Shown: positions 1 to 64,000 of the stretch, one piece after another | Numbering within the stretch: position 1 is the first letter of the stretch | How the letters are laid out: the number at the start of each line of letters is the position of its first letter | Origin: Candidatus Latescibacterota bacterium | Lineage (GTDB): Bacteria; Latescibacterota; UBA2968; UBA8231 | Assembly (NCBI GenBank): GCA_965261395.1 | Contig: OZ253462.1 | Location: forward strand, 782,889-846,888 | Direction: 5' to 3' | Length of the DNA: 64,000 nt | The notes under the pieces: model-generated | What the model was told of the DNA's origin: nothing | Databases searched by the model: none | Seen by the model: the letters and a program-made list of their open reading frames with translations, nothing else | Translations under genes and position numbers: made by a program

Positions 1-163
1 AACTGGTACTGGGCGCAAGGCTTGCTCAGACGCCGACCAGCCTGTTTCCGCGATCCGTAATTTGCCTATATGAAAGCCGAACTGCCCATACCCCCTCCTC
101 GGATCACTTGGCGAGGCGTCGACTCTGAATCATGGAGGAGAACACCGGGATCCTGGCACGGAG

Positions 164-1150
164 ATGTTCAACTGGAATCCGTTCTTTCTCTCGGTGTCGG
201 TGGACGATGGACGGAGCTGGACCGGGGAATGGCCGATGAATCTGCTGGGCGGGCCGTACCATGACGCGATGATCCAGATGCCGAACGGGCGCATGGTCAT
301 GCCGAGCCGGATCTGCCACAGCAACAACCATCATCTGGGGATGGAGTACAAGCGGGTGAGCAGTTACGGCTATTGGAAGGGATTGCGCCTCCAAGTCAGC
401 GGGCACTATCACTATCCGGAGGTGGATATTGCGGCGGCGAGTTACTCGGATGACGAGGGGCGGACCTGGCGGATGTGCAGGGGGCAGTTGATGGGCTGGT
501 TCGATGCGGACGGCATTCCCAACGGGCGGGGCGGGATTACGGCAGTGGACGAACCGAGTGTTGCAGTGTGTTCGGATGGGCGCTTGATGATGATGGCGAG
601 GTCCACCGTGGGGCGCCTAGTGCAGACGTATAGCGAAGATGGCGGGGAAACCTGGACGCCGGTGCTGCCAAGCGATCTTGCGGCTTCGTATTCTCCACCG
701 CGGCTGCGGCGGATCCCCAGTACCGGAGACCTGTTGTGCGTGTGGAACCAGACGTCGCGGGAGGAGATCTTGAGGGGGTATCGACGGGGCCGCTTGTCTG
801 CGGCGATTTCAACGGACTGCGGGGCGAGCTGGTCGCATTTCAAGACGATCGAGGTCAGCGGGGGAATGGAGGATGTGGATCGGGTCCCGTCGCAGTATCC
901 CGTCAGTCCCGTGATCGCGCTGCCGGAATTGGGAAGTTTGCCCGAGGACTTCGCCACGTTTGACTATGCAAATGCGTGGTTCCACGGAGATCGCGTTCTG
1001 CTGATGTATCATCGAAGCTGGGTTGAGGCCGATGAACATTCCGCAGAGGCGGTTACGTTGGGGGAGCGGAAGAGTATAGCCCGCAAACCGGGGGAACTGG
1101 TGCTGCGCGTCTATCCGCTGGGATGGTTTTACGACAGCGACGGGCCCTGA
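164..1150 (+). CDS. BNR/Asp-box repeat beta-propeller protein, sialidase (GH33)-like
   Basis: 328-aa ORF with four Asp-box motifs (SVDDGRSW, SDDEGRTW, SEDGGETW, STDCGASW) spaced roughly 60-85 aa apart. An in-frame stop at 71-73 places the start inside the window (ATG 164 or an upstream non-ATG codon). Confidence 0.7.
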   Translation: MFNWNPFFLSVSVDDGRSWTGEWPMNLLGGPYHDAMIQMPNGRMVMPSRICHSNNHHLGMEYKRVSSYGYWKGLRLQVSGHYHYPEVDIAAASYSDDEGRTWRMCRGQLMGWFDADGIPNGRGGITAVDEPSVAVCSDGRLMMMARSTVGRLVQTYSEDGGETWTPVLPSDLAASYSPPRLRRIPSTGDLLCVWNQTSREEILRGYRRGRLSAAISTDCGASWSHFKTIEVSGGMEDVDRVPSQYPVSPVIALPELGSLPEDFATFDYANAWFHGDRVLLMYHRSWVEADEHSAEAVTLGERKSIARKPGELVLRVYPLGWFYDSDGP

Positions 1151-1282
1151 GACCCGTCCGGCGCGTGTGAGGAAACTGCCGTCCGGGCAACACCTGCCCG
1201 GCGCGGCTTCCCCTTGAGATGGACGGCTAGGGTCAGGCACAAGCTGACGCCCTATAGCCGCAACGACATGGAGCAATGACAA

Positions 1283-2170
1283 ATGGAAACTCGGACCCTC
1301 GGCAACACCGACCTGACCGTCTCTCGCCTCGGTTTCGGCGGTGCCCGGATCGGCTATGAAGATATGACGCCAGACCAGGCCGATCAGTTGCTCAATGGCC
1401 TCATCGATGTCGGCGTGACCCTGATCGACACGGCGGCCTGCTATGACGACAGCGAGGAACAGATAGGCAAGTGGATCGGCAGCCGGCGGGATGAATATGT
1501 CCTCGCCTCGAAGTGTGGGCACGTGACCGGCGGCGCAACCGGCCTGCCGTGGTCTGCCGACACGATCGCTCACAGCATAGATCGCTCCCTTCAGCGTCTG
1601 AAGACGGATCGAATCGACCTGATTCAGCTTCATAGCTGCTCGGCAGAGGTGCTAGCTGGAGGAGAAGCGGTCGAGGCCATCCTGAAGGCAAAGGAGGCGG
1701 GCAAGGTCCGGTACATCGGCTACAGCGGCGATGGGGACGACGCACTGTACGCCATAGGAATGGGCGTTTTTAGCACCCTTCAGACCTCGTACAACGTCGT
1801 CGACCAGGACGCGCGCCGCAAAGTCCTCCCGGCGGCCCAAGCAGCTGGCATGGGGGTCATCGCCAAGCGTCCCCTGGCAAACGCATCTTTCAAGACCGTC
1901 GCATCACGGTACGACTACGCGGACGTCTACTGGGAGCGTTCGCAGAGCATGGTGTTTCCGGAAGACGCGCCAACCCACGGCGTCGAGCTCGCGCTCCGGT
2001 TCAATCTTTCGCACGAGTTGATCGACTCCGCCATCGTGGGCACCACCAGGATCGAAAACGCCAGGAAGAACATCGAGACAATCGGAAAGGGCAATCTTCC
2101 CGCAGAGGTCATTGCGTCGCTGTTCGAGCAGTTCGACCGGGTGGGTGGAAGCTGGGAGCCGCGAGGCTAG
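1283..2170 (+). CDS. aldo/keto reductase
   Basis: N-terminus METRTLGNTDLTVSRLGFGGARIG, then IDTAACYDDSEEQIG and DLIQLHS, which are typical AKR signatures. 295 aa. Confidence 0.85.
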   Translation: METRTLGNTDLTVSRLGFGGARIGYEDMTPDQADQLLNGLIDVGVTLIDTAACYDDSEEQIGKWIGSRRDEYVLASKCGHVTGGATGLPWSADTIAHSIDRSLQRLKTDRIDLIQLHSCSAEVLAGGEAVEAILKAKEAGKVRYIGYSGDGDDALYAIGMGVFSTLQTSYNVVDQDARRKVLPAAQAAGMGVIAKRPLANASFKTVASRYDYADVYWERSQSMVFPEDAPTHGVELALRFNLSHELIDSAIVGTTRIENARKNIETIGKGNLPAEVIASLFEQFDRVGGSWEPRG

Positions 2171-2280
2171 CAAGTCACCGATGCAGATCCTGCCCGACAT
2201 TTATCTTCTCGTCGGCTTCGCAGTTGGCGAGGCAACGCGACAATCCGTTCTGGGGTTGGATCCGGAGGCAAAAGGAATAG

Positions 2281-4293
2281 TCAGTTCAAATACACCACGC
2301 TCAGCCCATAGACGATCAAACTCGGCACCTTGAAATCCACTCGTCCGGCGCGCCTGTGGTGCGGCAAAACCACGGCCTCCTCTCGCTCCGGATAGAGCCA
2401 TTCAACCCGCTCCACCCCTTGCCCCTCCGGCACCGCCAAGCTCACCTGCAGCGGCCCGACCGGCTGCGGCACCTCGATATCGCTGCTCTCATCCTGGCGA
2501 TAGTTGACCCAGTGCAAGACCAGTGCCTCGATTCCGTCCGGTTGCCAGGCCCGCACCCGCACGAACCACGGCGCGTCCGTCTCCAGCCACGCCGCCCCGA
2601 GCAAGTCATTCAAGCCCTTGAGGAATTGCCGTCCCAACGCGTCCCGCTGGGCCACCGGATAGACCAGCACCTCCTGCTCGGGGCGCAGCGCCACTTTTTC
2701 CGGCCCCCAGGTCCGTTTGCCCAGGTACTGCACCCCTGCCGGCACCCCACTCCGCCAGTCGGCCAACAAGCCCGCGGCATGCGGCGTTCCGTCCACATCC
2801 AAATCCCCGGTCGCACCGGCGAATACCACCTTGCCGCCGCCGGCCACATAGCGCCGCAAAAAAGCACCCTCGGCCGCTGTCAGGCGCTCTATTCCGGGCA
2901 GCACCAGCGCGGCGTACCCATCGCCCTTGGCCACCAATTGGGCCTCCAAGATCATGTCGAACAACACGTGGCCATCCTCCATATAGCGCCCCAATTGCTT
3001 GAGCGGCTCCACGCAGTCCGCCTCCTGCTCCAGCTCGGCCCGGCGCGGGTACACCAAGCCCACCTGCGACCAGGGACGGGCCGGATGGATCAATTCCTGG
3101 TGGCCGGCCAAAAAACTCTGATAGCGGCACACCGGCCCCATGTAATCGTCCAGGGCGTAATCGCTATTGGCGTCCTCGCCCCAGTGAAAGGCCAGTGCCG
3201 CGCTGTGGTTGGCTCCCGCCTCGGCGATGGACAGGCGCAAACGGCGGCCGTCGTACTTGTTGAGAACCATGGGCTTGCCCCCGCTCATGGCGTACGCATA
3301 GCGCGCTGACAAGCCCGTATCGGCCAAGTGCCCTTGGGCCACATTGCTGAAGTTCTTGTTGGCACCCTGGCTGTACCAGATATAATCCTCGCCCCGGGCC
3401 CAATCCTCATCCGGCACCAGGCAGCGCTCGTCCCAGGCCGACAGATCGTATTTGTGGTACCACTGGGCCAGTAGCAAATCCGGCTTGAGGGCGCGACCGT
3501 AGTCCACGAACAACTCGTCGAAGAATTCCTTGCGCCGCCGGTACACCAACCGAGCCAGCAAGCGCTCGATCCGCTGGCGCAAATCCCGCGGTGCCGCAGC
3601 GCGCATGGCTATGGGGGCGCTGTATTCGGCCGTAGCCGGCGGCCCGGCTGGATCGAGCCCGCGCTGCAGTTCGTCGTCGCTGAATTCCCGGGCCAAATGC
3701 TCCATCAAATAGTGGCGGCAATGGGCGCACTGGCAGAATTGCTCGAAATTGTGGTGCGCGTTAAAGCCGTCCATGCCCAGTTCAATGGCCTTCTTGACCA
3801 TGGGCTTCAACAGAGCCAGCCAATGGGGATTGCACATACACCCGCTATAAGTCCGGTACGGCCTACCCTCTATGGGCCAGCAGCGCAGTTCCCCGCCGAC
3901 TGTGTGCTGCAGGGCCACGGCCACCTCATTGCAGGGGGGCGGTCCCAATAAATTCTCTGTCCAGATCCGCGCCCAATTGCCAAACAGCCCCTTGCCCGTC
4001 TCGTGATCGCCATAGATCCAACCCATGCTCAACTGCCCCACCACCTTGGCTCCAGCCTCCTGGACGCGCGGGATGAGATCGCCGGCCAAGGCCAGATTCT
4101 CCTCGATGCCAATGCGGGGCATGCCCGCCCAACCGCGCTCGACCTCCGCATCGTCGGCCAGGCCGTAGAACATGGGGCCGTACGTCCCCATCTGCACCAG
4201 CTGCACCCGACCCCGCCGCACGTGCTCGACCAGATCTAGCCGCTGCGGCACCATCCAGTGCTCGGCCATCCTGTTAAACCAGAATTCCGCCAT
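2281..4293 (-). CDS. large conserved hypothetical, GH42-like (beta-galactosidase-like) TIM-barrel plus trimerisation-type domain
   Basis: Start trimmed to MAEFWFNRM (ATG 4291-4293), 1 nt after the stop of the upstream PhyH gene. Cys cluster FCQCAHCRHY. The segment YAALVLPGIERLTAAEGAFLRRYVAGGGKVVFAG resembles the GH42 trimerisation domain. The function call is tentative. Confidence 0.55.
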   Translation of the reverse strand: MAEFWFNRMAEHWMVPQRLDLVEHVRRGRVQLVQMGTYGPMFYGLADDAEVERGWAGMPRIGIEENLALAGDLIPRVQEAGAKVVGQLSMGWIYGDHETGKGLFGNWARIWTENLLGPPPCNEVAVALQHTVGGELRCWPIEGRPYRTYSGCMCNPHWLALLKPMVKKAIELGMDGFNAHHNFEQFCQCAHCRHYLMEHLAREFSDDELQRGLDPAGPPATAEYSAPIAMRAAAPRDLRQRIERLLARLVYRRRKEFFDELFVDYGRALKPDLLLAQWYHKYDLSAWDERCLVPDEDWARGEDYIWYSQGANKNFSNVAQGHLADTGLSARYAYAMSGGKPMVLNKYDGRRLRLSIAEAGANHSAALAFHWGEDANSDYALDDYMGPVCRYQSFLAGHQELIHPARPWSQVGLVYPRRAELEQEADCVEPLKQLGRYMEDGHVLFDMILEAQLVAKGDGYAALVLPGIERLTAAEGAFLRRYVAGGGKVVFAGATGDLDVDGTPHAAGLLADWRSGVPAGVQYLGKRTWGPEKVALRPEQEVLVYPVAQRDALGRQFLKGLNDLLGAAWLETDAPWFVRVRAWQPDGIEALVLHWVNYRQDESSDIEVPQPVGPLQVSLAVPEGQGVERVEWLYPEREEAVVLPHHRRAGRVDFKVPSLIVYGLSVVYLN

Positions 4294-4294
4294 T

Positions 4295-5089
4295 TTATTT
4301 CCCCTTTGCCGCGCCCGGCTCCGGCAGCTCAGCGGTAACCGGCTCGAACTGGCGCGCCACCACCCAATCGGGACGAGGATTCTCAACGTCGCCCGGCACG
4401 TTGTCGATGGCGGCGAAGGCGTAGATCAGACTGTAGCGCTGCGCGGGTGAGAAGTTGTGGTTCGAGCCGTGCACGATCCGGCAGTCGAAGAAACAGACGT
4501 CGCCAGCGTCGCCCTCAATCGGAATGATCATCGACTCATCGGTGATGTGCTCGCGCAGCGCCTCCGGCGTGATGCACCACTGCTTGTAGCTGGTGGTGAT
4601 CTCGTCGCTGTAGTGGTCCAGCACGCCCCAGTGATGTGAACCCTTCACCAGCGCGATGCAGCCATTGTTGCGCGTGTTCGGACCCAACATGACCAGCGCG
4701 GAGGCCAACCGATCGTCGACGCCGTCATAGCACCAGTAGCCGTAGTCCTGGTGCCAGAGCCACACGGTGCCCTCGAATGACTCCTTGTAGTTCATCTTGC
4801 TGTGGAAGATGTAGGCGTCGCGCCCGAAGATCTGCTTGATCGGCCCGGCGATCGGCACCGAGCGGCACAGCTCTCGGAACGGCTGCACATTGCGGTGCAT
4901 GCAGAACACCGAGCGCACCGGACCGCTCTGCTCGCGCACCACGTGCACCTCCGGCGGGTTGTCGGCCTGCTCAGACATCATCTCGTCGGCCGCCGAGCGC
5001 AATCGCTCGATCTGATCCGGCGGGATCAGTCCGCGCTGTATCAGAAACCCCTGCTCGCGATAGGTCGCCAATTGTCTTTCGCTCCACAT
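4295..5089 (-). CDS. PhyH-family Fe(II)/2OG dioxygenase (ectoine-hydroxylase-like subgroup)
   Basis: WLWHQDYGYWCYDG (HxD motif with EctD-like context), ALVKGSHHWG, distal His in RIVHGSNHN. 264 aa. Confidence 0.85.
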   Translation of the reverse strand: MWSERQLATYREQGFLIQRGLIPPDQIERLRSAADEMMSEQADNPPEVHVVREQSGPVRSVFCMHRNVQPFRELCRSVPIAGPIKQIFGRDAYIFHSKMNYKESFEGTVWLWHQDYGYWCYDGVDDRLASALVMLGPNTRNNGCIALVKGSHHWGVLDHYSDEITTSYKQWCITPEALREHITDESMIIPIEGDAGDVCFFDCRIVHGSNHNFSPAQRYSLIYAFAAIDNVPGDVENPRPDWVVARQFEPVTAELPEPGAAKGK

Positions 5090-5143
5090 GGTCGTTCATC
5101 CTCCCTGTGGCTTAAAGTCAAATCAAGCGTTCAAAAGCTGGCC

Positions 5144-5401
5144 CTAACGGCTCCCGTCGGCACCGCGCAGCGCCTCGACGCGCCATGCGAACTCTTCCTC
5201 CAGATGCGAGTCGCTCCCCTCGCTCCCCCGTTCGACAAACTGAATGTAGCCATCGCCATCGACAAACCAAGTCGTGGGCCAGCCATTGATGCCGGCCTTT
5301 TGCACGTACCCGTCGTCCGTTAAGACGGTAAAATCATATTCATTCTCCGCCATGAAGCTGTCAAGCACATCGCGCGACTTGTCGTTGCTGATGGAGATCA
5401 C
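5144..5401 (-). pseudogene. C-terminal fragment of a thioredoxin-fold (TlpA/redoxin-like) protein lacking the CxxC half
   Basis: 85-aa ORF with GTG start in a GTGA overlap with the TPR gene stop. Contains GINGWPTTWFVDGDGYI (cis-Pro/beta-strand region of redoxins), but no CxxC-bearing N-terminal half is present. Confidence 0.4.
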
Positions 5402-6990
5402 TTTCGCCCTTGAAGAGCTGCCTCGGCCTCGGTCGCCATGTGCTCGAACACTTGGCCTAAGTGATAGTGAGCACGGGTGTTTCTCTGCGAAAACTCCAGT
5501 GCCCGCTCAAGCTCTTTGCGGCCTTCCTCGATACTACCTGCTTTGTAGCTAGCCCACCCGATGGCGTCGTGGACGAGGCCCAAGTAGTAATTCAGACGAC
5601 CCTCTTCCCACTCTTCCTCTTCGGCTCTATCCATTATGGCTTGTATGCCGCCCCGAGCGAGTTCGGCCGCCTCCTCAGCGTATGGCGTGTGGTCGGCCAT
5701 CGAGATAGGAGCTATGGAGTACACTATGTGTGGGTTTAGCTGCTCGTACCGGACATATCCGCGAATCGCATCGGCGAGTTCCTCGGCCGGAATCGGGTTC
5801 ATGGCTTCAAGGGATGTGAAGAGCGTTCGGTACGCCCACCCGCGGTAGCTATCGCCGATGCTATCGTCGTAGAGGGGCTTCTCCAATAACCGATAGGCTG
5901 CGTCGCAAACGAGGCGAAGCTGGTCTTGGTACTCCTGCGAGTCCTCGCCATGCTCGCGCTCGATGCGGTCGAGCTCGGGCTGTAATCGTTGGTACTCCCG
6001 TTGGAACTTCTCTTGGTGGATCCACGACGCATGTCGACTCTCGGGAGCCAGTGCCATCAACTTCGCCTCAAACTCCGCCGCCTTCTCTTCGTCCTCTAGT
6101 ACGCTCCTGTAGGTTGTGGTGAGTAGAGCGAGGCCGCGTACGGTCTCCGGGGCCGCCTTTCGGTACTCGGCGATGCTGGCCTCAATAGCAGGGCGTCTCT
6201 CCTCGGCGGGGAGCAGATCCGTCTCGTTGAGGATCTTCCAATGCCAGTAGCGCACATCGGCGGAGCCCGGCGCGAGGCGAACCGCCTCTTCGATCATAGA
6301 GAGCGCCTCCTGTGGCTTGTTGGACTGGTATAGATACTCCGCAGCGCGACGGTAGCCGCTGACGTGGTCGGGCCAACGCTCTCGCAGCGTGGCCAAGGTA
6401 GCGAGGCTTGTGTCCACATAGGCGGGATCCTCCAGCGCGTACTGTGCCCAGTACTCGAGTTCCGCGCGGGCATGGAGGACTTCGGGATGCTGGAGTGTCG
6501 CCGCATCCAGGGAGTCCAGAAACGCCAGACCCTCTTCTACGCTTTTGGAGCGAAGCGCCTGAAGGTGTGTCGCGGCAAACTCCGGCCGAGGCAGCAGCCT
6601 CCAAGCGCGCGAGCTAGACTCGGCCGCCTCAGAGTGCTTCCGATCCGCCAGAAACGCAAGTGCTTGGGCGTAGAGTCCCCACGGGTTATCCGGCTCCCGT
6701 TCCAAGATCGCGTCGGCGTGCTCTTGGATCTCTCTGAGCCCGTACAACTGTCCGTGCAACTGACGCGCGTAGAGCGCTCGCAACTCGGCGTCCTCAGGTG
6801 CGCGGCTCATCCATTCCTGGCCGAATATGGCTCCTGCTTGGAACGTCCACAGTCGATTGTGCTCACGCAGCCTCGCTTTCGCCGCTTCCAGCTCTTGGGG
6901 CGAGTAGCGCTGCTCGGTCCCGCAGCTAGCACAGACGGCGAGAACGGCTAGAGAACCGGAGATCAAACGAATTGGAAATCGATACGACAT
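5398..6990 (-). CDS. TPR-repeat protein with N-terminal signal peptide (possible lipoprotein)
   Basis: MSYRFPIRLISGSLAVLAVCASCG hydrophobic leader with Cys residues. The rest is helical, with repeated A/Y/L patterns typical of TPR. 530 aa. Confidence 0.8.
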   Translation of the reverse strand: MSYRFPIRLISGSLAVLAVCASCGTEQRYSPQELEAAKARLREHNRLWTFQAGAIFGQEWMSRAPEDAELRALYARQLHGQLYGLREIQEHADAILEREPDNPWGLYAQALAFLADRKHSEAAESSSRAWRLLPRPEFAATHLQALRSKSVEEGLAFLDSLDAATLQHPEVLHARAELEYWAQYALEDPAYVDTSLATLATLRERWPDHVSGYRRAAEYLYQSNKPQEALSMIEEAVRLAPGSADVRYWHWKILNETDLLPAEERRPAIEASIAEYRKAAPETVRGLALLTTTYRSVLEDEEKAAEFEAKLMALAPESRHASWIHQEKFQREYQRLQPELDRIEREHGEDSQEYQDQLRLVCDAAYRLLEKPLYDDSIGDSYRGWAYRTLFTSLEAMNPIPAEELADAIRGYVRYEQLNPHIVYSIAPISMADHTPYAEEAAELARGGIQAIMDRAEEEEWEEGRLNYYLGLVHDAIGWASYKAGSIEEGRKELERALEFSQRNTRAHYHLGQVFEHMATEAEAALQGRK

Positions 6991-7040
6991 AGAGTACCTC
7001 CGTGTGCGAAATTACCGACCCTCCCCTTTACAGACCATTT

Positions 7041-8135
7041 TCACGGTGCAGAACCCGTTTGCAAAAACGCATTTAAGGTGTCCAAGTCCATGCCCTCAAT
7101 GCCCAGTTCGCTCACACTCCGCCCCGTGGCCCACCCATCAGCCCCCATCACCACGGACCCGATATCCACCAACCCGCGCATCAAAGGCGCGTCCACGCCG
7201 TATTGCGCGCCCACATCGTGCCAAGTTGAAAGACCGTATGGAAGATCCTCGCTGAGCCAACGGCTCTCGAGCGACCCGGGAGCTTTGAGTTGCGTGAGCA
7301 TTAGGCTGCCATTAATCGTTGCCCACAAATCCCCCCGAGGGCCAAAACCCGCGCGGTAAAACGCTTCATCGGCCGCTACGAGATCGTAACCCAAAGCTGT
7401 TGCGATGGCCCTCCGCTCTGCATCCACGGCCATGATCGTCTCTGCCACCGATGGGGATACCCCTTCTTCGTAGAAATAGAACTCACCGTGCGAATATTCG
7501 ATTCGTCCTGCGTTCATCAACACACCCGCAGGATGCACGACCGGATTCATCGCGGACAAACCACAGGCCATCACGGTGGGATAGGTCTGAATGCCCGGGA
7601 ACAGCGACGACAGACGAGCGCGCACGCGATCTGTTTCTGTCGCTGGCAACCCCCCCAAGCCCAAGCCCGTCACGGCACCCCAAATCGTCGCGGTATCCGG
7701 TGCTGTTTTCCGACACACATAAGGCGCGGTATCTACCTCCGCAAGCACGATGTCTGCTACTCCTTGGTCGCGCAATAGTGTCGCCCATTCCAATGTGCCC
7801 AATGTGCCCGGCATCAGCACGACCATGTGTCCAGGTCTGAGATGGGGGGCGCAGGCAATGGCAAATGGTTTGTGGGCATACGCCGGCACGATTAACAGGA
7901 TCAAGTCAGACGCATTCAGAGCCGCTTCAATATCCGTGGTCGTGCAGTGAATTTTTGCGGCCCCCACCTCTTCGACCCCCACCAAATGAATCACGCCTTG
8001 GTCGCGCACCGGATCGAGCGTGTGCCCAAATTCTGGCAATTCGCAAAGCGTAATATCAAAACCTTTCAGGGTCAGATTTGCAGCCGTGGCAAATGCCGTA
8101 TTGCCGCCGCCGAGAATGGTAATGTGTTCGGACAT
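7041..8135 (-). CDS. NAD(P)-dependent opine (octopine/nopaline) dehydrogenase family protein
   Basis: Rossmann start ITILGGGNTAFATAANL followed by LLIVPAYAH and a C-terminal helical domain, as in opine dehydrogenases. 364 aa. Confidence 0.7.
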   Translation of the reverse strand: MSEHITILGGGNTAFATAANLTLKGFDITLCELPEFGHTLDPVRDQGVIHLVGVEEVGAAKIHCTTTDIEAALNASDLILLIVPAYAHKPFAIACAPHLRPGHMVVLMPGTLGTLEWATLLRDQGVADIVLAEVDTAPYVCRKTAPDTATIWGAVTGLGLGGLPATETDRVRARLSSLFPGIQTYPTVMACGLSAMNPVVHPAGVLMNAGRIEYSHGEFYFYEEGVSPSVAETIMAVDAERRAIATALGYDLVAADEAFYRAGFGPRGDLWATINGSLMLTQLKAPGSLESRWLSEDLPYGLSTWHDVGAQYGVDAPLMRGLVDIGSVVMGADGWATGRSVSELGIEGMDLDTLNAFLQTGSAP

Positions 8136-8250
8136 GGAAGTATCCTTTTTTCCTTTGCCTTAGACGACGTTCTCTGGCGACCGCCAGCGGGTTCCTGAGT
8201 CCATCGCCCTACGCATTATTTCGCACAGCTTTTGGCTTGTGATCGGGTGC

Positions 8251-9693
8251 TCAATAGAGGTCGTCTTTTGTCGTAATGGAGCACCAGCGCGAGTTGAACA
8301 GTGCGCGGAGCAAAATATCCCGTGCGTCGGGCGTGTCCACTTGTTTTAACCCATAAGCGGCGTAAAATCGGTTGTAGCGATTCTCGTCCTCGAGCATCTC
8401 GCGCAATGCCTCAAGCGCAATACAACCCGCTTCGCCGGACTTGGCCAAGGTTAGCGCGGCGTTGCGGCGCACGCGGTAGTCCTCATCGCCGAGTGCTGCT
8501 GTCAAGTCAGCAATCAGCTCATCAGAAAAAACGCCGATGGCGCTCAAAGCCTCAATCGCATTGCGGCGCACCCACCAGTGGCGATCACTCATCGCCTTTC
8601 TCAGGGCGGGTTCTGCCTCCATTGCGCTCGCGCCCAAGCGTCCCAACACATGGGCGGCGACCGCCCGCACCCACCAGTGCTCATCGGACAACATCTCCGC
8701 CAAAGCCCCTGCGGCCGGTCCGCCTATCGACGCCAATGCCAGCGCCGCACAACCGCTCGTGGGATTGGTTCCGTGGGCATTATCCGGTGTCTTGGCCTCG
8801 GTCTCTTCGATCGTGGCCAGTGCTTCCTCCCGCATGGCGGCGACGAGTTCAGGCACGGCCGGCGCGCCAAACTCGGCCAGCCCATACGCCGCATCCAACC
8901 GCTCGCCCTCCGATCCGCGCTTCAAGACCGAGAGCAAGTCTTTCGTATTGCCATTTGGAGGCCGCTGTTTTTTTGCGGGTTTCCCGCACAACCAGTGCCA
9001 GACATCTCGTGATAGGGCCGGATGCCGATCCTCCATGCCGGGCGACCACGCACGACTTTGATGATCCCAAGTCGGTTTCTCTGGCTCCCGTGTACGCGCA
9101 AACTGAAATTTCAGCATATACCGATCTTTGCTACTGACATTCTCTGTTGCGCGATGCCAAGAATCAAAGTGAATGAGCGCCACCGTCCCCGCAGGACCGC
9201 AAAATGCCCGCGCTTCTTCCTGCGTTTTTTCGGGATCCACATCGCTAATGGTTTTGTACATCTGCATCCCGGGCAACACCCCCGACGGCCCCATATCCTC
9301 TGTCGTGTCTTGCGGAAAGTAAAAAGCGAGCACCCAATAAAATCTCGGATGCCGCAAATTGTGATCGTACACATAACAATCCTTGTGCCATTGCTGTCCT
9401 TGTCGCCCGGGCGGATTCAAGTGGCAATGTCGATGGGGGTTCAAAATGTAATCTGGCCCCAATAAACTGGTCAGGGCGCCCTGCACATTGGGGTGCTCAA
9501 ACACGCGCCCGATCTGCGGAACCCGAGGCAAAATGTTATTTCCGGGATTGCCTTCTTCCGCAAAAACCGCCTCAATCTGATCGCGAATACCGGCGTGAAA
9601 TGAGGGTGGATAATCCGCCTGCACAGTCAGACATCCATCCACGATAAATCGCTGCACCTCTTCGTCGCTCAACAACTGAATTGAATCCGCCAT
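8251..9693 (-). CDS. PhyH-family dioxygenase fused to C-terminal HEAT (PBS-lyase-type) repeats
   Basis: N-terminal half: QWHKDC (HxD), FYFPQDTTEDMGPSGVLPG, FDSWHRAT. C-terminal half: repeated HWWVRAVAAHVLGRLG, HWWVRRNAIEALSAIG and DYRVRRNAALTLAKSG units. 480 aa. Confidence 0.85.
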   Translation of the reverse strand: MADSIQLLSDEEVQRFIVDGCLTVQADYPPSFHAGIRDQIEAVFAEEGNPGNNILPRVPQIGRVFEHPNVQGALTSLLGPDYILNPHRHCHLNPPGRQGQQWHKDCYVYDHNLRHPRFYWVLAFYFPQDTTEDMGPSGVLPGMQMYKTISDVDPEKTQEEARAFCGPAGTVALIHFDSWHRATENVSSKDRYMLKFQFARTREPEKPTWDHQSRAWSPGMEDRHPALSRDVWHWLCGKPAKKQRPPNGNTKDLLSVLKRGSEGERLDAAYGLAEFGAPAVPELVAAMREEALATIEETEAKTPDNAHGTNPTSGCAALALASIGGPAAGALAEMLSDEHWWVRAVAAHVLGRLGASAMEAEPALRKAMSDRHWWVRRNAIEALSAIGVFSDELIADLTAALGDEDYRVRRNAALTLAKSGEAGCIALEALREMLEDENRYNRFYAAYGLKQVDTPDARDILLRALFNSRWCSITTKDDLY

Positions 9694-9726
9694 AGGAAAC
9701 TCCTCCGCTAAAAATTTCTACGATCA

Positions 9727-10503
9727 TCAATCGACCAGACCCCAGAGACGCTGCCGCGCCTCGGGCCAGTCCGGCCAGCCAGGGTGTAGGTGCTTCAGCG
9801 CCGCCAAGTCGCGCTTGCGCCCGCCCGGTGGGAAGTAGTTCCAGCCCATGGCGCGTCGCGGGCCAGCGGCCGTCTTCACTCCGGTGGCGTGCCAGCAAGA
9901 GGGCGTCCACACCAGGGTCCATCTCGGATCGAGGACGACCTCGACTTCGCTATGATGATGGGCGAAGCAGTGCGCTGGCACCTCGTCGTGGGTGCCGGAG
10001 ACCAGTTCAAGCTGCAGCAGTTCGGCCGCCACCTCCTCGCGGGGACGGTGCTGGCTGCCGGGTAGCACTCGCAGCGGTGCGTTGCTGGCGTCGTGGCGAT
10101 CGAGGGCGGTGCGGAAGGAGACCTGCTTCACCTCCGGCCCTCCATCCACGTGCCAGTGGACCTGCCGCTGCGGTCGGCCGTCGGCGCTGACTATCTTCGA
10201 AGCGTCGCCGAGGCCGCAGGCACCCACGTGTACCTCTTCGGCGTCTAGTATCCGCCGCGCCGCCGCGACCAACTCGGGGTGCTCCACCATCTGCAGCAGC
10301 GACTCGCCAATCATCAGGAACTGGCAGGCCAGCCGGTTGCAGCCTTCGGGGAACTCGGTGCGCTCCCACTCCGGCTCCACCTCTTGCTGCCGGATGTCGA
10401 TTTGGCGTACCCCCTCTACACCGACGGGGTTGGGGATCAAGAAGAACCCATTGCGCTCGAAGTGAGCGAGCTGTTCGTCGGTGATGTGGAAGGAGCCGCC
10501 CAT
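9727..10503 (-). CDS. PhyH-family Fe(II)/2OG dioxygenase
   Basis: VHWHVDGG (HxD), ALDRHDASNAPLRVLPGSQH, distal His in SCWHATG. ATGA overlap with the upstream gene at 10501-10505. Confidence 0.8.
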   Translation of the reverse strand: MGGSFHITDEQLAHFERNGFFLIPNPVGVEGVRQIDIRQQEVEPEWERTEFPEGCNRLACQFLMIGESLLQMVEHPELVAAARRILDAEEVHVGACGLGDASKIVSADGRPQRQVHWHVDGGPEVKQVSFRTALDRHDASNAPLRVLPGSQHRPREEVAAELLQLELVSGTHDEVPAHCFAHHHSEVEVVLDPRWTLVWTPSCWHATGVKTAAGPRRAMGWNYFPPGGRKRDLAALKHLHPGWPDWPEARQRLWGLVD

Positions 10504-11357
10504 CAGGCACTCCCCACGGCACTTTCTTGTTGGACGATGCTTTTGATTTTTTGGAAGGGTGCCACTTCGACCAGCTCAAGAGCCTCGGGCGAGAGGCGCG
10601 CCTTCACGCCCTCGGGCAAGGGGTTGGAAGCGGGAATGTGCTGGCTGCAATAGCGCAGGGTCAAAAAGCGGCGCTGGCGGTCTTTGGGCTGCCAAGAAAG
10701 GGCACCGTGGACGACCAGCTCGGAAATGACGACCACATCCCCGGCCTTGGGGTTGAAATTGGCCACACCCTCGGGGACTTCGGTGGAGTTGTAGTCGTCG
10801 TTATACGTGCCATCCTTGTAACTGCCCGGGTAGAACATTTCCGGCGGGCGAGGGAAATTGACCTTGTGCGAGCCAGGTAGGACGATGAGGCCGCCGTCGC
10901 CCGGGTGTACATCCGTGAGGTAAAAGAAAAAGACCAAGTCATTGCAGGAAATGCGGCCGTTGTGGATTTGGTAGCGACGCCAGCCCGGCACTTCCGCCCG
11001 CAGCGAGCCCTCGTGGCCCGAGTGCAGAGGGTGGAAGGGTTTGCCGTGGAAATCGACCATCATATTGCCGCCGCCGAGCCGCGGCCGCTCGTCGAGCAAT
11101 TCTTTGACGATCGGCCAAGTCTCCGGGTGCATGGTCAGGGCTTCGAGGGCCTTGTCAAAGGCAAAGGCGTGCAAATACCAATTGAAGTGCTCGCGCTCCA
11201 GATTGATCTCAAAGCCGTCGGGCACCTGATCGGGCGGGGTGTCGATATAGCGCTGAGCCGCCTCCTGGGCCTTTTGCAAGGCTGCGCCCTGGAGTACGCC
11301 TTCAAGGTGCAGATAGCCGGTCAAATCGAAGAAGTAGCGCTGTTCGGGGGTCATCAT
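10503..11357 (-). CDS. PhyH-like dioxygenase, GDGG-PGSHK subgroup without obvious HxD
   Basis: EQRYFFDLTGYLHLEGVL N-terminus, PLHSGHEG at the expected HxD position, FFFYLTDVHPGDGGLIVLPGSHK, distal His in LVVHGALSW. 284 aa. Confidence 0.75.
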   Translation of the reverse strand: MMTPEQRYFFDLTGYLHLEGVLQGAALQKAQEAAQRYIDTPPDQVPDGFEINLEREHFNWYLHAFAFDKALEALTMHPETWPIVKELLDERPRLGGGNMMVDFHGKPFHPLHSGHEGSLRAEVPGWRRYQIHNGRISCNDLVFFFYLTDVHPGDGGLIVLPGSHKVNFPRPPEMFYPGSYKDGTYNDDYNSTEVPEGVANFNPKAGDVVVISELVVHGALSWQPKDRQRRFLTLRYCSQHIPASNPLPEGVKARLSPEALELVEVAPFQKIKSIVQQESAVGSA

Positions 11358-11443
11358 CGGCGGGCCTTTGCTAAGCGTATGGCGGGCATTAGATTGTGCC
11401 GCGCAAGGTAGTGAATCTGCTCTTGCCTTTCAAGGAGGAAAAC

Positions 11444-12097
11444 ATGGGATTTGAGGTTTACGATTGTCGCCGAGATATCCGCAATATTCTGGTGAGGCCG
11501 CAGATCCGCGCCCGCTTCTGCCGCTTAGAGCCAGGCTCGGGTTCGCTCGACGCTTGGCACACGCACGATCTGGGCGACGAGATCTTCATCATTTTGGCGG
11601 GTCGAGTGGAGTTCAAAATCAACGGCGAGGTGAAAGAAGTTGGACCGGGGCAAATGTGCTACGCCCGAACCGACGAGCCGCACTCGGTGCGAGTCATCGG
11701 CGACGAGCCGGTCTATATGTACCTCTCGGTGACGCCGCACATCCAGCCGACGCATACGTTTTACGACGAAAAGGGCGAGCGTCAGCGGCCCCACTTCAGG
11801 CCGTCGAGCGATTACGATACCGCGACAGATTCGACCACGCCGGTGGCCGAGTTGATCGACAGCCACATCGATGCAGCGCGCGCCTTAGCGGCTCAAGCAC
11901 AGGAGAGCATGCAAATCCAAGAGGAACGAGGCCGGGAACTCAAGCAGGCCCTAATGGCCGGCGATATGGAAGCGGCCAGCCGCGTGCGCGAGGCCATGTG
12001 GGCACCGCTTTTGCAACTCTTCAAGCAGACGAGCGAAGTAGCAGACGGCTGGAACGGACTAGCACCCCGGGCAGGGTCTGTCGATGCGGTGTACTGA
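11444..12097 (+). CDS. cupin-domain protein
   Basis: Start trimmed to ATG 11444, preceded by AGGAGG at 11433-11438. Cupin motifs WHTHDLGDEIFIILAG and GQMCYARTDEPHSV. Confidence 0.75.
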   Translation: MGFEVYDCRRDIRNILVRPQIRARFCRLEPGSGSLDAWHTHDLGDEIFIILAGRVEFKINGEVKEVGPGQMCYARTDEPHSVRVIGDEPVYMYLSVTPHIQPTHTFYDEKGERQRPHFRPSSDYDTATDSTTPVAELIDSHIDAARALAAQAQESMQIQEERGRELKQALMAGDMEAASRVREAMWAPLLQLFKQTSEVADGWNGLAPRAGSVDAVY

Positions 12098-12116
12098 GCC
12101 GCCTCAAAACCACCGC

Positions 12117-12842
12117 ATGAGCGAACGTGCCAATAGCCTTGGGCAACCGATCAGCTTCGCACTGCTAGGTTGGACGCCACCACCCACTCCGCCGAGAGAA
12201 TGCATGGAAGGTCGCTTCTGTCGGTTGGAACCTCTTCAAGCTGATAGCCATCTTGACGACCTGTATCAGGCCAATGCCTTTGATGCGGAAGGCAAGAATT
12301 GGACCTACTTGGCATACGGCCCGTTCTCCGACAAAGACAGCTATCGGGCCTGGATGAACAAGACGTGCCTAGGCGACGATCCACTGTTCTTTGCTATCGT
12401 AGACAAGAGTGTTGAGTCAGCAGGTGGTGTCGCGAGCTATCTCAACATCGCACCTGCAAGCGGTGCTATTGAGGTGGGGCACATCCACTATTCCCCGCAG
12501 CTACAGCGAACGCCTTTGGCCACCGAGGCCATGTACCTCATGATGAAGCAGGCATTCGAATTGGGCTATCGACGCTATTCGTGGAAGTGCGACAGCCTAA
12601 ACCAAGCATCGCGGGCGGCCGCCCAACGCCTGGGATTTTCGTTCGAGGGAATTTTTCGCCAAGCAACGGTCTATAACGGGCGCAATCGAGACACCGCCTG
12701 GTACGCAGCCATTGATGCGGAGTGGCCGGAGCTGGAGCAAGCCTTCCTGACTTGGTTAGCCCCAGACAATTTTGACGACCAAGGCGAGCAGCGATTACGC
12801 CTCTCAGACCTCACCCGGCCTATTCTTAAAAAGACACATTAA
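12117..12842 (+). CDS. GNAT-family N-acetyltransferase (RimJ/RimL-like)
   Basis: Start trimmed to ATG 12117. IEVGHIHYSPQLQRTPLATEAMYLMMKQAFELGYRRYSWKCDSLNQASRAAAQRLGF is a typical GNAT core. Confidence 0.8.
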   Translation: MSERANSLGQPISFALLGWTPPPTPPRECMEGRFCRLEPLQADSHLDDLYQANAFDAEGKNWTYLAYGPFSDKDSYRAWMNKTCLGDDPLFFAIVDKSVESAGGVASYLNIAPASGAIEVGHIHYSPQLQRTPLATEAMYLMMKQAFELGYRRYSWKCDSLNQASRAAAQRLGFSFEGIFRQATVYNGRNRDTAWYAAIDAEWPELEQAFLTWLAPDNFDDQGEQRLRLSDLTRPILKKTH

Positions 12843-13001
12843 TCTAACGTCGCCCAGCCTTGCGACGAGAGCCCGGACGGCTGGGGCGAATGCTGGAGGA
12901 CAGCTTTAACTAAGCGGGCATCGGCTGGCTGTGGCAGCGGCGTCCGCGTCGCCGAAGAGCGTCCCCGCGGCCATGGCGTCGGCATGGAAGCGACGGTGGA
13001 C

Positions 13002-13168
13002 CGCTTCTTGGCCGGGCTAGCCCAATGGGGCAAAAGTTCGACCGGTTGGTTTTGCGGGTTCAAGCTGCATATAGTCTTCAATCTCATCGGGGGATTAATT
13101 GCCTATTGCCACCAACCCTAAAAACCGAGGACCCACGCCAAGTAGAGGCCCCTTAACCCGAACTCATG
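13002..13168 (+). mobile_element. internally deleted right-end remnant of an IS982-family element
   Basis: Translates as [27 protein letters not shown] joined directly to [12 protein letters not shown]. The intact copy has [27 protein letters not shown]...[12 protein letters not shown]. It ends in CCGAACTCATG, versus the intact IRR CCGAACTCACGT. Confidence 0.65.
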
Positions 13169-13243
13169 TTTTTTTATAGTGAAATGGGACCCCAATTTGA
13201 GGTTTGAGGTCCCATTTCACTAACTCGCTGTGCAGTAGATGGT

Positions 13244-16200
13244 TTACTTGAGCAACAGCATCTTCTTGACTTCGTGGAACTCACCGCCTGCCTCCAAGCG
13301 GTAGAAGTACATCCCCGACGCCAAGCTATGTCCGCTGCCGTTGGTCGCGTCCCACTCCACGACGTAGCGACCGGCGCTCTGATGCTCCGCAACCAGCGTC
13401 CGCACCGGCTGACCCACTACATTGTAAACGGTCAGTTCCACGTCCGCCGCCTGCGGCAACGCATACTTGATCGTCGTCGCCGGGTTGAACGGGTTCGGAT
13501 AGTTGTTGGCCAACGCGAACGCTTCCGGCCGCGTCTGCAACTGCACCGGAGCCGGCAACACCAGACGGTTGAAGCCAAACTCGCTGTCATACGTCTGGCT
13601 GTCGGTGATCTCGATGACCGTGTTCTCGATCTCCGTCGTCGCGCGGAAGACCAAGCTCAGCGGCACTTCGCCTTCGGAGACCACGTCCCCGTGGGCGATC
13701 ACCGTCAAGACACCGGCTTCGTCAGAAAGCACCTGCGGCGTAGCGAACACGCTTCCACCTAGCGGCTGATCGGTCAGCACCTCGACGAACTCCAGCTTGT
13801 CAGTCTCATACTGCACCTGCAAGCCGTAGCCCTTCACCGCGACAAAGTCCGCCAAACGCACGTCGAGGACAAAGTCCTCACCCACGATGGGCATGGCTGT
13901 CCGCGCGTTCAGATACATCCGCGCATCCGCATTCAGGCCAGCGAGCATGGGCACGCGCTTGCCAGCACCATTGAACGCGCCAAACAACGCGCCCAAGTCG
14001 CCGAAGTCCAGCATCGGGTTGACCGTGATGGAGAAGGTCAATTCGGTGGTGGCACCTTCGCTGTCGGTCGCCGTGTAGGTGACCTCGACGGCTCCATCGG
14101 TGGCCGCTTCGGGCGTGCCCGAAAGCGTCCGCGTGGCCGGGTCAAACGACAGGCCCGCAGGCAACTCGGAGACGCTGTAGGCGACGTCGCCCGAACCACC
14201 CTCAGCTGCCGGCAGTTCAGCACTCATCTCCGCACCAGCGGTGCCTGCGAGGTCGTCGATCATGGTGCCCTCGGCAAACATAAGGGCCATCATCATGTCG
14301 TCTTCTTCCATCATCTCGTAGTCGGCGATCGTGACGGTTCCCGTGCCGTCCGCCAAATCCTCGATCACACCATTCAGCGTGATCGTCTCGTTGCCCTCGT
14401 CCGCGCTGTCGGTGGTGGGATCGATGAGCAGAGCGATCGAACCCGAGACCTCGCCAGCCGGAATCGTGAGCAGCGGATTGAACAGCGCCGAGTAGTCCAC
14501 ATCGCGCGTGGCTTCCGAACCCGGATCAACCGACAGGGTGACCGTCGCGTCGGCGTCCAGCACCTTGCCGTCCAACGTCGCGGTGACCGTCACCGAGGTA
14601 ACACCGGCGTTCTCGCTTACCGTGTGCGGGTCGGCCGACAGCGAGATGGACGTGCTAGCGGTTTCGTCGTCGGCGATCGTGATATCCGCCGAGTCCGAAC
14701 CACCGGAGGCCGTGGCATGAACACCAAGGACCCTATTGCCGTCCGTATTCTCATTGTTGATGGGCGTGAGGGTCAGCGACGTGGTCGCTTCAGTCGCGCC
14801 AGCCGCAATGGCGACATTGCCATGTAGCTGCGCGGTAAAATCTACGTCGCGGACGGCTTGTATGCCTTCGCTGGGAGCACCAAGCGTGAACCGGATCGTC
14901 TCGGCCTCCGGAGCGGGTCCCGACAAGGTAGCCTTGACCGAGATGGACGCGGTCTCACCGCTTTCGCGGATCGACGTACGGCTCACACTCACGCTTTCGA
15001 CCGAAACCGTAGGCGGCGCAGCAGCAACGATGTCGATGGTGAACTTCGTGGCCGCGCCACCTTCGCTGTCCAGTACCGTGTAAACGACTTCGGTCTCTCC
15101 GACCCCCGTCGGCGTACCCGAAATCGTTAGCTCGTCGGCGTCAAACTCCAAACCCGCCGGCAAGTTGTTCGAAACGCTATAGGTGCGGTCGCCTTCACCA
15201 CCTTCAGCTTCCGGCAACTCTATGACCTCAATCGCCGTGCCAACCATGCCGTCATAGACCGTAGAAGCCAAGTCAACGTCGAATTTAAGCGCGCCCGGAT
15301 CTTCCGCTTCCTCAGCCGCGTCCGCATCTTTCAGCACGATAGCGACGGCACGGACATAAACGGGATCAGCATCGATATTGGTCGTGAACGGATCATTTTT
15401 CACCGAACCGATCCAGACCTTCTTATCTCCGCCAGCCTTTGCGGTGATGGTAACCGGAATCGAGCCACTGGTCTCACCGGCCAGAATCGTCAGCGAACGA
15501 AGGACGGCGGTGTATTCGGTATCGCGCGTCGCTGGCACATCGTAAGCGGCGTGACCTTCAGGGGGAGTAGCTCCTGCGACGACAACCAAGGTCACTTTCG
15601 TGTCCTCTTCAAAGACGTCGCCGTTTAGGGTTCCGGTTATCGTAACCTCCTGATCACCGGTCTCCGCCTTTATCTCTTTAAGATCGGCATCCAGGTCTAT
15701 AGTGGTAGTAGCCGTCTCGTCGTCCGCGATCTTGATACCCGCGAACTTAGAAATCGTTCCTACCTTGGCCTCTACCCGGATAATCTTCGCAAGATCCTTC
15801 CCGCTGTTATCGAAGACGGTCAGATTGAGCGTCGTCGTCTCCTTTGTTGAGCCAGCCGGAATGACGAGATCGTCCACGGTCGCCGTGTAATCGGTTCCAC
15901 GCGTCGCTTTCTGCGCATCGGCGGTGAAGGCATCAGGCAGGGAGGTGAGTTCGTCCCGAATAAAGAATCGCACCCGTGCGTCATCCGGTAGAGCGTTCTC
16001 CAACTCAATCTTCAGCTCGACCGACACCTCCCGCGACTCTGCCTCCTGCCCAACAAGGGACTCGCGGATTACGCTGGGCGTAGCCGTCAGGCCCTTAGTA
16101 GCAGCAATGGCGGTGCCCTTGATCTCGAAGTCAATGCCTTCAATCACTAGGAAGTGATGGAGCTTTTTTTCCGTCACTTCCTTTAGGAAACCATCTACCT

Positions 16201-16975
16201 TACTATCGCCGTCTAGGTCAAAACCCTCCGCCACGGAGATGGGTGAGGTTACTGAAGCTTCAGAATACGCCCAGTAACTGTCGCCATCCGGGTCCTCGAA
16301 GTCAGCATTAGCAGGCGCATCCGCACCATCGAGCGACTCTTCGAATGCCTGCTGATCGGCAAAATCATCACTGGTACCGTCGGGATCGTGGTCGGTTGGT
16401 TCTAATACTGTGATTAGTATTGTTTCATCTGTGACGCCGCTTCCGCGCAAAGGAAAATTTAATGCTTTTACTGTAAGCCCGATTTCTACGCCTGGTGAAC
16501 CAGGCGCTGCAGGTGGACCGGTAGTAGGATCACCTGTAGAGGCTGGCCATACATCCCTTGTATCGCCGTCTTGGTTTATGTCGGTACCGGAGACGGATAA
16601 CGTCACCCGACTACTTATCCCGATCCCGATATTACCAGTCCCAGCGTTCTTGGGAGTGATGTTAATCGTCGTACTCCCGTTCGGCTTTTTCCTCGGAATG
16701 GTCAGCGTGCTCAACTCTATATCGTAGTCCGCATCGCGTCCCGCCGCTGGTTTTGGATTTCCATCTTCATCCGTGCCAGGCGCGACTTGTCTCAACAGCA
16801 AAGACAGGGTCTGATCGTTTACCGGCGCTCCATCCAAACGTCCCGTCACCGTGACAGAGGTCTCCTCCGCCTCCTTGCTTATCTCGGCCGGATCAAGCCC
16901 GAGCTTGATCTTATAGCTCGGCTTGTCGGTGTCGAGCATCGTAATATCAATCTTGAATTCAACTTGTAAGTGCAA
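13244..16975 (-). pseudogene. 3' portion of an IS30-disrupted giant surface protein (Calx-beta-like repeats, putative Ig/He_PIG domains, cohesin-like domain, T9SS C-terminal sorting domain)
   Basis: 1243-aa ORF with no signal peptide. Repeated modules end in motifs such as ATRDVDYSALFNPLLTIPAGEVSGSI. YSVSNNLPAGLEFDADELTISGTPTG is Ig-like. C-terminal NYPNPFNPATTIKYALP...GMYFYRLEAGG...KKMLLLK is a Por secretion tail. The TTG pseudo-start lies inside the IS30 left inverted repeat. Confidence 0.8.
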
Positions 16976-18054
16976 TCGCTTGGGTAGCTGGCATAGAAAA
17001 GGCCAACTGGTATATTTTCCCTGGCCATTTCAAACGCAGCTCCCGACGGAGGCGCTTATGGGAACGTATCACCAGTTGACCGAGCATCAAAGATACCAAA
17101 TTTACGCCCTGAAGAAAGCCGGGCATGATCAGCAGTCCATCGCGGCGACGGTGGCGGTATCGCCCTCGACGATTTGTCGGGAGTTGCGGCGCAATCAAGG
17201 GCAACGCGGCTATCGTCCCGGCCAAGCCCATCACAAAGCGTTGGCGCGTCGTCGCCACAAGGCGAAGGCGACCAAGATGACGGCGGCGGTCATCGAGCGC
17301 ATCGAAGCGGGCCTGGGTCAGCAGTGGAGTCCAGAGCAGATTGCGGGTCGGCTGGCGACGACCGACGGGTTTCGATTGAGTCCGCAGCGTATCTACCAGC
17401 ACATCCAGGCGGATCGCCAGGCGGGCGGGATGTTGTATCGCCATCTGCGCCACAGTCAGAAGAAACGCAAGAAACGTTATGGAAAAGCCGATGCCCGAGG
17501 GCAGATTAAAGGCCGCATCAGCATGGACCAGCGACCGGCCATCGTGGAGGAAAAAAGTCGCATCGGCGATTGGGAAATCGACTTGGTGATGGGACGTGCA
17601 CGCACCGGGGCGCTCGTCTCGGTGGTGGAACGTCGCTCGCGCTATACCGTGCTGGGCAAAGTCCCCTCCAAACAGGCCGAGCACGTAGCGGCGGCCACCA
17701 TTGCGTTGCTCGCTGCCCATAAGGGGCATACCCAGACGATTACGGCCGATAACGGCAAGGAGTTTGCCCACCATGCCACGATCAGCCAAGCGTTGGACGC
17801 GGCTGTGTATTTTGCCCATCCCTACCATGCCTGGGAGCGCGGACTCAACGAGAACACCAACGGGCTGATTCGCCAGTATGTGCCCAAAGGGACGGCCTTG
17901 GATACGCTGTCCCAGGCGCAGGTACACCACATCATGGAGCGGCTCAATCATCGACCGCGAAAGGGCTTGGCATTTCAAACGCCGCATGAAATCTTATGCA
18001 AGGAAACAGAAGTTCAACCCAAACATGGCGAAATTGCGCTTACGAGTTGAATCC
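16955..18054 (+). mobile_element. IS30-family insertion sequence (about 1.1 kb)
   Basis: Terminal inverted repeats GAATTCAACTTGTAAGTGCAAT (16955-) and the reverse complement of 18054- (GGATTCAACTCGTAAGCGCAAT) match at 19 of 22 positions. A single transposase ORF has its stop inside the right repeat. Confidence 0.85.
17058..18050 (+). CDS. IS30-family transposase
   Basis: Start trimmed to ATG 17058 (GGAGG at 17048-17052). MGTYHQLTEHQRYQIYALKKAGHDQQSIA HTH region, and a DDE region with GDWEIDLV...TADNGKEF...NENTNGLIRQY. Confidence 0.9.
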   Translation: MGTYHQLTEHQRYQIYALKKAGHDQQSIAATVAVSPSTICRELRRNQGQRGYRPGQAHHKALARRRHKAKATKMTAAVIERIEAGLGQQWSPEQIAGRLATTDGFRLSPQRIYQHIQADRQAGGMLYRHLRHSQKKRKKRYGKADARGQIKGRISMDQRPAIVEEKSRIGDWEIDLVMGRARTGALVSVVERRSRYTVLGKVPSKQAEHVAAATIALLAAHKGHTQTITADNGKEFAHHATISQALDAAVYFAHPYHAWERGLNENTNGLIRQYVPKGTALDTLSQAQVHHIMERLNHRPRKGLAFQTPHEILCKETEVQPKHGEIALTS

Positions 18055-18618
18055 GCGAATCGTATTAGAAAGATCTCTATCGACCTTTGTCGGGCCAGCA
18101 TTGCCCCAGAGGGTGATTATAAGATCGTCGTTGGGGAACCGATCATTTGCCTTGTATGGGTTTTCCCCCGTCGTCACAGTCTCATCATTTTCGTGATTTG
18201 TCGGGATGGGGGTAAAAATGACATCCACCGATTCCTCTTTGGAATCCTTTGGAATCACGATACTGGATAGCACCACAGTGAAGCGACGACCTCGCGCCTC
18301 CACCGCATCACGTCCCCCAATATTGAATACCTGAAGATCACCAGACGGGTTTTGTACATAGATCAAACCCTCTGCACGCAAGAGCACCACCCGCTCCCCA
18401 TCACCGAACGCCTCATGTTCTCCACCTACATAAGTCTTGGCTGTCACCTTGATCGTGACCGCACCGCCATCCTCGCGGAACTCTGTCTTGTCCACCGACA
18501 GCCGAATTCCATCAGCCAACTGCGCCTGCGTTTCCCCGGCCCATCCCAGCACCAAACCAAACGCCAGCAACCAAGGCACATAAGCCAAGCGCCTGATTAA
18601 CGACTTCGTGTGTATCAT
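18040..18618 (-). pseudogene. 5' portion (signal peptide plus first Calx-beta-like module) of the IS30-disrupted surface protein
   Basis: MIHTKSLIRRLAYVPWLLAFGLVLGWAGETQA signal peptide, then a module resembling those of 13244..16975. The stop codon (18040-18042) lies inside the IS30 right inverted repeat. Confidence 0.75.
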
Positions 18619-18977
18619 TACTCAACCCTCCCAGGGAAAGCGTCCCTGATTAAAAGTGAGATAAGAAGATGAATCTGCTTTAAGATATTGCGTTCGTGCG
18701 TGTTTCATCGGTAGTGCATTCGTTTGAAATTAAGGTGCGCCACTCCGCTTTACGATGAGTCCTAAGAAACTGTTGAGTTATTAGATGCCTTTAGCGACGG
18801 TACCCCTTACTTAATAATGGCGATACAAATCATGTTCTCCGCGGAACCACCTGGTTCCGTTGGAGTTGACCTGACTTGTGGATTGCCTCGGTTAGAGGCA
18901 CGGCTCCACCTGCCTCCGATAAATATACGTTCCAAGCGGTCAGGGAATGTCCGTTGGTCAAAAAAATTCAAATATTA

Positions 18978-19068
18978 ACGTGAGTTCGGGATAAGGTGAG
19001 GGACTCCTTTTTGGCTAAACTTAGGTATGCCCACCATACAGCCTAGCCATCAGCGAGATGTTGAACTG
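18978..19068 (+). mobile_element. solo left-end fragment of an IS982-family element
   Basis: ACGTGAGTTCGGGATAAGGTGAGGGACTCCTTTTTGGCTAAACTTAGGT is nearly identical to the left end of the intact copy at 20606-. Similarity decays near the position of the transposase start. Confidence 0.65.
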
Positions 19069-19120
19069 CGCGGGAGCCGCTGGTAAGCAGGCCCCCGCAG
19101 CTTGGCGTGAGTCATATTAT

Positions 19121-20299
19121 TCATTGGCAGACAGACAATCCCAGTTGATCGAGGTCATTGTTCAATATCGTGTCCAGACTGGGCGGGATACACCCACTTA
19201 ACTGATTGCCGGACAGAAGCAGGAGGTAAAGGTTGGTCAGTTGGCCTAACGCAGAGGGTATCGAGCCGGTTAAATTGTTGCCGTGCAGGTCCAGACCAAT
19301 AACGCGTCCCCCGGCATTGGTGGTTACGCCCTCCCATGTGCCGATAGGTTCATCGCTTCCCCAATTGTGGCCCGTCCAATTACTACCTCCGCCCGTAGCT
19401 GCATAGAAGGCCATCAGTGCAGGACGATCAGTTTGTTGGGGCTGCTCAGGTTGTTGGGACTGCTCAGGTTGTTGGGACTGCTCAGGTTGTTGGGAAATAC
19501 CCACCGACCCGGATTGAGGTTGAGGTGTAGAATCTCGAACATCACCTGAACAAATGGAATCATCCAAAATGGAATCATCCAAATAAGGCCGGTCGTCCTC
19601 GGGCAGGGCGGTAAGCGTATCGAGCGCCGCAGCACTAAAATTAACCGGCAGGTAGTAGGCGCTTGCATAATACGTGCTGCTTATTTCTACAAGATCGGCC
19701 GGTCGCGGCTCATTGCGATTGTGCACACTAAGAAAATTGCGGTGGCGCACCGACCCTTCTGCTGCCACAGAGGCGATGGGATACTGCATATCGCCTTCTA
19801 ACAGAGTATATCTGGCATTCGGCGTATCTCTATACAAGTAGTTTACATCCCCCCGATAAATACGCACCACCGAGGAATCATGGTCGATAGCCTCGCTCCA
19901 GATGCCACACGCTCCGTCACCCGGGCGGAAACCCGACCGGACTCTCCCAAGATGGGTCGAGGTTTCTGATGCCCAGTATTGCGTCTTACTATTGCTATCT
20001 AGATAATGCGAAAACAGGACGCTGTCGCCGTGGGCTTGGAACCGATAGTCTGATCCGTAGAATACAGTCCACACGGAATCTACTTCCGTATCGCAAGGCC
20101 AAGATATGGCAAGGCATTCGCCAGAGTCCGAACCCACCTGAGCCTTTCCGGCGGGCGGGCTAATGAGCGCTAGCGGATTTTCATAATCTGTACAAGAAAA
20201 TCCCATGAATGCTACTAAAAGCAGTAAAATTTTTGTCTTGAAATCGCCTCGGTTTAGAGATTCAGGCAGGATACTTACGGTAAAGACAGTCTTTTTCAA
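19121..20299 (-). CDS. lipoprotein with QQPEQS tandem repeat and C-terminal plant-type leucine-rich repeats (eukaryote-like protein)
   Basis: LLLLVAFMGFSCTD lipobox-like leader, QQPEQSQQPEQSQQPEQPQQ linker, then ALMAFYAATGGGSNWTGHNWGSDEPIGTWEGVTTNAGGRVIGLDLHGNNLTGSIPSALGQLTNLYLLLLSGNQLSGCIP (LRRNT plus LRR). GC is visibly lower than the surrounding genes. Confidence 0.8.
   Translation of the reverse strand: MKKTVFTVSILPESLNRGDFKTKILLLLVAFMGFSCTDYENPLALISPPAGKAQVGSDSGECLAISWPCDTEVDSVWTVFYGSDYRFQAHGDSVLFSHYLDSNSKTQYWASETSTHLGRVRSGFRPGDGACGIWSEAIDHDSSVVRIYRGDVNYLYRDTPNARYTLLEGDMQYPIASVAAEGSVRHRNFLSVHNRNEPRPADLVEISSTYYASAYYLPVNFSAAALDTLTALPEDDRPYLDDSILDDSICSGDVRDSTPQPQSGSVGISQQPEQSQQPEQSQQPEQPQQTDRPALMAFYAATGGGSNWTGHNWGSDEPIGTWEGVTTNAGGRVIGLDLHGNNLTGSIPSALGQLTNLYLLLLSGNQLSGCIPPSLDTILNNDLDQLGLSVCQ
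19432..19496. repeat. 18-bp tandem repeat (about 3.5 copies) encoding the QQPEQS linker
   Basis: GTTGTTGGGACTGCTCAG is repeated head to tail within the LRR gene. Confidence 0.85.
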
Positions 20300-20605
20300 T
20301 TTACTTACCCTTTAGTTCTAGCTTCGTCGCAAAAAATCGCGAGTAGCCGTTTCATGGTTCGCTCCCGTAGACGGTTGGGAAAAAGGATGTACTGGACTGG
20401 AGACCTACTCGATAACGTATGTTGATTGAGTGTGTTGAAAAAAATATAACACATTGGGTAAATGTGCAATCTCGTTTTACGTTCGAGTGAATCAAGCATA
20501 CTAGAGGATTTTGAACTGTTTTTATCAAGTACCATATATGGTTCCAAGGAACTATATATGGTCCCCTTGCATATTACCATTTTGCCAATTTATATTTGTT
20601 AATCA

Positions 20606-21586
20606 ACGTGAGTTCGGGATAAGCAGAGGGACTCCTTTTTGGCTAAACTTTGGTTTGCCGACCAATGCTCATTCAGCCATCGAGGAGCCCCGCGATGAAT
20701 TTAGTCGAATTGTTCTGCCACGTCGATGATTTTTGCCAAGCGTTTGAAGGATCATGGATCCGCCACCAATTAACGACCGGGCACCGGCGTCGGCGTCGTG
20801 CTGGTCAACTATGTTTGAGCGAGATCATGACGCTATTGATTTGGTTTCATCCGTCCCACTACCGGGATTTCAAAGCCTTCTACCAACACCATGTCTGTAA
20901 ACACCTACGCGACGCATTTCCCGGGTTGGTCCGCTATGGACGCTTTGTCGAGCTGATGCCTTCGACGCTGATTCCGTTATGTAGCTACCTCCGCCAATGC
21001 CAAGGAGCCTGCACGGGGATCTCGTTTATCGACTCGACGCCGTTGGCCGTATGTAATCCCCATCGGATTCATCAGCATCGGCTTTTCGCTGGCCTGGCGC
21101 AGCGGGGCAAAAGCTCGACGGGTTGGTTTTTCGGGTTCAAACTGCACGTGGTCTTCAATGACCGGGGACAACTGCTCAATCTGGCGCTGACGCCGGGCAA
21201 TGTCGATGACCGAAAACCCGTACCCGCTTTGGTTCAAGAGCTGTTTGGCAAGTTATTTGCCGATCGAGGCTACCTATCCAAAGCGCTCTGCCAAAAATTG
21301 AGCGCACTCTTTGATCTCCAGTTGATCACCAAGCTGCGATCCAACATGAAAAATCAACTCCTGCCGATGGCCGATAAACTCCTACTACGCAAACGGGCAA
21401 TTATCGAAACCATCATCGATCAACTCAAAAATATCTCTCAGATCGAACACACAAGACATCGAAGCCCGGTCAACTTTATGGTCAATCTCCTAGGTGGATT
21501 GATTGCCTATTGTCATCAGCCTAAAAAACCGGCCCTAAGAATACAAAAGCTACCCGTATTGAAGACCCCTTAAACCGAACTCACGT
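20606..21586 (+). mobile_element. intact IS982-family insertion sequence (981 bp)
   Basis: Inverted repeats ACGTGAGTTCGGGATAAG (20606-20623) and the reverse complement of 21569-21586 (ACGTGAGTTCGGTTTAAG) match at 16 of 18 positions. They enclose a single transposase gene. Confidence 0.85.
20695..21573 (+). CDS. IS982-family DDE transposase
   Basis: Start trimmed to ATG 20695. [55 protein letters not shown] and [19 protein letters not shown] are classic IS982 transposase blocks. Confidence 0.9.
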
Positions 21587-21644
21587 AACATTAGCTTTTT
21601 TTACCTTTTCCGTAGAGTATTCTGAATAACCCAACGGATTCTAA

Positions 21645-21702
21645 GAGACAGACAAAGAGACAGACAAAGAGACAGACAAAGAGACAGACAAAGAGACAGA
21701 CA
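21645..21702. repeat. 12-bp microsatellite (GAGACAGACAAA, about 4.8 copies)
   Basis: Perfect head-to-tail copies at 21645, 21657, 21669 and 21681, plus a partial fifth, 59 bp beyond the IS982 right end. Confidence 0.9.
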
Positions 21703-21872
21703 CAAAATCTCACGATTTTTAAAAATAGGGATATATGAGTGATGTGTATACGACGCTTGAGGCTTCTTCGATTCGGCGTCCTTGACGGCCATAGAAGATG
21801 GCTTACTATACTACATGGCTCCCTAGTCCCTTTCCCTAACCCCTTTCCTAAAGGTGTTGGTAGGGGGTCGCT

Positions 21873-21912
21873 GGCCTCGTCGATACTTCGCGGCATCGTC
21901 GAGGCCTTTTTT
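21873..21912 (+). terminator. stem-loop followed by a T-run (orphan terminator-like structure)
   Basis: GGCCTCGTCGAT - 10 nt loop - ATCGTCGAGGCC (one mismatch), followed by TTTTTT. There is no obvious upstream gene on this strand. Confidence 0.4.
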
Positions 21913-22109
21913 GTGCGCCGGCGGGTCCGGCTATCACTTCGAATATCGTTCTCAGCAGTACAAATGGGCCGCTCCCTCGTCCTGTTCCTTTAGGGCCGCG
22001 TGGGACGGCTCGGCGTGCGATGATGGGTGTGGATCCGCGTTAATCTAGAAGATCGAAGAGTGTGCAGTCCCTTGTTATCCCTCGTCCGCGTCCTCTCGGT
22101 GCAGTAAGG

Positions 22110-22532
22110 TCAGTCGTGAGTTATGATCCTCCACTTCTTCCCCTGCATTGGGATCACATATCCAGATCCTTCAGGCGCTTCCCTGTGCTCCCGAGCCTCG
22201 CGCGTAATCTCCGGCCACCAATGCAGGAAGTGCATAACTTGGGTCCAAATCTTCTTTTCTGGATATTGGCTAGCGAAAAAAAAGGCCGTCAAGCCCGACT
22301 CACGCCAAGCAGCCTTTTCGGCCCGATTTCGAGAAATCCGCATATCACCCGAGATCACGATCCACTCCCCCTCACGGCTTAATGCTTCAAGCCAAGTGAC
22401 ATCCTCTGTCTGCGGCGCAAAGCGGTCTTTAAGGTGTACTATCGTCCAGTTGTCTCGTTCTGCCTAGTGATCTAGGACGAGCAACGCCGCAGCTAGACGG
22501 TGAGAGATGTTGTTGTCGAGGAAAAACCTCAC
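22110..22532 (-). pseudogene. PIN-like (DUF5615/Mut7-C-type) toxin gene interrupted by an in-frame TAG
   Basis: GTG start in a GTGA overlap with the antitoxin stop. Translation is (M)RFFLDNNISHRLAAALLVLDH*AERDNWTIVHLKDRF...VISGDMRI... with the TAG at 22464-22466. The frame stays open to 22110. Confidence 0.6.
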
Positions 22533-23206
22533 GCCGCTAATTGTGCCTCGTATGCGATAGCATCGCACACTTCCCTAGTAGTGGCATCGTACCACCAAGC
22601 GACCCGGTCCATGTCTTGCTCAGCTCGATAGGTGCGGCTCAGTAGACGGGTGCGGACACCGCTGGGATTGCATATCGGTGCTCCGAAACTACGAGTAGGT
22701 TCGATGATGACTGTGCTCTCCCGGCCCATAGGATGCCAACGCACCGGGGCACCTGTTTCCGAAAAATCTAGCTCGTTGTCGGGCAGAACAGTCCTGACGA
22801 AGTCCTTAAAGTACTGCTCGTCGGTGACGATGTCATGCAGTGCTGCTTCTTCCACTTGTTGGAGGATACGGCGGCCATCTGTACGAAAGCTGCGCTGCGA
22901 AAATGGATGCGAATGGCCCGTGATCTGAGCTGCTTTGTGCGAGGCAATGCGCAAGGTCGGCCACGGTACCCCCTTCTCGCGAAAACTCCGCAAGGCTCGG
23001 ACTTCGATAAGATCGACAAAGCGCAAGATAGGGCTTTCCCCCGCCTCCGTTGAATCGAACACGGGCGGCAACTTGTGGCGAAATCCATTCCGGGTGTAGC
23101 TATAACCTCGCGTCCAACGCCGAATGGTGCTGGCGGGAACACCCGTCAGCCGGGCCGCTTCCGCCACGCTATAGACGCCATGTCCGATATATAGGTAATC
23201 TGCCAT
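22529..23206 (-). CDS. HTH plus DUF433-type antitoxin-like protein
   Basis: YSVAEAARLTGVPASTIRRWTRGY (MerR-like HTH). The C-terminal IIEPTRSFGAPICNPSGVRTRLL...VCDAIAYE resembles DUF433. 225 aa. Confidence 0.7.
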   Translation of the reverse strand: MADYLYIGHGVYSVAEAARLTGVPASTIRRWTRGYSYTRNGFRHKLPPVFDSTEAGESPILRFVDLIEVRALRSFREKGVPWPTLRIASHKAAQITGHSHPFSQRSFRTDGRRILQQVEEAALHDIVTDEQYFKDFVRTVLPDNELDFSETGAPVRWHPMGRESTVIIEPTRSFGAPICNPSGVRTRLLSRTYRAEQDMDRVAWWYDATTREVCDAIAYEAQLAA

Positions 23207-23333
23207 TTTGTGTTCCTTTATAGAGCGAGCTCTGTCGCCTCGAATCTACTTAACCGATTTTTGCAGGTCTGTTACCTTAAGATAAGTAGAGCTACCACGT
23301 CAATGCCACGCTGGCTTACACCTGCCTATCTCT

Positions 23334-25094
23334 TTACTCCTCGTCCGCGCCCACTCGGCGCATATATCTCGTGTACGCCCCTCGCAACGCTGCCCCCAGC
23401 ACCAGCGCTAATAATCCCCCGACCAGCGCCACGGTCCAGCGCCCCACGTAAAACCCCGAAAAGCCGATAACGCCCCCTCCCACGGCCACCGCACCGAGCA
23501 AGGCAAGACCCAAGCCGTGCGCGATAGGTGCGCCGCCACCGGTCTCAACACCCGCCTTGTGTGCGATCGGCCCCCACCATCCCATTGGCCGAGCCTCTTT
23601 GTAGAAGGCCAAGAGCTTTCCCTCTGGCTCTGGCTTGGTGCAAAGTGCCACCACAATCCAGAGCAAGCACGTCGCGGCAATCGACGAGAGTACCACCACA
23701 TACGCCGCATCCTGCCCCGCGTCGATTAAATGGACGAAAACCACGTACTTATTCAATAGAAAGACTATCGGTCCGCCGAAAGAGGCGGCCAGTCGCGCCT
23801 TGCCGTTAAAGCGCCACCACCACCACTGGCCCCAATTAGCCGTCAGTTCGGCCGAGGAAAGACCGAGCATGAAGACCGCGATATCGATGACGTTCTCGGC
23901 CTGTAGCGCGACCGCCAGCGAGAGGCCCATGATCGCCAGCATCACCACCCGACCGACACTCATGTAGTGCGCCATCTCAGCGCCGTGCTTGATAAAGCGC
24001 CGATACACGTCGTTGATAAAGACTTGAGCCCCGAAGTTCATGTTGGAGTCCACCGTGGACATGATCGAGGCGAACATCGCCACCAGCGCCAGCCCCAGAA
24101 GACCCGAGGGCAGGTAGTGGCCCAACAAGAGACCGTAGGCCAGCTCCTTGTCCATGCTGCCGTCGTACAGGCCCGGCCACTTGACCATCGCCCCCAGAGC
24201 GGGCAGAGTCAGCACCGCCAGCATTAGGAAGAGCGTGATCTCGGTCCAGATGTACATCCGCGTCGCCTCGCGGCTGTTGCGACACGACAGCAGCCGTTGG
24301 CCCTCCATCGCCCCAGCCATCGGGGCCACGTCGCCGCCATAGCCGATCGCGGTCCCCATCGTCCAAGCGATGATCCCCACCACCCCCAAAAGTTCGTGGC
24401 TCATCGGCGGATGCCAGCTAACGACCCCTTCCCCAAACTGAGTTACCAGTGCCTGATAAAGCCCTGTCGGCCCGCCGAAGTCGGCCCAAACCAAGCCCAT
24501 CAGCACCAGCGAGGACGCGATCATGATCGCGGTCTGGATCAAATCCGACATCACCACGCCCATATAGCCGGAGAGCACCACATAGACCAAGATGATCGGA
24601 ATGACCAGCAAAAAGGTCTCAACGCGCGACCAGCCCAAGAGCGCCTCGGACACTTTCGTCAGCCCCAAAAGCCCTGCTCCGGTCCAAGCTACCACTGCGA
24701 TAAAGGCACTGCGCAGCGAGACCCAAGCGCGCAGCTTCGGCGCAGCCGCACCGCCAAAGCGGAGCTCGTAAAATTCCGGCGAGGTAAAAATTTTCAACCG
24801 CCGCCAGCACGCGGCGAAGAGCAACCTACCGATCATCAGCGCCAGCCCGAAGCGGCTCAAATACCACCAGCAGATAAAGGTCTCGGTGATAACCGTCATG
24901 CCGCAGTACGCCGGTGCTACGTCGGCATTCATGCAGGTGACCGCATAGCTAGTGCCGCTCATCCACCCCTTCATCTTGCGCCCACCCAGGAAGTAATTTT
25001 CCATGCTCTCCTGGGCGAATCTCCTATAGTACAGTCCCATCCCCACCAAGAAGAGCATATAGAGCGCCATCAGCGCGTAATCTAGACCCGACAC
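23334..25094 (-). CDS. sodium:solute symporter (SSF) family transporter
   Basis: 586-aa polytopic membrane protein. N-terminal LDYALMALYMLFLVGMGLYYRRF...YFLGGRKM is typical of the SSF family. Confidence 0.85.
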   Translation of the reverse strand: MSGLDYALMALYMLFLVGMGLYYRRFAQESMENYFLGGRKMKGWMSGTSYAVTCMNADVAPAYCGMTVITETFICWWYLSRFGLALMIGRLLFAACWRRLKIFTSPEFYELRFGGAAAPKLRAWVSLRSAFIAVVAWTGAGLLGLTKVSEALLGWSRVETFLLVIPIILVYVVLSGYMGVVMSDLIQTAIMIASSLVLMGLVWADFGGPTGLYQALVTQFGEGVVSWHPPMSHELLGVVGIIAWTMGTAIGYGGDVAPMAGAMEGQRLLSCRNSREATRMYIWTEITLFLMLAVLTLPALGAMVKWPGLYDGSMDKELAYGLLLGHYLPSGLLGLALVAMFASIMSTVDSNMNFGAQVFINDVYRRFIKHGAEMAHYMSVGRVVMLAIMGLSLAVALQAENVIDIAVFMLGLSSAELTANWGQWWWWRFNGKARLAASFGGPIVFLLNKYVVFVHLIDAGQDAAYVVVLSSIAATCLLWIVVALCTKPEPEGKLLAFYKEARPMGWWGPIAHKAGVETGGGAPIAHGLGLALLGAVAVGGGVIGFSGFYVGRWTVALVGGLLALVLGAALRGAYTRYMRRVGADEE

Positions 25095-25274
25095 AATCCC
25101 TCCTTTGTACGGGAAGCAGCTAGTTTTTATGCCGCTCTCTATGCAGAATTAAAACGCCGCGTCAAGTTATGGTGCTAGCCTGAGTTGGGACAGCGTCGCT
25201 TGCAATCTGCATGGCCAATTATCGTTATTCGTTACCAGCATATTGATCCTCTCTACAGCAAAAAGGCCCGCCTC

Positions 25275-26615
25275 ATGTCCGCACCTATCCTCCTGACCGA
25301 CGCCCAAGTCCAAGCCTACCTGACCAATGGCTATATCACCGTGCAAACCGCTCACTCGCCTGCGGTCCACCAAAATATCCACCGCCAAATCGAAACCCTC
25401 TTCGCCACCGAGGGCAATCCCGGCAACGATATCCTCCCCAAAGTCCCGGACCTCTACCAAATCCTCCAAGATCCCGCCGTTGACGGTGCCCTCCAGAGCC
25501 TCCTCGGCCCCTCCTACCTCATCCACCCGCACCGCCACTGCCACCACAACCTCAGCGGGTCTGAGGGCCAAGGCATGCACCAAGACAGCTATGAAAACGA
25601 CCAGAACGTCCGCCACCACCGCACCCGCTGGACCATGGCCTTCTACTATCCCCAGGACGTTAGCTTGGACATGGGACCGACCGCGATTTTGCCGGCCACT
25701 CAGTACTATAATTCGTCTGAACAAGCCTACGAGCGGGAAGAATTACCCCTCTGCGGCCGGGCTGGAACGGTGACCATCGTCCACTACGACCTCTGGCACC
25801 GCGCCATGCCCAACGCCAGCGACCGCGACCGCTTTATGGTCAAGTTTCTCTTCACCCGCATGGGTGAGCCGCGGGCACCTTCGTGGGACCATCGCGACGG
25901 CACTTGGCAAGCCGAAGGCACCGACCCGCCCACTGAGCTATGCCGCCGCGCTTGGGACTGGATGCGCGGTACCGATGGCACCATAGCCCCGACGGCAGTT
26001 TCGCTCGACGAGTTGCGTCGGGCACTAGACGCCGAAGCCGAAACCGAGCGGCTGCGCACCGTATATGCCTTGGCCGCTCGCGGCGAGGAAGCAATGCCCG
26101 TCCTCCTAAACGCGCTGCGCAGCGAGGCCGCTGTGCGTCTCGAAGCCAATCTAGCGAACGCACACACCAACCCCAGCCAACTCGACGCGGTTTTCGCCCT
26201 TTCCGCCGCTGGCCTCCCCGCTGTGCCCCACATGGTGGAATTGCTCGGCGAAAATGACTGGTGGCTGCGCGCCGCGGCCGCCGATGTACTCGGCGACTTG
26301 GGCACCACAGCGTCCGACACCGTGCCCCACCTCACCCGAGTCCTCGACGACGAGGCCGAGTGGGTGCGGCGCAACGCAGTCGAAGCACTGGGCAATATCG
26401 GTCCGGCCGCCGCCGAAGCCGTGCCCGCACTGAGCCGTCGCCTGCGAGATTCCGAGAGCTGGATCCGCCACAACACCGCACTCGCGCTAGCTAAGATCGG
26501 TCCGACCGCCACCGAAGCTGTGCCCGCCCTGCGCAAAAACACAGACGACGAGGACCGCTACGCCCGTGCCAACGCGGCCGTGGCTTTGGAGCGCATCGGC
26601 TCGGCCAGCGTTTGA
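25275..26615 (+). CDS. PhyH-family dioxygenase fused to C-terminal HEAT repeats (paralog of 8251..9693)
   Basis: Start trimmed to ATG 25275. GMHQDS (HxD), FYYPQDVSLDMGPTAILPA, YDLWHRAM, then DWWLRAAAADVLGDLG, EWVRRNAVEALGNIG, SWIRHNTALALAKIG and RYARANAAVALERIG. Confidence 0.85.
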   Translation: MSAPILLTDAQVQAYLTNGYITVQTAHSPAVHQNIHRQIETLFATEGNPGNDILPKVPDLYQILQDPAVDGALQSLLGPSYLIHPHRHCHHNLSGSEGQGMHQDSYENDQNVRHHRTRWTMAFYYPQDVSLDMGPTAILPATQYYNSSEQAYEREELPLCGRAGTVTIVHYDLWHRAMPNASDRDRFMVKFLFTRMGEPRAPSWDHRDGTWQAEGTDPPTELCRRAWDWMRGTDGTIAPTAVSLDELRRALDAEAETERLRTVYALAARGEEAMPVLLNALRSEAAVRLEANLANAHTNPSQLDAVFALSAAGLPAVPHMVELLGENDWWLRAAAADVLGDLGTTASDTVPHLTRVLDDEAEWVRRNAVEALGNIGPAAAEAVPALSRRLRDSESWIRHNTALALAKIGPTATEAVPALRKNTDDEDRYARANAAVALERIGSASV

Positions 26616-26770
26616 CGACGCCCTCCGGCACTACGCCGCAACGCTCGGCTTCCCGTCCCTTTCGAGCTATATCATCTTGCGCCTGTGGATGGAGCGCGAG
26701 GACCTGCAGCACGACTAGCGAGGCGGTATGAAGGCCGAAGGCGATTGTAGAAACGGGGAGGAAGAGTAGG

Positions 26771-27115
26771 CTACAAGGATCCTTTGAACAGGATCGCGCT
26801 CATGGTGGACAACCAGCTAGCTAGGACGATGCCGATGGTCCAGCGGAAATAGGTGTCGATCTTCTCGTGGAGCGTTTGAGCCGACGTGTCGATCTTCTCG
26901 TGGAGCGTCTGAAACGACACCTCCCGCTTCCCATCCGACGTGTCAATCTTCTCATTCAGCGTCTGAAACGACACCTCCCGCTTCTCATCCAGCGTCTGAG
27001 CCGACACATCCAACTTCTCACTGACGGCTCGCACATCGCTTTCAATCAGCTCCAAGCGGCGGTTGATCTGCTGCAGCACGTCGCGGGTGGTTATCTCAGA
27101 GGTTTCAGGGGCCAT
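26771..27115 (-). CDS. tail-anchored coiled-coil protein with 11-residue repeats
   Basis: 114 aa. Repeats EKLDVSAQTLD / EKREVSFQTLN / EKIDTSAQTLH are encoded by imperfect 33-bp DNA repeats (26853-27005). Single C-terminal TM segment WTIGIVLASWLSTMSAILF. Confidence 0.6.
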   Translation of the reverse strand: MAPETSEITTRDVLQQINRRLELIESDVRAVSEKLDVSAQTLDEKREVSFQTLNEKIDTSDGKREVSFQTLHEKIDTSAQTLHEKIDTYFRWTIGIVLASWLSTMSAILFKGSL

Positions 27116-27313
27116 CCCAGTATTGCTCCTTGATTGGGGTTAAAAGTAGGCAACAGGAACAGACAAGCAAAACGCGAACCACCTTTTTTGTCTGACGAGC
27201 TCGCTGTTGTGTAGCCGCTTTCTGTATCTAATGGCAGACAATGTGATCCCTGCTCTATACAGCCGACCCTCCCCCTTGATAGCTGCCTGTCAGGCCCTAT
27301 CTTGTTTGTCGCC

Positions 27314-28357
27314 ATGACTACAACCTTTCGCATCGGCGTCACCCGCGACTTTCTCAAGGCCGACGACACCCTCGGCTTCGGCGACATTGGTCTCGACTTG
27401 CTCGACGAATCCCCCAAGGTCGAGTGGGAGTTTTTAGCGGAAAATACCACCGAGCTGCGCCCCGACCAGATTCGCGGCTACGACGGCTTGCTGGTTCTCG
27501 CCTCGACAGTCAGCGCCGAGACCTTGCAGGGAGCAGACAAGCTGGCGATCATCGCCCGCTTTGGCGTCGGCTACGACAGCGTTGACGTCGCAGCTTGCAA
27601 TGAGCAGGGCGTGCTCTTGACGATCACTCCCGACGGCGTGCGCCGGCCAGTGGCGGTCATGGCCCTGACGTATCTATTGGCCCTCAGCCACAAGATGCTG
27701 GCCAAGGATCGCTTGGTGCGCGAGGGCCGCTGGCACGAGCGCCTTGATTATATAGGCATGGGCGTCACGGACCGCACGCTGGGGCTGATCGGTCTGGGCA
27801 ATATCGGCCGCGAGATCTGCACCTTAGCCACGCCCTTCGGCATTCGCTGCATTGCCGCCGACCCTTTCGTCGATACTGAACAGGCGCACGCCGCTGGTGC
27901 CGAGCTGGTCGGGCTCGACCAGTTGCTGCAACGCGCAGATTATGTCTGCATCTGCTGCGCCCTCACCGACCAGACCCATCACCTCATCGGCGAGCGCGAG
28001 CTCTCACTGATGAAGGAAAGCGCCTACCTCATCAACACGGCTCGCGGCCCCATCGTCGATCAGCAGGCCCTTACCCGCGCCCTCCAACGGGGGCAGATCG
28101 CCGGTGCCGGCCTCGACGTCTTTGAAACAGAGCCTGTATCCCAGGACGAGCCGGTGCTGGCACTCACCGACCAAACCATCGTCGCCCCGCACGGGCTTTG
28201 CTGGACCGACGAGTGCTTCCGCCTCATCGGCCGCAGCGCCTGCCGCAGCCTCGTCGAAGTGGCATCCGGTCACCTGCCCCTGTACCTCGTCAACCCCCAG
28301 ACTGCAGAGCATCCCCGTTTCCAAGAAAAACTGAACCGCTATCGAGCTATCGGATGA
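27314..28357 (+). CDS. D-isomer-specific 2-hydroxyacid dehydrogenase family protein
   Basis: Start trimmed to ATG 27314. GLIGLGNIGREI NAD-binding motif, LINTARGPIVD and GAGLDVFETEP signatures. Confidence 0.85.
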   Translation: MTTTFRIGVTRDFLKADDTLGFGDIGLDLLDESPKVEWEFLAENTTELRPDQIRGYDGLLVLASTVSAETLQGADKLAIIARFGVGYDSVDVAACNEQGVLLTITPDGVRRPVAVMALTYLLALSHKMLAKDRLVREGRWHERLDYIGMGVTDRTLGLIGLGNIGREICTLATPFGIRCIAADPFVDTEQAHAAGAELVGLDQLLQRADYVCICCALTDQTHHLIGERELSLMKESAYLINTARGPIVDQQALTRALQRGQIAGAGLDVFETEPVSQDEPVLALTDQTIVAPHGLCWTDECFRLIGRSACRSLVEVASGHLPLYLVNPQTAEHPRFQEKLNRYRAIG

Positions 28358-29136
28358 AACCCAATAAAGTCAAACGCACCCTCAAAGAGGGCGGCACGGT
28401 CATCGGCACCATGACCTTTGAATTTTGCACTCCGGGCATTGCCCGTCTCTCTGCCGAGGCTGGCGCTGAATTCATTATGTACGACATGGAGCACACCGGC
28501 TGGAGCGTCGAGACAGTGCGCGACCTGATCGCCACCACCAATGCCGATCACATTGAGCCTTTGGTGCGGGTGCCGGCGACCCAATACCACTTCATCGCCC
28601 GCGTCCTCGACGTCGGGGCCCGGGGCGTCATGGTGCCGATGATTAGCGACGCGCAGCAGACCGAGGTCATCGTGCAGTCGGGCAAGTACCCGCCCATTGG
28701 CCAGCGCGGCGCAGCCTTCCAAATCGCCCACGACCACTTCGCCGAAGGCTCCATCATCGGCAAGATCGACCACGCCAATACCGAGGGCCTGCTGATCGCT
28801 CAGATCGAAAACCGCCCCGGGCTCGAAAACGTCGATCGCATCGCCGCGGTGGAGGGGATTGATGTGCTGTGGATTGGGGGTTTTGACTTGAGCAACTTCT
28901 TGGGGATTCCCGGGCAGTTTGACCACCCCGAATTCACCGCCGCCCTCGACCGCGTTGTCGATTCCTGCGAGCGCCACGGCAAGGCTGCTGGCTACTTGGT
29001 CAATACTATCGAGGAAGGAACGGAGATGCTGCGCCGAGGCTTTCGCTGCATAGCGTATGGCGGTGATTTATGGCTCTATCGCCGCGCCTTGGCCGAAGGC
29101 ATCGAAGGGCTGCGGACGAGCGTCTGGCGGCGGTGA
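28354..29136 (+). CDS. HpcH/HpaI-family aldolase (2-keto-3-deoxy acid aldolase-like)
   Basis: ATGA overlap with the upstream dehydrogenase gene. EFIMYDMEHTGWS, PLVRVP, GVMVPMI, AQIENRPGLENVDRIAAVEGIDVLWIG. Confidence 0.85.
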   Translation: MKPNKVKRTLKEGGTVIGTMTFEFCTPGIARLSAEAGAEFIMYDMEHTGWSVETVRDLIATTNADHIEPLVRVPATQYHFIARVLDVGARGVMVPMISDAQQTEVIVQSGKYPPIGQRGAAFQIAHDHFAEGSIIGKIDHANTEGLLIAQIENRPGLENVDRIAAVEGIDVLWIGGFDLSNFLGIPGQFDHPEFTAALDRVVDSCERHGKAAGYLVNTIEEGTEMLRRGFRCIAYGGDLWLYRRALAEGIEGLRTSVWRR

Positions 29137-29195
29137 TCGCAGAGACGCTATCCGTTTGGGTTAAGGCCACTCAACACAAATCAGGAGGTGAGAGT

Positions 29196-29432
29196 ATGGA
29201 CAATCGAATTACTATTGATCCTCAAGTGTATCACGGCCAAGCCTGCATTAAGGGGACTCGCCTTCCCGTGCATCAAATCCTCCGGATGCTCGCCAACGGG
29301 GATACCATCGAAGACCTACTTCAAGAATATCCTTCTCTAACATGGGAAGATATCCTCGCTTGCTTCGACTATGCAGCCTCACTGGCTGAAGAGCAAATGG
29401 CCCCTCTTGAAGTTCTCTCGGGCGAGGTATGA
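29196..29432 (+). CDS. DUF433-family antitoxin-like protein
   Basis: AGGAGG at 29183-29188. MDNRITIDPQVYHGQACIKGTRLPVHQILRMLANGDTIEDLLQEYPSLTWEDILACFDYA matches the DUF433 pattern. Confidence 0.8.
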   Translation: MDNRITIDPQVYHGQACIKGTRLPVHQILRMLANGDTIEDLLQEYPSLTWEDILACFDYAASLAEEQMAPLEVLSGEV

Positions 29433-29539
29433 AGATCTTGGTCGATGAGCACATCCCCCTCATGACGGTCCAAGCCTTGCCTATGATGGGGCATGACGTC
29501 CGCGAAAAAGACGCAGAGAAAAGACGCAGGAACGACTAG
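29429..29539 (+). pseudogene. truncated DUF5615/PIN-like toxin (36 codons)
   Basis: ATGA overlap with the DUF433 gene. MKILVDEHIPLMTVQALPMMGHDVRE matches the N-terminus of DUF5615 toxins, but the ORF stops after 36 aa (TAG 29537-29539). Confidence 0.55.
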
Positions 29540-29548
29540 GGATCAGAC

Positions 29549-29701
29549 CTATACGCATAGCCGAGCTCGCCGCGATGTGGTCTTTGCTCTGTTGGTTGGG
29601 TGTTTTTCCAACCGCTGTTCCACTCGGTCAATCACCTCGTGAATAACCGTGTGAGCCAGTTGGTTTGTGTCGCGTGATCTTTTGGGCTTATTCTTGGACA
29701 T
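29549..29701 (-). CDS. possible small basic protein (50 aa)
   Basis: MSKNKPKRSRDTNQLAHTVIHEV... The basic N-terminus followed by a DxNQLA motif resembles small proteins often seen near TA loci. It is below the ORF-track size cutoff. Confidence 0.3.
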   Translation of the reverse strand: MSKNKPKRSRDTNQLAHTVIHEVIDRVEQRLEKHPTNRAKTTSRRARLCV

Positions 29702-29760
29702 GCTATAAATATGGGTAGTGTCCCAACACCAAGTAAGCAGATTTCACAGGGAAGACTTAA

Positions 29761-30024
29761 ATGTATCTAAGCGACCTATTGGATGCTCTCGATAATGGTA
29801 AGCCTATTGAACTGTCAAGACGTGAACTCATCGAGATTTTTCAAAAGCAGAAGCCCTTAAATGACAGCCAACGTCTCGCCTTGTTCCATAGATTGGAACT
29901 CCGCGACCGAGACCGAGAGTGGCCCTTTGAGAAAGAACGCCTGACACAAAAAGAGGTAGCAGAGAAAACAGGTGTATCTCTTGAACTTGTGAAACAGTAT
30001 GACGCTGGAAATCTGTCCGTCTAA
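29761..30024 (+). CDS. small HTH-containing protein
   Basis: 87 aa. LTQKEVAEKTGVSLELVKQY looks like a helix-turn-helix. Lies in the low-GC islet. Confidence 0.5.
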   Translation: MYLSDLLDALDNGKPIELSRRELIEIFQKQKPLNDSQRLALFHRLELRDRDREWPFEKERLTQKEVAEKTGVSLELVKQYDAGNLSV

Positions 30025-30122
30025 AAGGTTGGCAACCCGTTTAATGGCATCAAGTATATAATTCCCATTTCAAAATAGGCGACTACCAGGAAATCTTAAA
30101 GCCCATAGAGAGGAAGAACCAC

Positions 30123-30341
30123 ATGAACAGAAAAGATTTTGATGCTTGTGCCTGTGAATTGTCTGATAGGGTTGGGGAGATTCGAATGGAGGTAAGTAAA
30201 CTTGCCAAGAAGGCGCGTAATACCTCCTTAGAGGGAGCAGTGGGTTTAGATCCGGCTGCCGCCCTAGACGAACTGGATGAATTACTAGAGGAGGTCGCTA
30301 ACTCCTTGTACGTGACCTTCAAAACCGAAGACGAAATGTAA
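30123..30341 (+). CDS. hypothetical small acidic protein
   Basis: 72-aa ORF with an AGAGAGG-type Shine-Dalgarno sequence upstream. The antisense 95-aa ORF is low-complexity and less likely. Confidence 0.4.
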   Translation: MNRKDFDACACELSDRVGEIRMEVSKLAKKARNTSLEGAVGLDPAAALDELDELLEEVANSLYVTFKTEDEM

Positions 30342-30363
30342 AACCCATAACTTATCATTCCGG

Positions 30364-30413
30364 ATTTCAAAATAGACCACTACCTCAAAATAGGTAGTGG
30401 TCTATTTTGAAAT
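30364..30413. repeat. perfect inverted repeat (22-bp arms, 6-nt loop) built from the islet motif
   Basis: ATTTCAAAATAGACCACTACCT - CAAAAT - AGGTAGTGGTCTATTTTGAAAT, located 23 bp after the stop of 30123..30341. Confidence 0.9.
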
Positions 30414-30637
30414 TGGGCATAGTCGCTGGCCACGTCTTTATTGAGCCGCGCCGGGGCCGGTGGCCTCCCCTGAGCCTTGCTCGGCTGCTGGCTGCCGGTC
30501 GCCGCGATCGCGGCCGCTGAAAGTCAAAGAGAGACACTACCAAAAAAGGAGACCGCAACGCAATTAGCCGATCCTCGAACGAATTTCAAAAAGGATTAGA
30601 CCTGTGGCTATACTTCAGGCACACAAGGAGAGTTCAA

Positions 30638-31012
30638 ATGAACTACGAAGATATTATCCAAGACTTGAGCGAGTATGTCGAGCGATTTGATTGCAAGAAG
30701 CAATACAAGCGGAGGAAAACAATACTTCAAATATATCGACTATTAGACAATAGACCTTCGGGCGGCGATTTCCGAAGGCAGTGGGGTTGGGAAGTAGTAG
30801 GGGAAATTCGCCAAGCTGGTAAAGGTCCGGCAACGATTGTGAACGTAACCCCTGACGCACCGCACTACATAAAGTCGCTGGAAGGCGATACCCAAGAAAA
30901 CTTCCCCATACTCCAGAACAAAATCCGTTGTAAAGCGTTTCGGCACGAAGCCAAAAAAGTGTTCAGAAACTATTTGTCAGCCGAGATAAAACAGCTTGAA
31001 GATGACGGCTAA
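30638..31012 (+). CDS. hypothetical protein
   Basis: 124-aa ORF with AAGGAG 8 nt upstream of the ATG. No recognisable family. Confidence 0.5.
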   Translation: MNYEDIIQDLSEYVERFDCKKQYKRRKTILQIYRLLDNRPSGGDFRRQWGWEVVGEIRQAGKGPATIVNVTPDAPHYIKSLEGDTQENFPILQNKIRCKAFRHEAKKVFRNYLSAEIKQLEDDG

Positions 31013-31080
31013 TCAGGCAGGCAGATTTCAAATAGACCACCCATAACTTGACGCGTCATCTCACAACCGGAGGCAATGCT

Positions 31081-31629
31081 ATGAAGATCGCCAGTTACGT
31101 CCTGTTGGGCCTTTTATCTTGCGTCGAGGTCTTGGCCGGAGAGACCGCCTTTGATAGAGCCGTTGAAGCCTATCGGACCTACAAGAAAGCCCAGCACGCC
31201 TATTTTGAAGCCATCGACGCCCACGAAGAAACTAGGCTGGCTTGGGATGCTTATTGGGCCACAGACCGAGCCGATGACGAAGCCCATAAGAAAGCCGAGG
31301 CCGCTTGGGAGGAAGCCAGAGACACAAATAAAGAAGTCAAAGGCGCCTATGCGATTTTTAGTATAACCGGAAAAGCTGCTTTTGAAGCCGTAGACGCGAT
31401 TGAAGAAGTCAAGCTAGCCCTTGCCGCTTTTGATGAAGCCGAACGCGCCGTTGAAGACGCTCAAGATGCTTGGTTTAACGCCAAAGGCCCCCGTGAAGCC
31501 TATTATTTGACCGCCCTCAATGAAGCCCATGCCGCCCTTGATGAAGCCAGCGACACCTACCTTGCAGTCAGGGAAGTCTTTGATGAAGCCATCAAAAAAG
31601 CCTACGAGAGGGGCGAAAAAAACCATTGA
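31081..31629 (+). CDS. secreted alpha-helical repeat protein
   Basis: Start trimmed to ATG 31081 (GGAGG at 31069-31073). Signal peptide MKIASYVLLGLLSCVEVLAG, then repetitive A/E/D/K-rich helices (AYxxFEAIDA..., FEAVDAIEE..., ALDEASDTY...). Confidence 0.6.
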   Translation: MKIASYVLLGLLSCVEVLAGETAFDRAVEAYRTYKKAQHAYFEAIDAHEETRLAWDAYWATDRADDEAHKKAEAAWEEARDTNKEVKGAYAIFSITGKAAFEAVDAIEEVKLALAAFDEAERAVEDAQDAWFNAKGPREAYYLTALNEAHAALDEASDTYLAVREVFDEAIKKAYERGEKNH

Positions 31630-31654
31630 TAAGGCTTGCTGACCCAGTTCCGAT

Positions 31655-31683
31655 CCCCCTTGGCAAGAACCGTGCCAAGGGGG
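31655..31683 (+). terminator. stem-loop after the secreted-protein gene
   Basis: CCCCCTTGGCA - AGAACCG - TGCCAAGGGGG (11-bp perfect stem), followed by CTGATTTT. Confidence 0.55.
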
Positions 31684-31781
31684 CTGATTTTCGCAGCTTA
31701 TTTCAAACTGACCCAGTTCCGAATGAAAAATAAAAAGGCCGCCGTGTAAGGGCGGGTCCCATCGTTAGTCCACTAGCTGGC

Positions 31782-32570
31782 CTATTCGCCCTCCAGCGCC
31801 CGCCGCATCGCATCGCCTTGATCGCGCCAATACCCGTACAGCACGGCTATATCCGTGCCAACGCAGAAGTGCCGCACCCCCATGTCGAGAAAGCGCTTGG
31901 CATCGTCGGCTGTGTTGATCTCGGCGCGCGGGTGGACGCCCATCTCCAAGGCCGTCTTAAAGACCTTCTCTTCGGCTGCGGCAATTTCCGGTGCGCCGCG
32001 CTGGCCGGCCTTGCCGACGCTCATGGAGTAATCGGCCCCTCCCCACTGGACCATCTCGACTCCTTCTACCGAGAGCATGGCTTCTAGGTCGGCGACGGCA
32101 GTTTTCTTTTCAATCATCAAAACCACGACCACGTCGCGCAGGGCTTGGACGTACTCCGGGGTACCGCCATAGCTCATATAGGCGAAGCGCCGCATGGCTA
32201 CCCCATAGGTGCCTTCGTCCCCGGGCGCGTCGGCGCGCACGCAGCGCACACAGGCCCGCGCGTCGTCTGGGTCGCGCACATCGGCAAACAGTACGCTGCC
32301 GAAGCCCGACCCTATGGCCCGTTGGGCCACATAAGCGCGGTTCTCGGCATCGACCTTGATCATCGTTCCCAAATCCCATAGCTCGGCGGCTCGGGCGAGG
32401 TTGTCCAAGTCGTGCAGGTCGAAGGGGGCGTACTCGGCGACAAATTCCACATAGTCGTACGCGCCGGTATGCCCTAGTGCTTCGACGACCGAAGGCCAAG
32501 TGGTGTGGATGTGGGTAGCGAGTGTCGGCTCGCCGGCATTGAGCTTTTCGCGCAGCTTGTTGGGTCTCAT
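31782..32570 (-). CDS. HpcH/HpaI-family aldolase
   Basis: Start trimmed to ATG 32568-32570 (MRPNKLREKLNAGEPTLATH). DYVEFVAEYAPF, VLMIEKKTAVADLEAMLSVEGVEMVQWGGADYS. Confidence 0.85.
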   Translation of the reverse strand: MRPNKLREKLNAGEPTLATHIHTTWPSVVEALGHTGAYDYVEFVAEYAPFDLHDLDNLARAAELWDLGTMIKVDAENRAYVAQRAIGSGFGSVLFADVRDPDDARACVRCVRADAPGDEGTYGVAMRRFAYMSYGGTPEYVQALRDVVVVLMIEKKTAVADLEAMLSVEGVEMVQWGGADYSMSVGKAGQRGAPEIAAAEEKVFKTALEMGVHPRAEINTADDAKRFLDMGVRHFCVGTDIAVLYGYWRDQGDAMRRALEGE

Positions 32571-32583
32571 AGTTCCTTTCCTT

Positions 32584-33555
32584 TTATGTCTGAACCTCGT
32601 CGCGGTCGGTGGCTGGTGGCGGCGCGATTGAAAGCGCCGATATCTCGGCGTACATCTCGGCCGACATGGCAAAGTCGAGTGCGGCAAGCGACGGCTTGAG
32701 CTGGTCTAGGTCGCGCCCGCCGACGATCGGCGCGGTCACGTCTTGATGCCCCATGACCCAGGCGACGGCCAAGGTCGCCGGATGCACGCCCTGGTCGCCG
32801 GCATAGCGCACGAAGCGCTCGGCGACTTCGTAGAACACGGGATTGGCGTAGCGCTTGATGTAGTTGTCTTGCTGCAAGAGCCGACCCCGCTCGGGCCGCT
32901 TGTCGATCCCGTACTTGCCGGTCAGCAAGCCGCCTCCCAAGGGGCTGTAGGTAATCACGCCCAAGCTTTCTGAGCGGGCCAGCGGCAGGATTTCTACCTC
33001 CACTTGCCGCTTGGCCAAGCTGTACATGGGTTGAATGCAGGCAAAGGATGCCAGCCCCTCGCGGGCGCAGTGGCCGAGGGCTTTGGCAATTTGCCAAGCG
33101 GCCCAGTTGCTCACGGCCGGATAGAGGATTTTGCCGCCGCGCACCAAGTCGTCGAGCGCGGCGAGGGTCTCTTCCATCGGCGTATCTTCGTCGAAGTTGT
33201 GGACGAAGTAGAAGTCGAGGCGATCCGTCTGCAAGCGCCTGAGACTGGCCTCTACGGCCTGCACAATATGCCGCCGCGACAGGCCCCGGTCGTTGGGGCC
33301 GTCGCCCATCGAGCCGCAGACTTTCGAGGTGATTACCAACTCGTCGCGCTCGCCTTGGATCAACCGGCCCAAGATCTCCTCGGAACGCCCGTTGGAATAG
33401 ACATTGGCCGTGTCGAAGAAATTGATCCCCAACTCGCGGCAGTAGCGATACATCTGCCCAGAGGTCGCCTCGTCCGTATCGCCGCCAAAGGCCATAGTAC
33501 CATAGCACAGGGCAGACACTTTGACGCCTGTGCGGCCTAGGGTATTGTACTGCAT
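32584..33555 (-). CDS. aldo/keto reductase
   Basis: MQYNTLGRTGVKVSALCYGTMAFGG, FFDTANVYSNGRSEEILG, LDFYFVHNFD. Confidence 0.9.
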   Translation of the reverse strand: MQYNTLGRTGVKVSALCYGTMAFGGDTDEATSGQMYRYCRELGINFFDTANVYSNGRSEEILGRLIQGERDELVITSKVCGSMGDGPNDRGLSRRHIVQAVEASLRRLQTDRLDFYFVHNFDEDTPMEETLAALDDLVRGGKILYPAVSNWAAWQIAKALGHCAREGLASFACIQPMYSLAKRQVEVEILPLARSESLGVITYSPLGGGLLTGKYGIDKRPERGRLLQQDNYIKRYANPVFYEVAERFVRYAGDQGVHPATLAVAWVMGHQDVTAPIVGGRDLDQLKPSLAALDFAMSAEMYAEISALSIAPPPATDRDEVQT

Positions 33556-33710
33556 CTTCTATTTTCTCCTTTAGTAGAATTCCGTGCGGCAGGGCAAGCT
33601 AAGGAAGAGGGTAGCTGTTATCAAGTGGCGTCATTGGCCGCGCCGCACCGCCTTTCTATATTAAGCGCTGCGCTGTACACACCCCGCATCACAGGAGTGG
33701 CTCAACCCCA

Positions 33711-33995
33711 ATGGACGCACCCCGCCAACGCCTGCTCTACTTGCAGGCGCGCACCCCTAGCGTCATGTCCAATATCATCGGTCTAACGCTCATCGAGCCG
33801 GTCGCGGGCTTTGCGCCCGAAATCCACGCCGAAACAGCACCCGATTGGCCCTACGAAACCGTACACGACGCCGTAGTTGACGGCTGGCAAATCGTCCAAT
33901 TTCCTCACCTCCAGGCCCCGTTCGACGACAGGGAATTGGACGTGATAGGCTATGAATTTATCCTACAGAAAATGGAGGTTATTGCCGATGGATAA
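33711..33995 (+). CDS. small hypothetical protein overlapping the start of the downstream PhyH gene
   Basis: 94-aa ORF (alternative ATG at 33765). Its 3' end overlaps the PhyH start at 33988 by 8 nt. No family recognised. Confidence 0.45.
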   Translation: MDAPRQRLLYLQARTPSVMSNIIGLTLIEPVAGFAPEIHAETAPDWPYETVHDAVVDGWQIVQFPHLQAPFDDRELDVIGYEFILQKMEVIADG

Positions 33996-34767
33996 GCATC
34001 TGCTCAGCGACGCCGAAGTGGCCCGTTTTCTCGTCTCCGGCTACCACCTCATCGAGCCGGAATTACCCACCGGGCTCAACGAGTCCATCGCCGACCAGCT
34101 CGACGCTTTGGACCACAATCCCGGCGACGCCATCACCGAAGCGGTGCCCGGGCTCTGGCAAGTGCTTGACCACCCGGCCGTCACCAGCGCGCTTGTCAGC
34201 CTGCTCGGCCCGGACTACGAGGTGCAGTCGCATCGCCATTGGCACTGCAAGCAGCCGGACTCCCCGCACATGAACTGGCACCAAGACGGCCTCAACAACC
34301 GCGATGTATTGCTCAACCGCTTCCTAGGGCTGTACTACCCGACCGACGTCACGCCCGATATGGGGCCGACGATCATCGTCCCCGGCACCCAATTCCGCAA
34401 CGCGCCGACGGATCGCATGGCCACGTACTCCAACATTCGCGGCCAAGTGCCGCTCGTGGTCAAGGCTGGTACCGTGGCCTTCACGCACTACGACCTCTGG
34501 CACGGCACAGCCGCCAACCGCTCGCCGCACAAGCGCCACATGATCAAGTTCCTCTTCCGCCGCACTCGGGATAACACAGCACCCACTTGGAATCACGACC
34601 CAGAGGCGGCCGACAAGCCCGCCGACTGGAATGAGCGCGACCGGGCCGAGGACGTCACCAACATCTTCAACTTCACCAATCCGCTAGGCGTCTCCCAGAG
34701 CGACCACTACAAGGAGCGCGCCATCCGCCGCCAGAACTGGAACTACCTCATGGGTCTGTCAGCCTAA
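33988..34767 (+). CDS. PhyH-family dioxygenase (HEAT-less member of the 8251/25275 subgroup)
   Basis: Start trimmed to ATG 33988 (GGAGG at 33974-33978). NWHQDG (HxD), LYYPTDVTPDMGPTIIVPG, YDLWHGTA. The N-terminal LLSDAEVARFLVSGYHLI parallels the two HEAT-fused paralogs. Confidence 0.85.
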   Translation: MDKHLLSDAEVARFLVSGYHLIEPELPTGLNESIADQLDALDHNPGDAITEAVPGLWQVLDHPAVTSALVSLLGPDYEVQSHRHWHCKQPDSPHMNWHQDGLNNRDVLLNRFLGLYYPTDVTPDMGPTIIVPGTQFRNAPTDRMATYSNIRGQVPLVVKAGTVAFTHYDLWHGTAANRSPHKRHMIKFLFRRTRDNTAPTWNHDPEAADKPADWNERDRAEDVTNIFNFTNPLGVSQSDHYKERAIRRQNWNYLMGLSA

Positions 34768-34795
34768 TCCCAACCCCTAGCAGAGAAAGCATTTT

Positions 34796-35473
34796 ATGAC
34801 CGTCCAGATTGCCCGCGTTGAAGAGCGTTTCAAATGCCCCGGACCTCAGCCCAACGGCCTGCAAGCCGCGCCCGACGGCCTCTGGTGTATCGACCAAGTG
34901 GACCTCAAGGTCTATAAATTCGACTACGAGAGCGGCGAGATCCTCTTTGAAGCCCAGACCGACACCGCACACTCCAGCGGCATTACCCTCGGCGACGGCT
35001 CTATGTGGATCGCCTCGACCTTTGAGCTTAAGATCGCCCGCCTCGACCCGGCTACGGGCCAGACCATCGCCAAGCTGGATTCGCCCGGCAATGGCGTCGT
35101 CGCTTGGGTCGCCGACCAGCAAAATGGCCGCGTCACCGGGGCCCACGGCCTCGAGTGGAAGGACGGCAAGGTGTACGTGGCCTCGCCGCCTTCGCAGTTC
35201 GTTCACGTGATGGATGCCAGCACTTGGGAAGAAGTCCATTCCTTCCGCGTCCCCGGCCTTCGGGTTCACGGCCTAGCTTGGGCTGACGACGGCACCCTCT
35301 GGGTCGCCGACACCTCAGCCGGCACCATCAACCGCCTCGATCCCGAAGACGGGCGCATCTGGGAGGTCATCCGCGTCGAAGCTCCCACCGAAGTCCACGG
35401 ACTGACCATCCACGAGGGCGTGCTCTGGTACTGCGACGCCGCCACGCGCGCAATCGGCCAACTACATCTATAA
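34796..35473 (+). CDS. beta-propeller protein (glutaminyl-cyclase / lactonase-like fold)
   Basis: 225 aa with repeated blade-like segments (PNGLQAAPDGLWCID, SGITLGDGSMWIAS, AHGLEWKDGKVYVAS, VHGLAWADDGTLWVAD, VHGLTIHEGVLWYCD). Confidence 0.55.
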   Translation: MTVQIARVEERFKCPGPQPNGLQAAPDGLWCIDQVDLKVYKFDYESGEILFEAQTDTAHSSGITLGDGSMWIASTFELKIARLDPATGQTIAKLDSPGNGVVAWVADQQNGRVTGAHGLEWKDGKVYVASPPSQFVHVMDASTWEEVHSFRVPGLRVHGLAWADDGTLWVADTSAGTINRLDPEDGRIWEVIRVEAPTEVHGLTIHEGVLWYCDAATRAIGQLHL

Positions 35474-35488
35474 AAGAAAGGGGCTCCA

Positions 35489-36622
35489 TTGAAGATCACC
35501 GGTGTCAAGACCGCCGAAGTGCGCATAAAAGCCAACGGCCAACCCCGCTATCTCTACTATTACGTCCGCATCCATACCGACGAGGGCATCTACGGCACTG
35601 GCGAGGCCAGCCACGTCAATGGCGGCTGGCGCGGCTCCACCCAGTCCATGGCCGCCCAGCTCATCGGCAAGGACCCACGCGATGTCGATGCGCTCTTTGA
35701 AGGCATTCGCCGCAGCTACATCTTCCGCGGCGGTATGTCGGGCTTGGCGATTTCGGCGCTGACCGGCATTGAGGTCGCGCTTTGGGATTTGGCTGGCAAG
35801 GCCCAAGGCGTACCCGTTTACCGGCTCTTGGGCGGCAAGTTCCGCGACCGGGTGCGCCTCTACGTCGATAGTGCCCATTCGGACTACAAACAGCGCGCCG
35901 AGGATGCGCGCGCCAAAGGCTTCACCGCGATAAAGTTCGATCTCGACGACGCGGGCCATCCCGAAAAGCTCGATCCTTGGAATTGGTCGGTGACTCCTGC
36001 CGAGTTGGAGGATCTAGTCGCCCAAGCGCACCAGATCCGCGAGGCCGTCGGCCCCCACATGGACCTAGCCATTGACTTGCACGGTCGCTACGACGCCACC
36101 GCCGGGATGAAGTTCGCCCACGCGCTCGAGGGCCTGAATCTGCTGTGGCTCGAAGAGCCGGTACCGCCCGAGAATATCGACGCCCTCAAGCGCATCACCG
36201 ACTCGACCCGCACCCCGATCTGCGCCGGCGAGAACGCCTATCTGCGCTACGGCTTCCGCGACATGCTCGAACAGCAGGCGGTCGATATCATCATGCCCGA
36301 CATTTCCAAGTGCGGCGGCCTATCCGAGTGTCGCAAGATCGCCAACATGGCCGAGACCTACTACATCCCCTTTGCTCCGCACAACAACTCCAGCGCCTTG
36401 AGCACTGTGGGCGACGCCCACGTCTGCGCCAGTGTGCCCAATTTTCTCGCCTTGGAGTTCCATCGCTACGACGACCCGACCTGGAACGACGTGGTGCTAT
36501 CCGATGAGCCGGTGATTCAGGAAGGACACGTGGCCCTGAGCGAGAAGCCAGGGCTAGGGGTAGAACTGAACGAGGCGTTTCTACAGAGTATGCTGGAGGA
36601 CGGGGAGCCGCTCTGGCAGTAG
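35489..36622 (+). CDS. enolase-superfamily enzyme (mandelate racemase/muconate lactonising family, acid-sugar dehydratase-like)
   Basis: TTG start. MKITGVKTAEVR..., IHTDEGIYGTGEA, ALWDLAGKAQGVPVYRLLGG, DLHGRY, LWLEEP, IMPDISKCGG. Confidence 0.85.
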   Translation: MKITGVKTAEVRIKANGQPRYLYYYVRIHTDEGIYGTGEASHVNGGWRGSTQSMAAQLIGKDPRDVDALFEGIRRSYIFRGGMSGLAISALTGIEVALWDLAGKAQGVPVYRLLGGKFRDRVRLYVDSAHSDYKQRAEDARAKGFTAIKFDLDDAGHPEKLDPWNWSVTPAELEDLVAQAHQIREAVGPHMDLAIDLHGRYDATAGMKFAHALEGLNLLWLEEPVPPENIDALKRITDSTRTPICAGENAYLRYGFRDMLEQQAVDIIMPDISKCGGLSECRKIANMAETYYIPFAPHNNSSALSTVGDAHVCASVPNFLALEFHRYDDPTWNDVVLSDEPVIQEGHVALSEKPGLGVELNEAFLQSMLEDGEPLWQ

Positions 36623-36752
36623 CACCAGCGCAGGAATAAATCTGAGATAGGTTCTATAGCAGAGTTGAACGATTCGAGATGCGGATCATCTTGTGCATGC
36701 TATTCTGCGTCCATCTGCGTCCATCTGCGGATCATCAATTAGGAAACCCACC

Positions 36753-37151
36753 ATGACCCAACGCAAAGCATACAACCCCGCCTGGCCTTGGACCGAGAAT
36801 TTCCGCATCTCACAGGCTGTGCAGGTGGGCGATACGATCTATGTCTCCGGCCAAGGGCCGCTCGACCCGGAGGGGCAACTCGTCGGCGACGGCGACATGA
36901 CCGCGCAGTCGCGCCAAGTCTTTGCCAATATCCGCGCCGTGCTCGCCGAAGCCGGTGCGACCATGGACGACGTGGTCAAGATCACCTCGTTTATCACCGA
37001 CACGGGCCGCTACGCCGAATATGCGGCCGCCCGCGCCGAAGCCTTTCCCAACCATGTCCCCGCCAGCTCTACCGTGACGGTCGCCGATCTAGTCCTGCCC
37101 GGAATGCTCGTCGAGGTCGAGGCTATAGCCGTGCCCGGCAGCGGTAGCTAG
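36753..37151 (+). CDS. RidA/YjgF/UK114 family protein
   Basis: Start trimmed to ATG 36753. IYVSGQGPLDPEG, QSRQVFANIRAVLAEAGATMDDVVKITSFI, VEVEAIAV. Confidence 0.85.
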   Translation: MTQRKAYNPAWPWTENFRISQAVQVGDTIYVSGQGPLDPEGQLVGDGDMTAQSRQVFANIRAVLAEAGATMDDVVKITSFITDTGRYAEYAAARAEAFPNHVPASSTVTVADLVLPGMLVEVEAIAVPGSGS

Positions 37152-38876
37152 CTACCTCGGCTCCCGATAGACATCCGGCCCGGAGCCGCCGACCAAGATG
37201 TCCAAGTCAACGCCCTTGTCGGCTTGGAGCACGTGCCGGACGTAGAGACCGGCATAACCCCGCGTGACGATCGGCGCGGGCGGCGTCCACGCTTGCCGCC
37301 TTCTTTGTAACTCCTCATCGGGCACGGCCATATTCAACGACCGCTTCTCCACGTCTAGCTCAATCAGGTCGCCTTCCTGCACCAAGGCCAGCGGACCGCC
37401 CACGGCGGCTTCGGGCGCGATGTGCAGAATCACCGTCCCGTAGGCCGTGCCGCTCATCCGCCCGTCCGAGATGCAAACCATATCGCGCACGCCCTGCTGC
37501 AACAGCTTCTTGGGCAATCCTAACTTCCCGGCCTCGGGCATACCGGGGAAACCTTTGGGGCCGATGCCCTTTAAGACCAGCACGCTGTCTTTATCGACGT
37601 CGAGATTGGGGTCGTCAATCCGCTCCCTATAGTCTTCTATACTCTCAAACACTACGGCTCTTCCTCGGTGCTGCATCAGTTCGGGTGAGGCGGCCGACGG
37701 CTTGATAATCGCCCCATCCGGGCAGAGGTTACCCCGGAGCACGGCGATCCCGGCCGCCTCCTTGAGCGGCTTGTCAATCGCGGCGATGACCTCTCGGTTG
37801 TAGCATTGGGCACCCGAGGTGTTTTCGCCGAGCGATTTGCCCGTCACCGTCAAGGTATCCATGTGCAGATGTTCCTTCATCTCTTGAATTACGACGGGCA
37901 AGCCCCCGGCGTAGAAGAAATCCTCCATCAGGTATTCGCCCGAGGGCATTAGATTGACCAAGTGCGGCATGCGGCTGCCCAAGCGGTCGAAGTCGTCCAA
38001 ATCCAATTCGACGCCGAGCCGTCCGGCAATGGCCAACAGATGCACCACGAAGTTGGTCGAGCCGCCCAGTGCGGCGTTGACCTTGATGGCGTTTTCTATG
38101 GCTAGCCGCGTCACAATGCGCGACATGCGCAAGTCTTCGCGCACCATCTCGACGATGCGATTGCCCGCCAGATGCCCCAAGCGCTTGCGCCGCGCATCTG
38201 GTGCCGGAATCGCCGCGCCGCTCGGCAGCGTCAGCCCGAGGGTCTCGACCATGCAGGCCATCGTCGAGGCCGTGCCCATGGTCATGCAGTGGCCGTCTGA
38301 GCGCGAAATCCCGGCCTCGGCCTCCAGATAATCCAAGCGCGAGATACTCCCGGCCCGCAGCTCGGTCGTAAAGCGATAGACATCCGTGCCGGAGCCGATA
38401 TTCTGATTGCGGAACTTGCCGTTGAGCATCGGCCCGCCCGTCACCGCGATGGTCGGCAAGTCCACGCTCGCCGCTCCCATCAGACAGGCTGGCGTCGTCT
38501 TATCGCAGCCGGTCAACAGCACCACCCCGTCGAGCGGGTTGGCGCGGATACTTTCCTCCACGTCCATGCTCGCCAAGTTGCGGTAGAGCATGGTCGTCGG
38601 CTTCATCAGCGTCTCGCCGAGCGAGGTAACCGGAAATTCGAGCGGAAAGCCTCCAGCTTCGTACACTCCGCGCTTGACTTGCTCGGCCAAGATCCGCAGA
38701 TGCGCGTTGCAAGGATTCAAATCCGACCACGTGTTGCAGATCCCGATCACGGGCCGGCCATCGAACATCTGCTCGGGATGGCCTTGGTTTTTGGTCCAGC
38801 CTCGGGACACAAATCCTTGATGCCACTCGTCGCCAAACCAAGCGGCGCTGCGCAGCGTCTTTTCGTCGCCTGTCAT
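37152..38876 (-). CDS. IlvD/Edd-family dehydratase (sugar-acid dehydratase-like)
   Basis: Start trimmed to ATG 38874-38876. PVIGICNTWSDLNPCNAHL, LLTGCDKTTPACLMGA, DGHCMTMGTASTM, ISDGRMSGTA. Confidence 0.9.
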   Translation of the reverse strand: MTGDEKTLRSAAWFGDEWHQGFVSRGWTKNQGHPEQMFDGRPVIGICNTWSDLNPCNAHLRILAEQVKRGVYEAGGFPLEFPVTSLGETLMKPTTMLYRNLASMDVEESIRANPLDGVVLLTGCDKTTPACLMGAASVDLPTIAVTGGPMLNGKFRNQNIGSGTDVYRFTTELRAGSISRLDYLEAEAGISRSDGHCMTMGTASTMACMVETLGLTLPSGAAIPAPDARRKRLGHLAGNRIVEMVREDLRMSRIVTRLAIENAIKVNAALGGSTNFVVHLLAIAGRLGVELDLDDFDRLGSRMPHLVNLMPSGEYLMEDFFYAGGLPVVIQEMKEHLHMDTLTVTGKSLGENTSGAQCYNREVIAAIDKPLKEAAGIAVLRGNLCPDGAIIKPSAASPELMQHRGRAVVFESIEDYRERIDDPNLDVDKDSVLVLKGIGPKGFPGMPEAGKLGLPKKLLQQGVRDMVCISDGRMSGTAYGTVILHIAPEAAVGGPLALVQEGDLIELDVEKRSLNMAVPDEELQRRRQAWTPPAPIVTRGYAGLYVRHVLQADKGVDLDILVGGSGPDVYREPR

Positions 38877-38877
38877 G

Positions 38878-39759
38878 CTACGCCGGCATCTCTCGCTGCG
38901 TGTGCGCTCGCCCCGCCCGGGCCGTTTCCTCATTCCCCCCAGAGAACACTCGTCCCCCAGCGTCAATTTTCGCTGCGACCGTTTCGGGTGCGGCCCCGTC
39001 CAAAAAGGCCACGCCGTTTTGCCGACACGCCGCCTTGACCCGCTCGTGCGTCTCCTGCATCTGCTCGGGCCACGGCTGCGGCATCGTCCGATACCCCAGC
39101 GAAAGGCTCAAGTCGCCCGGGCCCATCTCGGCAAAGCCGATCCCCGGTACGGACAGGATTTCCTCAATGTGGGGCAGGGCCGCCACCGACTCGATCTTCA
39201 GCCCTAACAGCAACTCGCCTTGCGGGTTGAGCGGCCAAGGATCGGCCTTGGTTAGATACTCGTCGCGGTTCACTCCCCACACGCCCCCACACACCCCCTC
39301 TGAGCCAACGCCGCGCGTGCCCCGGCCCAAGTCGGCACCGACGCCGATGGTGTTGATTGGATAGCGGCACGACTCGACAAAGGCCCGGACGGCCGCGGCC
39401 GATTCGGCTTGGCAAAGCAGAATTCCGTGCGCGCCCCGGCCCAATATCTGCCGAAACTGCCAAGCGTTGTAGCGCACGATCTCCTCCGACCTTCCTTCGA
39501 CCGGGGTCTCGACGATCACCGTCGGCGTCCGATGCCCGCTGCGCGTCGGTCCGCCGGCGATCAGGCCGCGCAAGTACTCGTCCAGCCCGGCCATATCGAA
39601 CGAACCGTGTTCCATGCCGACATTGATGTAGTCGGCCCAAGTTCCGGCGTCCTCTTTGCCCTGCTCGTAGGTCAGCACGTGTCCGGCGTGGGCACCTGTG
39701 TAGTAGATTGGCTGACCCTCGGCGAGGAGTTCGACAGCGCGGTTGATTTTCTTACTCAT
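38878..39759 (-). CDS. HpcH/HpaI aldolase/citrate-lyase-family protein
   Basis: YINVGMEHGSFDM, ILLCQAESAAAVRAFV, LGLKIESVAALPHIEEILSVPGIGFAEMGPGDLS. The stop lies 1 nt before the IlvD-family start. Confidence 0.75.
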   Translation of the reverse strand: MSKKINRAVELLAEGQPIYYTGAHAGHVLTYEQGKEDAGTWADYINVGMEHGSFDMAGLDEYLRGLIAGGPTRSGHRTPTVIVETPVEGRSEEIVRYNAWQFRQILGRGAHGILLCQAESAAAVRAFVESCRYPINTIGVGADLGRGTRGVGSEGVCGGVWGVNRDEYLTKADPWPLNPQGELLLGLKIESVAALPHIEEILSVPGIGFAEMGPGDLSLSLGYRTMPQPWPEQMQETHERVKAACRQNGVAFLDGAAPETVAAKIDAGGRVFSGGNEETARAGRAHTQREMPA

Positions 39760-39784
39760 CCAATTGCTCCTTAAGTGATCTGTG

Positions 39785-40645
39785 TTAATTCCACGAGTCC
39801 GCCCCCAAGAGCTTCCGCCCTAGGGAGGTCAACTCGGCAGGCTGCTGATGCTGGTGTTCCCAATCCCGCTCATCGCCGGGCCAGCCAGACGTCGGCCGCC
39901 GCTCCTGCCAAGCAGCAACCCGCTCCTGGCATGCGGCCTCTCCGTTGGCGGGTGCTGGCGACATGGTGATGTACTGCGCCAATCGCGGCCGATCGGCCCG
40001 ATTGTGACCGTTGCCGTGGGCCAACAACCGATGCCAGATCAGCAGGTCTCCAGCTTGGCCCGCAATCGACTTGACCGTTAGCCCTGTCAGATCGGGCCGG
40101 CGCGTGTCGCGATCTGCTGGCTGAGTTTTGACCCATTCGTCGAATATCCGGTGAAAGCCGGGGACGCACTGGAAACCGCCTTGGTCCTCCGTCGTATCCG
40201 TCAAATACAGCACCCCTTGCACCCCAAAGGACACCGGCTGCTGTGTCGTATCGACATCCCAGTGAATCATCCCCTTGTTGCACCACTCGGGCCGATCTTC
40301 GCGCGCCGGCGGTTTCATATTGGCCCGGTCCAGCGAGACCCACAATTTTTCGTCGCCCCAGATCTCGGCAAAAGCCTGATGCACCTTGGGGTACTGCCGA
40401 TTGTCCCACAAAGCTTGGTGCTGGTAGATTTCGACCATCCCCGCCGCTGAAATCGGCGAACACAGATTGTCGCGGGTATAGGGCTGGTACTTGTACCATT
40501 CCTCTGCGCGTTCTGGATCCATCTCCAGAAATTCCCAGACGGTCGTCACCATCGCGTCCAAATTTTCCTCGGGCACGGCGTTGTGGACGACCACATAGCC
40601 ATTTTCCTCCCAGAAGGCCCGATCTTCTTTGCTCAATACTGGCAT
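39785..40645 (-). CDS. PhyH-family Fe(II)/2OG dioxygenase
   Basis: Start trimmed to ATG 40643-40645. AFWEENGYVVVHNAV, MIHWDVD (HxD), VLYLTDTTEDQGGFQCVPGFH, LIWHRLLAHGNGHN. Confidence 0.8.
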   Translation of the reverse strand: MPVLSKEDRAFWEENGYVVVHNAVPEENLDAMVTTVWEFLEMDPERAEEWYKYQPYTRDNLCSPISAAGMVEIYQHQALWDNRQYPKVHQAFAEIWGDEKLWVSLDRANMKPPAREDRPEWCNKGMIHWDVDTTQQPVSFGVQGVLYLTDTTEDQGGFQCVPGFHRIFDEWVKTQPADRDTRRPDLTGLTVKSIAGQAGDLLIWHRLLAHGNGHNRADRPRLAQYITMSPAPANGEAACQERVAAWQERRPTSGWPGDERDWEHQHQQPAELTSLGRKLLGADSWN

Positions 40646-40682
40646 ATTCTCTCCTCTAAGTCGCCCTGCGTTTATGCCTAGC

Positions 40683-41696
40683 TTATCCATACACCATCTG
40701 TATCAATGCCCGAATATACCCAATGGCATACGCCTTCCCGTACAACGACCCGTACCCATGTGGAAAAGACGGCGTGTGGTCCATCATATACGGCCCATTA
40801 AACCCATTATCGCGATATACTTCCATCGCGCGCCGCATATCCACTTCCCCCTCATCCAAGAACACCTCGGTAAATCGCGGCAACTGCCCGCGTACATTGC
40901 GGAAATGCACCCATGCGATTTTGTCCTTTGCAGCCATCTCGGCGATTGCGTCGTAGATCTTTTCCGGCCCTAGCAACTCGGTCATGCACCCCTGGCAAAA
41001 GAGCATGCAATTGCTGTCGCTTGGCGCGATCTTGAAGAAGATCCTGCGGAACTGCTCCATGGTCGAACAAATCTGCGCCACGCCCCCTAGCGGCTCGGGA
41101 ATCGGCGGGTCGTCCGGGTGCAGGGCCATCCGCACCCCCGCCTTTTCGGCCGCGGGGATCGCCGCCGCTAGAAATCGCTCCATCCGCGCCCACATCTGCG
41201 CTTCGTCCACTGGAGGCTCGTGTGGTTCGGGCCGGTTTTTAGCAAAAACTGCGTAGTCGAACGTACTGTATTTCACGCCGCCTCTACCCGTATCCGCAGG
41301 GGTGCGAAAATTGCCCATGGGTTTGAAATTCCAGCCCACGCAGGGAATACCGGCTTGGCCCACGCTCTCCAGCATCTTGCACCAGTGGCCGATCTTCTCG
41401 TCCATGTCCTCCTCGGCCAAGGTGATCTCCTCCCAAGCAGGCATGAAGATATTGTTCAGCTTCATGCCGTGCGCCTCAATCTTTTCCCGCGCCTGCGCCA
41501 ACGTGTCGGTGCAGTCCTTGCCGGCCTTTAAATCCTGTGCCAGCGACGTATTCGCCGAGCCGGTACCGCTCCGACGCCCGGCGACGGGCGCTCCTCCACG
41601 CAACTCCAGATGGACTGAGTCCACCCCGATCGCGCGAAAAAAGCTCAGATGCTCGTCGTCGAGTTCGCCGATGGAAATTTGGTCTTGGATATACAT
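40683..41696 (-). CDS. uxuA: mannonate dehydratase (short UxuA form)
   Basis: AEKAGVRMALHPDDPP, CSTMEQF, WVHFRNV, GEVDMRRAMEVY and MMDHTP parallel the E. coli UxuA blocks VGVRMAVHPDDPP / FTHLRS / GDVDMYEVV / MRPDHG. Confidence 0.8.
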   Translation of the reverse strand: MYIQDQISIGELDDEHLSFFRAIGVDSVHLELRGGAPVAGRRSGTGSANTSLAQDLKAGKDCTDTLAQAREKIEAHGMKLNNIFMPAWEEITLAEEDMDEKIGHWCKMLESVGQAGIPCVGWNFKPMGNFRTPADTGRGGVKYSTFDYAVFAKNRPEPHEPPVDEAQMWARMERFLAAAIPAAEKAGVRMALHPDDPPIPEPLGGVAQICSTMEQFRRIFFKIAPSDSNCMLFCQGCMTELLGPEKIYDAIAEMAAKDKIAWVHFRNVRGQLPRFTEVFLDEGEVDMRRAMEVYRDNGFNGPYMMDHTPSFPHGYGSLYGKAYAIGYIRALIQMVYG

Positions 41697-41744
41697 CCGC
41701 CGCTTTCTTTGTTGACCGCAACCCTCCGCGTCAATACCTGTTTA

Positions 41745-42662
41745 TCATCCGGCGACCGGCCGATCCCGCTGATTTTGTCCGCCGTAGCGGAAGCCCGGCA
41801 CGTTGTCGGCGCAGTAGGTTCCGCGGAAGAGGGTCTGCCGCATCGGTGGCATCTGCTCGACGAGTTCGGCCGGTGGCGACCACGAGCTCCAGCGCGAGCC
41901 AACGCTATTGTAGAGGTTGAAGATGCCCACCCGCTCGTTGTCGGCATTGGTCCACGGAGAGGTGCTGTGCGCCAGGGCCTCGGTAAAAAACAATACCGAC
42001 CCAGCCGGGCACTCGTATGTTTCCCACACCGCCGAATGCGGGTCCTGAATGGCGGCGGGCGAGGGGTATGCGGCCTTATGGCTCCCCGTGGCTAAGAGCG
42101 TGCCGCCCTGTCTCATTTTGACCGGTGCTAGCTCCCACACCACCCGCGTCAACCCGCTAAAGGACTTGCCGGGAATACTCTGGTAGTGATGCGAATCTAC
42201 AGCAAAGCGAAAGAAGCCGCTGCCGTTGTGCGGTTTGAAAACGCCCTCCCGCTCGGGGGTCGCCGCTGGGTTGCGCAAGCCACTGCCCTCCATGCGAAAC
42301 CCGTAGCACTCGGCGCTCGATAGCCCAGGAAACGCCAGAAACTCGTTGAGGAAGCCCACTACCACCGGATGATCGGTCAGCTTCTCCAGCGGCCCGGCCA
42401 CAAAGGAACGCTCGTGTTCCGGCAGCGACTCCGGGTGCTGCTGCACGCGCAATGCGTACTCGCGCATGGCTTCAATCTCGTCGTCGGCCAATACCCCGGG
42501 CACCAAGAGCCACCCGCGGACATCGAAGAGGTATTTCTGCTCGTCGGTCAGCTCGGCGACCGGTTCGCCATCGGCGTTTTTTTGCGGTAGGTCGCCTTCC
42601 TCCAACAGCAACGGCTGCCCTAGATTCTTATCTACTACGTATGCTTCGCTCATCTTGTGCAT
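41745..42662 (-). CDS. PhyH-like dioxygenase, GDGG-PGSHK subgroup without obvious HxD
   Basis: EQKYLFDVRGWLLVPGVL, KPHNGSG at the expected HxD position, VWELAPVKMRQGGTLLATGSHK, distal His in EALAHSTSPW. Confidence 0.75.
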   Translation of the reverse strand: MHKMSEAYVVDKNLGQPLLLEEGDLPQKNADGEPVAELTDEQKYLFDVRGWLLVPGVLADDEIEAMREYALRVQQHPESLPEHERSFVAGPLEKLTDHPVVVGFLNEFLAFPGLSSAECYGFRMEGSGLRNPAATPEREGVFKPHNGSGFFRFAVDSHHYQSIPGKSFSGLTRVVWELAPVKMRQGGTLLATGSHKAAYPSPAAIQDPHSAVWETYECPAGSVLFFTEALAHSTSPWTNADNERVGIFNLYNSVGSRWSSWSPPAELVEQMPPMRQTLFRGTYCADNVPGFRYGGQNQRDRPVAG

Positions 42663-42688
42663 CCTCCTTTTCGCGGTGCATCTAGGAC

Positions 42689-42994
42689 CTACTCGGCCTT
42701 GGGGAATGGGCCGGGCGGCGTCTTATTGGTTCCATCCACCTCGTATTCGTCCGCCGGAAACGCCGTGCATAAGAACTTGCGAAAGCGCTGTGCTCGCGCC
42801 TCGGGCGTATCGCCCATCGGATCCATGGGGTCGGCGTCCGTGCGTACGTTCTCTGGCTCGGGCGTGTACAGGATGTTCTTGATCACCCCGCGCATCTCTG
42901 CCGCTTGGTCGGCCGTCGCGACCCCAGGCACTGTGAAATAGCCCTTCTCTTCCCACGTTTGGACTTGGGCTTGGGTGGGTTGCCAGCTTTTCAT
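42689..42994 (-). pseudogene. N-terminal fragment of a PhyH-family gene
   Basis: 101-aa ORF. PTQAQVQTWEEKGYFTVPGVATADQAAEMRGVI and ARAQRFRKF resemble the first 75 aa or so of PhyH proteins. No HxD or PGSH region follows. Confidence 0.45.
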
Positions 42995-43006
42995 GCGTCC
43001 TCCATC

Positions 43007-44146
43007 TCAGTGCTCTTCAACTACCAGCGAGCTGAATTTATCCTCGTCCCACTCCGCGCCCCAACCCGGCCCATCCGGGGGCGCGATGTGCCCTTCTTCA
43101 ATCAAGGGCGCGTTGAGCAAACCCCACCGCGCCCCGGTCTGCCGCAAGCTGTCGGCCGTTGCCCCGAAAAACTCGTAGAAATCCGTGTTGTCGATACAGC
43201 AGCCCAAGTGCGCGTGGACCAGCCCATCCAACGCCCCGCCGCCATTCAGTTCGATATTCGCGCCGTGCAGCTCGGCCAGATGCGCCAGCTTCAGCACCTG
43301 CGTCGTCCCGTGCCGGGCATTGCCCCGCAGGCGATCGGTCGCCCCTTGGATCAGCCATTGCGCCGTCAAGTCGATGTCGTGCATCAGCATCTCGGTGCCC
43401 ATCACCGGAATGGTCAACGCTCGGCACAACTCCTGATATTGATTCATCTTCTGCTCGTGCATCGGCTCTTCCAACCACACAAAATCCAGTTCCTCCAGCA
43501 CCCTCCCCACTTCAAGGGCCTCGCGCAAGTCATAGGAACACACTGGATCGGTGATCAACTCGTAATCCGGCCCCACGGCGTCCCGCACGGCCCTGTAAAT
43601 GGGGATATCGGCCTTGCCTCCTTTATAGGTGTGAAACTTGTACGCCCCAATACCCATCCCCTTGCCGGTCTCTATGGCCCTGAGATAGCCCTCTATGTCC
43701 GTATCTCCGCCGGTCAGATACGCGGGTAGCCGCGGCCGCACGCGCCCCACCAACGCATAGACCGGTAGCCCCGCAGTCTTGCCCAAAATGTCCCACAGAC
43801 AGTTGTCAAACGCCCCAAACCAACCCGGGGGCTGGTACACCCACCGAGTTCCCTTCCAAAACTGCTGAAACAACTCCTCGCGCTCCCAAGGGCTCCGCCC
43901 CACCGAGTGATACCGCACGATGTCGGCCTGATAGGGAGTCATCGACGTATCGCTGCGGCCCACGATCCCCTCGTCCGTATGCACCTCCAAAAAGCTCTGC
44001 CGCACCGGGCGCAATTCCTGATCGGGTCTGCCCCTATGCGTGTACTGTGTCCTCCTCAGCCCCTCTACCCGCGCGATACTATGGCCGACGCTCCCCTTGC
44101 GGCTTGGGTCTTCCAACACCAGCAATTTCACCGCAGTGATTTTCAT
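43007..44146 (-). CDS. enolase-superfamily enzyme (MR/MLE family)
   Basis: MKITAVKLLVLE, VHTDEGIVGRSD, CLWDILGKTAGLPVYALVG, VWLEEP. Confidence 0.85.
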   Translation of the reverse strand: MKITAVKLLVLEDPSRKGSVGHSIARVEGLRRTQYTHRGRPDQELRPVRQSFLEVHTDEGIVGRSDTSMTPYQADIVRYHSVGRSPWEREELFQQFWKGTRWVYQPPGWFGAFDNCLWDILGKTAGLPVYALVGRVRPRLPAYLTGGDTDIEGYLRAIETGKGMGIGAYKFHTYKGGKADIPIYRAVRDAVGPDYELITDPVCSYDLREALEVGRVLEELDFVWLEEPMHEQKMNQYQELCRALTIPVMGTEMLMHDIDLTAQWLIQGATDRLRGNARHGTTQVLKLAHLAELHGANIELNGGGALDGLVHAHLGCCIDNTDFYEFFGATADSLRQTGARWGLLNAPLIEEGHIAPPDGPGWGAEWDEDKFSSLVVEEH

Positions 44147-44224
44147 GTTCGTCTCCTTTATCGGCGAATTTGAGTACCCTATATTTCATTTCCTCCCGAC
44201 GACTGTCAACCTCAGAGACCTATT

Positions 44225-45361
44225 ATGAAAATCGCCGCTATTGAAACCTTCGACCTCACCTGCCCCCTTGAACGCCCCTTTGGCTGGTCCCAAGGCTGGA
44301 TCGACCAGCGCAGCACCACGCTCGTCAAAGTCTCCACGGACGACGGCCTCGTCGGCTGGGGCGAAGGCGCGGCCGCCGGTCTCATCGACGGCTTGCTCGC
44401 CCCGCTGCTCATCGGCCAAGACCCCATGGACCGCGCGGGGCTGTGGGAGCGCATGTTCCACGCCCTCTACAACGGCAATAACGCGGTCGGCCTAGCCGGC
44501 AGCGCCCTTTCCGCGCTCGACATTGCCCTTTGGGATCTCGCGGGCAAAGCCACCGGCCTCCCGGTCTGCGCCCTCCTCGGCGGCAAGGTCCGCGATAAAG
44601 TGGCCGTCTATGCCACCGGCCTCTACTATACCGAAGGCGAGTTTCCCGACCGCCTGCTCGACGAGGCGCGGGGCTATGTGGCCGCAGGCTTCAAGGGGAT
44701 GAAGACCAAGGTCGGGGGGCTATCCATCGCCGAGGATGTTGCGCGCGTCAGGGCGCTACGCGAGGCCATCGGCCCGGACATTCATCTCATGGTCGATGCC
44801 AACGAAGCCTACAACGCCACCACGGCGATTCGCCTTGGCCAGAAGCTGGCCGAGCTGGATCTGGTGTGGTTTGAAGAGCCGGTCAACGCCCAAGACTTGG
44901 ACGCCTATTTGGAAATCAAAGCGGCGCTACCCATGGCCATTGCCGGCGGCGAAAACCTGCGCACTCGCTACGAATTCAAGCCCTATCTGACGCGCCGCGC
45001 CTACGACATTGTCCAGCCCGACATCATGCACTGCGGCGGCATCACCGAAATGCAGCGCATCTGCGCCATGGCCAATGCCTGCGGCATTCAGGTCAACCCC
45101 CACGTCTGGGGATCGCCCGTTATGATCGCCGCCACTTTGCATCTAGCCGCCACCTTGCCGCCCTGCCCGCCAGCACGCAACGCCCAACCCTATATGCAGG
45201 AGCCGGTGATGGAATTCGACCGCACGCCGAGTGCCATCCGTCAAGAACTATGCGCGGTGCCGTTTGACCAAGAGGACAGCTTTGTGCTCGTGCCGACCGG
45301 GCCGGGATTGGGGATTGAGGTGGATGAAGAGGTGGTCGGGAATTTGCGGGCCTCTCGGTGA
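44225..45361 (+). CDS. enolase-superfamily enzyme (MR/MLE family)
   Basis: MKIAAIETFDL, VSTDDGLVGWGEG, ALWDLAGKATGLPVCALLGG, MVDANEAY, VWFEEP, VQPDIMHCGG. Confidence 0.9.
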   Translation: MKIAAIETFDLTCPLERPFGWSQGWIDQRSTTLVKVSTDDGLVGWGEGAAAGLIDGLLAPLLIGQDPMDRAGLWERMFHALYNGNNAVGLAGSALSALDIALWDLAGKATGLPVCALLGGKVRDKVAVYATGLYYTEGEFPDRLLDEARGYVAAGFKGMKTKVGGLSIAEDVARVRALREAIGPDIHLMVDANEAYNATTAIRLGQKLAELDLVWFEEPVNAQDLDAYLEIKAALPMAIAGGENLRTRYEFKPYLTRRAYDIVQPDIMHCGGITEMQRICAMANACGIQVNPHVWGSPVMIAATLHLAATLPPCPPARNAQPYMQEPVMEFDRTPSAIRQELCAVPFDQEDSFVLVPTGPGLGIEVDEEVVGNLRASR

Positions 45362-46284
45362 CGGCGAGCGACCGGACGGAGCGTCGATCACTAGGCCTGA
45401 CCCTTGCCTTTACCACTCTGCTGTTGTGGGGTGCCCTGCCCGTGGTGCTCAAGCTGCTGTTGCAATCGCTGGACCCCTTTACCGTTACTTGGTACCGTTT
45501 CCTGCTCGCGGGTGCTATGCTAGTCCCCGTCGTCCACTTTCGCTACGGCCTCGCGTCCCCCTTTCGGATCCGCGGCGCGGCCTTGGCTCTGGCGGTGGTT
45601 TGCGTCCTCGGCCTCGGCGGCAACTACCTGACGTATTTGATGGGCCTGAGCCGCATCTCGCCTGGCTCGGCTCAGATTGTGATGCAGTTTTCGCCAATAA
45701 TTGTACTCTTGGGCGGGCTGATCCTCTTCAAAGAATCCTTTAGCCGTTTGCAGTGGATCGGCCTCGGCGTGCTAATCGTGGGGATGGGGCTCTTTTTTAA
45801 TCAGCGCTTCGCCGAACTGCTCTCCTTGGTGGAAAACTACGGCATCGGCGTTTGGCTCGTCTTTACCTCGGCCATCCTCTGGGGAGCTTTCATGCTGGCG
45901 CAAAAACCCCTGCTGCGGCACTTGCCCTCGACCTCGATCATGGCCTTGGTCTATTGGTTTGGCATGATGCTGTTCCTGCCCTTGGCCCAGCCGAGCCGCA
46001 TACTCGACCTGCCGGCCATCCCCTGCTTGCTCTTGGCCTGCTCGGTCGTCTTCACCCTCGTCTCCTATCTCAGCTTCGCCGAATCGCTCAAGCGGATGGA
46101 AGCTTCGCGCATAGGTGCGCTGGTCTCGCTGACGCCCCTGATCACTATAGCCATGATGGGCCTACTCGCTCTCTTCGACCCCAACCTAGTCCCTATGGAA
46201 CCCCTCAACAAACTCGCCGTCGGCGGTACCATACTAGTCGTCATCGGATCTATGTGCGGCACCTTGGGGAGGAGCGCCTCCTAA
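45358..46284 (+). CDS. EamA/DMT-family transporter
   Basis: GTGA overlap with the upstream gene. About 10 hydrophobic segments. LLWGALPVVLKLLLQSLDPFTVTWYRFLLAG is a typical EamA start. Confidence 0.85.
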   Translation: MTASDRTERRSLGLTLAFTTLLLWGALPVVLKLLLQSLDPFTVTWYRFLLAGAMLVPVVHFRYGLASPFRIRGAALALAVVCVLGLGGNYLTYLMGLSRISPGSAQIVMQFSPIIVLLGGLILFKESFSRLQWIGLGVLIVGMGLFFNQRFAELLSLVENYGIGVWLVFTSAILWGAFMLAQKPLLRHLPSTSIMALVYWFGMMLFLPLAQPSRILDLPAIPCLLLACSVVFTLVSYLSFAESLKRMEASRIGALVSLTPLITIAMMGLLALFDPNLVPMEPLNKLAVGGTILVVIGSMCGTLGRSAS

Positions 46285-46401
46285 CGGCCTAAAGCAAAGC
46301 GAGAAAACATCCCGAGAAACTCATTAGCCGGGATTGAGGGTTGAAGTGGATGAAGAGGTCGTCGCGAGATTGCGACGAGAACCCTACAAGGAGCCAATTC
46401 T

Positions 46402-47583
46402 ATGGTATTCTCAAGAGTATTCAGTGCGGCTTTGGCTGTGGTCCTTCTATTCGCGCAGGGCGAACCTGTCGAAGCAATTTCTGAAAGGATCTCTCCGTCG
46501 GTGCGCGTCAACGGGATGGGTCAGGCGGGCGTCGCTCTCCCGGACGAGCCGGCCGGTTACTACAACCCTGGTGCGACAGCCCTGTCATCTCCTGCACATA
46601 CGCTGCAGAGCCGTTTCTACCTGAGCGAGATGCCGTGGCTTCCAGCGTTGGCAGATGATTTGAGCTACAACTACTTTGCTGCTCAGGCCGCAGCCGAGCG
46701 TGTTCTCGACGGCTTCTTGGGGTTGGATAGGCCAACAAGGCTTAGAGCAGCATTCTACGGGTACCGTACGAAGCTGGATCTCGGAGAACAGTTGCGCACA
46801 AATGAAAGGGGCGAGGTAACAGGTACTTTCACCGATGTAGATGCCTCCAACAATATCGGCGTCAGCTTGGCATTGAGGTCCGTCGTGGAGATAGGCGTCG
46901 GTGCGACCTCCAAGCGGATTTCATCTAGTCTTGGCGGGAGAAAAGGCTCAGCCGAGGCATACGACTTCGGTCTCATGGCGGTAGTACCGATGGTCGGAGT
47001 TTTGGAGCGCCTCACCGGAAGGGAGCTTACCCGGAATCAACACCTTCGGCCGCAGCTCAATGTCGGATTTGGTATCACATGGCAGAACCGTGGGGGTGAA
47101 ACCATTAGCTACCCCGACGTATTGTTTGCCGATCCTCTACCAGCGAACAGGCGGCACGGATGGTCGGGCACCTTGGGAATGGACTGGCGCTCAGACTCCC
47201 TCAGTCTCGCTATCGGCAGAGTGACATTTTCCAAGGAGACCTACCGCCCCCAAGTAGATGGTGCCCATATCACTAGCCTTGCTGAGGACGACAAGAGCGG
47301 ATTTGAGGTTTCGATTCTGGAGACGGTCTCGATTCGGCGGGGGACGTATGACGACTTTGATGGCGAGATTCATTTGGAGACCTCGGGGTGGACCGTTAAA
47401 TCCGATGGTCTCTTCAAGTTTTTTGCACACCAATTGGACAGTACTCCGTCCAATTCCGAAGGCGGCGCACTCCAGTTCCTTGCCAGACACTTGTCAATCA
47501 GTTGGTCTCGGTTCGAATACCGCGACAGAAGTCCGTCACCGTTCCGCGGTGTCGGCCACTCCTTCATCGGCTTGTCGTTCTGA
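46402..47583 (+). CDS. outer-membrane beta-barrel protein, PorV/PorQ-like
   Basis: Signal peptide MVFSRVFSAALAVVLLFAQG. VRVNGMGQAGVALPDEPAGYYNPGA resembles the conserved N-terminal block of PorV/PorQ-type proteins. The C-terminus ends in an aromatic residue (GLSF). Confidence 0.55.
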   Translation: MVFSRVFSAALAVVLLFAQGEPVEAISERISPSVRVNGMGQAGVALPDEPAGYYNPGATALSSPAHTLQSRFYLSEMPWLPALADDLSYNYFAAQAAAERVLDGFLGLDRPTRLRAAFYGYRTKLDLGEQLRTNERGEVTGTFTDVDASNNIGVSLALRSVVEIGVGATSKRISSSLGGRKGSAEAYDFGLMAVVPMVGVLERLTGRELTRNQHLRPQLNVGFGITWQNRGGETISYPDVLFADPLPANRRHGWSGTLGMDWRSDSLSLAIGRVTFSKETYRPQVDGAHITSLAEDDKSGFEVSILETVSIRRGTYDDFDGEIHLETSGWTVKSDGLFKFFAHQLDSTPSNSEGGALQFLARHLSISWSRFEYRDRSPSPFRGVGHSFIGLSF

Positions 47584-47676
47584 GTAGCGGATTCTCCGAT
47601 CGGACCAATCTATTCGCTTCTGCCCAAGGCATCGCAAAGAGATCGCTTCACCGAGCCTTCAGGATCGACAACACCA

Positions 47677-48252
47677 ATGGATTTTCGCATCGAAGAAGAA
47701 CGCCTCGACGTCCTGCCCGAATACGGCCAAGTGCCTATCGTCTTTGAAGTAAAAAGCCGCTTTCGCGTCGAACTCATCGGCAATGGCTTGGGGGGAATCC
47801 AACTGGTCGAAGAATCCGTCGATCCGTCCTACATCAAAGACTACGACCACTCCGGCGGCCCCGAGCGCTGGACCCGGAGAACGTGGGACCTCTCGCGGTG
47901 GATTATCGTCGCCGCATACAGGGAACAAGAGCGCATCGGCGGAGCCCTTGTCGCCTTTCACGGCGAAGGCTTAGACTACTGCGAAGGGCGCGAAGACCTA
48001 GCCGGCCTCTGGGACATCCGCGTGCGCTCCGAATATCAAGGACGAGGCGTGGGCAAGGCGCTCTTCCAACGCGCCGAGACCTGCGCCAAGAAGCAGGGCT
48101 GCACCCAGTTGAAAATAGAAACCCAAAACATCAACGTGCCCGCCTGCCGCTTCTACGCCCGCATGGGTGCCAAGCTCGGTCAAGTCCACCTCTACGCCTA
48201 CCATACCGAGGGCCTAGACGAGGTGCAACTGACTTGGTACAAGGATCTGTAG
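47677..48252 (+). CDS. GNAT-family acetyltransferase
   Basis: IRVRSEYQGRGVGKALFQRAETCAKKQGCTQLKIETQNINVPACRFYARMG is a canonical GNAT acetyl-CoA binding core. Confidence 0.8.
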   Translation: MDFRIEEERLDVLPEYGQVPIVFEVKSRFRVELIGNGLGGIQLVEESVDPSYIKDYDHSGGPERWTRRTWDLSRWIIVAAYREQERIGGALVAFHGEGLDYCEGREDLAGLWDIRVRSEYQGRGVGKALFQRAETCAKKQGCTQLKIETQNINVPACRFYARMGAKLGQVHLYAYHTEGLDEVQLTWYKDL

Positions 48253-48322
48253 CCGCCGCAGACGCTGGCGGTCAAAAACAACATTTGAGCATAATTCAGG
48301 TTTAAACCGAGGAGAGCCGGGT

Positions 48323-49474
48323 ATGACAGATCTTTTCGAGAGAGTGCGCGAAGACTTCCCGCGAGCACGGACCATGGCGTACTTCGACAACGCCTCGTCG
48401 CATCCGATCAGTGTGCACTCGGCCGCGGCCCTGCACCGGTACGTCGATTGGGTCGCGCACGAGGTGGGGGAGCCGTGGTGGCCGGCCTGGGCGCCGCCGC
48501 GAGACCAAGCCAAGGCCCTATTTGCCCAGCTCATCAACGCCGACCCCGGAGAAATCGCCTTTGCGCGCAGCACGGTGGAATCGGAGAGCAATATCCTCAA
48601 CGGCTTGCGGGATCATCTGGCGGGCGGCAATGTGGTGACATCGGATCTGAGCTTCAATCCCTGCATCTACAACTACAAGTTTCGCGAGCAGCAAGGTCTC
48701 GATGTGCGGATCGTCAAGAATCGCAACTGGCAAATCGACATGGCCGCCATGGAAGATGCGGTCGACGGCAATACCCGGCTGATTTCAGTGGCATTGGTGT
48801 CAAACGTCAATGGGTATGTCGCAGATGTCGCGGCGCTGAGCAAGCTAGCTCACGACAACGGCGCGTACCTGTATGTCGATATCATGCAGGCCGCGGGCGG
48901 CGTTCCGATCGACGTCAAGGCGATGGGCATCGACTTTGCGGCTTGTTCGACGTTCAAGTGGCTGATGGGCGTCAAGGGGTTCGGGTTTCTGTACGTTCGC
49001 TCTGATCTGCAGCTCGACGTGCTCAAACCGTCTCAACCCACAGGTGGTGTGGCACTCAACTATCCCCCCTGGGTGGAAGATCCCGATTCGGCTGGTAAGG
49101 AGATATCGTTTTCGCCCCCGACCGGAGTCGGCGCCTACGAGGTCAGTTACCCCTCGTACGAAGGAGTCGTGTGCGCCCAGGAGAGCTTGCAATACATCCT
49201 GAGCCTCGGAGTCGACAGCATCCGCAACCACGCGAGAGACCTGACCGATCGCCTGCAGGAGGAGCTGCCGCAGAGAGGGTACAAATCAATCACGCCGCAG
49301 GGGAACGAAAGCCCCATCCTCTCCTTCGTAGCTCCACACCCCGAAGCGGTCCTAACCAGTTGCAGAAGTGCCAACGTTCATGTGGCGATGCGTTTCGGCA
49401 ACAAGATGCGCCTCTCACCCTCGGTGTACAACAACCACGAGGATATCGATCGCCTCCTCGAGGCCCTGCCTTAG
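48323..49474 (+). CDS. class V aminotransferase / cysteine desulfurase-like PLP enzyme
   Basis: YFDNASSHP, YLYVDIMQAAG, FAACSTFKWLMG (candidate PLP lysine). 383 aa. Confidence 0.85.
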   Translation: MTDLFERVREDFPRARTMAYFDNASSHPISVHSAAALHRYVDWVAHEVGEPWWPAWAPPRDQAKALFAQLINADPGEIAFARSTVESESNILNGLRDHLAGGNVVTSDLSFNPCIYNYKFREQQGLDVRIVKNRNWQIDMAAMEDAVDGNTRLISVALVSNVNGYVADVAALSKLAHDNGAYLYVDIMQAAGGVPIDVKAMGIDFAACSTFKWLMGVKGFGFLYVRSDLQLDVLKPSQPTGGVALNYPPWVEDPDSAGKEISFSPPTGVGAYEVSYPSYEGVVCAQESLQYILSLGVDSIRNHARDLTDRLQEELPQRGYKSITPQGNESPILSFVAPHPEAVLTSCRSANVHVAMRFGNKMRLSPSVYNNHEDIDRLLEALP

Positions 49475-49594
49475 CAGCCGTCTCAAAATTCTAAGTGCGC
49501 TCCGCCCAACGTCATTTCACATCTGCGTTCATCTGCGGATACCTTGCCGTCGGGAGACAGCCGATAGGGGTTTTGAGACCGCTTCTTAGTCACC

Positions 49595-50476
49595 TCACAC
49601 CGAATCGGCCACCTCGGCGAGTCCTGCGTAGCCGTTGCTCTGCTTGGGTCTGCGGGAATGATGTGAGGGCAAGAGCAGGGCTGCCTGTTGGGGAGCGGTG
49701 AGCTCGTCCCAGTAGGACGGCCGTCGGCCGCGCACGCCGCCTCCACCCCATGACATGTGCCCGGCGTTGTACTTGTAGAGGATGGCGCGGCGCTGGTGAT
49801 CGGCATCCCACGGGAGGGTGCCGTGGGTGCATGCCTCGCTGAAGATGATGGCGTCGCCGGCTTTGGCGTTTATCTCGGTCACGTATTCCTGGTACTGTTC
49901 CCATCTGCGCATCTTGGCCGGGCAGGTCACGTTAGCCTTGTGGCTGCCGGCAATGACGCTGATGCCGCCGTCGCCGGGCCCCTCGTCGGCGAGCAGGTAT
50001 TCGATGACGCAGAGGCCGGTGAAGATCTTACCCTCGCGGTAGAAATAGGGTGCGTTGTCGAAGTTGCCGTGCAGCATGCCGCCGGAACATCCCTTGTCCA
50101 TAGCGATCAGACCCGGACCGTGGTCGAGCCGCCAGCCTTCCCCGAGGATCGTATTGAGGTGAGGGATGGTTTTGGGATGCGCCAGCATTTCTCTGAACGG
50201 CTCGCAGAGCGGCCGCGGCAGTTCCAACAGGCCCTCGCTGTTGCCGAGGCGTGTCGAGGTGTTTTCACCCTGCAAAGCAACGGAATCGCCAAAGTACTCC
50301 GGGCTCGGTGTGAGCTCCATTGAGTCGATGGCGTCGTTGGCCAGCTTCAGGTGTTCCTCGCTCAGCACGTCCCGCACGATCAAAAATCCGAGCAGGTCGA
50401 AGAGGTACTTCTCATCGGCGGACATTTCCACCGTTTCTGCGGTGATTGAGCGCGAGGTGTTGGCGTGTTCAATCAT
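49595..50476 (-). CDS. PhyH-like dioxygenase, GDGG-PGSHK subgroup without obvious HxD
   Basis: DEKYLFDLLGFLIVRDVL, MLHGNFD at the expected HxD position, EYLLADEGPGDGGISVIAGSHK, distal His in EACTHGTLPW. Confidence 0.75.
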   Translation of the reverse strand: MIEHANTSRSITAETVEMSADEKYLFDLLGFLIVRDVLSEEHLKLANDAIDSMELTPSPEYFGDSVALQGENTSTRLGNSEGLLELPRPLCEPFREMLAHPKTIPHLNTILGEGWRLDHGPGLIAMDKGCSGGMLHGNFDNAPYFYREGKIFTGLCVIEYLLADEGPGDGGISVIAGSHKANVTCPAKMRRWEQYQEYVTEINAKAGDAIIFSEACTHGTLPWDADHQRRAILYKYNAGHMSWGGGGVRGRRPSYWDELTAPQQAALLLPSHHSRRPKQSNGYAGLAEVADSV

Positions 50477-50575
50477 GGCTGTTCTCCGTGGGATGGATTG
50501 TTGGAAGATTGGTTACAGTAGCCTTTATCGACAAAATGCCCTGAGCATATACGGTGTGCAAGGCCTATTTCCAAC

Positions 50576-50604
50576 TTGGCGCGGGGCGAAGCGGTGTATA
50601 TGTT
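50576..50604 (+). promoter_or_regulatory. promoter-like block duplicated from the SGNH hydrolase locus
   Basis: TTGGCG - 17 nt - TATGTT lies inside a block about 80% identical to 55455-55483. Confidence 0.4.
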
Positions 50605-50640
50605 GAGCAAGATGCACTGCAACCCAAACCGAGGCTGACT

Positions 50641-50730
50641 ATGGCCAATATCACCCGCGCCCCTTTCATTGGCAACAACTTCACCGCCCGCGTATTGACT
50701 CGACTGGTCAGCGCCGGCGATAAGGGATAG
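50641..50730 (+). pseudogene. 29-codon fragment of an SGNH/GDSL hydrolase paralog
   Basis: MANITRAPFIGNNFTARVLTRLVSAGDKG* compared with MANITRILFIGNSFTARNNLPGLLAQLVHAGGKG of 55521..56174. Confidence 0.55.
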
Positions 50731-50734
50731 CGCT

Positions 50735-51619
50735 ATGCGCCCTTGGACCTGCCCCTTAGTGCTAGATTCGTCGCGTAATATCGTCGCCGGCAGCCAAGAT
50801 TCCTTGGTCCGGGCCATCCGCCGCGGCGCGGATCTGCGCATCTACACCGAATTTCGCCACAACGAGCACATTGACGTGCGCTCCCTCAGCGACGAGAAGG
50901 TGCGCGAAGTGGCCGAATTTGCCGTGACGTATCTCGTCGAAGACCGCTGGGCCGCCGGCCTGATGAGCCTGCGCCAGCCCGTGTCCCTGCCCGACGGATT
51001 TGGGCCGCGACCCTCGCTATCGTTTTTCCTCTATAACCAAGACGGCCACCAAGCCCTTGGCCGTCCCCACCTCGACGGGCAACAGACCGTGCCCGCCCCC
51101 GAGGGGGGACCGCATCCCATGCCGAAGTACCACTTGCTCGACAGCCATGACCTAGCGACCAGTGCCCCCAGCCACAACTTCGTTTACGACTTTGATATTT
51201 ATAAGTTCTATGTCGCCGACACGTGGGAGGAAGTATTGCACCACGACGGCCACGGCCGCGTCCTTTCCGGCTCCATCGACGCCCTCGCCACCGCCTTTGG
51301 CGACGGTGCGTCCATCAAGGTCGGCATTGGCGAGTTGTGCGCGGACCTGCCCGGAGCGGGGGCGGATCTAGCCCACGAGGTGTTCGTCGAGACTGGCTCG
51401 GGCTATTACTATGTCGAGCAGCGGCTCTTTATTGCCGGATCGCATCCGGTCATCCGCGTCCGGCCGAGCATCCCCATGCGCTATCAGAGCAAGGGCTGGG
51501 ACTTTGGCTGGCTGGTGCTGCGCACCGACGGGGCGGTCGTCTATCGACAGTGCGACCCCTATTCGCTCGCCTTTGCCGATGGAACGCGACGTCACCCGAT
51601 CCGCTGGTTCGCTCGCTGA
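50735..51619 (+). CDS. conserved hypothetical protein
   Basis: 294-aa ORF with GC3-rich codon usage like its neighbours. No family recognised. It starts 4 nt after the SGNH fragment stop. Confidence 0.6.
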   Translation: MRPWTCPLVLDSSRNIVAGSQDSLVRAIRRGADLRIYTEFRHNEHIDVRSLSDEKVREVAEFAVTYLVEDRWAAGLMSLRQPVSLPDGFGPRPSLSFFLYNQDGHQALGRPHLDGQQTVPAPEGGPHPMPKYHLLDSHDLATSAPSHNFVYDFDIYKFYVADTWEEVLHHDGHGRVLSGSIDALATAFGDGASIKVGIGELCADLPGAGADLAHEVFVETGSGYYYVEQRLFIAGSHPVIRVRPSIPMRYQSKGWDFGWLVLRTDGAVVYRQCDPYSLAFADGTRRHPIRWFAR

Positions 51620-51688
51620 CCCGCCGGTTAGCTCTTCCCTGCGGTCGGAGAGCAACCTGTTCAATCGCCCGAATCCCAATAAACGCCG

Positions 51689-52447
51689 ATGAACCCATCA
51701 GACTACGAATTCTTTCGCCACAATGGCTACGTCCGCCTAGGCCAACTCTTCTCCGATCAAGACGCCGCCCGCCTGCGCCAGAGCTTTGACGAGGACCGCG
51801 CAACTTGGGGCCGCGCCATGTGGCACCCCTTGGAAAGCGCCTACCAGACCGTCAACTGCGATCCCCTGATCACTTGGCCCGCAGTCGAAGAGATCATCCG
51901 CCACCCGCAAATCCTCGACGCAGTGGAAGCGCTGCTCGGCGCTCCCATCTGCCTCTCTGAAGCCTGCTTGCGCCACATGGCACCCTACGAGGGCGAAGGC
52001 TGGCGACGCTGGCATCGCGACCGGCCGCACTGGCAGCAGCACCCCCTGCACACCCAGTATGTCCACGCCCTCGTCTATTTGGCCGACGTTGACGAGACCA
52101 CCCACTGCTTCTCCCTCTCGCCTGAAGCCGCCGACGCGCCCATTTTGGACCAGGAAGATCAGCTCGCCCGCGGCGGTATCGTCGATCTGCACGGACCGGC
52201 CGGCACCGTCGCGCTCTTCAACCTCTCGGTGCTACACACGGCGACCATCCGCCCGACGCAACAAGAACGCAAAACCGTACAGATCTACTACGGACGCCGC
52301 GACCAACCTCATTTGAGCAACTACACAACCCTGCCCGCTCGACTCTGGCGCGACCACTCCGACCCGGAGGTCCATGCCTTCTACTCGGTACTCAACCCTA
52401 AGTCGCGGGCTTTTGCCATAGCCTTCGGTGCATCTGCACCTGAGTAA
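51689..52447 (+). CDS. PhyH-family Fe(II)/2OG dioxygenase
   Basis: YEFFRHNGYVRLGQLF, RRWHRDRPHW (HxD), LVYLADVDETTHCF, FNLSVLHTAT. Confidence 0.8.
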   Translation: MNPSDYEFFRHNGYVRLGQLFSDQDAARLRQSFDEDRATWGRAMWHPLESAYQTVNCDPLITWPAVEEIIRHPQILDAVEALLGAPICLSEACLRHMAPYEGEGWRRWHRDRPHWQQHPLHTQYVHALVYLADVDETTHCFSLSPEAADAPILDQEDQLARGGIVDLHGPAGTVALFNLSVLHTATIRPTQQERKTVQIYYGRRDQPHLSNYTTLPARLWRDHSDPEVHAFYSVLNPKSRAFAIAFGASAPE

Positions 52448-52473
52448 CGACGCAATACACGGCTGGCGCAGCT

Positions 52474-53913
52474 TTATTCCACCGGCCTGATCCGCAGCGC
52501 TAAACCGGGCCGACCGGGCAACTCGATCGGCACCTGACCCTCAAAGGTGCCCAGCGTCTCCACGGTCATTTCCCAAGTGTCGATTACATCGGCCTCATAG
52601 CGTCCCTCTTGCGGCAGGCCATCGCCAAAGTGGCGCGGCTGGTGTTCGCCGAAATAGATCAGGCGGTAGTTGCCGCGCTGGCCAGCGGCAGTGCGATCCC
52701 ACGGAAACCCGCCCACAAAAGGCTCAATACCCTCGGCTGGGCCTTGCTCGACGATCTGGCGCAAAAACTTCAGCCGCGGCCAGCTCTCACCGTGCAGCAC
52801 CCCGCCCTTGGACCACCATAGAATGTCCTCGGGGTGTTCATAGGTCTCGCCGTGGCCGGCATACCCGCCGTAGGCGATGCAAATCCAGTAGCGATGCACC
52901 AGTTCGCGGGCGGTGATATTGCCCCAGTTGCGCAGGATATTGCCCTCGTATTCGCATTCGTCGTCGATGACTGGCTTGCCATAGGCAGCACGCCACTGAC
53001 GCATCTTTTTTACATCCCAGTTCTGCACGCAGACGTGCGTCACCCCGGGCTTCGTGTGGTCGTAGTTCTTGTCAACACGGCCGTTGTGGATCGAGCGCAG
53101 GTGGCCATAGGGGTCGTTTTCCTGCACGATCTCGAAGAAGCGGTCCCAGACCGCCATTGGCTTGTCCCGCAGCATGAAGTCGTACTCATTGGCCATGGAC
53201 CACCAGACATTGCGCAAGGCCGCCAACCGGGCGACCACGTAACGCAGGTAGGCGTAGTCCCTCTCGTGCGCCATCTTGGCGTAGCCCCAGCGGTCGTAGG
53301 GATGGAAGAGGATGATATCGGCCTCTATGCCCAAGGCACCGAACTGGGCGACGCGTTGTTCGAGATGGCGGAAGAAGGCGACGTCGTAGCGGGTAAAATC
53401 CCAGTTGCCATCGGCCTTTTTCGCAAAGGGATCATAGACCGGCTCGTTTTTGTTGAAGATGTAGTCTTTGGGAAAAACGCACATCCGCAGCTTGTTGAAG
53501 CCAGCGGTCTCCAAGGTCTTGAGCGTCTGCTGCTCAAGTGCATCGCCTTGGTGGATCCAAGCGTAGCAGGTGGTGCCGAAAGGGAAGTAGGGCGTGCCGT
53601 CTTCGTAGCCGAAGTGGTATTGGTGGCGCACCCGCACTGGCCCGTGATTGTTGGGCGCTGGTGCGGTGCAGCAGAAGCTGCCGGTTTGTCCGTTAAGCGC
53701 CGCTGCATTGCTGTGGGTGCGATAGGTCCATTCGCCTTCTTGCGCTGGCATAAAGCGCACCTTATAGATGCCGTCGCCGTCGTAGAAGCCGGGCACTTTA
53801 ATCGCCGCGTCGCCTTGGCGAAACTCTGCGCCCAATGCTACCTCGGCAAAAGGATTGCCCTCTGCTGGCCCTTGCAATTCCACCTCAAACACACCCCATC
53901 GTTCTACGCTCAT
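52474..53913 (-). CDS. DUF5060/DUF4038/DUF5605-type glycoside-hydrolase-like protein (GH140-like)
   Basis: Start trimmed to ATG 53911-53913 (ATGA overlap with the upstream ORF). WGVFEVELQGPAEGNPF, FYDGDGIYKVRFMP, NHGPVRV, DGTPYFPFGTTCYAWIHQ, WWSMANEYD. Confidence 0.7.
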   Translation of the reverse strand: MSVERWGVFEVELQGPAEGNPFAEVALGAEFRQGDAAIKVPGFYDGDGIYKVRFMPAQEGEWTYRTHSNAAALNGQTGSFCCTAPAPNNHGPVRVRHQYHFGYEDGTPYFPFGTTCYAWIHQGDALEQQTLKTLETAGFNKLRMCVFPKDYIFNKNEPVYDPFAKKADGNWDFTRYDVAFFRHLEQRVAQFGALGIEADIILFHPYDRWGYAKMAHERDYAYLRYVVARLAALRNVWWSMANEYDFMLRDKPMAVWDRFFEIVQENDPYGHLRSIHNGRVDKNYDHTKPGVTHVCVQNWDVKKMRQWRAAYGKPVIDDECEYEGNILRNWGNITARELVHRYWICIAYGGYAGHGETYEHPEDILWWSKGGVLHGESWPRLKFLRQIVEQGPAEGIEPFVGGFPWDRTAAGQRGNYRLIYFGEHQPRHFGDGLPQEGRYEADVIDTWEMTVETLGTFEGQVPIELPGRPGLALRIRPVE

Positions 53914-54617
53914 TCTTTGAACTCCTCCTCCAGCCGGTCTCCGGCCGCCTGCCAAGCGGCAATGATCCGGTCGTAATATGGATGATCCTCGCACGCCTCC
54001 AACTGCCCGCTAGCTTCCAGCCAGTTGATCGTCCGCCGCACGCCTTCGACCCAAGGGATGGTGACGCGGAAGCCCAGGTCGGCTCGCGCCGCCGCGTTGT
54101 CGAAGAGGTTGTTGTATTTGAAATTCCACTCGGTCCACTCGGCTCGGCGCCCGGCTATCCGCACCAGCAAGTCGGTGGGAATCCGCACCATCTCCGGCGC
54201 GGGCGCGCCTAGGGCCTCGGCAATGCCCTCGTTGTAGCGCTCCCAAGTCATCCACTCTTCGCCCGCGACGTGATAGCCCCGCCCCAGCGCCTTGTCGTTG
54301 CCCAAGGCCCCGACAAAGGCCACTGCTACGTCGTCGCGGTGGCAGGTCGGCCAAAAGGACGAGCCATCGCCGTGGACGATGATCGGCAGACCCTTTCTGA
54401 TGCGGTCCACATAGAAGTTGCCCGGCAGCGAATGGATCAGGTTGTTGCCGCCCTCGCCGTAGGTGTGCCCCGGACGGATACTGGTCACGGCCAGTTCGCC
54501 CGTCTCGTGCGCACGGAACAAACGCTCCTCGCAGCGCGCCTTGTTGAAGGCGTAGCCAAACGCCGGATTGGGCTGCCGCTCGGCCTCCTCGGTGATCGGG
54601 TACTTAGGCTTCGTACA
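53910..54617 (-). pseudogene. 5'-truncated NAD-dependent epimerase/dehydratase (extended SDR) remnant
   Basis: The open frame reads KPKYPITEEAERQPNPAFGYAFNKARCE (YxxxK region) and onward. It is closed upstream by a TGA at 54618-54620, inside the 3' end of the PhyH gene. No Rossmann GxxGxxG region is present. Confidence 0.65.
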
Positions 54618-55371
54618 TCACCGGGCAAATCTGGGGATCGTCCAAATGCGCGGTGTAGTAGCTCTGGTCGCCGGGCACCGGCACGGCCCTTTCGTCGCGC
54701 AAATGCACGGCCAAGCTCCAGCGCGCCGCATCCGAGACATTGGCGTTGGAGCCGTGGTAGGTTAGGCAGTGGTGGACGCTAAGCCCGCCTAAGGGCATCA
54801 GCACTGGCACTTCCTCCCAAGTCTCGCCCGCGGGCACCGCGATGTCCTCCCGCAGTTTATGCTGATCCTTGTCGAAGAAATTGCCCTGATTCAAAAAGCC
54901 CCAACGATGCGACCCGCGCACAAAGCGCATCGGGCCCGACTGCTCGCCCACATCGCACAGCGCGATCCACGCTGTAAACAGCCCTTCGTCTTGCTGCCAC
55001 ATGCGCCAGTACTGGCGGTCTTGGTGCCAGCCGACGTGCCCTGCAGCTGCGGACCCCGGCGGCTTGATTAGCAACTGGCTCGCCCACACCTGCACTCGCT
55101 GGGCACCCGTCACTTCGGCGACCTTGCGCCCCACTTGTGGACAGGTCACCAATCCATAGAGTCCCGTATCCGACCGATGCGGATTATTGATCTTGCACAA
55201 CACCTCTGGATCATATCCAGGATGCTCGGTCGGCGGCAGCCCCATATCGAACACCCCATCGCGCACCGCCACCATTCCCCGCACCGCCTTTTCCAGCACA
55301 TCGTCCGGCGCGATCTGCTCATCCGCGATACAATACCCGTCCCGCTCGTATTGCTCGACCGTTTGTCTCAT
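54604..55371 (-). CDS. PhyH-family Fe(II)/2OG dioxygenase (ectoine-hydroxylase-like subgroup)
   Basis: QYERDGYCIADE, HVGWHQDRQYW (HxD), WIALCDVGEQSGPMRFVRGSH, LTYHGSNAN. Confidence 0.85.
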   Translation of the reverse strand: MRQTVEQYERDGYCIADEQIAPDDVLEKAVRGMVAVRDGVFDMGLPPTEHPGYDPEVLCKINNPHRSDTGLYGLVTCPQVGRKVAEVTGAQRVQVWASQLLIKPPGSAAAGHVGWHQDRQYWRMWQQDEGLFTAWIALCDVGEQSGPMRFVRGSHRWGFLNQGNFFDKDQHKLREDIAVPAGETWEEVPVLMPLGGLSVHHCLTYHGSNANVSDAARWSLAVHLRDERAVPVPGDQSYYTAHLDDPQICPVMYEA

Positions 55372-55454
55372 CTGAAGTTCTCCCTATTAGACTGCATAAA
55401 AATCGCCGACATCGAGATTCTGCCTGCTGAATACGAGGCCATTAGGATAGCAAT

Positions 55455-55483
55455 TTGGCGCGAGGCGAAGCGGTATTTATGTT
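55455..55483 (+). promoter_or_regulatory. promoter-like block upstream of the SGNH hydrolase gene
   Basis: TTGGCG (55455-55460) - 17 nt - TATGTT (55478-55483). The block is conserved at 50576-50604. Confidence 0.45.
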
Positions 55484-55520
55484 GAGCAGGACATACCTCA
55501 ACCCAAACTGAAGACTTATT

Positions 55521-56174
55521 ATGGCCAATATCACCCGCATCCTTTTCATCGGCAACAGCTTCACCGCGCGCAACAATCTGCCCGGCCTCCTCGCCCAACT
55601 CGTCCATGCCGGCGGCAAAGGCGAGCTGGAATGCGAACTCATCAGCGCCGGCGGGGCCTCGCTCCGAATGCACTTGAACAAAGGCGAGGCGCAAACGCGC
55701 TTGCAGGCATCCGGCTGGGATTACGTCGTATTGCAGGAGCAAAGCACCCTGCCGGTAAAAAATCCCAAGCGCACCGGGGAAAACATCCGCGAGTTCGACG
55801 CCATAATTAAAGCAGCACAGGCGCAGACGGTACTCTACATGACTTGGGCGCGGCAAAACGCCCCCGAGACCCAAGCCGCCTTGAGCGAGACTTATACCGA
55901 AGCGGGGCGCGAGATCGGCGCGACCGTCGTGCCCGTGGGGCTAGCTTGGCGCGATTGCTTAGCGGCCCATCCCGCTATCGTCCTGCACGACAAGGACCAA
56001 AGCCATCCCAATCTCGCCGGATCCTATCTGGCAGCTTGTGCATTTTACGCGGCGCTCTTTATCGGCCGGTCCAAGTCCATTCCCAACATCGCCATTGACC
56101 TAGACACCGAAACGGTCAACGCCCTCCACGAAGCTGCGCTGGCAACGACGCGTATCTACAGCGTCTCCGCGTAG
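55521..56174 (+). CDS. SGNH/GDSL-type hydrolase-like protein
   Basis: ILFIGNSFT block I motif. 217 aa. A late DQSHPN could be the catalytic Asp/His block. Confidence 0.65.
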   Translation: MANITRILFIGNSFTARNNLPGLLAQLVHAGGKGELECELISAGGASLRMHLNKGEAQTRLQASGWDYVVLQEQSTLPVKNPKRTGENIREFDAIIKAAQAQTVLYMTWARQNAPETQAALSETYTEAGREIGATVVPVGLAWRDCLAAHPAIVLHDKDQSHPNLAGSYLAACAFYAALFIGRSKSIPNIAIDLDTETVNALHEAALATTRIYSVSA

Positions 56175-56188
56175 AGGAGTTCCCCCCT

Positions 56189-56641
56189 ATGAGTGCTTTT
56201 GCAAGCGAGTACTACCTGTGGCTCAAAGCTATCCACATCATCTTCGTCATCGCTTGGATGGTCGGCATGTTTTATCTGCCGCGCCTCTATGTCTATCACT
56301 GCCAAGTCACCCCTAACTCCGAAGCCGACGAGACGTTCAAGGTCATGGAGCGCAAGTTGCTGAAGGTGATTATGAATCCGGCGATGATCGTTTCTTTTAT
56401 AACCGGCATTCTGTTAATCATCGCCACGGGTGCAGGCGCGCCCGGCACCGGCTACTGGATGCACATCAAGTTAGTGCTAGTGCTCGGCATGGGTGCCGTC
56501 CACGGCATGCTCTCTTCCTACCGCAAGGCTTTTGCACGCGGTGAGAACCAAAAGAGCGAGCAGTTTTTCCGCTGCCTCAATGAAGTGCCCACTGTCTTGG
56601 TGATCGCCATTGTAATTCTAGTTGTGGTCAAGTTCATCTGA
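56189..56641 (+). CDS. hemJ: protoporphyrinogen IX oxidase HemJ (UPF0093 family)
   Basis: YLWLKAIHIIFVIAWMVGMFYLPRLYVYH is the hallmark HemJ N-terminal block. Four or five TM segments. 150 aa. Confidence 0.8.
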   Translation: MSAFASEYYLWLKAIHIIFVIAWMVGMFYLPRLYVYHCQVTPNSEADETFKVMERKLLKVIMNPAMIVSFITGILLIIATGAGAPGTGYWMHIKLVLVLGMGAVHGMLSSYRKAFARGENQKSEQFFRCLNEVPTVLVIAIVILVVVKFI

Positions 56642-56739
56642 GGATGGGGGAATCGGCGCGTTCCCTGCTTGATTCAGAGCCTCAATTTCCTTATACCATC
56701 GCGGTGCATTTCCGCGACCCATTTATCAAGGAGAAACCC

Positions 56740-57717
56740 ATGAAATCGCTCACTTCGGCGGTGCTCGTGCTCGCCCTGTCCCTGCCGTGCTTTTCCCAGA
56801 CCCGCGAACAAGGACCTTGGTGGCCCTCGCAATGGGGGGCCGACGACCAAGCCGGCGCATCCAACCGCATTACCGCCGCAACCATCCTCAAGGCCGTACA
56901 GCTAGTAAAGACCGGCAAGATGTACGAGCTAGGCCAAGTTTACGAGCGCGGCATGCCGCTGTTTGGCGAGCGCACGTATGCGATGTTCATCCCCGGATCG
57001 CCCACCGGTGGCCCCTTCGGCGAGAACAATATGCTGATGTACCACGACGAGTTCCTCTGCGCCGAGATCGGCCAAGTAGGCACTCAGTTCGATGGGCTGG
57101 CCCACATTGGCACGCGCATGAAGATGGCCGACGGCTCGACCCAAGACGTATTCTACAACGGCGTTACTGCCGATGAAATGGCTGGAGCTTACGGCGTCAC
57201 CAAGCTGGGCATTGAACATGTGCGCTCCTTTGTCACCCGCGGCGTGCTCATCGACATTGCCGGCTACAAGGGCGTCGAGCACCTCGACCACAGCTATGAG
57301 GTCACCGTCGCCGATATCCGCGGCGCGCTCGCAAAGCAAGGGATCGCCGAAAGCAGCATCCAAGAGGGCGACGCCCTGCTCTTCAACTACGGCTGGTCCA
57401 AGCTGTGGAAGGATGCTGAAACCTACAACACCAACCCGCCCGGCATCGGCATGGAGGCCAGCGAGTGGATCATCTCTATGAAACCCTCGATGATCGGCAC
57501 GGATCAGTGGACCACCGAAGTCGTGCCCGGTCCCGACCCCAAGCAGGCCTTCCCGGTCCACCAAGAACTCATCCCCAAGAACGGCATCTTCAACCTGGAG
57601 AACATGGTCTTTGAAGAAGTGTTGGCCGACGAGGTGTACGAGTTTCTCTTCATATTCACGCCGACCCGCTTCAAAGGCGGCACTGGATCGCCAGGACGGC
57701 CGATCGCCATCCACTGA
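56740..57717 (+). CDS. secreted cyclase-family protein (kynurenine-formamidase-like)
   Basis: Start trimmed to ATG 56740 (AAGGAG at 56728-56733). Signal peptide MKSLTSAVLVLALSLPCFS, then DQAGASNRIT, HDEFLCAEIGQVGTQFDGLAHIG, GVLIDIAG. Confidence 0.8.
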   Translation: MKSLTSAVLVLALSLPCFSQTREQGPWWPSQWGADDQAGASNRITAATILKAVQLVKTGKMYELGQVYERGMPLFGERTYAMFIPGSPTGGPFGENNMLMYHDEFLCAEIGQVGTQFDGLAHIGTRMKMADGSTQDVFYNGVTADEMAGAYGVTKLGIEHVRSFVTRGVLIDIAGYKGVEHLDHSYEVTVADIRGALAKQGIAESSIQEGDALLFNYGWSKLWKDAETYNTNPPGIGMEASEWIISMKPSMIGTDQWTTEVVPGPDPKQAFPVHQELIPKNGIFNLENMVFEEVLADEVYEFLFIFTPTRFKGGTGSPGRPIAIH

Positions 57718-57730
57718 ACTGGAAATGGAG

Positions 57731-57760
57731 AACCCCGCGTCGAAAAGGCGCGGGGTTTTT
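57731..57760 (+). terminator. Rho-independent terminator
   Basis: AACCCCGCG - TCGAAAAGG - CGCGGGGTT followed by TTT, 14 nt after the cyclase stop. Confidence 0.75.
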
Positions 57761-57776
57761 AACACCCAAGACCTCT

Positions 57777-58883
57777 ATGCAAGCATCCCAATATCCCACT
57801 CCACCCAGTCGCCTGCACGACCTCTTGCGCCCCGAAGTCCTAGCCGCCTTCGACCGCACCTTCTTTGAGCGGGAAGGCTATTGGGTCTGGGAGGGCGTCC
57901 TAACCGACGCCGGGCAACAGCGCTGGACGGCCAGCCTGCAAAAGCTACAACGGATGAACGACGCCGTTGTAGTAGATACCGATTGGGCCGCCATGGACTA
58001 CGCGAGCCGTGGGTTGCCCAAACCGACACCGGAGCAGACGACTCCTGAGTTCCTGTCCGCCTGTTGCGGCGGATCGGAGCAGATGCGCTTTATGTCGTCG
58101 AAACTCCGCGCCTATATGTACGAACAGGGGCTTTTCGGACCTGGTTCCGCGCCGGTCTCCGCGGAATTCGAGTGGCAGGGGATGATGCCCGAATACTTTC
58201 CGCTCGCCTACGACGATTTTATCCTCGACGCCACCACCAGCCACCCGCAGATGATGGAACTGTTCGGTCAGCTCCTCGGCGAGCGCTTCCTGATTGACCA
58301 CTGCCTGATGCTCAACCGGCCTGCGGGATCGAGAGGGCGACGCTGGCACGCGCACCCGTATCGCCAAGGGCAGTACGAAAGCGAAAGCGCAATCGGCGAC
58401 GGCCACGCGCTAACCACCCAATTCCTAGCGCAGCAATGCGTCCGCACCCTGTGCTATCCCGAAGGGATGGGGATCGGCGACGGAGGCGGTGAGTTGGCCG
58501 TTATCCCCGGTTCCCACCTCTATCGCATTCCCTATCGGTGGAATTCCACGAGGCCCGAATACGACGACGAAATGCAGACCAACTGGATAGCGGGTAAAAT
58601 CCACGCCTTTACCGGCGAACCTTTGCGGATTGAGCGCTTGTCGCTGCCGCCCGGCAGCATGGTTTCCTTCGTTCACCATATGCCGCATCACGTCGGCCAC
58701 CGCGACCCGGATGCGCCCACTCGCTGGGGTCTGCTGATGGCCTACCGGACTCCCGACTCCAAAGCGAGTCCGGCCAAATGGAACGAAGGGACGCCCGCCC
58801 ATTGGGCCGAGCGCATGGAAGCGGCGAGCAGGCTCACTCCTGCAATGCGCCGGATATTCGAAGGGGATCATTCTTTGGCTTAG
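57777..58883 (+). CDS. divergent PhyH-like dioxygenase (WHAH variant)
   Basis: FFEREGYWVWEGVL N-terminus, RRWHAHPY at the HxD position, CYPEGMGIGDGGGELAVIPGSH, FVHHMPHHVGH. 368 aa. Confidence 0.65.
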   Translation: MQASQYPTPPSRLHDLLRPEVLAAFDRTFFEREGYWVWEGVLTDAGQQRWTASLQKLQRMNDAVVVDTDWAAMDYASRGLPKPTPEQTTPEFLSACCGGSEQMRFMSSKLRAYMYEQGLFGPGSAPVSAEFEWQGMMPEYFPLAYDDFILDATTSHPQMMELFGQLLGERFLIDHCLMLNRPAGSRGRRWHAHPYRQGQYESESAIGDGHALTTQFLAQQCVRTLCYPEGMGIGDGGGELAVIPGSHLYRIPYRWNSTRPEYDDEMQTNWIAGKIHAFTGEPLRIERLSLPPGSMVSFVHHMPHHVGHRDPDAPTRWGLLMAYRTPDSKASPAKWNEGTPAHWAERMEAASRLTPAMRRIFEGDHSLA

Positions 58884-58994
58884 GGGACGCCTTTATCCTT
58901 TAATCCGATGTTCAAGCTTATGGAGCTACGACTGGCGGCTCCCGTCTATAAAGTCCTATACTATCGCCATATCGCATCCACGAGGAGATACGCC

Positions 58995-60953
58995 ATGCTC
59001 GTTTCCCTACTCCTTGCCCTCGCCCTGCTCGCTCCACCGTTACTAGCCGATTCCACCAGCGAATGGCGTTCATACGGCGCGACAACGGCCAGCACCAAAT
59101 ACGCCCCTTTCGACCAAATCGACGCCACCAATTTCGCTCAGTTAGAAATAGCTTGGACTTGGGCCTCAGCCGATCAGCCCATCCTCGACGCCCATCCAGA
59201 AATCTGGACCATGGTCTTTGAGGGCACACCCCTCCAAGTCGGCGACAAACTCTACGTTAGCACCTCGCTCAACCTAGTCGTCGCCCTCGACGCCGCAAGC
59301 GGCAAAACAATCTGGACCTACGACCCAGGTACCTGGAGGTCGGGCACGCCAGCCAACGTCGGCCTAGTCCACCGCGGCGTCTCCTACTGGGAGGACGGCG
59401 ACGACCGTCGCATTGTCTTTGGCACCGGCGACGCCTATCTCATCGCCCTCAACGCCGACATCGGCCAACCCATCCAGAGCTTTGGCGACGGTGGCCGCGT
59501 CGATTTGACCAAGGGCCTGCGCCGACCGGTCGCACGCGAACTCTACGCGGTCACCTCGCCGCCGGTCATCTGCGGCGACATCGCTGTCGTCGGCGCGGTG
59601 GTTCTCGACGCCTTTGCCGTTGGTCGCCCGCCCGACGAGACCATGCCCCCAGGCGATGTGCGCGGCTTCGACGTGCGCACCGGCGCACAAACGTGGGTCT
59701 TTGAAACCATCCCACAGGAGGGGGCCTTCGGCAACGAGACTTGGGAAGACGGCTCGTGGAAAAATACCGGTAACACCAATGTCTGGACCCTGATGAGCGC
59801 CGATCCCGAATTGGGTTATGTCTATTTGCCGGTGAGCACCCCGACCAACGACTACTATGGCGGGCACCGCCCCGGCGACAATCTCTTCGCCGAGAGCCTC
59901 GTCTGCCTCGACGCCGCTACGGGCGCGCGCGTCTGGCACTTTCAGACCACCCACCACGGGATGTGGGACTACGATCTGCCGGCTGCGCCCAACCTCGTCG
60001 ATATCAAAGTCGGGGATCGGGAAATCAAGGCCGTGGCCCAAGTCACCAAACAGGGCTTCTGCTTCGTCTTTGATCGCCAAACGGGCGAGCCAATCTGGCC
60101 CATCGAGGAAAAACCCGTACCGCAATCCGACATCCCCGGCGAAAAGTCCTCGCCTACCCAACCCATTCCCAGCAAGCCAGCCGCCTTCGAGCGCCAGGGC
60201 CTGACTGGGGACGATTTGATCGACTTTACGCCAACCCTGCGCCAGATGGCCAGGACCATCGCGGCAGATTACAGCTACGGCCCGCTCTACATGGCGCAGA
60301 CAATGGAGAGCATGGATAAGAAGGGGACGATCCTCGTCCCCGGCATTATCGGCGGAGCGAGCTGGGCCGGTGCTGCGGTCAATCCCCATAAAGGCATAAT
60401 CTACATTCCGTCCTATACGTTCCCGGCCGTGCTGACCCTGACCGAAGCCACCGACCCCAACGCCCCCTTCCGCTATACCGGCGGGGTAGAATTCGGCCCC
60501 GACGGCCCGCGTGGCCTGCCCTTGCTCAAGCCGCCTTACGGCCGGATCACCGCCATTGACCTCAACACCGGCGAGCATCGCTGGCAGGTCCCCGTGGGCG
60601 AGGGACCGCGCGACCATCCCAGCCTTGCCCATCTCGACCTGCCGCCCTTGGGCTGGGCACAGCGCAACTTCCCCATCATCACCGAGAGCTTGCTCTTTGC
60701 CGCGACTCAGGCGCAGTGGGACGTAGTCAACAACTCGCCCCGAGGCAACGCCGTCGAGGTCAAGACCAAGACCAATGCACCCTATCTCTGGGCCTTCGAC
60801 CCGGACGACGGCGCGCTGATCGGCAAAGTCGAGCTACCGCGCAACGCCTCGGGCCAGCCCATCACTTATATGGCCGGCGGCAAGCAATACATCGCCATCC
60901 CCACCGGTGGGGCCGACCAGCCAGCCGAGTTGGTGGCGCTGAGTCTGCCTTGA
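58995..60953 (+). CDS. PQQ-dependent dehydrogenase (quinoprotein beta-propeller)
   Basis: Start trimmed to ATG 58995 (GAGGAG at 58982-58987). Signal peptide MLVSLLLALALLAPPLLA, then EWRSYGATTASTKYAPFDQIDATNFAQLEIAWTW, and repeated W-containing propeller blades. Confidence 0.85.
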   Translation: MLVSLLLALALLAPPLLADSTSEWRSYGATTASTKYAPFDQIDATNFAQLEIAWTWASADQPILDAHPEIWTMVFEGTPLQVGDKLYVSTSLNLVVALDAASGKTIWTYDPGTWRSGTPANVGLVHRGVSYWEDGDDRRIVFGTGDAYLIALNADIGQPIQSFGDGGRVDLTKGLRRPVARELYAVTSPPVICGDIAVVGAVVLDAFAVGRPPDETMPPGDVRGFDVRTGAQTWVFETIPQEGAFGNETWEDGSWKNTGNTNVWTLMSADPELGYVYLPVSTPTNDYYGGHRPGDNLFAESLVCLDAATGARVWHFQTTHHGMWDYDLPAAPNLVDIKVGDREIKAVAQVTKQGFCFVFDRQTGEPIWPIEEKPVPQSDIPGEKSSPTQPIPSKPAAFERQGLTGDDLIDFTPTLRQMARTIAADYSYGPLYMAQTMESMDKKGTILVPGIIGGASWAGAAVNPHKGIIYIPSYTFPAVLTLTEATDPNAPFRYTGGVEFGPDGPRGLPLLKPPYGRITAIDLNTGEHRWQVPVGEGPRDHPSLAHLDLPPLGWAQRNFPIITESLLFAATQAQWDVVNNSPRGNAVEVKTKTNAPYLWAFDPDDGALIGKVELPRNASGQPITYMAGGKQYIAIPTGGADQPAELVALSLP

Positions 60954-60971
60954 TAAGGAAGGACCGTGCGC

Positions 60972-61067
60972 ATGAATTCCCTCTTCCGCCTCGACGCCTC
61001 CTCTTCAGCCAACCTAGAATTCTTCCACCAAGACGGATTCACCGCCATGCCTCGGGTATCCATTTGA
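60972..61067 (+). pseudogene. 31-codon fragment of a PhyH paralog 5' end
   Basis: MNSLFRLDASSSANLEFFHQDGFTAMPRVSI* compared with MNSLFRQQAPSSADLDSFHQDGYIFYPDV at 62394. Confidence 0.5.
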
Positions 61068-61116
61068 TAAGCACCAACCATCTCCGTCGTCGCTTTAGTA
61101 CCCACCGTCCATCTCA

Positions 61117-62397
61117 ATGAACTTTTTTCGCGGCTTCTCGCTCAAAATCACCTGTACCTTGCTGGTGTTTGCCTTGGGCTTTGCCAACTCGGTGCTGCTG
61201 GCCGGCCAACTAGGGAGGGAACAGTATGGCGTTCTAGCGGTATGGATCAACATCGTCATGCTGGGATCACTGCTCTTGGGGGACTGGCTCAACAAGGGGA
61301 ACATCTACATAGTGGGGCGAGAGCGGGCGCGGGAGGCTGCGATCAATCACACCCTATTATACGGTCTCACGTTGGGTGCCCTCCTCTTGCTGAGTGCCCC
61401 TTTTAGCCTGAAGATCGCCAACCTTTTGCTTCCCGGCATTACCTTGGTCCAATGGGTCTTAGGCGTCGGCGTAATTGCGCTCACCGTGCTGCAAAACGCT
61501 GGACTTTCCATCCTTTTAGGCGAAGACCGACTCAAGCTCCACGCGCTACTACCCGTGATTTTTATCGTCGTCTATCTCGGCGGCAACCTAGTCCTTTTTC
61601 AGCTAGGGCACTTCCGCTTGGAATGGGTGATGGGGATCTGGATAGGAGCGGTAGGGGCAACGGCACTGGCGGCTTTGGTGCCTTTTCTGTACAACAGCGG
61701 GTTTCGCTTTAAGTGGGGAGGCCGATACTGGCTGGAGCAGATATTCCGAGTTGGCTCGCGTGGCGAGGTTTGCGCCGTGCTCATTTTCTTGATGCTCAAA
61801 AGCGACCTCTTTTTGATCCGCCACTTTTTGGGCGAGGAAGAAGTCGGCGTGTACAGGGTGGCGACGAACTTTACAGACATGGTGCAGCGCGTGCCCAACG
61901 TTGCTTCCCTCGTCCTCCTCGCCAAGATAGTGCGCGGCCAAGGCAGCACGCGGCTCTCCTTGAACATCGCACAGGGGGTATTTGCATTTGCTCTCCTTTC
62001 GGCTGTTGGCTTGGTCCTCGGCGGACGCCCGCTATTGAGCATTTTCTTCCCCTTGTATCCAGATGCCTACGCGCCTCTTGTTTGGCTGTTGCCCGGCATG
62101 TTGTTTTTGGGTTGCGGGGCCGTGTTCAACGCCAAGCTAATGGGCGAGGGCTACCCCTCCATAACCCTCTGGGCACCGGGCGTCGCGCTGGCGGCCAACT
62201 TGGCCCTGAACCTATTGTTGATCCCCAAGCTGGGCCTGCGCGGTGCCGCCCTATCTACTTCGCTGGCGTATGCGTTATGGGGCGTGCTGACGGCTTCTTA
62301 TTTCCTTCGTCTAAACCGGCTGAGCTGGCGGGCTGTCTTCGCGCCGCCCTCTTTTGGGCGAGAGGAACCGTCGACGCTCTCAAAGGAATCGCCATGA
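61117..62397 (+). CDS. MOP-superfamily polysaccharide/oligosaccharide flippase (Wzx-like)
   Basis: 426 aa with about 12-14 TM segments. General Wzx-like layout with a charged loop VGSRGE...FLGEEEVGVYRVA in the middle. Confidence 0.75.
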   Translation: MNFFRGFSLKITCTLLVFALGFANSVLLAGQLGREQYGVLAVWINIVMLGSLLLGDWLNKGNIYIVGRERAREAAINHTLLYGLTLGALLLLSAPFSLKIANLLLPGITLVQWVLGVGVIALTVLQNAGLSILLGEDRLKLHALLPVIFIVVYLGGNLVLFQLGHFRLEWVMGIWIGAVGATALAALVPFLYNSGFRFKWGGRYWLEQIFRVGSRGEVCAVLIFLMLKSDLFLIRHFLGEEEVGVYRVATNFTDMVQRVPNVASLVLLAKIVRGQGSTRLSLNIAQGVFAFALLSAVGLVLGGRPLLSIFFPLYPDAYAPLVWLLPGMLFLGCGAVFNAKLMGEGYPSITLWAPGVALAANLALNLLLIPKLGLRGAALSTSLAYALWGVLTASYFLRLNRLSWRAVFAPPSFGREEPSTLSKESP

Positions 62398-63212
62398 ACT
62401 CACTATTTCGCCAACAAGCTCCCTCCTCAGCCGACTTGGACTCCTTCCACCAAGACGGCTATATCTTCTACCCGGACGTACTCAAGGACGAGGCCCGGCG
62501 CAGCCTAACCAACGAAATCCTCGGCCTCGACTCGGTGCGCCACTACCTCGACGCCTTGGACGAAAAGTCCGCCGCGCCCCAATCCTACTTCGTCCGCCCC
62601 TGGAACGACCGCGGCCCATGCGGCGACCACCTCATAGACGATCCCTTTGTCACCGCGCTGCTGCAAGCTACCATCGGCCCAAGCTACCACTTCTGCCACT
62701 CCGCTCTCAACCTTGCCCCGCGTGGCATAGGCCCCGTTCCCTACCACCAAGATCACCACCACTGGAAGCACGAAAACCCCATCAACCTCGCCGAGCGCGA
62801 CAAGTACTACATCCAAATTCTCTACTATCCCAATGGCTTCACACTCGGCGACCGCAACCTCAAGGTCATTCCCGGCAGCCACCTCGTCGCCCCGACCGCA
62901 GAGGCCACGCCTGAACGCATGCTGGCCGGGGCATACGACGCAGAGGCCGGGCGCGAGCTAAAAGAGATGCGGCTCGCAGTGCCTCCGGGCAGCATGGTCT
63001 ATATCAACGCGCGGATTTTCCACGCCGTCGAAGCCAAACCCGCCGACTCCCCTCAGCCCTATCGCATCTTCAACATCGACATCTTCAAAGAAGCTGGGCC
63101 GCCGCATCGCTATACTCAGGAGATCCCGCCCGAATGGATTGCACGCGCCAATCCCCAACGCAAAAGACTCTTTCTCCGCGAGCCTTATACGGAAGGATGT
63201 TGGACGGCCTGA
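62394..63212 (+). CDS. PhyH-family Fe(II)/2OG dioxygenase
   Basis: Start trimmed to ATG 62394 (ATGA overlap with the flippase stop). FHQDGYIFYPDVL, PYHQDHHHW (HxD), LYYPNGFTLGDRNLKVIPGSH, ARIFHAVEA. The 499-aa track ORF is an over-extension. Confidence 0.85.
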   Translation: MNSLFRQQAPSSADLDSFHQDGYIFYPDVLKDEARRSLTNEILGLDSVRHYLDALDEKSAAPQSYFVRPWNDRGPCGDHLIDDPFVTALLQATIGPSYHFCHSALNLAPRGIGPVPYHQDHHHWKHENPINLAERDKYYIQILYYPNGFTLGDRNLKVIPGSHLVAPTAEATPERMLAGAYDAEAGRELKEMRLAVPPGSMVYINARIFHAVEAKPADSPQPYRIFNIDIFKEAGPPHRYTQEIPPEWIARANPQRKRLFLREPYTEGCWTA

Positions 63213-63321
63213 GCGTTTTTCGGCTAGGCATGGCAGCACTCGACTCAAGACATTACAATACCACCTTACACTGTCTGCGGCGCACAGGAGCAAGTGCCGT
63301 GTTCGCTATAGGAGCTTTACC

Positions 63322-64000
63322 ATGAGAGTAGCCGCCATCGCCACCATCTACCATCCCAAGTCGCATGCCGACGTCATTGCCACCAAGTTTATGAAGGGCA
63401 TGTCCACGGACGAGGGCCTGATGCCCCCAGAAGTGGACCTAGTATCCTTGTACATCGACCATGTGCTGGAAAACGATATCGGCGTGGGCTTGGCCCAAGA
63501 GTATGGGGTCCCCATCTATCCCAGCATCCGCCGCGCCCTGCACGCTGGTGCCGACCGGCTCAATGTAGATGCGGTACTGCTCATCGGTGAGCACGGCGAC
63601 TACCCCTGGAACGAGCGGGGCCGCCACATGTACCCGCGCCGCTATTTCTTTGAGCAAATCGCTGGCGTCTTTGCCGAGAGCGGCCGCTCGGTGCCCGTAT
63701 TTTCAGATAAGCATTTAGCGTATGACTTTAGGGACGCCCAGTGGATGTGGGACCGGGCTGGAGAATTGGCCATCCCGCTGATGGCCGGGTCGTCGCTGCC
63801 CTTGGCTTGGCGCTCTCCTTGGCTGGAGCATCCCAAGGATGCGCCCATTGAGGAAGCGCTCTCCATCGGCTACGGCGGCATCGAGGCATATGGGTACCAC
63901 GCTTTAGAAACTTTGCAGTGCATGGTCGAGCGGCGGCGCGGTGGCGAGCAGGGGGTGGGGTGGGTGCAGTGCCTCGAAGGGGACGACGTGTGGCGCGCCC
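63322..64000 (+). CDS. conserved hypothetical protein (3' end beyond the window)
   Basis: AGGAG at 63310-63314, ATG at 63322, open to the window edge. MRVAAIATIYHPKSHADVIATKFMKG... No family assigned with confidence. Confidence 0.55.
   Translation, partial: MRVAAIATIYHPKSHADVIATKFMKGMSTDEGLMPPEVDLVSLYIDHVLENDIGVGLAQEYGVPIYPSIRRALHAGADRLNVDAVLLIGEHGDYPWNERGRHMYPRRYFFEQIAGVFAESGRSVPVFSDKHLAYDFRDAQWMWDRAGELAIPLMAGSSLPLAWRSPWLEHPKDAPIEEALSIGYGGIEAYGYHALETLQCMVERRRGGEQGVGWVQCLEGDDVWRA

Follow-up and report, generated by a model that had tools for sequence, protein, structure and literature searches.

Repeated motifs in an A+T-rich islet between two aldolase genes are very probably the ends of IS1-family elements and their cassettes

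The 64,000-nt stretch of DNA analysed here (the window) contains, at about nt 29507–31726, an islet of reduced G+C content (0.43–0.53, against 0.60–0.66 outside) with an HpcH aldolase gene on either side, both features being as described in the initial annotation. Host DNA gives way to the islet at nt 29506/29507, within a DUF5615 toxin-like gene (nt 29429–29539, plus strand) that is truncated after 26 native codons. Its product matches positions 1–26 of the 110 positions of Pfam DUF5615, while its last 11 codons derive from the 3' terminus of a gene for a small membrane protein, found on a 404-bp miniature element in the relative G022. Homology to the flanks of relatives stops at nt 29505 and begins again at nt 31727, about where host DNA resumes. 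No transposase was found in the islet, either in the ORF listing or by tblastn with the transposases of element D and L026 (see below), and an Rfam scan of nt 29300–31900 returned sub-threshold hairpin noise only.

The first part of the islet (nt 29507–29746) is a patchwork of IS-cargo fragments, with homology to elements in the same genome and in relatives. Nucleotides 29507–29624 are a miniature-element remnant, of which nt 29507–29623 match L021 and L022 at about 91%, and nt 29549–29701 (minus strand) hold the first part of a small basic ORF, with its divergent upstream region. The same ORF is found upstream of the transposase in L026, an autonomous element of a relative. Homology of the patchwork to element A (88%) ends within a partial copy of the repeated motif, GCAGATTTCA.

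Four small ORFs follow, all on the plus strand. ORF1 (nt 29761–30024) codes for a helix-turn-helix protein, 87 aa long, whose orphan family is tiny; the helix-turn-helix label had been given to it earlier, and its Pfam matches (Sigma70_r4 and HTH) are all sub-threshold. It has eight clusters of homologues, and elsewhere these lie directly downstream of a tyrosine integrase (Phage_integrase) gene, with no motif copies nearby (contexts L041–L044). A 189-aa neighbour of ORF3 in L039 was considered as a relative of ORF1 and proved unrelated on comparison. ORF2 (nt 30123–30341, 72 aa) is an orphan: in a search of 1.84 billion representatives it has one credible cluster of homologues (P0054, 68 aa, E 3e-6), and a further match spans just 18 residues. 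ORF3 (nt 30638–31012, 124 aa), of an orphan family, and ORF4 (nt 31081–31629), encoding a secreted all-helical protein of 182 aa, have seventeen and twenty-eight homologue clusters, respectively. Their AlphaFold models, both confident (pLDDT 85 and 88.6), gave no fold relative in the PDB below E 0.1 when searched with Foldseek, and none of the islet ORFs has a Pfam or PHROG match above threshold, so that the description of ORFs 2–4 as lacking a recognisable family stands. ORF3, ORF4 and the small basic ORF turn up again as cargo of elements A, B, L023 and L025, in varying order; ORF3 precedes ORF4 in the islet and follows it in B. Nucleotides 30541–31040, which include ORF3, share 90% identity with the terminal part of an IS-bounded element of 5.8 kb in G006. 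Seven copies of ORF4 occur in 5 of 31 genomes of the genus, four of them in IS-bounded elements and a fifth in the solo-end array of the islet.

Direct reading of the window bore out the motif copies on which attention had originally been focused. They are found at nt 30067–30087 (ATTTCAAAATAGGCGACTACC, plus strand), 56 nt before the ATG at 30123; at nt 30364–30384 (the perfect form, ATTTCAAAATAGACCACTACC), with its reverse complement at nt 30393–30413; at nt 30583 (ATTTCAAAAAGGATTAGACC), 55 nt before the ATG at 30638; and at nt 31025 (ATTTCAAATAGACCAC), 56 nt before the ATG at 31081. The last had been placed at 31024 with a spacing of 57 nt; the copy is real, and its position and spacing were each one base off. 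Two weak copies, previously put at 29741 and 31698, exist at 29742 (ATTTCA only, merely 19 nt before the ATG of ORF1) and 31700 (ATTTCAAACTGACCCAGTTCC). The motif is enriched when scored statistically: as a 17-mer with up to three mismatches it has 3 matches in the window against 0.05 expected, and ATTTCAAA, with 236 copies in the genome, is present 6 times in the 2.2 kb of the islet, where that density predicts 0.08. A positional constraint upstream of genes is not seen, the genome-wide histogram of distances from ATTTCAAA to gene starts having no peak at 50–60 nt; TTGACA peaks at 60–80 nt.

The nature of the motif is best seen at other loci. Inverted pairs elsewhere in this genome bound elements of 1.2, 2.2 and 17.2 kb, with exact 8-bp target duplications: element A (nt 2999609–3001797, duplication GCTGTTTG), element B (nt 4579586–4580816, CCGAGACA) and element C (nt 6399066–6416306, CAATTTCA). 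A fourth, element D (nt 3615699–3620155, TACCATTC), carries a transposase. Exact 8-bp duplications also flank four elements of relatives (L024, L025, L027, L028); none was found at L021 or L026. Uninterrupted empty sites with a single copy of the target were recovered for A, in a paralogous gene, and for B, in three relatives. The outer end reads GGTAGTGGTCTATTTTGAAAT in what is here called type A and GGTAGTGTCTCAGTTTGAAAT in a sister type, type D, and every complete element starts with GGTAGTG and finishes with CACTACC. Against PF03400 (DDE_Tnp_IS1, cut-off 24.1 bits), the transposases of D and L026 score 43.0 and 33.0 bits. Each is encoded by one ORF without interruption, of 260 aa in D and 281 aa in L026, and overlapping insA/insB' frames with a programmed frameshift are present in neither intact copy, which puts the two elements in the single-ORF branch of the IS1 family and not in IS1 proper. 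The signature of the family is ends of the form GGnnnTG with repeats of 8–9 bp (ISfinder data in PMC10425158, Table 8), and the elements that own the motif combine such ends and a duplication in this range with an IS1-type DDE transposase. The motif copies of the islet differ by 0–2 mismatches from the ends of L026, which is 2.7 kb long, has an intact IS1-type transposase and already carries passenger genes.

In this genome itself, tblastn with both transposases detected no cognate type-A transposase, only C-terminal remnants and one type-D transposase, 43% identical. Within a sample of 41 relatives, the ends occur in 14 of 24 other genomes of the same genus, including as 79-bp MITEs with duplications, and in none of 16 genomes of other families; type-D ends are present in 22 of 31 genomes of the genus, this one included. 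Taken together, it is very probable that the motif forms the terminal inverted repeats of an insertion sequence of the IS1 family, and that the islet has accumulated from miniature elements and cassettes without a transposase, with small orphan genes as cargo. The transposase would recognise the ends and insert the element, duplicating 8 bp of the target, and the family has given rise to many non-autonomous derivatives, namely MITEs of 79 and 149 bp and transposase-less cassettes (mobile insertion cassettes, MICs) of 0.4–6 kb with lineage-specific small genes. One of the original suggestions, that the repeats are cassette boundaries, was essentially right: the copies are IS1-family ends that bound, now or formerly, transposase-less cargo.

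Read as transposon ends, the copies on the plus strand of the islet are as follows. The repeat at nt 30067–30087 is a solo right end of type A with two mismatches, fused directly to the ORF1 cassette, and that at nt 30364–30384 is a perfect solo right end of the same type. At nt 30583–30603, upstream of ORF3, lies a degenerate end-like motif (ATTTCAAAA followed by 5 nt and TAGACC) that is kept in the G006 element, and nt 31025–31042, directly after ORF3, are a type-A right end that lacks 1 nt and is truncated at its outer tip; at this repeat, homology to the G006 element terminates. The islet closes with the right-end module of a type-D element (nt 31655–31720, 78% identical to the right end of D), made up of a terminator-like hairpin detected by a terminator scan (nt 31655–31683) and a decayed type-D right end, ATTTCAAACTGACCCAGTTCC, at nt 31700–31720 (aligned with L073–L076). 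Parental IS ends are thus present without a transposase, and only one left end survives (nt 30393), the other units having solo right ends. Target duplications were looked for around the islet units and none was recognisable. Since paired inverted ends with a duplication are absent, the islet holds remnants rather than intact cassettes, of which A, B and L025 are examples. Two short direct repeats noted previously are both exact, CCCATAACTT at nt 30344 and 31040 and CTGACCCAGTTCCGA at nt 31639 and 31708. The second copy of CTGACCCAGTTCCGA is the decayed tip of the type-D right end plus 2 nt. CCCATAACTT was considered as the 10-bp duplication of a composite insertion; the enclosed segment, however, has no IS end at its start.

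The perfect palindrome reported at nt 30364–30413 is confirmed, with 22-nt arms and a 6-nt loop (DNA fold −23.1 kcal/mol, z = −10.9). Its left arm is the perfect solo right end, and its right arm is the left end (nt 30393–30413) of a 149-bp miniature element (nt 30393–30541) whose right end, AAGTCAAAGAGAGACACTACC, lies at nt 30521–30541. The two adjoining ends are 8 bp apart, and the flanks of the 149-bp element, TCAAAATA and AAAAAAGG, are not a duplication. Homology to another copy in the same genome stops exactly at ...CACTACC, and the right half of the element is dispersed across the genus. In the sister strains, as aligned for L036 and L037, the left end of this element is of type D (GGTAGTGTCTCAGTTTGAAAT) and agrees with the right end in 17 of 21 positions; in the present genome a 5-nt patch makes it identical to the adjoining type-A end. 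None of the three sister strains has a perfect palindrome. It would have arisen when the miniature element inserted 8 bp from the solo right end, its arms having probably been equalised later, in this genome, by a templated 5-nt patch (gene conversion).

Sister strains differ further in left-side deletions, which span nt 29625–29956 in L036 and L038 and nt 29446–29735 in L037. The former two have lost most of ORF1 and kept all motif copies. The 3' end of ORF1 and the right end at nt 30067–30087 are also found together in G008, where ORF3 comes next and not ORF2. Homology of the islet to cargo elements stops exactly at the repeats. The islet is best viewed as a probable nest of IS derivatives in a variable, A+T-rich spot between two convergent aldolase genes, in which four cargo genes are each followed by a right end, with no transposase and with all left ends but one missing. 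The most economical history would be that new elements landed time and again in resident ones or next to them, and that left-side deletions came afterwards, an order of events that is reconstructed and in which loss of the other left ends is assumed.

The near-constant spacing between motif and start codon had been taken to argue for a common promoter or operator, or else for cassette boundaries. The spacings of 55, 56 and 56 nt do agree better than random placement predicts, with nominal p values of about 0.04 for two agreeing within 1 nt and about 0.0025 for three within a 3-nt span, so that some constraint is possible, although these values are post hoc, come from a simple placement model and, for the third spacing, depend on the degenerate copy at 30583. 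One explanation, which we regard as unlikely, is that IS ends have been co-opted in the islet, the solo right ends supplying an outward −35-like TTCAAA or other signal that forms a hybrid promoter for the gene some 35 nt on; selection for expression would then explain the spacing. That IS ends can form hybrid promoters is known (PMC3129680 mentions it), and the only sigma-70-like site found on the plus strand of the islet, which is also the only one to involve the motif, uses its TTCAAA as −35, with TATACT 18 nt downstream (nt 30609–30614), ahead of ORF3; the TATACT/TATAAT element is kept in ORF3 leaders. However, no acceptable −10 lies at the right distance from the motif before ORF2 or ORF4, and the promoter scan as a whole gave 2 sites against 1.7 expected in shuffles, so the total is not above background. 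In the syntenic islet of the relative G008, the repeat is 6 nt nearer to ORF3 (50 nt), leaving a 14-nt spacer to TATAAT, and in A, B and L025 the spacing is 42–45 nt. Homologues of ORF3 and ORF4 elsewhere have unrelated upstream DNA, in one case with a good TTGACT-N17-TATTTT: the motif is absent upstream of ORF3 homologues in L039 and L040 (the closest, at 92% identity), B and L031, and of ORF4 homologues outside IS-bounded elements (L032 and L033). A shared promoter is not supported. The simplest account of the roughly 35 nt between IS tip and next ATG would be tight packing, the sole non-coding, A+T-rich DNA between cassettes being perhaps the short promoter and leader ahead of each gene; with this, a design function is unnecessary.

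A broader proposal, that the IS1-type ends serve as portable boundaries of a cassette-shuffling system, appears improbable. Carriers would exchange members of a small pool of orphan genes (ORFs 1–4, the small membrane protein and the small basic ORF) through recombination within the inner half of the repeat, GCAGATTTCAAA, and the solo right ends about 35 nt upstream would act as outward expression signals, in an integron-like gene capture by the end of a DDE transposon. Against the reading as plain transposon ends, several homology breakpoints lie in the motif's inner half (GCAGATTTCA) and not at the outer tip cut by the transposase.

It is very unlikely that the ORF1 protein binds the motif as the dedicated operator or promoter element of a regulon in the islet, with the palindrome as high-affinity site, despite the weak helix-turn-helix signals in ORF1, the strong enrichment of the motif in the islet and the plausibility of a perfect 22-bp palindrome as a dimer-binding site. 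Throughout the genome and the genus the motif bounds mobile elements that show target duplications and occupy unrelated loci without ORF1, and it is neither conserved upstream of orthologues nor positionally constrained, as a regulon site should be. The ORF1 homologues beside a tyrosine integrase lack nearby copies, L036 and L038 retain every copy with most of ORF1 gone, and the palindrome is imperfect in every sister strain. Least probable of all are attC-like sites at which a recombinase, not a DDE transposase, exchanges cassettes, since for all that cargo order varies (ORF3–ORF4 against ORF4–ORF3 in B, ORF1–ORF2 against ORF1–ORF3 in G008), breakpoints fall at the motif's inner half and ORF1 relatives adjoin a tyrosine integrase elsewhere, no integrase-like ORF is among those listed for 27.5–34 kb, the copies when read directly show neither an attC core (GTTRRRY) nor an imperfect-hairpin layout, complete elements have the inverted ends and 8-bp duplication that are the signature of DDE transposition, and autonomous copies themselves encode an IS1-type transposase.

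The preferred reading, IS1-family ends bounding cargo, can be set against known systems. The elements resemble the IS1 family (E. coli IS1 and the single-ORF relatives in ISfinder) in their DDE_Tnp_IS1 transposase, GGnnnTG ends (here GGTAGTG), 8-bp duplications and a transposase gene that runs into the right inverted repeat. Canonical IS1 has the InsA/InsAB' frameshift arrangement, whereas here the transposase is a single ORF of 260–281 aa; the autonomous copy is, at 2.7 kb, furnished with passenger genes, the host belongs to the Gemmatimonadota, and there are at least two end sub-types. MIC231 of the Bacillus cereus group exemplifies the mobile insertion cassettes or transporter IS. With this class (mentioned in PMC3129680) the cassettes share IS-type inverted ends, target duplications, lack of a transposase, passenger genes unrelated to transposition and, presumably, mobilisation in trans. 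Unlike MIC231, the parent is of the IS1 and not the IS231 type and the cargo consists of recurring tiny orphan genes, and those in the islet are stacked, each reduced to a gene and a right end. Like IS-derived MITEs, the elements of 79 and 149 bp are little beyond two ends, some with a terminator-like hairpin (L075, L076 and the 31655–31720 module), but the islet copy abuts the solo end of another element, giving the 50-bp palindrome. Integron arrays likewise present a row of small, promoter-poor orphan genes in one direction, each followed by a repeated site of an imperfectly palindromic family; they differ in that neither an integron integrase (ORFs of 27.5–34 kb) nor attC cores (RYYYAAC/GTTRRRY) are found here, and that the repeat marks the end of a transposon, which has target duplications and a transposase of its own.

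The islet is an ordinary kind of mobile-DNA debris, and leaves the understanding of such elements unchanged. For annotation, it means that an apparent regulon signature is transposon debris, and that the four small genes are to be regarded as cargo of IS elements, not as a co-regulated operon. The gap between the two aldolase genes is a strain-variable insertion hot spot. The case also documents, in a genus of Gemmatimonadota, an IS1-type family with two end sub-types that spans autonomous copies of 2.7–4.5 kb, miniature elements of 79–149 bp, cargo cassettes and one 17-kb element, and whose members bear the same handful of orphan genes again and again, one of them for a secreted helical protein without known relatives by fold.

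When the motif was searched for across the whole genome (the window is part of a single 6.55-Mb contig), the 21-mer was found outside the islet as inverted pairs bounding discrete elements (GGTAGTGGTCTATTTTGAAAT ... ATTTCAAAATAGACCACTACC), in every case with 8 bp of flanking DNA exactly duplicated in direct orientation. Element A is 2189 bp long with the target duplication GCTGTTTG, and element B 1231 bp with CCGAGACA; empty sites are seen for both, that of A in a paralogous gene with a single GCTGTTTG and that of B as a single CCGAGAC(G) in three relatives. Neither has a complete transposase, only a C-terminal remnant. Element D (4.5 kb; ends GGTAGTGTCGCAGTTTGAAAT, target duplication TACCATTC) encodes a 260-aa product matching Pfam DDE_Tnp_IS1 at 43 bits (cut-off 24.1). 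The 2.7-kb copy L026, in a relative, is autonomous: its ends are perfect and its 281-aa IS1-type transposase is intact, with a stop codon that falls inside the right repeat. According to the ISfinder data tabulated in PMC10425158, the IS1 family is characterized by a DDE enzyme, GGnnnTG ends and 8-9-bp repeats, and the motif-bearing elements match on enzyme, ends and repeat length. They differ from canonical IS1 in that the two-frame transposase of the latter was not found, while the other IS1-family features tested were present.

Among a sample of 41 relatives, the same ends occur in 14 of 24 other genomes of the genus; the 16 sampled from other families of the class had none. Copies in the genus, besides L026, include a 974-bp cassette, elements of 404 bp, 2.5 kb and 5.8 kb, and miniature elements of 79 bp that show 8-bp duplications. 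The type-D end, one of at least two sub-types, is present in 22/31 genus genomes, including the one studied here. Element C (G000:C1:6399066-6416306, 17.2 kb, outside the window; ends GGTAGTGGGCTATTTTGAAAT, exact 8-bp target duplication CAATTTCA) is without an IS1 transposase. Besides insertions of the IS630- and IS5-like types, it carries a 1276-aa SNF2-type helicase-like ORF and a T9SS-tailed protein of 746 aa, and it may be an IS1-bounded cargo transposon of unusually great length. A third end variant, GGTAGTGCATTCGTTTGAAAT, is represented by a solo IS1-type left end at nt 18710-18730 of the window, adjoining the region of an IS30-split adhesin gene.

The motif copies that the initial annotation described in the islet are all present, at 30067, 30364, 30393 (reverse strand), 30583, 31025, 29742 and 31700, as is the low G+C content (0.43-0.53 vs 0.60-0.66 in the flanks). 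The motif is indeed enriched: a 17-mer has three matches in the window against 0.05 expected by chance, and ATTTCAAA, for which the density across the genome predicts 0.08 copies in 2.2 kb, has six. From left to right, the islet begins with fragments of a miniature element and of the A-type small-ORF region (29507-29746), followed by ORF1 (29761-30024), fused directly to a right end (30067-30087), and ORF2 (30123-30341), with a right end (30364-30384) 8 bp before the next unit. This is a 149-bp miniature element (30393-30541) with its own right end, AAGTCAAAGAGAGACACTACC. A degenerate end-like motif at 30583 precedes ORF3 (30638-31012) and its right end (31025-31042), in a stretch 90% identical to an element end in G006, the homology stopping at the repeat. 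Last comes ORF4 (31081-31629), with a hairpin and a decayed type-D right end (31655-31720). Every islet gene thus has a right end behind it, and this is the same pattern as a right end before the next gene. In several cases homology breaks off at the motif's inner half (GCAGATTTCA), not at the end cleaved by a transposase. No target duplications were found around the units and only one left end survives, so what is left are remnants, and not intact copies, of mobile insertion cassettes and MITEs.

Both short direct repeats reported for the islet (CCCATAACTT and CTGACCCAGTTCCGA) have exact copies. The 15-bp CTGACCCAGTTCCGA (31639-31653 and 31708-31722) brackets the hairpin plus the decayed right end's inner half; its second copy consists of the tip of this end and 2 further nt, and one may ask whether the first arose by slippage or partial duplication. 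The hairpin itself (31655-31683) is the one that follows the element D transposase; it is GC-rich and terminator-like, and also lies between two IS1-type ends in ~100-bp elements of two relatives (G021:C1:4635880-4636140, L075; G020:C13:57040-57300, L076). An exact 15-mer, CCATAACTTGACGCG, is common to the ORF4 leader (31041-31055) and the region upstream of an unrelated minus-strand gene (25158-25172, minus strand), and may be part of a shared promoter, AACTT...TCTGC being similar to ECF-type sites, or else a scar left by recombination.

The palindrome, with arms of 22 nt as originally described, has outward-facing arms 8 bp apart, and is therefore formed by one unit's right tip and the left tip of the unit after it. 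The three sister strains all have GGTAGTGTCTCAGTTTGAAAT as their right arm, so the perfect palindrome is private to the studied genome; 17/21 positions of this sister-strain arm pair with the right end of the same miniature element. In the studied genome, where background divergence is 2.4%, five clustered changes have brought the right arm into identity with its neighbour. Most simply, the perfect palindrome would be a templated patch, not a designed operator.

The constant spacing from motif start to ATG holds within the islet (56, 55 and 56 nt; tip to ATG, 34-38 nt). If motifs were placed at random in the three gaps, agreement of two distances would have p ~0.04 and of all three p ~0.0025; these values are post hoc, and the third distance uses the degenerate copy. 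Elsewhere the spacing differs, with 50 nt in G008 and, where a partial motif precedes ORF4 (A, B and L025, the last a locus in a relative), 42-45 nt, and genome-wide the distance of ATTTCAAA to gene starts has no preferred value, whereas that of TTGACA does. We take the islet spacing to result from packing: between cassettes there is no non-coding DNA other than a short AT-rich promoter and leader, and the target duplications of this family are AT-leaning. Local co-option of an IS end as a promoter part is a live, minor rival, since at ORF3 the TTCAAA of the motif could serve as a -35 hexamer. No motif copy precedes ORF3 (92% identical) in L039 and L040, nor ORF4 in L032 and L033, the latter two having a TTGACT-N17-TATTTT promoter in its place. 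A shared promoter or operator, as initially proposed, fails the defining tests of a regulon. An integron was likewise rejected on its defining tests.

As cargo, elements A and B carry homologues of three islet genes, ORF3, ORF4 and the small ORF on the minus strand (29549-29701), in varying gene order, and the set recurs at L023 and L025. ORF4 has seven copies in only 5/31 genus genomes, four of them inside IS-bounded elements; the window copy lies in the islet's array of solo ends. All four families are tiny and unnamed (homologue clusters: ORF4 28, ORF3 17, ORF1 8, ORF2 one credible), and the confident structure models of ORF3 (pLDDT 85) and ORF4 (pLDDT 88.6) gave no significant match in a fold search against the PDB. 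ORF1 is mobile-element baggage itself, because its homologues elsewhere sit directly downstream of a tyrosine integrase: at L041-L044 (ENA ERZ26694896, ERZ25071132), 81-aa homologues lie directly 3' of a 396-aa integrase and are followed by a 67-aa HicB/DUF7387-like gene. The protein may serve an integrative element as a regulator or in an excisionase-like role.

Host DNA stops at 29506, within a DUF5615 gene (26 codons left), and restarts at ~31727. In the relative G013 (L029, G013:C142:78700-86000) this gene is cut at the same base (29505/29506) with other DNA downstream, so the junction is older than the islet, or was reused. Past the breakpoint, G013 has an IS, a methylase fragment and a pair of large genes of P-loop GTPase-like type (573 and 792 aa), a pair present in G003 (L030) as well. 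In sister strain contig L037 (1983-2127; ENA ERZ25069191), a 145-bp miniature element of another family, with perfect 16-bp ends GAAGCCGTCTGAAAAC, splits a DUF433 gene. The islet would have been built by repeated insertion of elements into or beside residents of an AT-rich spot, with their left-hand parts then lost. This history is supported by three sister-strain contigs, 97.5% identical, that share the islet with different left-side deletions; by a shorter syntenic islet in G008, with ORF3 in place of ORF2 after the ORF1-end unit; and by G013 and G003, where unrelated genes fill the aldolase-aldolase gap. This stretch between the two paralogous aldolase genes is a hot spot that varies from strain to strain.
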